Shown here: one piece after another, positions 1-45,494 of the stretch
Position numbering within the stretch: position 1 is the first letter of the stretch
How the letters are laid out: the number at the start of each line of letters is the position of its first letter
Assembly (NCBI GenBank): GCA_003696445.1
Contig: RFHE01000177.1
Span: 1 to 45,494 of the forward strand
DNA: 45,494 nucleotides
Reading direction: 5' to 3'
Source: Calditrichota bacterium
GTDB taxonomy: Bacteria; Calditrichota; Calditrichia; RBG-13-44-9; J042
Notes under the pieces: model-generated
What the model was told of the DNA's origin: nothing
What the model saw: only the letters and a program-made list of their open reading frames with translations
Databases searched by the model: none
Translations under genes and position numbers: made by a program

Positions 1-872
1 ACGGCCTGGCGATAGACGGGATCCTGGACATCCCCGGCAGCAAATACCCCCTCCACCGAGGTTCGGGTGGACTTGGGTTCGGTAATGATGTAACCCCGTT
101 CGTCCAGTTCGAGCTGATCCTGGAAAATTTCGGTGTTGGGTTTGTGGCCGATGGCCAGAAACACGCCCTGACAGGCAAATTCACTTTCTTCGCCGGTTTT
201 GGTGTCCCTGAGACGAACGGCACGAACCCCTTCCTCAGGAGTGCCTAGAATATCCACCACTACCTTATTCCACAGAAAGTCGATTTTGGGATTCTGAAAG
301 GCCCGATCCTGCATGATTTTAGAGGCCCTCAGCTGATCCCGGCGGTGAATGACGGTGACCCGGGAAGCATATTTGGTTAAGAAGATGGCTTCCTCCATGG
401 CGGTGTCCCCACCACCGACCACCACTACATGTTTATCTTTAAAGAAAAACCCGTCGCAGGTGGCACAAGCCGAAACGCCGTGCCCCATCAATCGCGCTTC
501 GGATTCCAGCCCCAGCAGCTTGGCCGATGCACCGGAGGCAATAATTACACTGTCGGCAGTTAAAGTTTTGCCATCGGCCTCCAGAACGAACGGGCGCCGG
601 GAGAAATTCACCCGGGTAACGGTGGCATACAGAAAATGCGTGCCGAAGCGCGCCGCCTGCTTGTGCATCCGATCCATTAATTCCGGCCCCAGGATTCCTT
701 CCGGAAAACCAGGAAAGTTTTCCACCTCGGTGGTAATAGTCAGCTGACCGCCGGGCTGCACGCCCTGAATGACCAGCGGCTCCAGATCGGCCCGGGCGGC
801 GTAAATGGCTGCGGTTAATCCGGCCGCCCCTGAACCAATAATGACCACCTTGTAATGGGATTTGATGTCCAT
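1..872 (-). CDS. trxB: Thioredoxin-disulfide reductase (3' end runs off the window)
   Basis: Not in the ORF track; read by hand from ATG at 872: [28 protein letters not shown]...[16 protein letters not shown], redox motif [24 protein letters not shown]-binding motif. Confidence 0.95.
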
Positions 873-1204
873 ATCTGCAACCCCTTTCAACGTTTGCGTT
901 TCATTTGGCTTCCCGATGCAAGTTTTTTAGATGGCTTAAACATACCCAGGATACACTCCGGCGCAAATTAATCAGCAAGGCACAGAAAAATTACCGCTCT
1001 CTTTAAGAAGCGAATCCCCACTCACCGCCCTGCCGGCGACGATTTAGGACCAATTTAGTCACCAAAATAAGCAATCTCCATTCACAAACAAAATTCGGGT
1101 GGTGGATTTTGGCATTGCTAGGCCTTGGTTTACCCCCTAACTTGGTTTTTCAGGTCCATCAGGGCGGGAGGCCTGTTTAACACGGACTGGACGGAGGAAC
1201 CAAA

Positions 1205-2119
1205 ATGACCAAACCCAGCACCGGAAACAGCACCCAGTATTTGCTGCCCGAAGTGGTATCCCGACTTAAAAATCTGGAATTGGTGGCCCGCATGATTGTG
1301 GAGGGCTTCCTGGTCGGGCTGCACAAGAGCCCCTTTCACGGTTTCAGTGTGGAGTTCAGCGAACACCGCCAGTACATGCCCGGCGACGATATCCGTGACA
1401 TCGACTGGAAAGTTTACGGGCGCACCGACCGGTTTTACATCAAACAGTACGAAGAGGAAACCAACCTGAAGGCCTACCTTCTGCTGGATGTATCCGGTTC
1501 CATGGGCTACAGCAGTCATTCCATCAGCAAACTGGACTACGCCCGCTACCTGGCCGCTGCGCTGGCCTATCTGCTGCTCAAGCAGCGGGATGCGGTGGGG
1601 TTGACCCTGTTTTCGGATCGCATCCACAAAATGTTGCCGGCCAAATCCACCAGTAATTACCTCAAGTTTCTGCTGAAGGCCCTGCACGAGGCCGAGCCGC
1701 AGCCAAGCACTACCGCGGTGGCCGACACCCTTCACCGCATGGCCGAAAAACTGAAGCGGCGGGGCATGGTCATTCTGCTTTCTGAATTTCTCTACGAACC
1801 AGCCGAGCAAATTGTGCAGGGGTTGCGCCACTTTCGCTACTACGGCCATGAGGTGCTGGTGTTCAACATCCTCGATCCGAAAGACCGCTATTTTGATTTT
1901 AGCGACGAAGCCACCTTCGTGGATCTGGAAACTGGAGAAAAGCTGAAAACCCAGCCCTACTTCATTCAGTGGGACTATGTGCAACTGATTGAACAATTTT
2001 ACGGAAGGCTCAAAAACCAGTGCTACGGCATGCAGATCGACTTTGAGAATGTACTGACCAGCGAAAGCTTCGAAAAGCCCCTGCTCCGGTTTTTACTCAA
2101 GCGCCAGAAGATGCTGTGA
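1205..2119 (+). CDS. DUF58 family protein (vWA-like, usually MoxR-associated)
   Basis: GLHKSPFHGFSVEFSEHRQYMPGDDIRDIDWK and LLLDVSGSM motifs; GGAGG RBS upstream. Confidence 0.92.
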   Translation: MTKPSTGNSTQYLLPEVVSRLKNLELVARMIVEGFLVGLHKSPFHGFSVEFSEHRQYMPGDDIRDIDWKVYGRTDRFYIKQYEEETNLKAYLLLDVSGSMGYSSHSISKLDYARYLAAALAYLLLKQRDAVGLTLFSDRIHKMLPAKSTSNYLKFLLKALHEAEPQPSTTAVADTLHRMAEKLKRRGMVILLSEFLYEPAEQIVQGLRHFRYYGHEVLVFNILDPKDRYFDFSDEATFVDLETGEKLKTQPYFIQWDYVQLIEQFYGRLKNQCYGMQIDFENVLTSESFEKPLLRFLLKRQKML

Positions 2120-2126
2120 GCGGGTT

Positions 2127-3770
2127 TTACAGGTTCGCGCTCAGGGCAACCTGCCAGCGATCCAGTTGGATCAGATCGCTGCCCAGAAATGCATCCAGCC
2201 GAAACCGCTTCCAGCGAAAGCCCAGGCCGGCCATGGCCTCGCGGTCAATCGCCCGGGTACTGGAGCGATTTTCGATCTCACGCCTGGAGGGCAAATCGCC
2301 CAGCCTTCTGGAATGCTGGTCAGTATCCCGCCAGTGCCATACCACTCCCAGGCGGGCCTGAATGGGACCCACTTCGCCCTCCAGCGCAACCGGCAAATTC
2401 AAAGCGGTCTCGCGCGTACGATCCAGGGCAGGAATTTCATCCATTACATCCAGTTGGTCGGTCACCGAATCCCTGACCGTAACCTGGTGATCTTCGAAAG
2501 CCAGTGGCGCGCTGATTTTGGTTCGCACATAGCTCAGCTGCAGCCCAGCCAGAATACGGGCCCGCCGATGAACGGGAATTACCTGCCCCACGCCGCCCCG
2601 GAAAGCCACAAGGGTATTGCTCCCGTTTGCGGATTGCTGGCTTGTTTCTTCCATGCGGAAATTAAAACTTCCCGAGCCGGTTTGCTTCCTCACATCCTGG
2701 AGGGCATCATCCTGCATTTCTCTACTCTTGAAGCGGGCGATACGGGCAAACAAATGGAGGCGGGTCAAACCGCGCCAGCCCTCCACCCCACCTTCCCAGG
2801 CATACAACCGGTACACACCGGGTCCGAGCGTCCGATGGTCAAATTGGCTGGTATTGGTGAATGGATTGGGAGGATTGGAATACACATTACGCTCGAACAT
2901 GGAGACTTCGTTATTGATCCAAAAGCGGCTTCGATAGTATTTCCAGCGCAATTGCGGCAAAATATCCCATTTGCCTGCAGAAATGCGGGCACCAAGCGCC
3001 AGCTCGTGCCCCCGCCATGGCTGCCCGCTACCGGAACTGCTGAAATTTTTTACCTCCCGATCCAGGCCCGATCCGCTGGAGCTGAATGTCTCACGAAGCT
3101 GAAACTCATTCTGGCTTTTTCGCTGCAAATAATAAAACCGGTAACTGAAGGCCACCTGTACATTCGACCGGTTGAGCACGCCCAGCCAAAGCTGTGCGCT
3201 GAACTCATCGCTTACCGCCAGTTTCTGGCTCGTGCTTTCCCGGTTGTTCTGCCCTCCCGAATTGGAAAAGGCTAGATTATCGCTGAGCGAACTGCTCTGC
3301 TTGTCGGTGATTCCTCGAAAAAAAACCCCGGCCGAAAGGCCTTTGCCAAAGAGGCGACTACTCCAGTAACCCAGCGACAGTACCGGCCCCCGGGTGAGCG
3401 TTCCTCCGGCTGCAGCCGGGGCAACCAGCTCACCCCCGGATTCATCGCTACCAGTCCCGGTAATTCTTTGAAATGGTAAAATTTCAGGTTCCGGGCGGGG
3501 CGCATAATCCACCACCACCCTGTCCCCAGAAATCTGAAACAGTGCCGCGGGGTGGACAAACAGATCGGTCAGGGTATCCTGCACCAGACCGGCAAAGCCG
3601 GCCCCCAGCGCCCGCATCCGCACTGACAAATAGGGAATCTCGCTTACTGGGAAAACAATGCTACTTCCGCTAATTAAAGCATTTACTCGATGCTCGAAAT
3701 GCTGAGCCAGTACAGGCGTGTACAAAGCACTGCAGAGGACCACAAACACGATTGGCCGGTGGGCTTTCAT
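2127..3770 (-). CDS. Exported hypothetical protein, probable outer-membrane beta-barrel with FadL/PorV-like N-terminal hatch motif
   Basis: Signal peptide MKAHRPIVFVVLCSALYTPVLA; MRALGAGFAGLVQDTLTDLFVHPAAL resembles the AR.MG.A..A...D.....NPA.L motif; many amphipathic beta-strands. Start moved from 3860 to ATG 3770. Confidence 0.6.
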   Translation of the reverse strand: MKAHRPIVFVVLCSALYTPVLAQHFEHRVNALISGSSIVFPVSEIPYLSVRMRALGAGFAGLVQDTLTDLFVHPAALFQISGDRVVVDYAPRPEPEILPFQRITGTGSDESGGELVAPAAAGGTLTRGPVLSLGYWSSRLFGKGLSAGVFFRGITDKQSSSLSDNLAFSNSGGQNNRESTSQKLAVSDEFSAQLWLGVLNRSNVQVAFSYRFYYLQRKSQNEFQLRETFSSSGSGLDREVKNFSSSGSGQPWRGHELALGARISAGKWDILPQLRWKYYRSRFWINNEVSMFERNVYSNPPNPFTNTSQFDHRTLGPGVYRLYAWEGGVEGWRGLTRLHLFARIARFKSREMQDDALQDVRKQTGSGSFNFRMEETSQQSANGSNTLVAFRGGVGQVIPVHRRARILAGLQLSYVRTKISAPLAFEDHQVTVRDSVTDQLDVMDEIPALDRTRETALNLPVALEGEVGPIQARLGVVWHWRDTDQHSRRLGDLPSRREIENRSSTRAIDREAMAGLGFRWKRFRLDAFLGSDLIQLDRWQVALSANL

Positions 3771-4043
3771 GACCAACCCTCCTCTCCAACCAGAACCAAA
3801 CCACCTTTTCAGGGTAGTAAAAAGTAATTGTACAACATTTGCTAAACAAGAGGTGCCCAAATTTTCTCCAATTCTTTTAAAAATAGCCCTTTTTTCTCCC
3901 TGATATCAAAAGCGCCACTCCACAAAAGTATCCTTTTTTATTTTTTTCGAGAGAACCAAGCGGCCTATGCCTGGCACAGTTGTTATCCGTGGTGTTAGGT
4001 TCAATTAAGGCTGCGGCAGGGGCGAGCCTGCGGGTCAGGGCCT

Positions 4044-5198
4044 TTAAGAAGCGGAGAGGGGCTGGTAAGGCCGGAGCTGGAATGGTTCTGCGGAGAGCAG
4101 GCCGGTACCCAGTAAGGTCAGAAAAGCCACTGGAGCGAGGCTTTGAGAGCTCTGGGCTCTAAGGCGGGGCACCGGTAAAAGGGCTGGCTTGCCGATCAGG
4201 CGGGCCACTGCTTCCACTACGGGCAAGCGGGTCGCCTCCGGGCCGCACACCACCAGCAAAGCGCTACTCAATACAGAATCGGGTAAGCGGTAAAGGAGGG
4301 TTTGAAGCGTCCCCAGAAAACTACGCCAACTATCAGGCATATCTTCCGGCAACCCTTTCTCGAACCGGCTCGCTGCGCGAGTGCGCTGGTTTCCTTCATC
4401 GTGCGGGTATTCTGTGCCTCCCAAGCGCTCCAGCACCGCCTGCACTTGAATTTGCCCCTCCTCGGGCATGGGACAGGCCAATTGCCGGAATAGGTGCATT
4501 GTGCCCTCAACTTGCAGGCATAGGCCAATCGCTCCCGGATGCAAAAGGACGCAAAGCACCGGTAAAGGTGTTGGAACAACCATCCCAAGGGCCTGAGAGA
4601 GACCGGCACTGAAATGGAAATATTCCACCTGGCGCCAGGTCCAGTGGTTCAGCAGTGCTTCCCACGGCTTGATCAGGCGGGATGGAAACACTTGCACCAG
4701 CACCTGGCTGGTCTGTCCTGGGCCAGCCAGATGGGTTCGTAACAGTTCCCATCGCCAGTAATCTCCTGGCTTAAATTCTGGAATTTCTTTTTTCAGCAGA
4801 TAAAGCACAGGCTTTTCCAGAAAGTGCGGGTCCAGGGTTCGGGGAATTTTCAGGATAGACTGATAAAGTCCCGGCAAGCCGAGGCCGATACGCAGCTCAA
4901 TAGGTCCCTTGCTTTTCCGATGGACATGGTTCAGTAAGTCCTGCAGTTCCTTCAGGTCAAGCAGGGATTGACGGGCAATACACACTTCCCCATACTGGAG
5001 GGTTTGGAAACGGCCCTGAAACTGATCTCCAACCAGATAATAAACCATGCCGGGATGAATTTCCAGGCATAGGACTCGGGTTGCCCGCAGGCGCTGCCAA
5101 GGCTTGAGTTTGACGCCGACGGGGATTTCGCGTATCTTTATCCATGTGGAGGGCGAACTTGATGTGGGTGGTGGTTTCCCAGCTCCACGGCTTTGCAC
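4044..5198 (-). CDS. Highly diverged PilM/GspL-like actin-fold protein
   Basis: N-terminal VLCLEIHPG (PilM: LGLDIG); C-terminal LLVVCGPEATRLPVVEAVARLIGKPALLPVP and LAPVAFLTLLGTGLL follow the PilM I.L.GG.A...L...LG.PV and A.GLAL pattern; follows pilD; GGAGG before the GTG start. Confidence 0.55.
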   Translation of the reverse strand: MQSRGAGKPPPTSSSPSTWIKIREIPVGVKLKPWQRLRATRVLCLEIHPGMVYYLVGDQFQGRFQTLQYGEVCIARQSLLDLKELQDLLNHVHRKSKGPIELRIGLGLPGLYQSILKIPRTLDPHFLEKPVLYLLKKEIPEFKPGDYWRWELLRTHLAGPGQTSQVLVQVFPSRLIKPWEALLNHWTWRQVEYFHFSAGLSQALGMVVPTPLPVLCVLLHPGAIGLCLQVEGTMHLFRQLACPMPEEGQIQVQAVLERLGGTEYPHDEGNQRTRAASRFEKGLPEDMPDSWRSFLGTLQTLLYRLPDSVLSSALLVVCGPEATRLPVVEAVARLIGKPALLPVPRLRAQSSQSLAPVAFLTLLGTGLLSAEPFQLRPYQPLSAS

Positions 5199-5222
5199 AG
5201 TTGCACACCTCCCAGCAATCTA

Positions 5223-5999
5223 TCAGGGTACACTGGCAACCAATTCTGCAACCCCCGGCCAGCCGGAGGGATAAGCGCCCCACAACAGAAGTACAATCAT
5301 GCCAATGGCCAGGAAGGGCACAAAAGGAATGCTTGCCTGTACTCGGGGATTTCGCAAAAAAGCAGGCAACAAGCCAGCCACCCCGGCAAGTAAAAAGCCG
5401 ATTAAAATAGCGAACAGTATGGCAGTGGGTCCTAAAAAAATCCCGGCGGCGGCAGCCAACTGGATATCACCGAAACCAACCAGTGATTCTCTTCCCAGAA
5501 GTTTACTGAGAAGGACCACCAGGGCCAGAACGGACCCCCCCATTGCAGCCCCAAGGCATACCATGGACCACGGCTGAACCTGCAGCAGCAAATTGGCAGC
5601 CAGCCCGGAAACAAGCATCAGCACAATCAGGCGGTTTGGGATCAACTGCAATTCAGCATCAATCAAACTGATTGTGATTAAAAAACAACAAAAGAGGCCG
5701 TAAAAGAAAAACGGCCCGGTAAATCCGAACCGCCCATAGAGGGCCAGACCGGACAAGGCGGTGCTTAATTCGATAATCGGGTAGCGCACCGAAATGGGAA
5801 AATGACAGTAAAAGCAACGGCCTTTTAGAAACATATAGGAAATCAGTGGAATTTTAAAGTAGGGGGCCAGGTACATATGGCAGCTTGGACAGAAAGATCC
5901 AGTTCGAAACAGTGCAATGTGCCGGGGCAGTCGATAAGCACATTTTCCAAGAAATTCCCCAATCAGGAGCCCGAGAAAAAAAACCACCGTCCAGTTCAT
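5223..5999 (-). CDS. pilD: Prepilin peptidase / N-methyltransferase (A24A family)
   Basis: YRLP, CPSC...CFYC zinc site, ISVRYPIIEL, catalytic LID and GFGD, IPFxPFL, multiple TM helices. Confidence 0.9.
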   Translation of the reverse strand: MNWTVVFFLGLLIGEFLGKCAYRLPRHIALFRTGSFCPSCHMYLAPYFKIPLISYMFLKGRCFYCHFPISVRYPIIELSTALSGLALYGRFGFTGPFFFYGLFCCFLITISLIDAELQLIPNRLIVLMLVSGLAANLLLQVQPWSMVCLGAAMGGSVLALVVLLSKLLGRESLVGFGDIQLAAAAGIFLGPTAILFAILIGFLLAGVAGLLPAFLRNPRVQASIPFVPFLAIGMIVLLLWGAYPSGWPGVAELVASVP

Positions 6000-6086
6000 C
6001 GCCACGGTTCCGTAAATTTTGTACTCGCTTATTGCCGTTCCGTTTTTTTTTATCGGCTTAAATTGGCCTCGAGGTCAGGAGAAAAA

Positions 6087-7805
6087 TTATTTCACACTAC
6101 CGGCAAGCACCTGTGCTGTTCGAGCCGGAGAAAGGGATGTGGGGCTTACATCGGACGGGGAGATGCCCAGTTGGCCAAAGAGTTGTTGCACAGCCTGCCA
6201 GTCGGTAACTCCGCGCCGGATCAATGCCCAGGCATTCTCCTGAAACGAAATCCGGTGAGCGCTGCCATTCACAATGTCCTCCACCGAGGCTTGCTGGTGC
6301 AATGCTTTTCTCAATTCCGGCGATGCCGGTAAAAATTCCTGAATAAGCACCCATCCAGCATACCCGGTAAAACCACAGGCTGGACACCCCACGGCGCCCC
6401 CGGAGAGTTCTGCCCCGCCGGTTGGTACCAGCCCTGCCCTCGGTAAAGCCACCGGGCGGCAACGAGTACAGAGTGCAGGTAATTTGTGCACGGCTACTGC
6501 GGCACTGAATACTGCAGCCAGATCTTGCGGGGCCACCTTCTGTTGCAGGTGCTCCAGGGCAGAAAAAACAGTGGGTTTTTCCAGAACCAGCACAACCAGG
6601 CGTCGCCGGGCTTCCTGAACAGCGAGGGCAATAGCCGCTTTCTCCCCCGCCGGTTCCAAAACAACGACCTCCGGCTCCAGGCTTAGAAAACTGCGCAATA
6701 AAGCCCCTGGACCAGGCTCATGTCCTGTTTGCCAGCGCAATTTGACCACGCCCGGAATCCAGGGGGAAACTTGCCGTTCGATGATTAGCAGCCTCTTCCC
6801 CTCCATTTTCAGCATTTCCAGTTCAAGGTTGAGCCGACCTCGCACCGGGGACTCCAGCCTACCGGAGAGGAGAACAAGTCCGTTATTCTTCCGTAAAAGT
6901 TCGGGAATGTATTTGAAATTGGGATGCTCAGCCGGGCGTGGCGTTTCTTTCCCCTCTTGCAGGTGTTCCACCCACTGGAGGCTTAACTCAAACCGATGTG
7001 CATTTTTTTTCCACCGAAGCCGTGCACCAAACTCTGCCTGGTGGGCTGGTAAAACCAGTGTGGCATTGTTCTTTTCTTCCACCATTTCCCACCGGCACCC
7101 ACCCAATTTGAATAGCTGCCTGAGCAGCGACGGCCAAAGAATGGAGGGAACGGCGAAATGTTCTTTTTCCCAATGCTCGGTTTCCAACTCCAACCTAACC
7201 GCATTGCCTGGCAGGTAAAAAGCATGGAGGAGCCCCCTTCGCTCGGCAACCCGGGCCAGAAGCAAGCGAACAAAGCTATCTACCAGATTGCTCCCCTCGG
7301 ATGGCAACGCTCCTTGGGCATTCAGGTAATCCCGAAGCCATCCCAGAGCCTGGGAGAGCCTGCGCCAGGTGTGTGCGACCTCCCGCTGGACTCCAAACAT
7401 CCAGCGAACTTCCATACCGCACCGCCATTCCAGCCAGCGCTCCTGCTCGCCAGTCAGGGGTAAAGCAGCTACGACATTCAGAGGCGGTGTCTGCCCTATT
7501 AGCGTCAAAATTTGCCAGGCCTGCAGCCGGTTTGCCCCCAGGGCAAAAATCTGCTCAATATCGGGTTGACAAACGCTGGGATTTCTCCCACAAATTCCCA
7601 ACCGGCGCCACACCAGGCGGTAAAGTTGTTCTGCGGTCAATATGCCCCGGGCCAATAACAGGTTTTGGAGAAACACAGGCTCTTGCTCAAGTGGTGCAAG
7701 CAATTGTTTCAGTTGACGGGAGGAGAGGATCTCGTTTTTTAGCAAGAGGGGAATCAGCCAACCATCGGCCACCCGCGGTGCAGTGTTGCGATCTTCCTTG
7801 TTCAT
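6087..7805 (-). CDS. PilB/GspE-family secretion ATPase homologue with degenerate Walker A/B and MshEN motifs (pseudo-ATPase)
   Basis: MshEN-like tandem helical repeat at the N-terminus; GLVLLSGRLESPVRGRL at the Walker A position; LEPEVVVLEP at Walker B; tetracysteine LCTRC...GCPACGFTGYAG retained. ATG 7805 preferred because the predicted sigma-54 start site is near 7846. Confidence 0.8.
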   Translation of the reverse strand: MNKEDRNTAPRVADGWLIPLLLKNEILSSRQLKQLLAPLEQEPVFLQNLLLARGILTAEQLYRLVWRRLGICGRNPSVCQPDIEQIFALGANRLQAWQILTLIGQTPPLNVVAALPLTGEQERWLEWRCGMEVRWMFGVQREVAHTWRRLSQALGWLRDYLNAQGALPSEGSNLVDSFVRLLLARVAERRGLLHAFYLPGNAVRLELETEHWEKEHFAVPSILWPSLLRQLFKLGGCRWEMVEEKNNATLVLPAHQAEFGARLRWKKNAHRFELSLQWVEHLQEGKETPRPAEHPNFKYIPELLRKNNGLVLLSGRLESPVRGRLNLELEMLKMEGKRLLIIERQVSPWIPGVVKLRWQTGHEPGPGALLRSFLSLEPEVVVLEPAGEKAAIALAVQEARRRLVVLVLEKPTVFSALEHLQQKVAPQDLAAVFSAAVAVHKLPALCTRCRPVALPRAGLVPTGGAELSGGAVGCPACGFTGYAGWVLIQEFLPASPELRKALHQQASVEDIVNGSAHRISFQENAWALIRRGVTDWQAVQQLFGQLGISPSDVSPTSLSPARTAQVLAGSVK

Positions 7806-7856
7806 CTTGAAAGCCCCTTCCCTGGAATTTCCGTTTTTTTGAATCAATTATTCTTG

Positions 7857-7873
7857 TGCAGTTATTGTGCCAG
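7857..7873 (-). promoter_or_regulatory. Sigma-54 (-24/-12) promoter
   Basis: CTGGCACAATAACTGCA on the minus strand, exact GG-N10-GC spacing, about 50 bp upstream of the PilB-like ATG. Confidence 0.75.
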
Positions 7874-7954
7874 AAAAGCGCGCTCCATAGCAACGAGGCC
7901 CTGCACCAGATTGGAAGGGTAAAACAGCCAGGAATGACAGAAGGAAACTCAGGC

Positions 7955-7975
7955 AGTGTCGCTTTTTTCGACACT
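7955..7975. promoter_or_regulatory. Palindromic putative enhancer (bEBP upstream activating sequence)
   Basis: AGTGTCG-N7-CGACACT (TGT-N11-ACA), centred about 120 bp upstream of the predicted sigma-54 start site; ACTCAGGC direct repeats at 7947-7954 and 7973-7980. Confidence 0.5.
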
Positions 7976-7994
7976 CAGGCGGGCGAAGATGTGT

Positions 7995-9407
7995 TTAGCG
8001 AGCCTTTTTATACAACCGGACGGCAAAGGAGCCATCCATCTTATGGCGATGGGGAAAAGTGCGAACAAAGCATTTGCTCCACAGGTACTGAGCCGGCAGT
8101 TCCCCGCTAAGCTCCTCGGAAACAAATTCGGGATGGGTTTCCAGAAACTGCTGAACCACCTGTTCGTTTTCTTGAGGGTCGATGGTACAGGTGCTGTAAA
8201 CCAGCCGTCCGCCTGGTTTCAGGAGTTGGGCAGCGCAATCCAGCAGGCGCAGTTGGAGCTGACTCATGTTTTCAATGTCCTGCTGGCTCCGTTTCCACTT
8301 TAAATCCACTCGTTTTTGCAGCACGCCCAGTCCACTGCAGGGGGCATCCAGAAGGATGCGGTCGAAACGAAGGGTGGTTGGGCAAGCCAACGCATCGGCG
8401 CATACGGTAGTGGCACAGTCCACCCCAAAACGGCGCAAATTGTCGGCCAGCATTTTCGCCCGATGCAGGTGCCTTTCCAAAGTAACCAGCCGTCCTTTAT
8501 TGTTCATTAATTCGGCAATGTAGTTGGATTTCCCGCCGGGAGCCGCACACATATCCAGAATAGTCTCCCCCGGCCTTGGCTGTAGGAGTCGAACCGGAAT
8601 TCCGGTGCTGACATCCTGAATGGAAATCCACCCCTTACGCATTAAATCCAATTTGCGAAACTCGCTAAAATTGTCGATGGCCAGGAATTCGGGGAAATCT
8701 GGATGGATCTGATATTGAATGCTGTTTTCTTCCAGAATTTTAAAAACAACTTCCCGGTTAGCCTGAAGGGAATTGATACGGCCGTAAATACGGGGCCGCT
8801 GATTGTTGGCTTCGCACAGTTTCATCGCCTCATCAATGCCCCAAAACTCCACCCAGCGTTGCAACAACCAGAAAGGATGGGAATAGCGGACCGCTACCCG
8901 TTCCAGGTAAGGTAATTCGATTTCGGCCAGTTCCAGCCGCCGGGCCTGCCGCAAGTAATTGCGTAAAATGGCATTAACCAGGTTGGCTGTTTTTTGATTA
9001 AACCGCTTCTTGGCAATTTCCACCGCCTCGTTTAAAACCGCGTAGGGGGGGATGCGATCCAGGTACATTAACTGGTAAAGCGAGGCGCGAAGATTGTTTT
9101 TTACCTCGGGAATGAGATCTTCGTAACTGCCCACATAAAGCTGCTGAAGGTACCAGTCCAACCGATAGCGCCAGCGGAGGGTGCCATTGACCACTTCGGT
9201 AATCAGGGCACGATCCACCTCGTTAAACTCCTCCACCTCTCTCTCCAGTAAACGATCGGTATAGGCCTGTTGCGTATCCACACGGGTCAGAATTTCCACA
9301 ATTTTTGCCCGAGCATTAATCTGGGATTCCGGCTGGCTGCTTTTAGCCCGCCCTCCATTACCCGAGCCACTGGGTACAGCGGAGGCTTGTTCTTCCCGAT
9401 AGTCCAT
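7995..9407 (-). CDS. rsmB: 16S rRNA (cytosine967-C5)-methyltransferase with N-terminal NusB domain
   Basis: NusB-like AVLNEAVEIAK and NLVNAILRN; ILDMCAAPGGKS, ILLDAPCSGLG, LVYSTCT. Confidence 0.93.
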   Translation of the reverse strand: MDYREEQASAVPSGSGNGGRAKSSQPESQINARAKIVEILTRVDTQQAYTDRLLEREVEEFNEVDRALITEVVNGTLRWRYRLDWYLQQLYVGSYEDLIPEVKNNLRASLYQLMYLDRIPPYAVLNEAVEIAKKRFNQKTANLVNAILRNYLRQARRLELAEIELPYLERVAVRYSHPFWLLQRWVEFWGIDEAMKLCEANNQRPRIYGRINSLQANREVVFKILEENSIQYQIHPDFPEFLAIDNFSEFRKLDLMRKGWISIQDVSTGIPVRLLQPRPGETILDMCAAPGGKSNYIAELMNNKGRLVTLERHLHRAKMLADNLRRFGVDCATTVCADALACPTTLRFDRILLDAPCSGLGVLQKRVDLKWKRSQQDIENMSQLQLRLLDCAAQLLKPGGRLVYSTCTIDPQENEQVVQQFLETHPEFVSEELSGELPAQYLWSKCFVRTFPHRHKMDGSFAVRLYKKAR

Positions 9408-9605
9408 ATTTTATTTGCACAATCCAGGTTTAGGGAACATTTGCCGTTTAATCCAGCTGACCGGTCCATTTCGGCTGTTTAACCAGCCTTTGTTCTACCG
9501 GCTTTTTCCATTAAACTCCCCTATTGAGGAAAGGTTTTACGGACCCCATCTTCACAAATTGAACCTTCCCTTTTGGGTCAGCGGAAAGCCTACTCGGCCC
9601 CTGCT

Positions 9606-10439
9606 CTACTCGTGACTGGTTTTGTGTGCAGGCTGGTAAGGCACCGGGATGTACTGAACGCCGCCTGCCCGCCGTACGGGTTGAGGGAACAGGCTCATGA
9701 AATCGTAAATTTCTTCCGGCATTTCCGTGGATACCGGCAAGCCAATTCGTTTAGCTTCCTCAGGCATAATCGGGTAATCGTGAGTCCAGTGTCCCATGGC
9801 CAGTAGATCGGCAATCTGTTCGGCCTTTTCCTTATCCATTTTTCCATCCAGGATTTCCTGAACGGTGGCTTTTAATTGCCGGATAGCCTTTTCCCCCACA
9901 TCGCCCATGATCAGGGTCTGATCATCTACTTTGTCCGGCTTTTTCTTTTCGATAGCGGCAAGGATGGAGGCGGCCGGAAACTGCCCCAGTTGCGGATCGA
10001 CCGGACCCAGCACCGCATTGTGGTCCATAACGATCTCGTCCGCCGCCAGCGCGATAAGTGTTCCCCCTGACATGGCATAGTGGGGAACGAATACGGTGAC
10101 TTTTCCCGGATGGCGCTTCAAGCCCATGGCAATTTGTTTAGCAGCCAGGGCCAAACCGCCGGGCGTGTGAACGATTAGGTCGATGGGCATGTTGGGATCG
10201 GTAAGTTTAATAGCCCGCAAAATCTCTTCCGAGTCCTCAATGTTAATAAAACGCATCACCGGAAAACCGAGCACGCTCATGGTTTCCTGGCGATGAACCA
10301 TCGCAATTAACCGGCTGCCTCGGTTCTGCTCAATCTTGCGCATCAACCGTACCCGGGCGGATTCCAGCATACGCTGGCGAATGATCGGCTGAATGGCGGT
10401 AATAATGAAAAACAGCCAGAACAAATCCATAATACTCAT
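9606..10439 (-). CDS. SDH-family ClpP-fold serine protease with N-terminal membrane anchor
   Basis: HTPGG, VPHYAMSGGTLIALAADEI, LGPVDPQ, WTHDYPI; start MSIMDLFW at 10439 after GAGGGGG (the longer ORF overlaps the rhomboid gene). Confidence 0.88.
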   Translation of the reverse strand: MSIMDLFWLFFIITAIQPIIRQRMLESARVRLMRKIEQNRGSRLIAMVHRQETMSVLGFPVMRFINIEDSEEILRAIKLTDPNMPIDLIVHTPGGLALAAKQIAMGLKRHPGKVTVFVPHYAMSGGTLIALAADEIVMDHNAVLGPVDPQLGQFPAASILAAIEKKKPDKVDDQTLIMGDVGEKAIRQLKATVQEILDGKMDKEKAEQIADLLAMGHWTHDYPIMPEEAKRIGLPVSTEMPEEIYDFMSLFPQPVRRAGGVQYIPVPYQPAHKTSHE

Positions 10440-10470
10440 ATCGCAAGCCCCCTCAACTTTAGCATTTTCC

Positions 10471-11181
10471 TTACCAGGGACGAAACTGATCCCGATGAAC
10501 TTTAACCAATTGTTTTCTTCGTCGAAACACAAATTGCAACAGTGCACCAGCCACAAACCCACCAAAATGGGCCCACCAGGCTACCCCACCTGCATTTGAA
10601 GCGACGCCCAACGACAGGGTTCCTTCAATGAGTTGCATAAAAACCCAAAAACCCAGAAAGAAAAGAGCCGGTATTTCGATAATATCCACAAAGAAAAACA
10701 GGAAAATAGCCGTAATGACCCGCGAATAGGGAAACATGAGAAAATAAGCCCCCATCACTCCGGCAATGGCGCCGCTGGCACCAATGGTTGGCACATGGGA
10801 ATTCGGGTTCATGTAAAGATGGGTAAACCCGGCGGCCAGCCCGCACAGAATGTAAAAGGCAAAATAGCGCCCATGCCCCATCCGGTCCTCCACGTTGTCG
10901 CCAAAAATCCACAGGTACCACATGTTGCCAATCAGATGAAACCATCCGCCATGAAGAAACATGGAGGTAAAAATCGGATAGTAGCGCGCCCAAACATTGC
11001 CCGGTTCATTGGCGGCCAGCCAGAAAAACTTGGCCGGAATCACTCCAAAATGACGTAAAAACGGCTCCAATTGAGGCCCCAGGGACACCTCGTAAAGAAA
11101 GATCAAGGCGTTGATGACAATCAGGCTGACATTAACCACCGGGAACGTGTACGATGGAATGGTATCTTTTAGCGGGAACAC
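10471..11181 (-). CDS. Rhomboid intramembrane serine protease
   Basis: SMFLHGGWFHLIGNMWYLWIFG, GASGAIAG (catalytic Ser), AWWAHFGG (catalytic His). Confidence 0.95.
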   Translation of the reverse strand: MFPLKDTIPSYTFPVVNVSLIVINALIFLYEVSLGPQLEPFLRHFGVIPAKFFWLAANEPGNVWARYYPIFTSMFLHGGWFHLIGNMWYLWIFGDNVEDRMGHGRYFAFYILCGLAAGFTHLYMNPNSHVPTIGASGAIAGVMGAYFLMFPYSRVITAIFLFFFVDIIEIPALFFLGFWVFMQLIEGTLSLGVASNAGGVAWWAHFGGFVAGALLQFVFRRRKQLVKVHRDQFRPW

Positions 11182-11258
11182 AGAAAGACCTTATCGTTTT
11201 TTGTATTTTCCTCGCTAACAAAATTAGACAAAACAGCTTTTATCTGAAAGCAACGAAA

Positions 11259-12173
11259 TTAGAAATTTGATTCGAACCGTTTCACCGTTAGAACCGGACA
11301 GGCCGCCCAGCGGACCACTTTTTCTGTAGTACTTCCCAATAGAAAATAATCCAATCCACTTAATCCATGTGTGGAAATCACGATCAAATCCATGTGATTT
11401 GCGGCGGCAAAATCGACAATTTGTTTGTGGGCTTTGCCCTCCAGCACCACGTACTCCTCGACCCTGCTTTCCGTCCCCCAATCGGAAACAAACGCCTGCA
11501 TGTTGTCGATAATTTGTTTTTTCAGAGCCGGGTCCACTTCGAATACCGAGTGCACATCCCCTGCATACACCGATGGGTGAACATCCTGTTCCACGACATG
11601 CAGAATGGTTATGCGCGCCTCAAACTTTTCGCACAGACAAAAGGCATGTTCCAGAGCACGCTGGCAGTAAACGGAAAAATCGATGGGAACCAAAATGCGT
11701 TGCAATTGAAACGATTTTACCGAACGGTGAACGGTCAGTACCGGCACAGGGGCCAGGCGCACTATCTTTTCGGCAACACTTCCTTGAAGCAGATGGGACA
11801 GGCCGGTGCGTCCGTGGCTGCCCATTACCACCAAATCGACAGGATGCGATTCAACGTAATCCAGAATGGCGTTGCCGGCGGAAACCCCGCGCACCACTTC
11901 GGTTTGAATCCGGGCGCCCCGGCTGATGCCCAACATTTTTCGGGCACTCATCTGCCCGAAGATCTTTTTCTCCTGCTCGGCAACCCACTGAGTATAGGCC
12001 TGCAGGCGTTGTTGGTCGGAGGCGTCTTCCTGGAACAGAACCGCTGCATGAAGCAAACGCACCTGAGCATCGAAAGCCTGTGCCAGATGTAGGGCATAAT
12101 CCACCGCCAGGTCGGAAAACGGGGAAAAATCCACCGGTACCAGAATGGTTTTAAGGTCAGCCTCTAAATTCAT
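11259..12173 (-). CDS. Tandem universal stress protein (two USP domains)
   Basis: Two ILVP(V/I)DFS starts; VMGSHGRTG..LLQGSVAEKIVR and STHG..LLGSTTEKVVR. Confidence 0.93.
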   Translation of the reverse strand: MNLEADLKTILVPVDFSPFSDLAVDYALHLAQAFDAQVRLLHAAVLFQEDASDQQRLQAYTQWVAEQEKKIFGQMSARKMLGISRGARIQTEVVRGVSAGNAILDYVESHPVDLVVMGSHGRTGLSHLLQGSVAEKIVRLAPVPVLTVHRSVKSFQLQRILVPIDFSVYCQRALEHAFCLCEKFEARITILHVVEQDVHPSVYAGDVHSVFEVDPALKKQIIDNMQAFVSDWGTESRVEEYVVLEGKAHKQIVDFAAANHMDLIVISTHGLSGLDYFLLGSTTEKVVRWAACPVLTVKRFESNF

Positions 12174-12249
12174 GGTCAAACTCGTTAAATAGGTGATTGC
12201 CCCGGGCGAAGTGTATCCCCCTTCCCGAGGCAATGTAAGCACAGATGCG

Positions 12250-14211
12250 CTAATTTGTTCTGGATTTCTTGAGGGGAATGGCTACCAGCAGATAAAGCAA
12301 GCCAACAAAGACCAGCAGTCCAAGCCACACACTGGGATGTTGTGCTCCCCAGTCGGCCAACCGAAAGTTGCTGCCCTTGAGGCTGGCCCCCAACACCACA
12401 AAGGCCAGGATCACCGCCATCAGTGCTTCGCCGGCAATCAAGCCGGAAGAAAGCAACACGCCCACGTTTTCGGCCTTTACTTTTTCCTCGACTCCGGCAC
12501 CGCGGCGGCGAAGCATAAACTCCAGAACCCATTTAATAATGCCGCCAACAAAAATTGCCGCCGTGGAATGAAAGGGCAAGTACATCCCCACCGCCACCAG
12601 CATAGGGGAAGGGGCATTAACCAAAATTAATCCCACAGCAAAAAACATCCCTGCAACCACCAGTGGCCAGGCCATTTCGCCACCCACAATGCCCTTAGCC
12701 ATCAGAGCCATTAAGCCGGCCTGGGGTGCGGGGAGCTCCTCGCTGCCAATGTGGTACACGGAATCCATAGCCACCATGGGCCAGACCAGCACCAGGGAAG
12801 CAGCAATTACACCGATGATTTCCCCCATTTCCATCTTCCAAGGGGTTCCCCCCAGAATATGACCCACCTTCAGGTCCTGCATCATGTCCCCAGCAATGCC
12901 GGCGGCACAGCACACCACTCCGGCGACGCCCAACACACCCATCACCCCGTGGGTTCCGGTTACACCCAGCCCTACCATGAGCAAGGCGGAAATGAGCAAA
13001 GCGGACAGGGTTAGCCCGGAAATTGGATTGTTGGAACTACCCACCAGGCCAACCAGGTATCCGGCCACGGCAGCAAAAAGGAATCCAAGCACAATGAGCA
13101 CCAGGGTTAACACCAGGGCACCGCCTACCGAATCGGCAAAATAGCGGTAGAGGAAAAAGATGGGTACGGAAAGAATAACAATTGTGGTAATGACCTTCTT
13201 AAAATCCAGATCAAGCTCCAGGCGATTAACTTTCTCGGCGCCGGTTTTAGCCAGAGAAAGGTCGCGCAAGGCTTTGGTAATGCCGGAAATCAGTGCAGAT
13301 CGCAGGTTGTAGAGGGTGTAAAAGGCGGCCACAATCATGGTGCCGACTGCCAGCGGACGAATCTGGCGGAACCAGACTTCCATGGCCACCTCCGTCCAGC
13401 TATGGCCGGCATTCACCAGTTCGCTAAGCCCGGGATTCAGGAAAATGCCCATGGGAACCAAAAAGAGCCATCCCATCAGGGCGCCGGCGAACAACACAGC
13501 AGACACCCTAAGCCCGACAATGAAGCCGACGCCTACCAGGGCCGGCGAAGCCGCCGGGGTTTCCAGAATAAAACCCCCCCCATAGCTGATTTTTTGGCCC
13601 AGCATGGAGATTTTGGAACTGGCCATGGGAAAGAAATCGCGGGAATGGTCCTTAATAAACTGAATACCGTTGGAGTTTTTGAATAGCTCCCACAGCGCGG
13701 CAAGGCCCATGCTGCCGAAAACGTAGGCGGCGCCGGTCTGCCCTCCCTGGCCGGCTTTCACGATTTCCGCTGCCGCCACACTTTCCGGAAAGGGCAGATC
13801 GGCCTCTTCGATTAAAGAACGGCGCAGCACGATGACAAATAATACCCCCAGGACACCACCGCTGAGCATAATCAGGGTGCTTTCCCAATAATGGAGGGTG
13901 TCCCACACCCCACTGATTACGAAGGCGGGGATGGTAAAAATAGCTCCGGCAATCAGTGCTTCGCCCACCGAGGCGGTTGTTCTGGCGATGTTTTCCTCCA
14001 GCACCGTCCCGCCGAACACCCTAAGGGCAGCCATGGCTACCACTGCCGCCGGAAAGGTAGCCGCCACAGTGAGCCCGGCCTTCATGCCCAGGTAGGCATT
14101 GGCGGCACCAAGAATGATCGCCATAATGACACCCAGCACCAGGGCACGTAGCGTCATTTCCTTTAAATCGGTATCCGCAGGAACAAATGGCGTAAAACGG
14201 CTGGCTTCCAT
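12250..14211 (-). CDS. OPT-family oligopeptide transporter
   Basis: ANAYLGMKAG, LPFPESVAAAEI, GSSNNPISG, MQDLKVG, LPAPQA motifs; many TM helices; GGAGG RBS. Confidence 0.95.
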   Translation of the reverse strand: MEASRFTPFVPADTDLKEMTLRALVLGVIMAIILGAANAYLGMKAGLTVAATFPAAVVAMAALRVFGGTVLEENIARTTASVGEALIAGAIFTIPAFVISGVWDTLHYWESTLIMLSGGVLGVLFVIVLRRSLIEEADLPFPESVAAAEIVKAGQGGQTGAAYVFGSMGLAALWELFKNSNGIQFIKDHSRDFFPMASSKISMLGQKISYGGGFILETPAASPALVGVGFIVGLRVSAVLFAGALMGWLFLVPMGIFLNPGLSELVNAGHSWTEVAMEVWFRQIRPLAVGTMIVAAFYTLYNLRSALISGITKALRDLSLAKTGAEKVNRLELDLDFKKVITTIVILSVPIFFLYRYFADSVGGALVLTLVLIVLGFLFAAVAGYLVGLVGSSNNPISGLTLSALLISALLMVGLGVTGTHGVMGVLGVAGVVCCAAGIAGDMMQDLKVGHILGGTPWKMEMGEIIGVIAASLVLVWPMVAMDSVYHIGSEELPAPQAGLMALMAKGIVGGEMAWPLVVAGMFFAVGLILVNAPSPMLVAVGMYLPFHSTAAIFVGGIIKWVLEFMLRRRGAGVEEKVKAENVGVLLSSGLIAGEALMAVILAFVVLGASLKGSNFRLADWGAQHPSVWLGLLVFVGLLYLLVAIPLKKSRTN

Positions 14212-14393
14212 ACGACCTCCTCGCGTTTAAGATTGGGCTCTTCTCATTCCCCGGCCACGGTACCGCCTTCTCGGCCGTGGGGACGTCCCCCCGAGACCAG
14301 GCAAAAATACCACCCGCCGGCGTAAACTTTCAAGATGGGGAAACATTTTGCTGTTCTGCCAGGAAAACAAGCCCAACCCGTGCGGCTGGAGGT

Positions 14394-14434
14394 ACAACAA
14401 AAAGGCCCTGCCATGGCAATCTGCAGGCAGGGCC
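14394..14434 (-). terminator. Intrinsic terminator after citrate synthase
   Basis: GGCCCTGCC-N13-GGCAGGGCC stem followed by TTTTTGTTGT on the minus strand. Confidence 0.75.
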
Positions 14435-14460
14435 GGAAAAAGACAAAAGGACGTCGCCAA

Positions 14461-15807
14461 TCAGCCACGCTGATCCAACGGCACATAGTGACGCACCTCG
14501 GCCACACTTTTGTAGGAGGGCCGAATGATGCGACCGCCAGAGATCAACTCTTCCATTCGATGGGCAGACCAGCCCACAATACGGGCCATCGCGAACAAGG
14601 GCGTGTAAATTTCCTTGGGAAAGCCCAGCATGTCGTACACAAAGCCGGAATAAAAATCCACATTAGCGGAAATGACTTTGTTGGATTTTTTAACCCGCCG
14701 GAAAATTTCGGGAGTCAGTGTTTCCACCGCACGATAGAGATTGAATTCGTCCAGGCGACCTTTCTCGGCAGCCAGCTCGCGAGCCTTTTCCCGGAGAATC
14801 AGCGCCCGGGGATCGGATTTAGTGTACACCGCGTGCCCCATGCCGTAAACCAAGCCGGTGCGATTGTGCGCTTCTTTACGCAGGATTTTTTCGATGTAGC
14901 TGGCCACCTCTTCCTGATCATTCCAGTCCTTTACATTTTCTTTAATGTTCTGCATCATATCCATCACGTTGGCATTGGCTGCCCCGTGCAGGGGTCCCTT
15001 CAGCGAGCTGATAGCCGCAGCAACAGCGGCGTAGGTATCGGTCCAGGAGGAGGTGACCACATGCATGGTAAACGTGGAATTGTTGCCTCCACCGTGCTCG
15101 GCATGGAGAATCAGTGCCAAGTCCAGAATTTCGGCCTCCAGGGGCGTGAACTTGCCATCCGGACGCAGCATGTAGAGAAAATTTTCCGCAAGGTCCAGTT
15201 CCGGATCAGGTAAATGAATAAACAAGGACTGGCCATGAAACCAGTGATTGCGAGCATGCAAGGCATAGGCGATGATGGTGGGGAATTTGGCAACAATTTC
15301 CAGGCTCTGGCGCAACACATTGGCAATCGAAACATCATCGGCGTTTTTATCCAGTACGTAAAGGGCTAAAACCGTACGCTGCAGTTGATTCATAACATTG
15401 TTGCTGGGCAAATGAAGAATCTGGGAGGTCAACACTTCCTCATCCAAGGTTCGGCGGGAGCGCAAATACTGGTCAAACTCTTCCAGCTCCTGCTTGTTGG
15501 GCAAACGCCCCAGCAGCAGCAGGTACGCTACCTCGGCAAAGCCATGACGCCGCTCTTTTTGAATGCCCTCCACAATTTCGTTAATGTTTATGCCCCGGTA
15601 ATAAAGCCGACCGTCCACCGGTTCAATGCCAGCCTCGGTCTTCTTAAATCCCACCACACTGGAAATTTTGGTCAGCCCAGCCAAAACACCGGAACCATCT
15701 GCGTTTCGCAATCCCCGCTTAACATCAAATTTGGCATACAACTCGGGATCGATGTGATAAGCTTCCTCAATTTGATGAAGCGCCCGTTCAAGAAATTGGC
15801 TCTGCAT
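14461..15807 (-). CDS. gltA: Citrate (or 2-methylcitrate) synthase
   Basis: LYYRG, LHAEHGGGNNSTF, GPLHGAAN, GMGHAVY..DPRA, NVDFYSG; AGGAG RBS. Confidence 0.93.
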   Translation of the reverse strand: MQSQFLERALHQIEEAYHIDPELYAKFDVKRGLRNADGSGVLAGLTKISSVVGFKKTEAGIEPVDGRLYYRGININEIVEGIQKERRHGFAEVAYLLLLGRLPNKQELEEFDQYLRSRRTLDEEVLTSQILHLPSNNVMNQLQRTVLALYVLDKNADDVSIANVLRQSLEIVAKFPTIIAYALHARNHWFHGQSLFIHLPDPELDLAENFLYMLRPDGKFTPLEAEILDLALILHAEHGGGNNSTFTMHVVTSSWTDTYAAVAAAISSLKGPLHGAANANVMDMMQNIKENVKDWNDQEEVASYIEKILRKEAHNRTGLVYGMGHAVYTKSDPRALILREKARELAAEKGRLDEFNLYRAVETLTPEIFRRVKKSNKVISANVDFYSGFVYDMLGFPKEIYTPLFAMARIVGWSAHRMEELISGGRIIRPSYKSVAEVRHYVPLDQRG

Positions 15808-16063
15808 AGGTATGTCTCCTCTTTTGTCTATTGCACACTAAATTCGACAGAGTGATTCATTTAGTTAAATAACCCAAAAATGGTAAAGTTGCAACGCAAA
15901 TTTACTTTGTACGGCCTGCAAACTACCGACAACCTTTGTTATTCTCTTTTAAAGAACAAATGTGAATTACGCTTGAAAAATTGAGCACAGCGCTCGAATT
16001 TACCGCCTGGGGGACAGCGGCGAACCGCAATGCCTGATCCAGGCTCAAGGGAAGGATGCACTT

Positions 16064-16312
16064 ATGATTAAAATAATAAAAGTGAAATACCTGGAACCCC
16101 GGGAGGCGTTGGCCAGCATTCAAAAGGCCGGCATTATACCCTACCTGATCAACTGGGGCTGCGATGTGGACGAACAGAACCGGCGATTGATTTTTAATTT
16201 GCGCCATGGCAGCGGCAGTGGCGGGAGTTTTGATGAGGAATTGCGGCGGGTGGGAAACGAGATTGAACAGTTTTTGAAATCGATCGATCGACCCCGAGAA
16301 GACAGGGATTGA
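16064..16312 (+). CDS. Small 82-aa protein resembling a single secretin N (NolW-like) domain
   Basis: IKIIKVKYLEPREAL ... VDEQNRRLIF ... EIEQFLKSIDRP pattern; GGGAAGGA RBS; directly upstream of FTCD. Confidence 0.6.
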   Translation: MIKIIKVKYLEPREALASIQKAGIIPYLINWGCDVDEQNRRLIFNLRHGSGSGGSFDEELRRVGNEIEQFLKSIDRPREDRD

Positions 16313-16363
16313 AACTTGGGAAGACGGCACTGTGCCGAAAGAATAAAATTTTGAGAATGGCTT

Positions 16364-18202
16364 ATGGCAAAGAAACTGGTTGAATGTGTTCCTAATTTTT
16401 CAGAAGGGCGGAATAAAGAGGTTATCGATCAAATTACTGCGGCCATTCGCTCGGTGCCGGAGGTAGAATTGCTTTCGGTGGAAATGGGCGCCGATGTTAA
16501 CCGGACAGTGATTACCTTTATCGGCCCTCCGGAGCCGGTAGCCGAGGCGGCTTTTCGTGCTATTGCCAAGGCCACCGAATTGATTGACATGCGCCAGCAC
16601 AAAGGGGCCCATCCGCGCATGGGAGCCACTGACGTGTGCCCTTTTGTTCCCGTGAGTGGGGTCACCATGGAAGAGGTGGTGGAACTCTCCCGTCGGGTGG
16701 CGCGCCGGGTCGGCGAGGAATTGGGTATTCCGGTTTACTTGTACGAATATTCGGCCACACGGCCGGAACGGCGCAGCCTGGCCAACATTCGGGCTGGAGA
16801 GTACGAGGGCCTACCAGAAAAATTAAAGGATCCAGCCTGGAAACCGGACTTCGGGCCTGCTGAGTTCAATCCCAAAACGGGTGCCACCGTCATCGGGGCC
16901 CGGGAATTTTTAATTGCTTACAACATTACGCTCAACACCCGGGACAAGCAGCTGGCCATGGACATTGCCTTCGAATTACGCGAAAAAGGCCGCAGCGTAC
17001 GCACGGGTAATATTCATCCGGTGTACATGCGAGGCGAGCTTGTGAAATACCAGGAAAATCATTTCCCCTGCGGCAGTTGCTCCTTTGTTGGCAAGACCAT
17101 TGAGGAGACCGCGGTCCATTGCCAGCAAGCGCATGGCTACGACCTGGTGGCATTACTCAAGCAACACGGGATCGACCCCTCCAACCCCGTGGGACGTTCG
17201 GTCAAGAAACCGGGCAAATTTAAACATTGCCGGGCCATCGGCTGGTATGTAAAGGAGTACGGCCGTGCTCAGATTTCCTGCAACCTGACCAATTACAAAG
17301 TGACCCCACCACATCTGGTGCTGGAAGAGGCCCGCCGACTGGCTGCTGAACGAGGGCTAGTGGTTACTGGTAGCGAAATTGTAGGGCTGGTGCCCTTCGA
17401 CGCGATTTATCAGGCCGGGTTGTTTTACTTGAGCCGCCAGGGCTACACCACCGGGCTACCGGTCAAGGATGTGCTTGAGGCCGCCATCCATTCAATGGGG
17501 CTGAACGATGTGGCCCCCTTTGTGCCTGAGGAAAAGATTTTGGGATTGCCTCGGATGCCGCGCAACGCCCTGATGGCCATGCGCGCCGATGAACTGGTTC
17601 ATGAAGTCAGCAGGGAAACCCCGGCACCCGGCGGTGGTTCCATTGCCGCCCTGGCCGGCGCGCTGGGGAGCGCACTGGCTGCCATGGTCAGCAACCTCAC
17701 TGTGGGCAAAAAAGGCTACCAACAGGTTTGGCCGGAGCTGGACCAATTGGCTCGCCAAGCCCAAAAGGTGAAGGACCAGTTGATTGAAGCGGTGGATGCG
17801 GACACCCAGGCCTTCAACGACTATCTGGAAGCCCTGCGCCTGCCCCAAAACAACGAAGAGGAAATAAAACAACGCCAGCAAGCCATTCAGGAAGGTTTAA
17901 AAAAAGCCGTACAAGTGCCTTTGCAAACCGCCCGTTTAAGCCTGGAGGCCCTTCAACTTTGCCGGCAGGCGGCGGAAAAAGGCAATGTCAATTCCATGAC
18001 CGATGCCGGGGTTGGAGCACAGATGGCCTATGCCGGGGTTGTTGGCGGGGTGTTCAACGTGCTCACCAACTTGGGCGATATTGCAGATATCCGCTACGTT
18101 GAGGAAATGAAAGCCACCTGCCAGAAATTGCGCCAGGAAGCCGAAGAGATTTTGCAGCATACGCTGGACCGGGTGGAAAATTACTTGGCGGACAAAACCT
18201 GA
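16364..18202 (+). CDS. ftcD: Fused glutamate formimidoyltransferase / formimidoyl-THF cyclodeaminase with an internal insertion
   Basis: LVECVPNFSEGR, HPRMGATDVCPF, IRAGEYEGL, GAREFLIAYN; C-terminal PAPGGGSIAAL and GNVNSMTDAGVG. Confidence 0.95.
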   Translation: MAKKLVECVPNFSEGRNKEVIDQITAAIRSVPEVELLSVEMGADVNRTVITFIGPPEPVAEAAFRAIAKATELIDMRQHKGAHPRMGATDVCPFVPVSGVTMEEVVELSRRVARRVGEELGIPVYLYEYSATRPERRSLANIRAGEYEGLPEKLKDPAWKPDFGPAEFNPKTGATVIGAREFLIAYNITLNTRDKQLAMDIAFELREKGRSVRTGNIHPVYMRGELVKYQENHFPCGSCSFVGKTIEETAVHCQQAHGYDLVALLKQHGIDPSNPVGRSVKKPGKFKHCRAIGWYVKEYGRAQISCNLTNYKVTPPHLVLEEARRLAAERGLVVTGSEIVGLVPFDAIYQAGLFYLSRQGYTTGLPVKDVLEAAIHSMGLNDVAPFVPEEKILGLPRMPRNALMAMRADELVHEVSRETPAPGGGSIAALAGALGSALAAMVSNLTVGKKGYQQVWPELDQLARQAQKVKDQLIEAVDADTQAFNDYLEALRLPQNNEEEIKQRQQAIQEGLKKAVQVPLQTARLSLEALQLCRQAAEKGNVNSMTDAGVGAQMAYAGVVGGVFNVLTNLGDIADIRYVEEMKATCQKLRQEAEEILQHTLDRVENYLADKT

Positions 18203-18222
18203 TTTAGCAGCCGGGTTTTCAT

Positions 18223-18258
18223 ATTAAAAGCCCCGAACAGGGAACCTATTCGGGGCTT
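18223..18258 (-). terminator. Intrinsic terminator between convergent ftcD and the hybrid kinase gene
   Basis: Minus strand AAGCCCCGAATAGG-TTC-CCTGTTCGGGGCTT followed by TTAAT; may be bidirectional. Confidence 0.75.
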
Positions 18259-18343
18259 CGAGTTAGAGGGGAATGTTCCCGTTGCAGCAACTTCCCTGTC
18301 ACCAGCAATTCACATCCCTGTGTCCGGCCATTCCCTTCCAGAA

Positions 18344-20683
18344 TTAACTTGCTTGCAAAGTTCGTTCAATAATATCGACCAGATCTTTGATCTGGTAAGG
18401 CTTCTTGAGAAAATTTTTAGCGCCCCTGCGCCGCAACTCTTCGAATTTGGCCGGTGGTGCATAACCACTGGAAAAAACGATGGGAAAATCGGGCGCCTCT
18501 TCCCAGATCCGCGTGGCGGCTTCCAGGCCATCCATCACCGGCATTTGGATATCCATTAAAATCACATCGATTTCATGGCGATGCTTTTGAAATAATTGCA
18601 CTGCTTCCTGGCCATTACTGGCTTCAAAAATTCGATATTTGAGGGTGCTGAGCATGGACTTTAGACTGCTGCGCAGCATCTCCTCATCGTCCACCACCAG
18701 AATGCGCCACTTGCCGGGTTGAGCCTGTAGAGCATGGCCATTGCTGTTTTGAATTTTTCGAGAAGTGGCCGGCAGGTAAATTGTGAACCGGCTCCCGTGC
18801 CCGGGCTGGGAGCTTACATCGATGTACCCGCGATAACTGCGGACAATGCCGTAAACCATGCTTAATCCCAGACCAGTGCCTTTTTCCTTTTTCTTGGCGG
18901 TGAAAAAGGGATCGAAAATTCGATCTAAAATCTCTTTGCTCATGCCGATGCCGGTATCCACCACTTCCAGTTTCACGTATCGTCCCGGCTTTAACTGCGG
19001 TATCATGCTTTCAGCATCGACCAACTCCAGATTTTCGGTTCGATACAGCAGCGTCCCCCCATTCGGCATGGCATCCACAGCATTCATGGAAAGATTCATT
19101 AAGATTTGTTCGATCTGGGTTCGATCCGCCTCCACGTTCCAAAGATTTTCATCCAGTTGGGCGCGGATATCGATGTTTTTATTTACCACCCGCCCAATCA
19201 TGGTCTGGAATTCCCGAATCAGATCATTGAGGTTAAACACCTCCATTTTCCCGCCTTTGCTACCCCGGGCAAAGGAGAGAATCTGGCTGGTAAGATCGGC
19301 TGCTTTGGAGGTGGCTTTCTCGATGGTTTCCACCATAGGCACCAGTTCAGCATCGGACGCCAATCTCATTTTCAGCATCTGGGCAGTGGGTAAAATGATG
19401 GCCAGAATGTTGTTGAAGTCGTGGGCAATGCCGCCAGCCAGTTTCCCCATGCTCTCCAGACGTTGGGTTCGGTTCAGTTGCCGCTCCAATTCGGTTTCCC
19501 GGGTCACATCCTTGATGATAAAAATCATACCCACTGCCTGGCTGTTTTCCCCAAGCAGGGGTTGCGTGCGTACCTCCAGCAGTCGGGTGGAAACACTGGA
19601 TAGCTTAAATTCGATACGAAATGTGCTTTCGATCTTCGCCCGGGTCACTTCTCGTAGTTTCCCCTGAAACTTGCCATCAAGGAAAACCTTTTCGGCAAGC
19701 AGATTAGCATTTTTCAACCGAGAACGGTCCTTGATTTTTAACACTTCAACCAGTTCGTCATTGAACCATCGGATTTCCCCACCCTCGGTCACCACCAGCA
19801 GTCCAATCGGAATTTGGTGGAAGATTTGTAGCACTTCTTCCTGTATCTGACGCAATTGCCGCGTGGCCAATCTGACTTTTTCTTCCAGGTGTTCGGAGTA
19901 TTCATGTAACTGAGCAGTCAGTTCTTCCTGCCGCGTCTGGTAACTTTTCAATCGAGCAATCATTTCGTTAAACTTGCTGGCCAGAAATCCCAGCTCATCC
20001 TCCCGTTCAACCTTCAGGCGAAAGTCGAAATTGCCCTTACTTACCTGCTCGGTTCCGGCAACCAACTGCTGTACCGGGGCCAGAACACTCTCGGACACTT
20101 TCTGTACCCCCCAAATAACCAGCAAAATTAGCAAAATGCCCACGGTAAGCGAAAGCCAGCGCACCTGCCTCGCCACCTGCTCGATGTGCTGGTAATTCAG
20201 TCCCAGCAACACTGTACCCCAATAAGTCCCATTGGTGCGAATAGGCTGGTAAACCTCCAGCAGGGCCCGGGTAGGGAAGTATTCAAACAGGTAATCCGCT
20301 TGCCGGACCTGCCTTAACAGGGTAGGGTTTAAATTGACCAGGTTCAGGAGCGTGTCGTAGGGCTGTGGAGCCGACCAGGCAAACACTTTGTCGTCCCCAT
20401 TTAACACACTGACAAAAACGATGTCGCTCTGATCGGTTACCCGTGCCAGATTTTGATAAAGGGAGATTTCATCCGAGTGCAGCAGGGCCGGCAGGGCCAC
20501 ATTGGCCAGATTTTCTGCAATCTGGCGTGCTCGTAACTCCATCTGAGTTTGTATTAAATGGGTGTAAAAGGTCTGTACGGTCACCAGAATAACGCTGAAA
20601 AGGACGAGCAGAACAATCCCGATCAGTACAGTCAGTTGAGAGGCGATAGGTAATCGGCGAACGCGGTTTATCAGTCGTTTCAT
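18344..20683 (-). CDS. Membrane hybrid sensor histidine kinase (periplasmic sensor-HAMP-PAS-HisKA-HATPase-REC)
   Basis: Two TM helices, HAMP (REDELGFLASKFNEM), H-box GGIAHDFNNIL, NAVDAM, DTGIGM, GTGLGL, REC VVDDE and LMDIQMP. Confidence 0.95.
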   Translation of the reverse strand: MKRLINRVRRLPIASQLTVLIGIVLLVLFSVILVTVQTFYTHLIQTQMELRARQIAENLANVALPALLHSDEISLYQNLARVTDQSDIVFVSVLNGDDKVFAWSAPQPYDTLLNLVNLNPTLLRQVRQADYLFEYFPTRALLEVYQPIRTNGTYWGTVLLGLNYQHIEQVARQVRWLSLTVGILLILLVIWGVQKVSESVLAPVQQLVAGTEQVSKGNFDFRLKVEREDELGFLASKFNEMIARLKSYQTRQEELTAQLHEYSEHLEEKVRLATRQLRQIQEEVLQIFHQIPIGLLVVTEGGEIRWFNDELVEVLKIKDRSRLKNANLLAEKVFLDGKFQGKLREVTRAKIESTFRIEFKLSSVSTRLLEVRTQPLLGENSQAVGMIFIIKDVTRETELERQLNRTQRLESMGKLAGGIAHDFNNILAIILPTAQMLKMRLASDAELVPMVETIEKATSKAADLTSQILSFARGSKGGKMEVFNLNDLIREFQTMIGRVVNKNIDIRAQLDENLWNVEADRTQIEQILMNLSMNAVDAMPNGGTLLYRTENLELVDAESMIPQLKPGRYVKLEVVDTGIGMSKEILDRIFDPFFTAKKKEKGTGLGLSMVYGIVRSYRGYIDVSSQPGHGSRFTIYLPATSRKIQNSNGHALQAQPGKWRILVVDDEEMLRSSLKSMLSTLKYRIFEASNGQEAVQLFQKHRHEIDVILMDIQMPVMDGLEAATRIWEEAPDFPIVFSSGYAPPAKFEELRRRGAKNFLKKPYQIKDLVDIIERTLQAS

Positions 20684-20714
20684 TTTTTCTCTGGTCACTC
20701 TGGCATCAAGCTCT

Positions 20715-20741
20715 ATATCGTCAGTTTGAGCAAAATTTTTA
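20715..20741 (-). promoter_or_regulatory. Sigma-28 (FliA/SigD)-type promoter
   Basis: TAAA-N15-GACGATAT versus consensus TAAA-N15-GCCGATA(A/T), about 30 bp before the kinase ATG. Confidence 0.65.
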
Positions 20742-20904
20742 AGCCTTTTTGTTTAAACCTTTCCAGGCAGCAAAGCCCAGTAGATGAAGAGAGAGCCTGG
20801 TTATTCTCCCTGTACCCAACAGAGATCGGCTCGGGGTTGTCCAAAAAGGTTTGATTGCTGTAATTTTATGCAAACAACTATTTCACTTGCACAGGACTTA
20901 AGTC

Positions 20905-20957
20905 AACTCTCCCCCCAACCCACTCTTTTGCAAGAGAGGGGGCGAAGGGGGTGAGTT
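20905..20957. repeat. REP-like nested inverted repeat
   Basis: Outer AACTCtCCCCC/GGGGGtGAGTT and inner CCCaCTCTT-ttgc-AAGAGaGGG stems in intergenic DNA; single copy in this window. Confidence 0.5.
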
Positions 20958-21079
20958 CACTACCAATAAAGGGATACAAGGTTGTTGGTTTTGCCAAAGT
21001 TGTCGTATTTCGTTGAAAAACTGCAAGTGTAATCACTCCACTAATAAAAACGACTATATGCAACTATTCGCAACCATAT

Positions 21080-22543
21080 TCAATTTGCTTTGCTTTTTGG
21101 ATAACCCCGGCCCGTGTAGTAATCAATCACCCGGGTGATGGCTTCCTGACACACTGGGTCGAAGTCCTGCAAGCCTTTACTGAACATAATGCAATTCAGC
21201 GCAGGCCGATAGATGCCGCTGGAGACATACCCCCCTCCCTCAAAAGCACCGACTTTACCCGCGTAGGGTTGGCTGGCGAAGAATTGTTTCAGCCAATGCT
21301 GATAGGTTAGTTCGGCCTGCCGAATTTGCTCCTCGGAGGCCCCCTTGGCGCGCAACCGGCTTACCTGCCGGCGGAATTCCCCGGTTTTTGCCTCGTAGGT
21401 AGCCTTGTCCCAGGGGGTCGGAATGGGGGTTCCCGGCTCCACAAGATGCTTCCATTTCAACTGAGCTGGATCGGCCAGGGCGGTTAAATTGGGCTCCCAC
21501 GGTTCAGTACCTTCCGGATAAAAATCCTGATAAGCCACTGTGCTGCTAAAGTACTCATCCCCTAAACCGGCAAAGCTGTGGCCGAATTCGTGCACCATCA
21601 CGTACGTACTCCAGGGATTATCCACCGTGGTGCAAGCATACAAGTTGTAGATCCCCCCACCCCCGTAGCGATTGGTGTTTACCAGAATCACAATGGCATC
21701 GAAAGGCGCTTTTTCAGCAATGTTCTGAAGGCTCCGATTATCATCAGTCATTAAATAGCGGGGCAACCCGAATGTACCGAAGGAAGCATTCAGCGGGGTA
21801 GTGCGGTACTGCTTTTTACCGGGCTCATCCACTCCGGAATCCGGAGAAGCAACAAAAACGGCGTAGCAATTGAACCGGTTTTGCACTTTGAGGAACGGGT
21901 CCACCGAAAACAGTGCCTTCATCATCCGCCGGGCATCGGTTAAAAACTTGGATCGTTGATTTGCGGTGTAACCCTCGGCCACAAACACGACGTCCACGCG
22001 CTCCTGCGGATTACCGGTCTTTTGAAGGATGGTCATTTCTGCTTGCGGCAGGGCAGGTTCCGGATGAATGACCAGGCTATCTGGGTGAAAAACCTGTTGG
22101 AAAACCACGCGTGTAAACCGATTATTGGCATCCCGGCGAAGGATGCTCAGCCGGAAGGAACGTCTAGGCAAGGGAAGGCGAAGGGTTTCGCCGAAAGTGC
22201 GGTGCGCCCCTCTACCAGCCTCGGCCGTGGTTTGCCATTCATTGAACAGGGTAGAAAAACCGCGAGCGTAAATCAATTGCTGGCTCTCAAGATCCTCTAC
22301 TCTGGCCTGATACAGGCCCAGGGGTGGTGGATCGGCCAGGCCGGTGCTCGGACCATTCCATCCTTCCCGAACCCACAGGCGATCCACCGTGTACTGCTCG
22401 TTTTTCTTCCCGCCGGTATGAAACAGATCGATCCGCAGGGTGCGGTTGAAAAACCAGCGAGCAAACGAATCCTGAGCCCGGGCGGCGTTTGTCTGCAACA
22501 CAAGCAACGCTCCTACGATCATCCAACAGCAATGGACCCGCAT
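21080..22543 (-). CDS. Secreted peptidase M64 (IgA peptidase family) with N-terminal M64 domain
   Basis: Signal peptide; TLRIDLFHTG; DVVFVAEGYT; YGGGGIYN; HEFGHSFAGLGDEY zinc motif; GAFEGGGY; AGGAGG RBS before 22543. Confidence 0.93.
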   Translation of the reverse strand: MRVHCCWMIVGALLVLQTNAARAQDSFARWFFNRTLRIDLFHTGGKKNEQYTVDRLWVREGWNGPSTGLADPPPLGLYQARVEDLESQQLIYARGFSTLFNEWQTTAEAGRGAHRTFGETLRLPLPRRSFRLSILRRDANNRFTRVVFQQVFHPDSLVIHPEPALPQAEMTILQKTGNPQERVDVVFVAEGYTANQRSKFLTDARRMMKALFSVDPFLKVQNRFNCYAVFVASPDSGVDEPGKKQYRTTPLNASFGTFGLPRYLMTDDNRSLQNIAEKAPFDAIVILVNTNRYGGGGIYNLYACTTVDNPWSTYVMVHEFGHSFAGLGDEYFSSTVAYQDFYPEGTEPWEPNLTALADPAQLKWKHLVEPGTPIPTPWDKATYEAKTGEFRRQVSRLRAKGASEEQIRQAELTYQHWLKQFFASQPYAGKVGAFEGGGYVSSGIYRPALNCIMFSKGLQDFDPVCQEAITRVIDYYTGRGYPKSKAN

Positions 22544-22689
22544 ATTCGGTACCTCCTGAGTTTCCTGCAACAGAACCTTTCTGGCTGAAGCTACAGGGCG
22601 GTAGCCAAAGCAGGGGAAAGGAAGGTTCACATGACCCCGCAATGCGGTGCCGCCGGAGAGGTAGCGGCACCTTCATGGGAACATCTTTT

Positions 22690-23847
22690 TTACTTTTTAA
22701 ACAGCAGATACTTGGCGATGGTCTGCAACTGCATGTTGGAGGTACCTTCGTAGATTTGTCCGATCTTGGCATCCCGATAGAACTTTTCCACAGGGTATTC
22801 CTTAGTGTAGCCATAGCCCCCGAAAATTTCGATCATGCGGGAGGTGACCCTTTCGGCATAGACCGAGGAAAACAACTTGGCCATGGCCGCTTCCTTCAAA
22901 AAGGATTGACCGGCGTCTTTCAGCCGGGCGGCATTGTACACCAGGTTGCGCGAAGCCTCCAGAAAGGTTGCCGCCTCGGCAATCTGGAATTGAACGGCCT
23001 GAAATTTAGCAATGATCTGGCCAAATTGCTCGCGCTCCAGCGCATACTTCATCCCTGCTTCCAGGGCGCCTTCCATGATGCCGACCATCTGAGCCCCGAT
23101 GCCAATCCGGCCTTCATTCAGCGTTTCGATGGCCACCTTGTAGCCTTTACCCACCTCGCCAATAATGTTTTCTTTGGGCACGATGCAATCTTCCAAGATC
23201 AGCTCGCAGGTGCTGGAAGCTCGGATGCCCAGTTTGTCTTCTTTTTTTCCCACCGCAAATCCAGGAAAGTCGCGTTCCACAAGGAAAGCCGTGATGCCTT
23301 TGTAGCCCAGATCGGGATTGACATTGGCATAGACGATAAAAATGTCGGCTTCGGCAGCACTGGTGATCCACATTTTCCTTCCGTTAAGCACATAATGGTC
23401 ACCCTTTTCCACCGCCCGGGTTTGCAGGCCGAAGGCGTCGCTGCCGGAGTTGGGTTCAGAGAGAGCATAGGCACCCACCGCTTCGCTGCACAGCCGGGGC
23501 AAATAGCGCTTTTTCAGATCCTCGTTCGCCCAGCGCAGCAAACAGTTGTTCACCAGTGTATTCTGAACATCCACGTAAATGGCGGCCGAAGCATCCACCC
23601 GAGCCAATTCCTCGACGGCCAGAATGGCCATAAAGAAGGAGGCACCCGTACCGCCATATTCCTCCGGTACCTCAACCCCCATTAAGCCCAATTCAAAAAA
23701 CTTCTGGAGCAATTCGGGTTTAAAAGTAGCCTTTTCGTCCATTTCCCGCACGTGCGGTGCAATTTCGGTTTCGGCAAATTCGCGTACCATATCTCGAAAC
23801 ATCGCTTCTTCTTCACTAAGTACTGTCAGGGGACCTGAAACATCCAT
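22690..23847 (-). CDS. Acyl-CoA dehydrogenase (short/branched-chain type)
   Basis: YALSEPNSGSDA, GRKMWITS, KLGIRAS, LNEGRIGIGAQ, REQFG, IYEGTSNMQL. Confidence 0.95.
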   Translation of the reverse strand: MDVSGPLTVLSEEEAMFRDMVREFAETEIAPHVREMDEKATFKPELLQKFFELGLMGVEVPEEYGGTGASFFMAILAVEELARVDASAAIYVDVQNTLVNNCLLRWANEDLKKRYLPRLCSEAVGAYALSEPNSGSDAFGLQTRAVEKGDHYVLNGRKMWITSAAEADIFIVYANVNPDLGYKGITAFLVERDFPGFAVGKKEDKLGIRASSTCELILEDCIVPKENIIGEVGKGYKVAIETLNEGRIGIGAQMVGIMEGALEAGMKYALEREQFGQIIAKFQAVQFQIAEAATFLEASRNLVYNAARLKDAGQSFLKEAAMAKLFSSVYAERVTSRMIEIFGGYGYTKEYPVEKFYRDAKIGQIYEGTSNMQLQTIAKYLLFKK

Positions 23848-24037
23848 GAGAAGCTTCCTCCTGGGTTTTATTTTCTGGTTAATTGGTGATTTTGGAAACT
23901 TTTTGTTCTCCGGATAAAACGGTGTATATTTTCAACGGGTGTAGTGGTCAAAGTTCTTCAAGGGCCCGCAATCCGCTTTATCCGGGTCGTTCAAGCTTCC
24001 TAAAAAACGACGAATTTAACGCCAGTTCAAGGAAATT

Positions 24038-24952
24038 ATGAATTCAGAAGAGCAGCAGGTTTTAAAACGCTTGAAAGCGGCTCGCAATGCTTACTTGAAA
24101 CGAAACTACGCGCGGGCCATTGAACATTATCGGTGGATTGAGCAGGCAATCCAGGACGATGAAAAAAATCTGCCCATTATCTGGATTGAACTGGGATGGA
24201 GCTATTACTACAACCACCAGTATGCCGAAGCTATTGAATATTTAAGCAAAGCGCTGGGCAGCTCCCACCTGAATGCCGAACAACGATTCGACTGCAATCG
24301 GATAATCGGTTTTGCCTACCAACAGCTCAACGAATGGGATCGGGCGATTGAATATTTGCAGGAAGCGCTTCGGCAGCCGGTTCAAGAAAGTACCAAACGC
24401 TACGCTTATTTTGAGCTGGGCAAAATTTACTTTATCCAGCGAGAGCTGGACGCCGCCGAATCGCACCTGCTGAAGGCGGACAAGCTATTCCGAATGGAGG
24501 AAAGCGACTACAAGTTCACCATCCACTACTATCTGGGTTTCATTGAATTTTTCCGAAAGCATTATGAACAAGCCCGCCGGCATTTTCAGTACATCATTCA
24601 GAATTCGGCCAGCAGCTCAACCCGGGCAACCGGATTTTTTGGATTGGCTCACCTTTTCTACGAAGAAAACGACTACCCGGCCCTTCTGGATGTGGTGGAA
24701 AAAATCGTTCAACTGGATCCCAACTTCTACGACAAAGAAACGCTGGGGTTCTTTGCCTGCCTGGCCTGCATGTATCTGTACAAGTGGGAAGAAATGGAAG
24801 ACTTTTTTCAGGAATTGAAAAAACGCTACCCTGCCGGACGATATGCCTCCTATTACCCCTTTTTTGAGGAAGCTTTACGGGAAAGAAAACTGCCCGACCC
24901 ATTTCAAAAACGCCGCGTGAAACCCGGAGGACTGCTGGACAACAAAAACTAA
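24038..24952 (+). CDS. Cytoplasmic tetratricopeptide-repeat protein
   Basis: Repeated xLGxxYY...AIEYLxxAL helices; no signal peptide. Confidence 0.85.
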   Translation: MNSEEQQVLKRLKAARNAYLKRNYARAIEHYRWIEQAIQDDEKNLPIIWIELGWSYYYNHQYAEAIEYLSKALGSSHLNAEQRFDCNRIIGFAYQQLNEWDRAIEYLQEALRQPVQESTKRYAYFELGKIYFIQRELDAAESHLLKADKLFRMEESDYKFTIHYYLGFIEFFRKHYEQARRHFQYIIQNSASSSTRATGFFGLAHLFYEENDYPALLDVVEKIVQLDPNFYDKETLGFFACLACMYLYKWEEMEDFFQELKKRYPAGRYASYYPFFEEALRERKLPDPFQKRRVKPGGLLDNKN

Positions 24953-24996
24953 TTCGCCTTCGCCATGGAGGCCCCGTGTCCGAACAACTTTCCCGG

Positions 24997-25024
24997 TCAA
25001 GTCAACTCGCCCTTTCGCCGATGA
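24997..25024 (+). promoter_or_regulatory. Sigma-28-type promoter (weaker, 16-nt spacer)
   Basis: TCAA-N16-GCCGATGA, about 50 bp upstream of the HD-GYP gene ATG. Confidence 0.5.
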
Positions 25025-25076
25025 TTTACCCTTCAGCCGTTGATTGGAAGATTTTTGCCCAAAGTTCGATCAAAGG

Positions 25077-26633
25077 ATGGAAGAACCAAAACACTGTCCA
25101 ACCCGTAGTGCTCAGGCAGCCTCTGCCCATGCCCAAGAGCAACAGAACGGACCGGTTCGAATTCTCATTGTGGATGACGAGGTTCAGCTGTACGAAAGCC
25201 TGGTTCAATTTTTAAACTTGCAGGGCTTTCAGGCCACCGGCACCCACTCCATCGAAGAAGCTCAGAGTCTTCTGGACCGGGAGCGGTTCGATCTGGTCAT
25301 CTCCGATGTTCATTTCCCCAACCACACTGCGCGGGATTTGTTTGATTACGCCAGAAAACATCATCCGGAAGTGGCCTTCATGTTTATGACCGGTAATCCG
25401 GACCTGGACTTTGCCATCGATCTGCTCCGACAGGGCGGCTACGACTATATCATCAAGCCGTTTGGCCTGACCGACCTGCTGAACAAAGTCCGTACCGTGC
25501 TGGAGAAGGTGGAACAGCGCCGGCGACAGCGACACCTGGTGGACGACCTGCGGCTGATGCTGGATAGGCGTCTGAATGAACTGCGCATTTATCAGGATAT
25601 TTTCGAGTGTGCAGAGGAGGGCCTGCTGATCCTGGATACCGAAGGCAATATCGTGAAAGCCAATCAGGGATTCGAACGCCTCAGCGGGCTGGAAGAACAG
25701 GCCCTCTTCCAGCGCTCTCTGGAAGAACTGTGCCCGCACATTTTCCCCGACCTACCCCTCGATCAGGTGCGGGAAACACTGCAAAAAACCGGACGCTGGT
25801 CCGGCGAGCAGACGGCCATGCGGAGCGACGGTCAGCCCTGGGTTTCCAATGTGTCTATTTTCCCGATTCGTGATGACAAGGGCAAACTTTTCGCCTACGG
25901 GGCTTTTGTTAAAGACGTCACTTCCCAGCGATCGGTGGAAAAAGCGTTGATTCAGAGCCTGGAACGTACCACCCTGGCCCAGGAGGCCATCATCTTTGGG
26001 TTGGCACGGCTGGCCGAGTATCGCGATAAGGATACCGGCCTCCACCTGGAGCGCATTCGTAACTATTGCAAAATTCTGGCCGAAGCCCTGGCAGACCACC
26101 CCCGGTTTCAGAAAAAGGTCAACACTCAATTCATTAAAACCCTTTACAGCACCGCTCCCCTCCATGATATCGGGAAAGTGGGTATCCCCGACTACATCCT
26201 CCTGAAACCGGGTAAACTGACCAAACTGGAATTCGAAATCATGAAAACACACACCATCATCGGTTACCAGACTCTTTCCTCGATTAAGAAGCAATACGGT
26301 GAGATGGATTTTCTAAACATGGGCATCGAAATTACTTACTACCATCACGAAAAATACGATGGCACCGGTTACCCTGTAGGCCTTAGGGGGGAATCCATTC
26401 CCCTGTCCGCACAGATCCTTGCTGTAGCCGACGTTTACGATGCCCTCACCTCCAAACGGGTGTACAAAGAGGCCTTTACTCATCAGGTAACCCTGGACAT
26501 CATGCGCAGCGAGCGGGGCAAGCATTTTGCCCCTGAATTGCTGGATGTATTTCTGAGCGTTGCCGACCAGTTCCAGCTCATTTCCCGGCAATTCAGCGAA
26601 GCCCCAGAGGAGGAGGACCAACTCAATCCATAG
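25077..26633 (+). CDS. Response regulator REC-PAS-HD-GYP, cyclic-di-GMP phosphodiesterase (RpfG-like)
   Basis: ILIVDDE/VISD receiver, PAS/PAC, EYRDKDTGLH, LHDIGK, HHEKYDGTGYP, VADVYDALTSKRVYK. Confidence 0.94.
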   Translation: MEEPKHCPTRSAQAASAHAQEQQNGPVRILIVDDEVQLYESLVQFLNLQGFQATGTHSIEEAQSLLDRERFDLVISDVHFPNHTARDLFDYARKHHPEVAFMFMTGNPDLDFAIDLLRQGGYDYIIKPFGLTDLLNKVRTVLEKVEQRRRQRHLVDDLRLMLDRRLNELRIYQDIFECAEEGLLILDTEGNIVKANQGFERLSGLEEQALFQRSLEELCPHIFPDLPLDQVRETLQKTGRWSGEQTAMRSDGQPWVSNVSIFPIRDDKGKLFAYGAFVKDVTSQRSVEKALIQSLERTTLAQEAIIFGLARLAEYRDKDTGLHLERIRNYCKILAEALADHPRFQKKVNTQFIKTLYSTAPLHDIGKVGIPDYILLKPGKLTKLEFEIMKTHTIIGYQTLSSIKKQYGEMDFLNMGIEITYYHHEKYDGTGYPVGLRGESIPLSAQILAVADVYDALTSKRVYKEAFTHQVTLDIMRSERGKHFAPELLDVFLSVADQFQLISRQFSEAPEEEDQLNP

Positions 26634-26739
26634 CCGCGAACGGGGCGTGGCATTTGCTTAGCATTCCCTATCTCACAGGTGCTCCGGGCGGAAAACGTGG
26701 CTAAGCTGTTGCTGGAACTTTGCGGAGATGTTTCGGGAT

Positions 26740-28167
26740 TTATTCCCCGGTGTACTTCATAGCCATCCCGGTCAGGGTGCGCTTCAGTTTTTGGTATTCC
26801 CCACCCAAATTCCCATTGGTCATGATTACCACCACGTGTTGGTCATCCAGGAACGGTTCCAGAGCGGGCAACAATTCGGAGGGTGAATTGAGGAGAAGGC
26901 ACCGTTTGTTCAAACGGCTCAGGTGCTGTGCAATGCGTTCCCGGGAGAGGCGCCTTTGCGGGGGGATTTTTTCGGCCCGGTGAATGGGAAGCAATACAGC
27001 GACATCGGCCACGGCCAGGGCTCTGGCCAGAGGTTCTTGCAAAATGTTCTGCACCATGGTGTTGGTTCTGGGCTCGAAGACGGCTACCAGCTTTCGGTTC
27101 GGGTGCATCCGGCGGACAGCTTGGAGTGTTTTCTCCACAGCGGTTGGATGGTGGGCAAAATCCTCGTAAACCTGGGCCCCCGGAGGTCCCGGCCAAGGTT
27201 CCAGCCGCCGCTGCACGCCCTGAAAGCGGGACACCGCCCCGGCAATTACCTTCCAGGGAATGCCGCATTCCCGTGCAACAATGGCCGCGGCCAAGGCGTT
27301 TTCCACCTGAAAGGCACCGGGAAGCGGCAGGGTTAAGTCGGCCTCCGGCCGCCCCCGAAAGTAAATTCGGGCCCGCTGCGGCAGGCCATTCCCCTCCAGC
27401 AACTGATAATGCCACTCGGCCTCGCCGCTGGCGCCAAACCAGGTGAGTCGTGAATACACGGGGTCCAGCACCTCCTTCAGGGCAGCCGATCCCTGATTGG
27501 CCACCACCAGCCCGCGCGAGGGCACAATGCGCATCAGCTTGCGGAACCCGTCCTGGATGTCAGCCAGAGACCGGTAAATGTCGGCATGGTCAAATTCCAG
27601 ATTGTTGGCAATCAGAATTTCGGGAAAGTAGTGGAGAAACTTGGGCCGTTTATCGAAAAAGGCGCAATCGTATTCATCTCCCTCAATAATAAAAAACTCG
27701 CCCTCGCCCAAGGCCACAGAGGACTGGAAGTTGCGGGCAATGCCACCGATTAAAAAGGTTGGCGACAGGCCTGCCTCATGGAAAATCCAGCTGATCAGTG
27801 CAGTGGTGGTGGTCTTCCCATGGGTACCGGTCACCACAATGGTTCTTTTCTGCTCCACAAATTCCTGGCGTATCACTTCCGGGAGGGAACGAAAGGGCAA
27901 TCGCCTATTTAAGATGGCCTCCACCTCTTGGTTGCCTCTGGACAGGGCATTACCGATCACGGCCACGTCGAAAGGCTTGTCCAAATGACTAACCCGATAG
28001 CCCTGCCAGAGGGGAATGTCGTGGGCAGCCAGAAAATCACTCATGGGCGGATAAAATTGGGCATCGGTTCCCCACACTTGATGGCCTTTTAACTTCAGCA
28101 GAACTGCCAGCGATGCCATGGCCGTCCCACAAATGCCCAAAAAGTAATAGCGCCTGGGTTTCACCAC
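26740..28167 (-). CDS. mpl: UDP-MurNAc:L-Ala-gamma-D-Glu-mDAP ligase (murein peptide ligase)
   Basis: LGICGTAMASLA, YPPMS, GTHGKTTT, EGDEYDCAFFDKRPKF, NLEFDHADIY, DFAHHPTA, FEPRTNT. Confidence 0.9.
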   Translation of the reverse strand: MVKPRRYYFLGICGTAMASLAVLLKLKGHQVWGTDAQFYPPMSDFLAAHDIPLWQGYRVSHLDKPFDVAVIGNALSRGNQEVEAILNRRLPFRSLPEVIRQEFVEQKRTIVVTGTHGKTTTTALISWIFHEAGLSPTFLIGGIARNFQSSVALGEGEFFIIEGDEYDCAFFDKRPKFLHYFPEILIANNLEFDHADIYRSLADIQDGFRKLMRIVPSRGLVVANQGSAALKEVLDPVYSRLTWFGASGEAEWHYQLLEGNGLPQRARIYFRGRPEADLTLPLPGAFQVENALAAAIVARECGIPWKVIAGAVSRFQGVQRRLEPWPGPPGAQVYEDFAHHPTAVEKTLQAVRRMHPNRKLVAVFEPRTNTMVQNILQEPLARALAVADVAVLLPIHRAEKIPPQRRLSRERIAQHLSRLNKRCLLLNSPSELLPALEPFLDDQHVVVIMTNGNLGGEYQKLKRTLTGMAMKYTGE

Positions 28168-28178
28168 GTGCCCCCCCT

Positions 28179-28949
28179 TTAACTGCGGCTACCAGTGTCC
28201 ATGGATTGATCCGGCGGGCAATTGCGGGCGATGTATTCATCGAAGGCTTGCAAAATTTTGTGCATCAGGCGCACATCGCGTACCTCAGGCATGGCCCGCC
28301 CGAAAAAACGTTGAAAACGCATCAAAAAATTGTCCCAGTTGTCCATTGGCTCAAACCCTACCTGCTCCAAGCTCTGCCGGAGATGTTTTTTCAGTGCTTC
28401 CAGCTCCTGATGGCTGGCCAGTCGATAGCGATAGCGGGCTGGGGTTTCACTGACAAAATTGTACAGTTCGTAAGCGTACACCATTACCGCCTGAGAGAGA
28501 TTTAATGAAGGATGCGACGTGGCAGCCGGAATGGTGGAGATAGCATGGCAATGGGCTAATTCCTCGTTGGTGAGCCCAGTAGCTTCCCGCCCGAAAACGA
28601 TGGCAACCTGATGAGATTTGGCCATGGGAATCAACCGTTCCGCCAACTGCTTGGGAGTAAAATAGGGCAGATGAAACTCCCGGGTACGCTGAGTGGTGCC
28701 CACCACAAAATGCTTGTCGGAAACAGCCTCGGCCAGCGTGGAAACCACCTTGATCTGGTCAAACAGATCTTCGGAAGCATGGGCCATCCAACGGGCTTCG
28801 GGCACATCGAACGGAGCAGGATTGACCAGCACCAGGCGATCGAAACCCATGGTTTTCAGCGCCCGAACCGAGGCTCCAATGTTTCCGGGATGCTGGGGTT
28901 CCACCAGCACAAAATGAATATTGTCCCAATGAGCGCGTTTTGGAGGCAT
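28179..28949 (-). CDS. trmJ: SPOUT RNA methyltransferase, TrmJ/LasT family
   Basis: VLVEPQHPGNIGASVRALKTMG, IVFGREATGLTNEEL, SLNLSQAV. Confidence 0.88.
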   Translation of the reverse strand: MPPKRAHWDNIHFVLVEPQHPGNIGASVRALKTMGFDRLVLVNPAPFDVPEARWMAHASEDLFDQIKVVSTLAEAVSDKHFVVGTTQRTREFHLPYFTPKQLAERLIPMAKSHQVAIVFGREATGLTNEELAHCHAISTIPAATSHPSLNLSQAVMVYAYELYNFVSETPARYRYRLASHQELEALKKHLRQSLEQVGFEPMDNWDNFLMRFQRFFGRAMPEVRDVRLMHKILQAFDEYIARNCPPDQSMDTGSRS

Positions 28950-29100
28950 GGAATCCTTACTCGATCTCCTTCAATTTCCTTTGCTTAGCCCCGGCGTTAA
29001 CCAGCTCACTCTCTACGGCAGGCAGCAATTTGAGCAGGGAAGTGTTGTTTTGCAAAAGAAATTCCGAACGCCTGCCTATGGAAGGTACTGAGAGATTGGG

Positions 29101-29129
29101 TTGCATTTCCGAGTCGAAATGCGTATAAT
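29101..29129 (+). promoter_or_regulatory. Sigma-70 promoter with overlapping palindromic operator
   Basis: TTGCAT-17 nt-TATAAT; GCATTTC-N6-GAAATGC inverted repeat at 29103-29122 covers the -35 box and spacer. Confidence 0.75.
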
Positions 29130-29185
29130 AACTCAGCTTCCGGGGGTAAACATTCGCCCAAACCTGTTCATCTGGAAATTGAGCC

Positions 29186-29374
29186 ATGAAATTTAAAATA
29201 CGGATTGAGCGAATTCGCGAGGGTCTTTTCATCGCCACGTGTCTGAACCTACCTTACTGCATGGTGGATGGAGAAGACGAACGGGAAGCCAGGCAACGAC
29301 TGCAGGCCGCTATCCAGGCCTACGTGCAAAGCTACCGAGATCGGCATGAAGAAATCCCTTATCGAAACAGTTAA
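29186..29374 (+). CDS. hicB: HicB-family antitoxin-like protein (N-terminal domain only, 62 aa)
   Basis: MKFKIRIER..EGLFIATCLNLPYCMVDGEDEREARQRLQAAIQAYV..EEIP matches the HicB F.A..P.LPGC...G.T.EEA...L.EAI pattern. Confidence 0.75.
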   Translation: MKFKIRIERIREGLFIATCLNLPYCMVDGEDEREARQRLQAAIQAYVQSYRDRHEEIPYRNS

Positions 29375-29663
29375 CGGATCGATTCAGACGGGTCAATCGG
29401 ACCCCAATCTTCGCGTGCCGTTAAAATTGCTGATACAAAAGCTGAGGGAACACCGTTTTGCACGGGACTTCGAATCCCAGCTGGTGGTATTGTTTCGAAA
29501 GCAGGATTTCCCTTTTCACAGAATTGTACTTCCCAATCGGGAATGGATCTCCCGCGAGTTACTGGAACGGTACGTAAACGCTTTAGACCTTCCGGAAAGT
29601 TTGCTGCAACTCCCCGCAGCCGCCCCATCAGGGGAAAGCAAAGAGACCGAAAATAGGGATTAG
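29346..29663 (+). CDS. HicA-like protein lacking the GSH catalytic motif
   Basis: VPLKLLIQKLREHRF...VVLFRKQ...RIVLPN.EWISRELLERYVNALDL follows the HicA alpha-beta-beta-beta-alpha pattern; overlaps the end of hicB. Confidence 0.55.
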   Translation: MKKSLIETVNGSIQTGQSDPNLRVPLKLLIQKLREHRFARDFESQLVVLFRKQDFPFHRIVLPNREWISRELLERYVNALDLPESLLQLPAAAPSGESKETENRD

Positions 29664-31906
29664 TTCAAGGCCTGTTTGACCCGCTGCAGGATATCCTTTA
29701 CCTGAAATGGTTTGCTCAAAAAGGCCAGCGCCCCGGCAGAGAGCACATCCTGCAAGTCTTCCTTATGGGCGTAGCCGCTGATGATGATGATCTTTTGAGC
29801 AGGTTTGATGCGCCTGATTTCGGCAAAAGTCCGCCGCCCGTCCATCACCGGCATGATCATATCCAGGATCACCAGGCCGATTTCCTCAGCATGCTTTTTG
29901 AAAATTTGCAAAGCCTCCTGGCCATTGGCCGCCGTGTAAACCCGAAGGCCGTTCATCTCCAAAACTTCGGAAATAACCGAGCGAATGTTGTATTCATCGT
30001 CCACCACCAGCACCGCTTTTTGTTTGCCATTCTGCGTTTTTGTTTCCGCCGTTGTTTTCTGGCGTGCTAAAGCGGAGGCTCCACGAATGGGAAAATAGCA
30101 AAAGACGCGGGTGCCCTGTCCCTCATCGCTGCGCAGCACAATGCTTCCTCCCATCTGCTTCAGCAGATTGTAGGCAAAGAATAGCCCTAATCCGTAACCC
30201 TGATTTTCTACTTTGGTCGTGTAAAACGGCTTAAAGATGTTCTGAACATGGCGGGCATCGATGCCAGGACCATTGTCCTCGAACACCATTTCGATGTAAC
30301 GACCTTTTTCCAGAAAAACGCCCGAGCCCACCCGCAAGCCATCTTCCTTTTGCTGGACACTGCGGGTGCTGATGTGAATATAGCCTTTGCGATCCCCCAG
30401 CGCTTCCAGGGCATTCCGGGTCAGGATGCCCAGCAAGCGTTTTACCGCTTCGGGATGCGCTTCCAGAGGCGGCAAACCGGGTTCCAATGCGTGGAGCACT
30501 TCAACACGCTCTCCATAACGGGCATTGAGTTTTTCCACAAAGGCTTTAATCTCCCGGTTAATGTCCACTTTCTGTGGAGCGGCCGGCTCGGGAAGGTTAA
30601 AACTCAAGAATCGCTTCACCACCTGCTCGGCCTGAGCCAGATATTTTTCCATCGCCGAAATCCGATTGATCAATTGCGGATTGTCCTGTAATTGATTTTT
30701 CAGATAACTGAGGTTTGGCACCAGATGTTGGACCAATTCGTTCAGAAACCCGTAGGCCTGCCGGGAAAAATGGGTAATTTCGTCCAGCAATTCAGTTTGC
30801 CTGGCTTGGGAGTCGGCAGCCACTTGATCGGTGACATCGACACCAAACACTAGGATAAGCGAAAAGCGGTTTTTCAGCTCCACTTTGGTTAAATAGAGGT
30901 CCAGAATCAACGTCTCTCCACTGGCGCGCTGAAAGCGAGAGCGAAATCGCCGGCGCTGGTTTTCCTCTAGTGTGCGATAAGTTTGCACGAAAGATTCTCG
31001 TTGTTCAGGCGGCAGCAAATGTACAAATTTTTCGCCCAGAAGGTAATCCTCATCCACACCCAGGCTTTTCAGGGCGGTTGCATTGGCGTGGAGGATTACC
31101 CCGCGGGGATCGACGGCAAAAATGAGAACCGGCCCCCCATCAAAATATTCCGCGTACTTGACGTCCGCCAGCAAACGTTTGGTTTTGAACTGCTTGAACA
31201 AACGCCCCTTCAGCTTTTCCAGATAAAACTGCTGGTAAAGGCTGAGGGCGATAGGCGGAGAAAGTAGGTTGAGTACAGATTGTTCCTGGGGCATGAACGG
31301 TTTTTCTTTGCGGACCAGCGCCCCGAAACCAATCAAGTTGCCGCGAACAATCAGCGGGAACAACATCAGCGAATGGGCTTCGAACACCTCCCAGGGTACC
31401 TGGGTAATCTGGAACTGTCTTACATTATTCAGGGCAACCGCCATGTCCCGGTTGCGAAAATATTCCAGAATGCTCATCAGTTCGGCTTCGCCCAATTTCT
31501 CGCGGTAGTATGGCTCTTTTTCCGGCGTCTCCGGCAGGTAAGTGAATTCGGGATCCAGATTGGAAAGACGAATGCAGATCAACCCGTCGTCGTGGGGAAT
31601 TTGCCTTTCCAGAAACTCCCGGATCAGGTTCCAGGCCTGCTCACGGGATTTTGTCCGCGCCAGGGTGCGGTAAAAATCAATGATTTCCGAGAGGACATCC
31701 AGCTGAACCAGGAAGGCATCGAATTGATTATCCAGGGTAGCAAAGGAGGTGCGAATCAACGCTTCCAGCTGGCTCATTTCCTGGGAAATGTTGGACAGCT
31801 CGGTGAATAGTTCGGCGCTTTCCTCAACCGTTTTCAGCCTGCGGACCAGTTCCTGGAAGTACTGAAAAAAGTTGCTGCGCGATTTCATTGAACCGTTGCG
31901 TTCCAT
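29660..31906 (-). CDS. Cytoplasmic hybrid histidine kinase-like protein (GAF-PAS-degenerate HisKA-HATPase-REC)
   Basis: LMLFPLIVRGNLIG GAF-like segment, PAS, RNALEAL, EDNGPGI, FKPFYTTK, GYGLGL, REC VVDDE and ILDMIMP; the H-box reads AYGFLNEL. Confidence 0.9.
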   Translation of the reverse strand: MERNGSMKSRSNFFQYFQELVRRLKTVEESAELFTELSNISQEMSQLEALIRTSFATLDNQFDAFLVQLDVLSEIIDFYRTLARTKSREQAWNLIREFLERQIPHDDGLICIRLSNLDPEFTYLPETPEKEPYYREKLGEAELMSILEYFRNRDMAVALNNVRQFQITQVPWEVFEAHSLMLFPLIVRGNLIGFGALVRKEKPFMPQEQSVLNLLSPPIALSLYQQFYLEKLKGRLFKQFKTKRLLADVKYAEYFDGGPVLIFAVDPRGVILHANATALKSLGVDEDYLLGEKFVHLLPPEQRESFVQTYRTLEENQRRRFRSRFQRASGETLILDLYLTKVELKNRFSLILVFGVDVTDQVAADSQARQTELLDEITHFSRQAYGFLNELVQHLVPNLSYLKNQLQDNPQLINRISAMEKYLAQAEQVVKRFLSFNLPEPAAPQKVDINREIKAFVEKLNARYGERVEVLHALEPGLPPLEAHPEAVKRLLGILTRNALEALGDRKGYIHISTRSVQQKEDGLRVGSGVFLEKGRYIEMVFEDNGPGIDARHVQNIFKPFYTTKVENQGYGLGLFFAYNLLKQMGGSIVLRSDEGQGTRVFCYFPIRGASALARQKTTAETKTQNGKQKAVLVVDDEYNIRSVISEVLEMNGLRVYTAANGQEALQIFKKHAEEIGLVILDMIMPVMDGRRTFAEIRRIKPAQKIIIISGYAHKEDLQDVLSAGALAFLSKPFQVKDILQRVKQALN

Positions 31907-32791
31907 TCAACTACCGATAATATCGAAAAATGCCTGATTCTGCGCAATCAATTCCTGGGCGTAATCGACTAAGCCCAGAAACTCTTCTTCGGAGAAAGAA
32001 AAATATCGGGTAAAATCGGGGTCGTAGGCCACAACCGCCTCCATGCCGGGCTGTTCCCCTTCCAGGTAGTGGGAGACGACATTAGCCAGATAGACCTGGC
32101 GAACCAGACCAGCAACAGCTGGATCGCCTTCAAACTCTTCAGGATAGTGATGATAACGGGTACTTTGGTGGAGTTTTTCCGGCAAGTTCCAGCGCTCCAG
32201 AAGGGCAGCCCCAACATCCCCATGATGAAATCCCAGCAGGCGGCGTTCCACCACGTCCAGGCGCAGCCCCTCCTGACGGCTTTTCTCCACCAACATTGGG
32301 AATTCTTCCGGCAACAGGCGCAGCTCGACCAATTTGCCCAGGTCGTGTAACAGTCCGGCAATGTAAAGCACCTCTTTGGCAGCCGGATCCAGCTTCTCCG
32401 CAATGGCCCGGCCGGTAAATGCTGTGGTGATCGAATGTCGCCACTGCGCTCCTAAATCGACACCGCTCTGGGCGGAAAAGCCTTTGTACAGGCTGTAAAT
32501 AGCAATGCTTACCGCAATATCGCGGAGTAAATTAAAACCCAGTATTACAATGGCGCGTTCCAAAGTCGTAATTTTTCTGGGGTAGTTAAAATAGCTCGAA
32601 TTAGCAATCCGCAGCACCTGGGAGGTCAAACTCTGATCCACAGAAATCACCTTGACCAGCTGGGAAATGGAAGTATCTGAATCCGAACAAAGCTGGATAA
32701 CTTGGAAAGCCACCGCATTGATGGTGGGTAGCTTCTTAATTTGTCCTATCAGCTTGTCCAGTTGATATGTCATCGCGGTCTCTGCTTTCAC
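31907..32791 (-). CDS. HDOD domain protein
   Basis: LPT, DQSLTSQVLRIANSSYF, AIVILG, WRHS, AGLLHDLGKL, WNLP, YHHYP; its TGA abuts the next ATG. Confidence 0.93.
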   Translation of the reverse strand: MKAETAMTYQLDKLIGQIKKLPTINAVAFQVIQLCSDSDTSISQLVKVISVDQSLTSQVLRIANSSYFNYPRKITTLERAIVILGFNLLRDIAVSIAIYSLYKGFSAQSGVDLGAQWRHSITTAFTGRAIAEKLDPAAKEVLYIAGLLHDLGKLVELRLLPEEFPMLVEKSRQEGLRLDVVERRLLGFHHGDVGAALLERWNLPEKLHQSTRYHHYPEEFEGDPAVAGLVRQVYLANVVSHYLEGEQPGMEAVVAYDPDFTRYFSFSEEEFLGLVDYAQELIAQNQAFFDIIGS

Positions 32792-32815
32792 TTTGCCTCC
32801 AGGCGCGTGTTATTA

Positions 32816-32842
32816 GTATCGTGTTCCCTTTGCTTAACTTTA
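32816..32842 (-). promoter_or_regulatory. Sigma-28-type promoter
   Basis: TAAAGTTA-N11-CACGATAC versus TAAAGTTT-N11-GCCGATAA, 25 bp upstream of the HDOD GTG. Confidence 0.6.
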
Positions 32843-33713
32843 TGAACTCTTTGGATTTACTACAAACTGGGTTTAACGGCTCTCCATAGGGCTGGGAGAG
32901 TTACCCAGGCGCAACAATCAATGGGTCGGGGAGTAAAGCAAAACAAGAGAAGCTCTCTAGGGAAAACCAGCTATTTTCTGCAAGCAAAACTGGAACGCAT
33001 TGAACCGGCCCATAAAGGCAGAAAGGCGTGCGGTACTGTGCGATTCACTGTTTTTTCTGGCGCCGGGGTAAAACCCCACCCGTATTGAGACTAGGTTGGT
33101 TTTACCGGATTACCTGGGCCGTTCTCAATGCCTCCATTACCGTACTTTTATGCAAAAACCTTTTTTTCACTTGCAGCGAACTTAAACCAACCCCCTCCTC
33201 TCTGGCCAAAAAAAGGTGCCAAGGGAATAAATTTACTACAAATCAAAGCCATACAAAGTTGATTGTTTTGATTAAATCGCTGTAATCAGTTAAAAACCTC
33301 CCGGTACAAACTCTGCTTTAATACAGACCACTCGTTGCAACTATTGGCAAGTTTATTCACCTTGCTTTGCTTTTTAAACAGTCCCTAAATGCAATATTCA
33401 CCACTTTTAGGGCCCTCTGGAAAGCCGTGTTTGCGCTGAGCATGAAAACGTACTTGCCCGGCAAGCACACTGATTTGTTTTTCGCGTTTGAATCCGTTTT
33501 GATCCCCCGGGAGCCGTGGAGAACAAGCCTGGGATAGGTAAAGCTAAACGGCGAGGAACGGAAAAACCGTTTCCCTGTCACGTGGGCTTCCCATATGGAA
33601 AACAGCCTGCTGGGAAAAAGACAACCAGAGAGGCTACACCAAGGGAACGATTCCCAGAATCCGTGACCGGAGTAGGGGGCTTAGCCCTTTACACACGCGC
33701 TCTCCCCCGACTC

Positions 33714-34364
33714 TCAGAAGCCGAATCCGTGGACAATGCCGATACTGAAAGAGAGGCCATCCAGATTGGTTCGGCCAACCACGGCGGAGGGGTAACGTAA
33801 AACGATGTAGCGCAAGTCTGCGGAAATGGCCCAGTCTCGTGCCCACAGGTAATCCACTCCTGCGCCAGCAAACGCAGTGCCCCCGGCCAGAAAATGACTG
33901 TTGGAAAAATTTAAATTCACCTGGCGGTTCGGGCCGTAATCTAAGGCAAAGCTTGGTCCAAAGCCACCAATTAAGTAAGGCACAACATGAGCACTCGGGC
34001 TATTGGTCAACCGGATTTTCAAGGAAAGCCAGAGGGGAAACAACAGGGCGTGGGTCTGAACATCGGTAAATCCATTTGCCCCCCGGGTAGTCCGGCTGAG
34101 CGGTGCAACACCAGCAATCACACCGAAGGCACGCTGGGAAAATGGTTCCCGAAAATAGGAAAACAAAGCCGTGGCAAAATCGGGGTGAACAGCCATTTGC
34201 ATGGTCCCATGTTGCTGGTAAAACAGATCCAAGCGGGAGGCTTTTTCCAATACACGGGCTGTAGGCGCACCGGGATGTTTCGGGTGCAGGGAGGCAGGCA
34301 CCTGTTGAGCCCCACCAGCAACGGCAAAGGCCACCAACAGCCAAAGCGAAATAATGGATTTCAT
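33714..34364 (-). CDS. Small outer-membrane beta-barrel protein (OmpW/OmpA-like barrel)
   Basis: Signal peptide, VVPYLIGGFG, AGAGVDY, ISADLRY, terminal Phe; GAGGTGAG RBS overlapping the upstream stop. Confidence 0.8.
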   Translation of the reverse strand: MKSIISLWLLVAFAVAGGAQQVPASLHPKHPGAPTARVLEKASRLDLFYQQHGTMQMAVHPDFATALFSYFREPFSQRAFGVIAGVAPLSRTTRGANGFTDVQTHALLFPLWLSLKIRLTNSPSAHVVPYLIGGFGPSFALDYGPNRQVNLNFSNSHFLAGGTAFAGAGVDYLWARDWAISADLRYIVLRYPSAVVGRTNLDGLSFSIGIVHGFGF

Positions 34365-34373
34365 GAGCTCACC

Positions 34374-35768
34374 TCACATGTTGTATTTGCGCAATTTGTT
34401 GCGCAGGGTTCGAATGGTAAAGCCAAGGCGTTTGGCGGCCTGCGTTTTATTCCCTCCGGTTTCGATCAATGCCTGACGAATGATTTCCCGCTCGCAGGCT
34501 TCCAATTTTTCCCGGTAGCTTAATGCATCGGCATTGTGAAGAATGTCCATAAGCGAAGTTCGAGCCTGCCGTGGGGTCTGCAAATAGGCCGGCAAATCCC
34601 CTGGTTCAATAAATTCACCTTCACACATAATAATGGCATTTTCAATGGCATTCTCCAGTTCGCGCACATTCCCCGGCCAGTCGTAGGCCAGGAGCACCTT
34701 CCGTGCCGCCTCACTGATCCCACGCACCCGTGGGTTGTTTTTCTTGGCATACTTTTGAATAAAATGATCGGTGAGCGGACCGATGTCCTCCAACCGGTCT
34801 CGCAGAGGGGGAATAAAGATGGGGACGACATTCAACCGGTAATACAAATCTTCCCGGAAGCGACCTTCTTGCATCAATGCCTCCAGATCGGCATTGGTAG
34901 CAGCGATCAGGCGTACGTCCACCTCGATGCTGGTCACGCCCCCCACGCGAGAGAATCGCTGCTCCTGCAACACCCGCAGCAACTTGGCCTGAAGTGCCAT
35001 GGACAACTCGCCAATCTCGTCCAAAAACAGGGTGCCCTCATGGGCCAGTTCGAATTTGCCCTTTTTCATCCGGTAGGCACCGGTAAAAGAGCCTTTTTCG
35101 TGACCGAAAAGCTCGCTTTCCAACAAATTTTCGGGAATAGAGGCACAATTAATCTCCACCAGGGGTTTGTCCCGCCGGGAACTTTGATAGTGAATGGCCC
35201 GCGCGATCAACTCCTTGCCCGTACCGCTTTCGCCCCGCAAAAGCACCGTCGCATCGGTATTAGCCACTTTTACGATTTTTTGAAACACTTCCTGCATTTT
35301 GCCGCTGAAACCAATGATGTTCTCGAAGCGATAGGTTTCAGCGATTTTAGATTTCAGATCGATGTTTTCGGAAATTAACCGTTGTTCGTCCAGAGCGCGC
35401 CGAATGATGATTAACAATTCGTCCAGATTGATCGGCTTGGTCAGATAATCGTAAATGCCCAACTTCATGGCATGGACCGCATTTTTCACCGAGCCGAAGG
35501 CGGTCATCATGATAATTTTCACATTGGCCTGCTCTTCCAGCAAAATCCTGGCCAGTTCCAGACCGTCCTGATCAGGCAGTAAATAGTCCAGCAAAACCAC
35601 GTTAAAGGGACTGCCTCTCAGCTCCTGAAGGGCTTCTTTGGCCGAGCGGGCTTTGACCACTTCGTAAGTTTCGTCTTCCAGAATTTCAGCCAGACCGTTG
35701 AGGGTGTTAATGTCGTCCTCAACAATTAGAATGCGATCCTTCATGATCACGTCTTCACTTACCTGCAC
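34374..35768 (-). CDS. NtrC-family sigma-54-dependent response regulator (REC-AAA+-Fis HTH)
   Basis: LLDYLLP receiver, GESGTGKE, ESELFGHEKGSFTGA, LFLDEIGE, FREDLYYRLNV, WPGNVRELEN, GGNKTQAAKRLG. Confidence 0.96.
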   Translation of the reverse strand: MQVSEDVIMKDRILIVEDDINTLNGLAEILEDETYEVVKARSAKEALQELRGSPFNVVLLDYLLPDQDGLELARILLEEQANVKIIMMTAFGSVKNAVHAMKLGIYDYLTKPINLDELLIIIRRALDEQRLISENIDLKSKIAETYRFENIIGFSGKMQEVFQKIVKVANTDATVLLRGESGTGKELIARAIHYQSSRRDKPLVEINCASIPENLLESELFGHEKGSFTGAYRMKKGKFELAHEGTLFLDEIGELSMALQAKLLRVLQEQRFSRVGGVTSIEVDVRLIAATNADLEALMQEGRFREDLYYRLNVVPIFIPPLRDRLEDIGPLTDHFIQKYAKKNNPRVRGISEAARKVLLAYDWPGNVRELENAIENAIIMCEGEFIEPGDLPAYLQTPRQARTSLMDILHNADALSYREKLEACEREIIRQALIETGGNKTQAAKRLGFTIRTLRNKLRKYNM

Positions 35769-35794
35769 ATAAACTCCTCTATTTTTCTTGCAAA

Positions 35795-37624
35795 TTATTG
35801 CTTCAGGCTTGCCGAGTCAATGGGCAGTTCGATGAAAACGCGAGTACCTATCCCTTCTTCACTTTCCAGGTAAATGCGGCCCCGATGGCCTTCTACAATC
35901 TGGCGTGCAATAGCTAGTCCCAGGCCAGTTCCAGTGGGTTTGGTGGTGTAGTAAAATTCGAATACGTTTTCTAACTCGTCCGGAGGGATACCTCTGCCGG
36001 AATCCTCGAAAGTAATGCGTACCATGGGGATGGCTTTTTCGCTTTCCCTATCCAGAGCACTGATCCGGCTGGTCCGAATGACTAATTTACCCCCCTTCTC
36101 CATAGCCTGGAAAGCGTTGACCACAATGTTGTGAAACACCTGCTTCAACTGGTTGGTGTCGAACATGCCAACCAGCGGGGTCGAATAAAATTGGCGGCAG
36201 ATCTGAATGTTTTCTTTTTTGGCTTTGCCTTCGTGAAGAAGAATGACCTCCTCCAGGGTTTGATGGATATCGCTTTTCACCAAGTTTAATTCCGGCGGCC
36301 GGGAGATGGCCATGAAGTTGGAAACCAGCTCATTCATTCGGGAGATTTCCGAAGCAATCACATTCAAGTACTTGAGTTTTCGGGATTCGGACACATCGCT
36401 GCGAAACATGATGCGCTTGAGGATTTGCATGTTGATGTTCATGGCGTTAAGCGGGTTGCGGATTTCGTGGCTGACCAGGGAAGCGAACCGGCTGAGGGCG
36501 GCCAGACGTTCCATGCGCTGCAGTTCCCGCTGGATGCGCAGTAGCGAGCCGGCCATAGCATTAAACTCTCCGGCCAGTTCGGCCAGCTCGTCCCGCGAAT
36601 GGATGGAAATACGATGGGCCAGGTTACCGCGAGCAAATTCCCTTGCGCCGGCCACCAGCCGGGCAAGTGGGCGGGTAAAACGGCGCACGCCAAAGATACC
36701 CAGCACAATAGCAATCACAATGGTCAGGGCGACAAACAGGAGCACCCGGGCCTGCATCTGCCGGGCCAGGGTAAAGGCTTCCCGGCGCGTTTGCTGAATG
36801 ACAATTCCCCAGCCCAAACGGGGTACCGGCACGTAGGCGGCGATGAAATCCTCTCCATCCATCCGATACTGGGTAATTCCTTCCTCCCCATTCCTCAACG
36901 CCTGAACAAACTGGTAATTGGAGTAATTGGCCCTTTCGAACACTTTCTCCTTGTCCAGATGAGCAATGACCACCCCTTCTGCACTGAGCAGATAGGCATT
37001 GCCGGTCTTTCCGATTTTAATGTTATCCACCAACTCCCAAATGCTTTTCAGGTCCACTTCTGCGGCCAGAATGCCCACCACCTGATTGAATTTGAGAATG
37101 GGTTCCGCCACCAATAACACAGGGAAACGGGCATGGGTAAAATACACTTCGGAAACGTATTGCTCCCCTTCCATGGCTCGACGGAAGAAAGGGGTTTGTG
37201 CTAAATTGAGCATCTCCTCCCCAAAGCTGGTGGTCACCACCACAAAGCCGGCCTCGTCCAGAATAAAAATTTTGCGGAAGAAGGGATTCTCTTCTTTGAT
37301 CCGATTAACCAGGCTGCTTTGTGCAAAGCGTTCCATCTGCGAAATATCCCGGGTGAGGGCGGCGGTATGCAATACCGTCAGCGGCCCTTCCAGAAACAAG
37401 TAAATTTCGTTGGCAGCACGCCGGGCGGTCTCCAGATTGCGCTGGTGAATGTAGGTTTGCAGGGTGGCCTGGGTCAGGGAAATGAGGATAATGCTTACCA
37501 GAATGAGCGGCAGGGCGCCTAAGGCAACATAGGTGAGAACCATCTGGGTTGCAATACGGCGGACAAAGAAGCGATTAAAAAAACGCCGGAATGCCCGCCA
37601 CCGAGCCTTAAGACGCAATTGCAT
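35795..37624 (-). CDS. Membrane sensor histidine kinase (dCache-HAMP-HisKA-HATPase)
   Basis: Two TMs, IGKTGNAYLL..GVVIAH Cache motif, HAMP, SHEIRNPL, NAFQAM, DSGRGI, GTGLGL. Confidence 0.94.
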   Translation of the reverse strand: MQLRLKARWRAFRRFFNRFFVRRIATQMVLTYVALGALPLILVSIILISLTQATLQTYIHQRNLETARRAANEIYLFLEGPLTVLHTAALTRDISQMERFAQSSLVNRIKEENPFFRKIFILDEAGFVVVTTSFGEEMLNLAQTPFFRRAMEGEQYVSEVYFTHARFPVLLVAEPILKFNQVVGILAAEVDLKSIWELVDNIKIGKTGNAYLLSAEGVVIAHLDKEKVFERANYSNYQFVQALRNGEEGITQYRMDGEDFIAAYVPVPRLGWGIVIQQTRREAFTLARQMQARVLLFVALTIVIAIVLGIFGVRRFTRPLARLVAGAREFARGNLAHRISIHSRDELAELAGEFNAMAGSLLRIQRELQRMERLAALSRFASLVSHEIRNPLNAMNINMQILKRIMFRSDVSESRKLKYLNVIASEISRMNELVSNFMAISRPPELNLVKSDIHQTLEEVILLHEGKAKKENIQICRQFYSTPLVGMFDTNQLKQVFHNIVVNAFQAMEKGGKLVIRTSRISALDRESEKAIPMVRITFEDSGRGIPPDELENVFEFYYTTKPTGTGLGLAIARQIVEGHRGRIYLESEEGIGTRVFIELPIDSASLKQ

Positions 37625-37650
37625 GGCCAATACCGCTTTTTTGCTTAAAA

Positions 37651-39294
37651 CTAAAAATTGTATTTTTGCAGTTCCTTGGGCACATACCAGTTTTCAATAG
37701 GATTCAATCGATAAAAGAAGTGACCATCCTGCTTGAAGACTGAACGCACGTTGTGAAATCGGCTACTCAGTACCACAATGATTCGCTGGTCGAAGAAGAG
37801 AAAAATTGCCGGTCGATCTCGTTTAATGTAAAACTGAAAGCGATGGAAGAGCTCTTCCCGCAGCTCGGGCCGCTGGTACACAGCATTAAACAGCCTGTCC
37901 AGACGAGAATTGGTGTAATTGGGGTTACTTAAATCCCCTTTCAGCACATCAAAGTAAAACTGTTCCGCCGCTTCCAGAGGGTAATTGGGGTCGTAACTGT
38001 AAGTCAAAATCATGGCCTGAAAGTCGTTGTTTTGCACATGATCCAGTTTTTCGCCCTCTGGGATAGGTACCGGCTGCACGTTTATGTTCAACTCGCCCAG
38101 ATATATTTTAACCAGGCGGGCAATGCTTTCCTCCAGGGTGGAGAACTGAGAAAAATAGAGCTTAAAGGAAAACGGGCGGCCGTTTTTCACCAGGACCCCT
38201 TTCTGGGAATCTATGTGCCAGCCAGCCTGGGTTAACAAATCCAGTGCACGGGAAGGGTTGTAACTACCCCGAAACAAAGGTCGATAGTACACCGGATCTC
38301 CCTCAGCAAACAAGGTGTTGGCCAGCTTCTGGCCGGTGCCTTTGAACCGCTCCACCAACCCCTCGCGGTTAATGGCCAACTGGATGGCTTCCCTTACCCC
38401 CCTCTGCTGAAAAGGGAAACCACGAAGGTTGAGCAGGATAAAGAACAATTTCTTCTCCGGGCGGGGAATGGTAAAGACCAGAATCTTTTTCCCCATCAAC
38501 TGATGTAATTGTTCGGCCAGTCGGCGGTCCTGCAACTCCAGGTAATCCAGTTCTCCATTGACCAACGCATCCACCATGGCTTGTTCACTGTCGTAGAGCC
38601 GAACCTGGATGTTGTTGATGAACGGGCGGCCAGCAAAATAATGACGGTGAAATTTCAACTGGATGCGTTCCGGGCTAATGGATTCTACGGCAAAAGGACC
38701 CAGACCCATAGGAGTTTTCTCTTCGAACACCTCCATGCCCCGGGTCATGGCTTCCCGGTAATAACGGGAGGAGAGGATAGCCACATCGTTAAATTCTTCA
38801 AAAAAACGTGGATTGGGCCGGTCGAGGACAAACCGAACCTCCAAGTCCCCATCCAGATCGATCTGCTGAATGGATTGAAAATTTAAACGCCGGTTGAGCA
38901 CATAGCCGCCGAAACGCTTCAAAAATTCGAAAGTGAATTTGACGTCCTGGTTGCGCAGATCCGTACCATCCTGAAAGATCACATTCCGCCGCAACACAAT
39001 CCGCCATACACGGTCCGATTGCCCCGCATCCCGAACGTAGCGATCGATCAGAGGGGGTGGACTGGCCATCTTACCCGGCTTCTGCAACAATCCGGTGCCA
39101 AATACAAAGTGAATGAGTTGTTTTTGGTCGGTCGAGTACACCTGGTACGGCACCAGTTTCAGAGGACGGTTGCGCACCATCCCCATAATTAACTGATCGC
39201 CATAGGACTCCGTTACCGAGGGCGGCCATTGAGGGTAAAGCAGAGAGACCAGAGCGAAGCCAACGGCCGCAATCAGCAAATTTATGTTACGCAA
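37651..39294 (-). CDS. ABC transporter substrate-binding protein, family 5 (OppA/DppA-like), with no permease nearby
   Basis: LRRNVIFQDG...DVKFTF, PMGLGPF, VREAIQLAINRE, YNPSRALDLLTQAGW; TTG start after GAGGA; N-terminal hydrophobic segment. Confidence 0.88.
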   Translation of the reverse strand: MRNINLLIAAVGFALVSLLYPQWPPSVTESYGDQLIMGMVRNRPLKLVPYQVYSTDQKQLIHFVFGTGLLQKPGKMASPPPLIDRYVRDAGQSDRVWRIVLRRNVIFQDGTDLRNQDVKFTFEFLKRFGGYVLNRRLNFQSIQQIDLDGDLEVRFVLDRPNPRFFEEFNDVAILSSRYYREAMTRGMEVFEEKTPMGLGPFAVESISPERIQLKFHRHYFAGRPFINNIQVRLYDSEQAMVDALVNGELDYLELQDRRLAEQLHQLMGKKILVFTIPRPEKKLFFILLNLRGFPFQQRGVREAIQLAINREGLVERFKGTGQKLANTLFAEGDPVYYRPLFRGSYNPSRALDLLTQAGWHIDSQKGVLVKNGRPFSFKLYFSQFSTLEESIARLVKIYLGELNINVQPVPIPEGEKLDHVQNNDFQAMILTYSYDPNYPLEAAEQFYFDVLKGDLSNPNYTNSRLDRLFNAVYQRPELREELFHRFQFYIKRDRPAIFLFFDQRIIVVLSSRFHNVRSVFKQDGHFFYRLNPIENWYVPKELQKYNF

Positions 39295-39565
39295 ACGCCA
39301 GTCCTCGTTTCACCCTTGGTACATCATCCCAAAAGCCCCCATCAGCATGCGAGGCACCATAAAGTTTAAGCAAAAGTTGACCATCTTACCAACGGCCACC
39401 AAATATTTTTGTCGGGCGCCGTTCCAGCAGCGTGCCAACCGCCAGGTGACAAACTAGTACAAATGCAGAATTTTTAAGACAGTTCGGTGAGAGTTGCATT
39501 TGCAAAATTGAAGATTTTCTATTAACTTTGTTGGCTGTGCACCAATAAACGGAAAGCGAGGTAAC

Positions 39566-41173
39566 ATGGAAGAGAAGACTCAGCAACTGCACTTAAAACA
39601 GATCGATGGCGAGCCGGTTTTCCGCATCCACCTCTTCGAAAATCAGGAGATGGTGGATTTTAAATTGGGCGAGCAATTTACCGTGGAAGATGCCGACGGA
39701 AATCCGCTGATTAAAAACATTAAATCCAACCTGCGCTGGCGGGTGAAAATTAAATCCGCCAATCCTGGCAAGGTCCATTATTACCTGGTTCTCTACGAAA
39801 CCTTCGATGCCAAGCGGGCCGAAGAACGCCTGGCCGTTGCCCGGAAAATTGCTCCGGAAGCCAGAATCCTGACCCTGGGCGGAGAGATCTTTCTGAACAA
39901 TAAAAAAATTAATAGCAACACCAAATACACCATTGTGGTGGGCGAGTATTCCAGCGAACTGGCGGCCAAGCGACATATCAAGCGTTTCCGGCCCGAATTT
40001 TCCCCCCGGGTCGAAAAGGCCATTGCCCAACCAGGCACCGGCGAAATTGAAATTTTTGATGCCGAATACGAAAATTCGGCCGAAACCGCCAACGCTGTGC
40101 GCATCGTGCCCAAAGATTTCAATGCCAAAATCAAGCTGTACAACATTCGGGGTGTGGATGAAATTCTGCAAAAGGAATACTACAAAGATCATGTGTACAA
40201 CGGCACCATCGAGTTTCGCATCGATCCCCAGGGACGCCTGATGGCCATTAGCGAACTGCCATTGGAATCCTATCTGAAGCGGGTTGTGTATTCAGAAATC
40301 GGTACCGAATTGCCGTTGGAATTCAGCAAGAGCCTGGCCATTGTGTGCCGGAGCGAGGTAATGGCGCGCATCGGCCACAAGCACCTTGGCGCACCCTACG
40401 ACATGTGCAATTGGGGCCATTGCCTGCGCTACTACGGCGACGATTTTGAAGACAAAAACATTGAAGCAGCCATCGAACAGACCCGGGGCCAGGTGATTGT
40501 GGCCCGTGGCCTGATTGTGGATACCTATTTTAATCTGATTTGCGGAGGCCACACCGAGGACGCCTCCGGGGTGTGGGAAATTGACGAGGCGCCCTTTTTC
40601 CACGGAAAATACGACTGGACGGAAACACCCAAGGAGTTTGCCAATCTTCAGGACGAGGACACAGTGCGGCGTTGGATTCATGCCCGGCCGGAGGCCTGGT
40701 GCAATTTAAAGGGCCGTCAGGTTCCAGACTCCCTGGAGAAAGCCAAACAGTATTTCCGCTGGGAAGTCAACTACAGCCGCCGCGAGCTGGAAGAAATCAT
40801 CCGCAAAAAAACCGGAGAGGACCTGGGCGACCTGTTCGATGTGGTGCCCATCCAGCGGGGGGCTTCCGGTCGATTGAAAGAGGTGGAGTTAATGGGTAGC
40901 CTGAAAAACTACCGGCTGCGCGGCGAACTCTCCATCCGCGAGGCACTGGCCTACGACTACCTGCCCAGCTCTTGCTTTTACGTGGAAAAAGAGATGGACG
41001 AAACCGGCACCCCCTACCTGTTTACCTTTGTCGGTGCCGGTCAGGGGCACGGCGTGGGCATGTGCAAAACCGGTGGTGCGGTGATGGCCATGGAGGGGCA
41101 CACTTGCGAACAGATCCTAAACCATTATTTTGAGGACTGTAATTTGGAATCGATTTACAAAATGGGACAGTAA
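39566..41173 (+). CDS. SpoIID/LytB-domain protein with SPOR-like N-terminal region
   Basis: LPLESYLKRVVYSE, IEQTRGQV, CGGHTED, RGASGRL, GAGQGHGVGMC, EQILNHYF; GAGGT RBS. Confidence 0.88.
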   Translation: MEEKTQQLHLKQIDGEPVFRIHLFENQEMVDFKLGEQFTVEDADGNPLIKNIKSNLRWRVKIKSANPGKVHYYLVLYETFDAKRAEERLAVARKIAPEARILTLGGEIFLNNKKINSNTKYTIVVGEYSSELAAKRHIKRFRPEFSPRVEKAIAQPGTGEIEIFDAEYENSAETANAVRIVPKDFNAKIKLYNIRGVDEILQKEYYKDHVYNGTIEFRIDPQGRLMAISELPLESYLKRVVYSEIGTELPLEFSKSLAIVCRSEVMARIGHKHLGAPYDMCNWGHCLRYYGDDFEDKNIEAAIEQTRGQVIVARGLIVDTYFNLICGGHTEDASGVWEIDEAPFFHGKYDWTETPKEFANLQDEDTVRRWIHARPEAWCNLKGRQVPDSLEKAKQYFRWEVNYSRRELEEIIRKKTGEDLGDLFDVVPIQRGASGRLKEVELMGSLKNYRLRGELSIREALAYDYLPSSCFYVEKEMDETGTPYLFTFVGAGQGHGVGMCKTGGAVMAMEGHTCEQILNHYFEDCNLESIYKMGQ

Positions 41174-41238
41174 AAAAATTCACTTCAGCCCCAGCACGCT
41201 TTGGCCGATGGCTGAATAAAGGAGCGGAGAAACACGCG

Positions 41239-42364
41239 ATGGTAGAAGAGATTACCAAAAACCTGGATCAAACCGAGCAAATACTGGAAAACTTACGGGG
41301 GTTTCTTTGAAATCCCCCGCCTAGAATCCGAAATTGCCGAGCTGGAGAAAAAATCCGCCGATCCAACCCTCTGGGAGAATCCCGAACAGGCCCAGCGAAT
41401 CCTTAAATCGTTGAATGACAAAAAAGAAAAGTTGCAAAGCTGGCGGGAGGCCTGGCAGCAGGTCCAGGATGCCAGACTGATGCTGGAACTGGCCCAAGAA
41501 GCGGAAGACGCCGAAGAGCTCAAAAACCTGCTTTCGGAAAGCCAGCGGTTGCTCAATCGGGCCAGGGAACTGGAATTGCAGGGGTTGCTTTCCCGCCCGG
41601 AGGACCGTAAAAATGCCATTCTGACCATTCATCCCGGTGCGGGTGGAACCGAAAGCCAGGACTGGGCGCAGATGCTAATGCGCATGTATTTGCGCTGGGC
41701 GGAACGAAAAGGATACAAAGCAGAAATCATGGACCTGCTTCCCGGGGAGGAAGCCGGGATTAAAAGCGTCACCATCGAAATCTCCGGTCCCTACGCCTAC
41801 GGATTTCTGAAAGCGGAAACCGGTGTTCATCGGCTGGTGCGCATCTCTCCTTTCGACGCCAGTGGAAGGCGCCATACCTCATTTGCCTCGGTCTTCGTGC
41901 TGCCCGAAATCGATGAGGAGATTGAAATTGAAATCAATCCAAACGATCTGCGCATCGACACGTTTCGGGCCAGCGGTGCCGGTGGACAGCACGTGAACCG
42001 AACCGATTCGGCGGTAAGAATCACCCATATCCCAACAGGAATCGTGGTCACCTGCCAGAGCGAACGCTCCCAGCACAAAAACAAAGCCAATGCCATGAAA
42101 ATCCTGAAGGCGCGCCTCTATCAGCGCAGGCTGGAAGAAAAACAAAAGGAGCGCCAAAAGATCGAGGAAAGTAAAAGCGAGATTGCCTGGGGTAATCAGA
42201 TTCGCTCCTACGTGTTTCATCCTTACAACCTGGTGAAAGATCACCGCACCGGTCACGAAACCGGGGATATTCAGAGGGTGATGGACGGAGAAATTGACGA
42301 TTTTATTTATGCTTACTTGTTGAATCCACCCGAGCAGGTGCGCCGGGAAGAAGAAAAAACTTAA
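41239..42364 (+). CDS. prfB: Peptide chain release factor 2, programmed +1 frameshift
   Basis: ATG 41239 gives 23 codons ending GGG TTT CTT then TGA (41308-41310); the +1 frame continues EIPRLESEIAELE... into the 41411 ORF; GAGGTES, SPF and GGQ motifs. Confidence 0.96.
41295..41311 (+). other. RF2 frameshift cassette (internal SD-like + CTT TGA)
   Basis: ACGGGGG TTT CTT TGA A. Confidence 0.92.
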
Positions 42365-42383
42365 TTCAGAGAAGGTGCTATTC

Positions 42384-42842
42384 ATGACCCAGTTTTTGAA
42401 TTCGAGAGCCGTTTATGCTTTGCGAGCCATGATTTTCATCGCCTGGAAGTGTGAGGAACGAGACTTCATTCCGGTTCGCGAAATAGCCAAAGCTCTTGAT
42501 CTTTCTTTTTCTTTTTTGGCCAAAATCATCGGCCAACTGGTAGAACAGGGTCTGCTGGTCTCGCACCGCGGGCCGGCCGGCGGCGTGGGGCTGGCTCGCC
42601 CGGCCGATCAAATTAACCTGGCCGAAATTCTGTGGGCTGTGGAAGGCGAAGACTATCTGGAAGGTTGCCTTCTTCAACTCCCGGGATGTGAAGAAGCAAC
42701 CCCCTGCCCCATTCACGACCAGTGGAGTAAAATCCGAGAGCAGATTAAGCAGGTGTTTGTAAATACCAGCCTTAAGGAGCTGGCTACCAAGGTCCAAAAA
42801 GAAGGCCTTCGCTTAGCCGATCTTCCCTTCGAAAAGTATTGA
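42384..42842 (+). CDS. Rrf2-family transcriptional regulator with three Cys (Fe-S ligand pattern)
   Basis: YALRAM, FLAKI, SHRGPAGG, GCLLQLPGCEEATPCPIH. Confidence 0.92.
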   Translation: MTQFLNSRAVYALRAMIFIAWKCEERDFIPVREIAKALDLSFSFLAKIIGQLVEQGLLVSHRGPAGGVGLARPADQINLAEILWAVEGEDYLEGCLLQLPGCEEATPCPIHDQWSKIREQIKQVFVNTSLKELATKVQKEGLRLADLPFEKY

Positions 42843-43132
42843 ATGTCTTTCCTGCCAGCAGAAGTCTGCCAGGCAGAGGGGTAGCAGCGTTGTTCTGGCC
42901 GTTGTTTTCTGCCGGTCCTGCATAGTTTCCCGGCAGATGCCATTCCGTCGGGTAAAACCACCCTGTTTTCCTTGAACGACCAGAGGCTGTTTTTTCGAGA
43001 AGGAAACGCTTCAATTCAGTCGCATGCCTTTCCCGGCCCAGAGAAACAATGTAATTTACCTTATAGAAAATCACTGCTCGCTCAGTAATTTTAAATTTGT
43101 TTTGCGCTGAAGAAATTAACTGGGAGACCCTG

Positions 43133-44458
43133 ATGCGACAGACGGTAGCGACTTTCCTGTTCATCCTGTGTTTTCTTGGGGTGAGGCAATCCCGGGCCGG
43201 GGAAACCACCCTTGCGGACAGCATCCAGTTTCTCATTCAGCAGGCACAGTTCAGTGAGGCCACCCGCCTTGCGGAACAGGCGCTTAAAGAGCATCCCGAG
43301 GAAGCCCGGTTGTTTTACCTGGCCGGGACGGCCTGGCAGGGGCTGTTCAATCCGCTGAAAGCGCTCACATATTTTCAGGGGGCGGAACGCCTGGCGCCTT
43401 ACAACCCAACTTATCTGTTTGCCCTGGCTCGGATTTACTACCAGCTTTCTCGTTATCAGGACGCCGAACGGCTGTTCAAAAGAATTCTGGCCAATCAGCC
43501 GGATCACCAAGCGGCCCGCCTGTGGCTAGCGGACTGCCAGTTCAGTCAACAGCAGTACGGGGCCGCTTTACAAATTTACAGGGCCATCGTCCAGCGGGAC
43601 AGTTTAAACCTGTTTGTCCTGCAACGAACGGCCACCTGTCTTCAAAGACTTGGAAACGCATCCGAGGCACTGGCTTTTTGGCAAAAGCTGATTGAGTTGG
43701 ACCCGGGAAACATCCCCTCAGCCCAGGCTCTGGCCAAATTTTACCTGAGCAAAAATCAGCTAGACAGTGCCCGGGCCATTCTGACTACCGCCCTTTCCTA
43801 CAATCCCCATTCCAGTTCCCTTCTCAAACTACGGGCCAGGGTCGCCTACCGTGCTGGGAATTACCGCCAGGCAGCCAGTGTGTACCGGCAATTGCTTGCT
43901 CAGGGGGATAGTTCCAGTTTTGTGCTTCGCCGTCTGGGAAGTTGCCTGCTTTATGTGGATTCCCTACAAGCAGCCGAAACGTTTCTGATGAAAGCGACAG
44001 CGCGGGACAGTACCGACGCGTTAAGCTGGTTTTACTTGGGGTTGTTGTACAACGAACAGGAATCGTATGCGAAAAGTGCTCGTGCTCTGGAAAGAGCCAT
44101 CCAGTTAAGCCGGCCCGATTTTTTGGCCGATGCCTTCGCACAACTGGCCACCGCCTACCAGGCTCTGGGCAAACACAGCCAGGCCATACAAGCCTTTAAA
44201 CAGGCCCTGAAACTGGATTCAACCCAGACTGCCCTGTGGTTTTATTTGGCCTCGACTTACGATGCCTATTATGCGGACCGGCGCGTCCCGCTGTTCTACT
44301 ACCGAAAATTTCTGGAAGTAGCCGGCAATAGTGCCGATCCCGCACTCAACGAGTATGCACGCTTCCGAATTGAAAAGCTGGTGGAGGAAATCCACTTTCA
44401 CCAACACGGCCAGACCAGCACCGTTAATCGGCAAAACCAAATCGACCAGGGCGGTTAA
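43133..44458 (+). CDS. Exported tetratricopeptide-repeat protein
   Basis: Signal peptide MRQTVATFLFILCFLGVRQSRA followed by about 10 TPR-like repeats. Confidence 0.87.
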   Translation: MRQTVATFLFILCFLGVRQSRAGETTLADSIQFLIQQAQFSEATRLAEQALKEHPEEARLFYLAGTAWQGLFNPLKALTYFQGAERLAPYNPTYLFALARIYYQLSRYQDAERLFKRILANQPDHQAARLWLADCQFSQQQYGAALQIYRAIVQRDSLNLFVLQRTATCLQRLGNASEALAFWQKLIELDPGNIPSAQALAKFYLSKNQLDSARAILTTALSYNPHSSSLLKLRARVAYRAGNYRQAASVYRQLLAQGDSSSFVLRRLGSCLLYVDSLQAAETFLMKATARDSTDALSWFYLGLLYNEQESYAKSARALERAIQLSRPDFLADAFAQLATAYQALGKHSQAIQAFKQALKLDSTQTALWFYLASTYDAYYADRRVPLFYYRKFLEVAGNSADPALNEYARFRIEKLVEEIHFHQHGQTSTVNRQNQIDQGG

Positions 44459-44522
44459 TCTCGGCGACTGCCGGGCGGGGAAATCGGTTCAGCGCCCTAC
44501 GTGTCCAGCGGCGCACTCCCGA

Positions 44523-45494
44523 TCAGTCCACCAGCATCGGAATCTTAATGCCGTGCTTGCGGGCAAAGGCAATGGCTTCCTCGTAACCGGCGTCTGCATG
44601 GCGGGCAATACCGATGCCCGGATCGTTGGTCAGCACCCGCTCGATGCGCACCGCCGTTTCCGGAGAACCGTCGGCGACCATCACCTGACCGGAATGCTGG
44701 GAATAGCCGATGCCCACCCCACCTCCATGGTGCATGGAAACCCAGGAAGCACCGGAAGCCACGTTGAGCATCCCGTTCAGCAGCGGCCAGTCCGCAATGG
44801 CGTCGCTGCCGTCCTTCATGGCCTCGGTTTCCCGATTGGGCGAGGCAACCGAACCGGTGTCCAGATGATCGCGCCCGATCACAATGGGGGCCTTAATTTC
44901 GCCCTTCGCCACCAGATCGTTGATGGCCAACCCAAAGCGGGCCCGCTCCCCGTAGCCCAACCAGCAAATCCTGGCTGGCAGCCCTTGAAACTTGACCCGC
45001 TTCTGCGCCATATCGATCCAGCGCACCAGGGGCTTGTTTTCCGGAAACAACTCTTTTACCAGTTCATCGGTGCGGTAAATGTCCTCGGGATCCCCAGAAA
45101 GGGCCACCCAGCGAAAGGGCCCGCGACCTTCGCAAAACAGCGGCCGGATGTAAGCGGGCACAAATCCCGGATACGCAAACGCCTCTTTGAACCCGGCCTT
45201 TTCCGCCTGCCCGCGCAGGTTATTGCCATAATCGAAGGCCACCGCCCCGCGTTTTTTCATCTCTACAATGGCCTCGCAATGACGTCTCATGGACTGAAAG
45301 GCCAGTGCAATGTAGCGTTCCGGATCGGACTTGCGCAGGGCCAGGGCTTCCTGATAGGGCAGTCCGGCCGGCACGTAGCCGTTCAATTCGTCATGGGCGG
45401 AGGTCTGATCGGTTACCACATCCGGGATGATGCCCCGGCGAACAAATTCAGGAAACACATCGGCTGCATTGCCCAGAAGCCCGATGGAGAGGGG
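44523..45494 (-). CDS. hutU: Urocanate hydratase (5' end outside the window)
   Basis: [46 protein letters not shown]. Confidence 0.97.

Follow-up and report, generated by a model that had tools for sequence, protein, structure and literature searches.

An apparently reduced type IVa pilus operon in a Calditrichota bacterium encodes a PilB-like protein lacking catalytic motifs beside a prepilin peptidase and a PilM-fold protein

Can a pilus locus still serve the cell when its assembly ATPase has lost its catalytic motifs and no pilin gene lies beside it? This question is raised by three unbroken minus-strand open reading frames (6087-7847, 5223-6005 and 4044-5198) that lie downstream of rsmB in the window, the whole 45,494-nucleotide stretch of Calditrichota DNA analyzed here. 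We refer to the three genes as pilB*, pilD and pilM* (Table 1). The first-pass annotation had described full-length, uninterrupted frames with no neighboring gene for pilin, PilC/GspF, PilN/O or secretin, and our analysis bears out both statements: the frames are intact, and none of these genes adjoins the locus. The spacing is 81 bp between pilB* and pilD, 24 bp between pilD and pilM*, and 273 bp between pilM* and the gene for a 547-amino-acid secreted protein. For this neighbor, the AF2 model was all-beta with low confidence (pLDDT, 59.9), the Foldseek matches were weak but every one was an outer-membrane barrel, and the homologues in three relatives lie away from pilus genes. Among window ORFs of at least 200 codons, synonymous codon bias was weakest in pilB* (0.044) and pilM* (0.070), compared to 0.09 to 0.23 in the others, which fits low expression or weak selection.

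Table 1. Features of the locus and its surroundings, with positions in the window
Feature	Positions	Strand	Basis or context
rsmB, 16S rRNA m5C967 methyltransferase; serves as the upstream synteny anchor	7995..9407	-	NCBIfam PRK14902, 428.9 bits; Pfam Methyltr_RsmB-F and NusB
Inverted repeat AGTGTCG-N7-CGACACT, perfect 7-nt arms	7955..7975	.	20 nt past the rsmB stop
Sigma-54-like -24/-12 site TGGCACAATAACTGCA	7872-7857	-	Intergenic, 52 nt upstream of the ATG at 7805
pilB*, 572-aa PilB/GspE-family pseudo-ATPase: MshEN-like N-domain, N2, C-terminal domain; without catalytic motifs, without REC	6087..7805	-	
pilD, prepilin peptidase/N-methyltransferase	5223..6005	-	Pfam A24_N_bact and Peptidase_A24
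pilM*, 384-aa PilM-fold protein with degenerate nucleotide motifs	4044..5198	-	Alignment and AF2 model
Secreted protein, 547 aa, predicted outer-membrane beta-barrel; probably outside the module	2127..3770	-	Signal-peptide-like N-terminus

How does this arrangement compare with the pilus genes of related bacteria? The comparison set consisted of the loci of ten relatives from the same phylum, in which the order at the matching place is pilB (MshEN-T2SSE-REC), pilD, pilC, pilins, a pilM-pilN fusion, pilO, a pilP-like gene, pilQ and pilT. The downstream genes were recognized by Pfam as PilC, pilin, PilM_2, PilO, Secretin and PilT-like ATPase. In all ten loci, PilD directly follows a PilB of 721 to 834 amino acids with all motifs intact, and in five of the ten an rsmB orthologue (60 to 62% identity) lies upstream of pilB. 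Here, only pilB*, pilD and pilM* of that operon remain. When the relatives' operon proteins were searched against the genome by tblastn, only pilD, pilB*, pilM* and paralogues from one different system (24 to 30% identity) were detected, and the same queries found no PilN or PilO homologue in the genome; because the assembly is 89% complete, missing parts could sit in its gaps. Judged by gene content and order, the locus is a reduced type IVa pilus (T4aP) operon, a putative deletion derivative of the complete operon found in relatives at the syntenic position. It had been put forward as a candidate new system, and this is not borne out, since the relatives retain its complete counterpart.

The locus had also been labeled sigma-54 driven on the basis of a -24/-12 promoter upstream of pilB*. 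Such a site is present, with correctly spaced GG-N10-GC elements and one mismatch to TGGCACN5TTGCW, but it does not stand above chance: the pattern TGGCAC-N5-YTGCW occurs seven times genome-wide against about 6.3 expected, with three of the seven matches intergenic. No sigma-54-like site was found upstream of pilB in any of the ten relatives. The RpoN DNA-binding domain (PF04552) was absent from the 89%-complete assembly and present in 5/5 relatives; an NtrC-type activator gene lies at 34374-35768. The label, which depends on this single unenriched site, is not supported. The palindrome described as enhancer-like exists as well, but we estimate that a 7-nt inverted repeat is roughly at chance level for 200 bases; it is not followed by a T-run.

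We then asked whether pilB* can be regarded as a PilB. Its start is most likely the ATG at 7805, since the protein collection contains the 572-amino-acid form and the orthologue has the same length. This orthologue, P0007, was the only protein besides pilB* itself to be recovered at E<=1e-30 when 1.84 billion representatives were searched with pilB*; it is 48% identical, has 572 amino acids and shows identical motif losses. Against Pfam T2SSE (PF00437; cut-off, 24.9 bits), pilB* scored 36.3 bits, a weak pass covering only profile positions 131 to 368, and P0007 scored 26.6 bits. Alignment to the relatives confirmed that the catalytic motifs are eroded, as had been proposed for both nucleotide-binding proteins. 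The Walker A motif, GPTGSGKT/S in the PilB of all ten relatives, reads GRLESPVR in pilB* and GGLDAQVR in P0007, so that its loss, which the first-pass annotation had suggested checking in orthologues, is indeed conserved. In pilB*, the relatives' Asp box EDPIEY has become ERQVSP, their Walker B DPDVILVGEIRD has become EPEVVVLEPAGE, and their His box TGHLVLSTLHT has become R-RLVVLVLEK. In total, 0/6 catalytic marks were retained in pilB* and 0/6 in P0007. Of the 195 columns invariant in the ten relatives' PilB, pilB* matches 42, compared to 114 for the genome's other T2SSE ATPase, and its identity to the relatives' PilB is 17 to 20%, against 49 to 57% between families among the relatives. The zinc tetracysteine motif (CxxC...CxxC) is present, with C446, C449, C474 and C477 invariant in 12/12 aligned sequences. 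The N-terminus is colinear with the relatives' MshEN region; P0007 scored 20.6 bits for Pfam MshEN (cut-off, 23.1). The NCBIfam c-di-GMP motif reached 14.4 bits (cut-off, 38). On these motifs, pilB* does not qualify as an active PilB.

The second protein, pilM*, had no match in Pfam or NCBIfam, PilM_2 (PF11104) included; the relatives' PilM-PilN fusions themselves scored 41.8 and 15.9 bits for PF11104. Its identity emerged from alignment and structure prediction. It is colinear with the PilM portion of the 600-amino-acid fusions seen in relatives and ends where the NLxP motif of PilN begins in them, with QLRP as a vestige. The AF2 model (pLDDT, 77.9; pTM, 0.79) was compared with the PDB by Foldseek, and the top eight matches were all Pseudomonas aeruginosa PilM (E of 2e-14 to 2e-13; best, 5eoy_A at 2.3e-14); the TMq to Thermus thermophilus PilM-PilN (2ych_A) was 0.58. 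The motifs for phosphate and adenosine have degenerated (DIGxD to EIHPG, DIGxDxT to LLHPG and S/TGxG to CGPE). The nucleotide motifs are likewise replaced in the orthologue P0158 (383 amino acids, 52% identity).

Can these two proteins still associate? PilB-PilM and GspE-GspL pairs meet through a contact between an N-terminal domain and an actin-like domain. Co-folding of pilB* with pilM* gave a median score of 0.71, whereas the best control reached 0.00; 116 of 157 solved complexes reach this mark, as do 2 of 215 mismatched pairs. The pass may, however, stem from resemblance to solved GspE-GspL and PilM structures (4pht and 5eou are among the Foldseek matches). The runs had at least 77% of contacts in common, with a partner pLDDT of at least 73, and the predicted contact uses residues 16 to 135 of pilB*. 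On the pilM* side, the contact residues are conserved above background in the orthologue (26/34 identical versus 197/384 overall), whereas on the pilB* side they are no better conserved than the rest (16/31 versus 273/572). The model supports binding of the pilB* N-domain to pilM*.

In pilD, by contrast with its two eroded neighbors, both domains passed their Pfam cut-offs (A24_N, PF06750, 85.3 bits; Peptidase_A24, PF01478, 59.4 bits). Both catalytic Asp motifs (LIDAE and GFGD, aligned to the relatives' ID and GMGD) and the four N-terminal cysteines (CPSC...CFYC) are retained, in agreement with the earlier description. The protein is 36 to 42% identical to the relatives' PilD, which are 40 to 49% identical between families. 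It keeps 31 of the 41 columns invariant in the relatives, eight of nine of which keep 41 of 41-42; the 10 changes include GSFLNV to GEFLGK and GDVK to GDIQ and suggest some drift in what is otherwise a working-looking pilin peptidase. PF01478 matched pilD alone in the assembly, and no second A24 peptidase was found there. A regular expression for class III signal peptides, with 21 pilin N-termini from seven relatives' loci as the control, returned 22 matches over the genome, none of them pilin-like, and Pfam N_methyl (PF07963) had no match at E<=1 in the 89%-complete assembly.

How might these observations fit together? We favor, with a probability of roughly 55%, a T4aP operon deletion derivative that has been kept by selection, in which pilB* and pilM* form a scaffold or signaling pair co-transcribed with PilD. 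A complete operon would have been cut down to the three genes. In pilB*, the Walker A motif, Asp box, Walker B (catalytic Glu included) and His box have been lost along with REC, and pilM* has lost the PilN half and the phosphate-binding motifs. By its sequence, pilB* should be unable to bind or hydrolyze ATP as PilB does, so it would provide no power for filament assembly. If pilB* still binds pilM* through the predicted N-domain to actin-like-domain contact, the dead ATPase and its partner would make a nucleotide-independent cytoplasmic scaffold or signaling unit. The two proteins thus probably do something other than pilus building. The first-pass annotation had arrived at a repurposed scaffold or regulatory role, which the eroded motifs, open frames and shared losses make the best reading.

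Might pilB*, with pilM*, instead act as a brake, adaptor or mixed-ring subunit of another machine, either the type-IV-filament-like one encoded on contigs C271 and C256 or T4aP parts in the unassembled 11%? The first-pass annotation had given a brake for a canonical motor elsewhere as its example. On those contigs, the genome has its only other motor, a canonical T2SSE ATPase, beside PilC-like, PilM-like and three pilin-like proteins and a secretin, and pilB* retains the general layout of a PilB together with the zinc-binding cysteines. The review PMC11656802 (section 11) reports contacts of different pilus ATPases in two-hybrid assays, as well as a pair of extension ATPases that work on a single pilus in Acinetobacter. 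However, the C271/C256 system is 60 to 71% conserved in many relatives; of the 14 genomes without PilD among 41 searched, 13 carry it in the absence of any prepilin peptidase. It also comes with PilM-like and PilT-like proteins of its own, and so needs nothing from the pilB* locus. In the three genomes that belong to this bacterium's family, the system is absent and the full T4aP operon is retained, and a pilB* query does not detect the C271 ATPase in its own genome at E<=0.001. We regard a part in another machine as unlikely.

Are pilB* and pilM* functionless relics in slow decay, not yet interrupted, with only pilD, if anything, useful? Deletion has already removed most of the operon, and pilB* has no catalytic motif or REC domain, has diverged far from the relatives' PilB and shows the weakest codon bias in the window. 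A near-identical contig differs at six positions, three synonymous and three nonsynonymous, too few to test. Against slow decay, the second lineage has orthologues with the same lengths and the same degenerate motifs at 48% and 52% identity. P0007, P0158 and P0160, an orthologue (48%) of the neighboring barrel protein, all list the same longest contig, of 52,995 bases, from which we infer their gene order in that organism. Simulated unconstrained substitution to 48% or 52% identity left 0/300 frames open for each gene; the runs averaged 16 stops in pilB* and 10 in pilM*, and none had fewer than 6 and 3, respectively. Conservation is patchy rather than uniform (the observed variance was reached in 70 of 5,000 permutations), and the pilM* contact surface stands above background. 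Simple decay is improbable, given that orthologues at this distance show the same losses and that no frame survived unconstrained drift, and the remnant looks selected rather than decaying. Open frames and regulatory signals had both been cited against decay; the frames uphold that argument. Least probable of all is that pilB* and pilM* position or regulate PilD for non-pilin or atypical substrates: it would suit a lone A24 peptidase with intact Asp and Cys residues, set close between the two genes in a genome where no canonical class III signal peptide was found, but the proposed substrate is entirely hypothetical, the unassembled 11% may hold pilins, and we know of no contact of PilD with PilB or PilM.

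If the selected scaffold or signaling pair is the correct reading, how far might it extend? With considerably less confidence, we propose that pilB* and pilM* are a dedicated pseudoenzyme pair, a PilB fixed in its nucleotide-free form and bound to a PilM blind to nucleotide, that was co-opted as a constitutive signaling or scaffold device after pilus loss, while PilD came to act on a non-pilin substrate. Among the 148 nearest metagenomic T2SSE relatives, 53 also miss two or more catalytic marks, so that pilB*, if this is true, could be one case of a widespread and undescribed class of noncatalytic PilB/GspE proteins.

Compared with known systems, pilD resembles PilD (MEROPS A24A) in both Pfam domains, both Asp motifs, the four cysteines and the range of identity; it differs in that neither a pilin substrate nor a cognate PilC was found in the 89%-complete assembly. 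The pilM* model is alike in fold (E of about 1e-14) to PilM (5EOU/5EOY and 2YCH) and to the GspL cytoplasmic domain, but pilM* has no PilM_2 match, and its phosphate-1, phosphate-2 and adenosine motifs are replaced. Unlike the relatives' PilM-PilN fusions, it lacks the PilN transmembrane and periplasmic half and so should be soluble. Relative to the T4aP PilB (PilB/GspE/MshE, T2SSE with an MshEN N-domain), pilB* has the colinear N-domain, N2 and C-terminal domain, the tetracysteine motif, the place beside pilD downstream of rsmB and the N-domain route of its predicted contact with a PilM-fold protein; it differs in lacking REC and every catalytic motif (Walker A, Asp box, Walker B/catalytic Glu and His box) and in its far lower identity. 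The closest functional parallel may be Myxococcus xanthus PilB, which signals in EPS regulation and does not act there as a motor (PMC5544727; PMC11656802, section 13); its pilus-independent signaling is attributed, in the review PMC11656802, to the substrate-free state. In M. xanthus, PilB is also an active motor within a complete machine, whereas here the machine is gone. By analogy, a PilB unable to bind nucleotide would stay locked in the nucleotide-free state, as pilB* may be.

What kind of locus do the three uninterrupted ORFs downstream of rsmB represent (see table)? In ten same-phylum loci at the matching place, which carry the type IVa pilus (T4aP) operon (type-A), pilD lies directly after the gene for a 721- to 834-aa PilB that combines MshEN and T2SSE with a C-terminal receiver domain and has all catalytic motifs intact. 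Where the relatives' contigs extend beyond pilD, the order continues with PilC, three or four pilins with canonical G|F/A-T-L-I-E N termini, a PilM-PilN fusion (600 aa), PilO, a PilP-like protein, a secretin, and a PilT-like ATPase. Five of the 10 loci, which belong to a single family, have an rsmB orthologue (60 to 62% identical) just upstream, the arrangement also seen in the window. Because of this pilB-pilD order and rsmB synteny, the window locus is, as judged from sequence, the positional counterpart of the complete T4aP operon. The "new system" proposed in the first-pass annotation was thus not borne out; the locus is a T4aP operon in reduced form, in which a pseudo-PilB and pseudo-PilM pair is conserved. 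In this reduction, the stretch from pilD to pilM has lost pilC and the pilin genes and shrunk to a gap of 24 bp, and everything past the PilM half of pilM-N is likewise missing. The rest of the 45-kb window holds ordinary chromosomal housekeeping and signalling genes. A release factor 2 ORF begins at PCRF profile position 37; this probably reflects the programmed +1 frameshift typical of prfB, the N terminus being encoded upstream in another frame.

Features of the locus, of the remaining window, and of the second pilus-type cluster in the same genome
Feature	Position	Strand	Remark
rsmB	7995-9407	-	upstream of the three uninterrupted ORFs
7-nt repeat (palindrome)	7955-7975		
Sigma-54-like site TGGCACAATAACTGCA	7872-7857	-	intergenic, correctly placed
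ORF 1, PilB-like (pseudo-PilB)	6087-7847	-	uninterrupted; ATG at 7805 most likely start, giving 572 aa
ORF 2, PilD	5223-6005	-	uninterrupted
ORF 3, PilM-like (pseudo-PilM)	4044-5198	-	uninterrupted
ORF 4, next downstream	2127-3860	-	547-aa protein at 2127-3770
Histidine kinase and activator pair	34374-37630	-	Cache/HAMP kinase; NtrC-type sigma-54 activator
Release factor 2 ORF	41411-42364	+	
Type-B cluster (own genome)	C271:9225-15004 and C256:6-5305		loci L059, L060; relatives L062-L065

The most likely start of pseudo-PilB was chosen because it gives the form found in the protein collection and because the sole orthologue has equal length and also starts with MN. The T2SSE Pfam score of this protein is weak (36.3 bits; cut-off, 24.9) and covers only the profile's C-terminal two thirds, NCBIfam gives 45 bits with its PilB model and 43 bits with its GspE model (cut-offs above 600), and an ESM Atlas search returned GspE/MshEN clusters only. 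PilD is clearly a prepilin peptidase (A24_N, 85.3 bits; Peptidase_A24, 59.4 bits). Pseudo-PilM had no family match in Pfam or NCBIfam; the closest solved structures to its AF2 model (pLDDT 77.9, pTM 0.79) are those of PilM. The best eight chains were all Pseudomonas aeruginosa PilM (E from 2e-14 to 2e-13), and Thermus thermophilus PilM-PilN aligned with a TMq of 0.58, followed by FtsA and GspL.

Alignment with the PilB proteins of the ten relatives confirmed the erosion of nucleotide motifs described in the first-pass annotation: pseudo-PilB has other residues in place of Walker A, the Asp box, Walker B with its catalytic Glu, and the His box, and it retains the CxxC...CxxC motif. Pseudo-PilM is eroded as well, with EIHPG, LLHPG, and CGPE in place of the relatives' DIGxD, DIGxDxT, and S/TGxG. 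PilD, as had also been stated, keeps both Asp motifs and all four Cys residues. A role of the pseudo-PilB N-domain as a c-di-GMP receptor was dropped as unsupported (NCBIfam motif, 14.4 bits versus a cut-off of 38); in the alignment, this motif opens with W, not R, in pseudo-PilB and relatives alike.

Is the pair maintained by selection, or is the operon slowly dying? An exhaustive HMMER search of 1.84 billion representatives returned 2223 proteins at E ≤ 0.001, and at E ≤ 1e-30 only pseudo-PilB itself and P0007, a 572-aa orthologue from a second lineage (48% identity). P0007 has the same motif losses, Walker A included. The sole orthologue of pseudo-PilM, P0158 (383 aa, 52% identity), carries the same replaced motifs, and the neighbouring barrel protein has an orthologue, P0160 (48% identity). 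As an identical longest contig of 52,995 bases is reported for each, we infer that the three genes probably sit together. P0007 gave two unrelated weak matches only against genome contigs, metagenome contigs gave no match for the second-lineage locus, and among the genomes of the order (37) and the phylum (86), an orthologue at E ≤ 1e-25 was found in the window's own genome only. When unconstrained substitution, without indels, was simulated from the window genes to the observed orthologue identities of 48% and 52%, 0 of 300 frames per gene stayed open; the fewest stops in any run were 6 for pseudo-PilB and 3 for pseudo-PilM. Identical positions between the two pseudo-PilB proteins were clustered (70 of 5000 permutations).

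Other observations bear on how strong any such selection might be. Pseudo-PilB is 17 to 20% identical to its relatives versus 49 to 57% between families, with 42 of 195 invariant columns kept; for PilD, the values are 36 to 42% versus 40 to 49%, with 31 of 41 columns kept. PilM evolves fast throughout (15 to 19% for the window, 20 to 23% between families). Pseudo-PilB and pseudo-PilM have the weakest synonymous codon bias among window ORFs of at least 200 codons, which weighs against strong selection. A near-identical 20,858-base contig from run X1 has six substitutions, five in the pseudo-PilM gene, and lacks one base in the spacer between the pseudo-PilB gene and pilD (window 6043); its three synonymous and three nonsynonymous changes are too few for inference on selection. 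If the locus is merely a slowly dying operon, it records ordinary gene loss in an uncultivated bacterium.

Could the missing pilus genes lie elsewhere in the genome? Searches with the relatives' type-A proteins against the whole assembly (89% complete, 404 contigs; phylum comparison set, 86 species genomes) found only the three genes and paralogues belonging to another system. With Pfam, T2SSE gave one strong match (on contig C271), the weak match of pseudo-PilB, and a third, also weak, match to an unrelated AAA_22 protein on C231, which was rejected as a pilus ATPase; T2SSF matched on C271 only, one secretin was found on C256, and N_methyl had no match in the assembly. A class III signal-peptide pattern, with 21 pilin N termini from seven relatives' loci as the control, gave 22 genome hits, none of them pilin-like. 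The 547-aa product of ORF 4 is a secreted protein without a known family that has homologues in 3 of 85 other phylum genomes. Its AF2 model is a putative outer-membrane beta-barrel of low confidence (pLDDT 59.9); with such a model and with homologues away from pilus genes, it was set aside as a secretin substitute and is considered a bystander.

The other system, type-B, is a well conserved cluster resembling those of type IV filaments. It encodes a T2SSE ATPase along with a PilC-like protein, three pilin-like proteins that begin M-x-x-G-Q-S/T-L/I, a protein similar to PilM, a secretin, and a protein with Ig domains. In relatives the cluster is contiguous, with a gene for a PilT-like ATPase between the two halves, and its PilC shares 60 to 71% identity among most genomes in two families. 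Of the 41 genomes searched, 14 lack Peptidase_A24 (PF01478), and type-B is present in 13 of these 14, 2 of the 13 being single-contig genomes. Type-B therefore appears to work without a prepilin peptidase; the idea that PilD is kept to serve it was rejected on this ground, which leaves PilD with no client found here. What, then, might a prepilin peptidase be doing when the genome yielded no canonical pilin?

The sigma-54-like site of the first-pass annotation is correctly placed; however, 7 such sites occur genome-wide versus about 6.3 expected, and a site upstream of pilB is absent in all ten relatives. The RpoN DNA-binding domain was not found in the 89%-complete assembly; all 5 relatives searched have it. 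The site was not raised above chance, and control of the module by sigma-54 is possible. The 7-nt repeat of the proposed enhancer-like palindrome is present but occurs at about chance level, and the enhancer reading is not raised above it. Scans for sigma-70 promoters and terminators over positions 1900 to 9700 stayed at shuffle level. The window also encodes a kinase and activator pair (see table).

Among the nearest T2SSE relatives of pseudo-PilB (P0009 to P0156, n = 148), GxxxxGK[ST] is absent in 43 and at least two of six catalytic marks (positions within Walker A, the Asp box, Walker B/catalytic Glu, and the His box) are missing in 53, and P0042, P0124, and P0126 have none of the six. From these counts, degenerate T2SSE (PilB/GspE) proteins seem to be common in metagenomes, and they seem to be unstudied. 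Full-text literature searches turned up no description of a catalytically dead PilB or of another such degenerate PilB/GspE protein.

When pseudo-PilB and pseudo-PilM were co-folded, the median score was 0.71, versus 0.00 for the best control; among solved complexes, 116 of 157 attain this mark, as do 2 of 215 mismatched pairs. At least 77% of contacts were common to the runs, the partner pLDDT was at least 73, and pseudo-PilB residues 16 to 135 lay against the actin-like pseudo-PilM. The same kind of contact is known from GspE-GspL (4pht, among the structure matches of pseudo-PilM), and the co-fold result may reflect memorization of such solved structures by the model. Contact residues of pseudo-PilM are conserved above background (26 of 34 versus 197 of 384; hypergeometric P = 0.0016); those of pseudo-PilB are not (16 of 31 versus 273 of 572). 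These models suggest that the two proteins form a complex derived from the motor and alignment subcomplex and independent of nucleotides; it would be soluble, because the PilN half is gone, and would be unable to power assembly.

Should the pair prove functional, components of a T4P motor can persist after the pilus is lost and acquire a role other than that of a motor. According to a review (PMC11656802), exopolysaccharide regulation by Myxococcus xanthus PilB does not depend on the pilus and apparently involves the substrate-free state; the review also reports that different pilus ATPases can contact one another. Both findings are precedents for the pair rather than evidence for the window locus. 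A functional pair would parallel, in nature, the signalling by nucleotide-free PilB that has been found in the laboratory.
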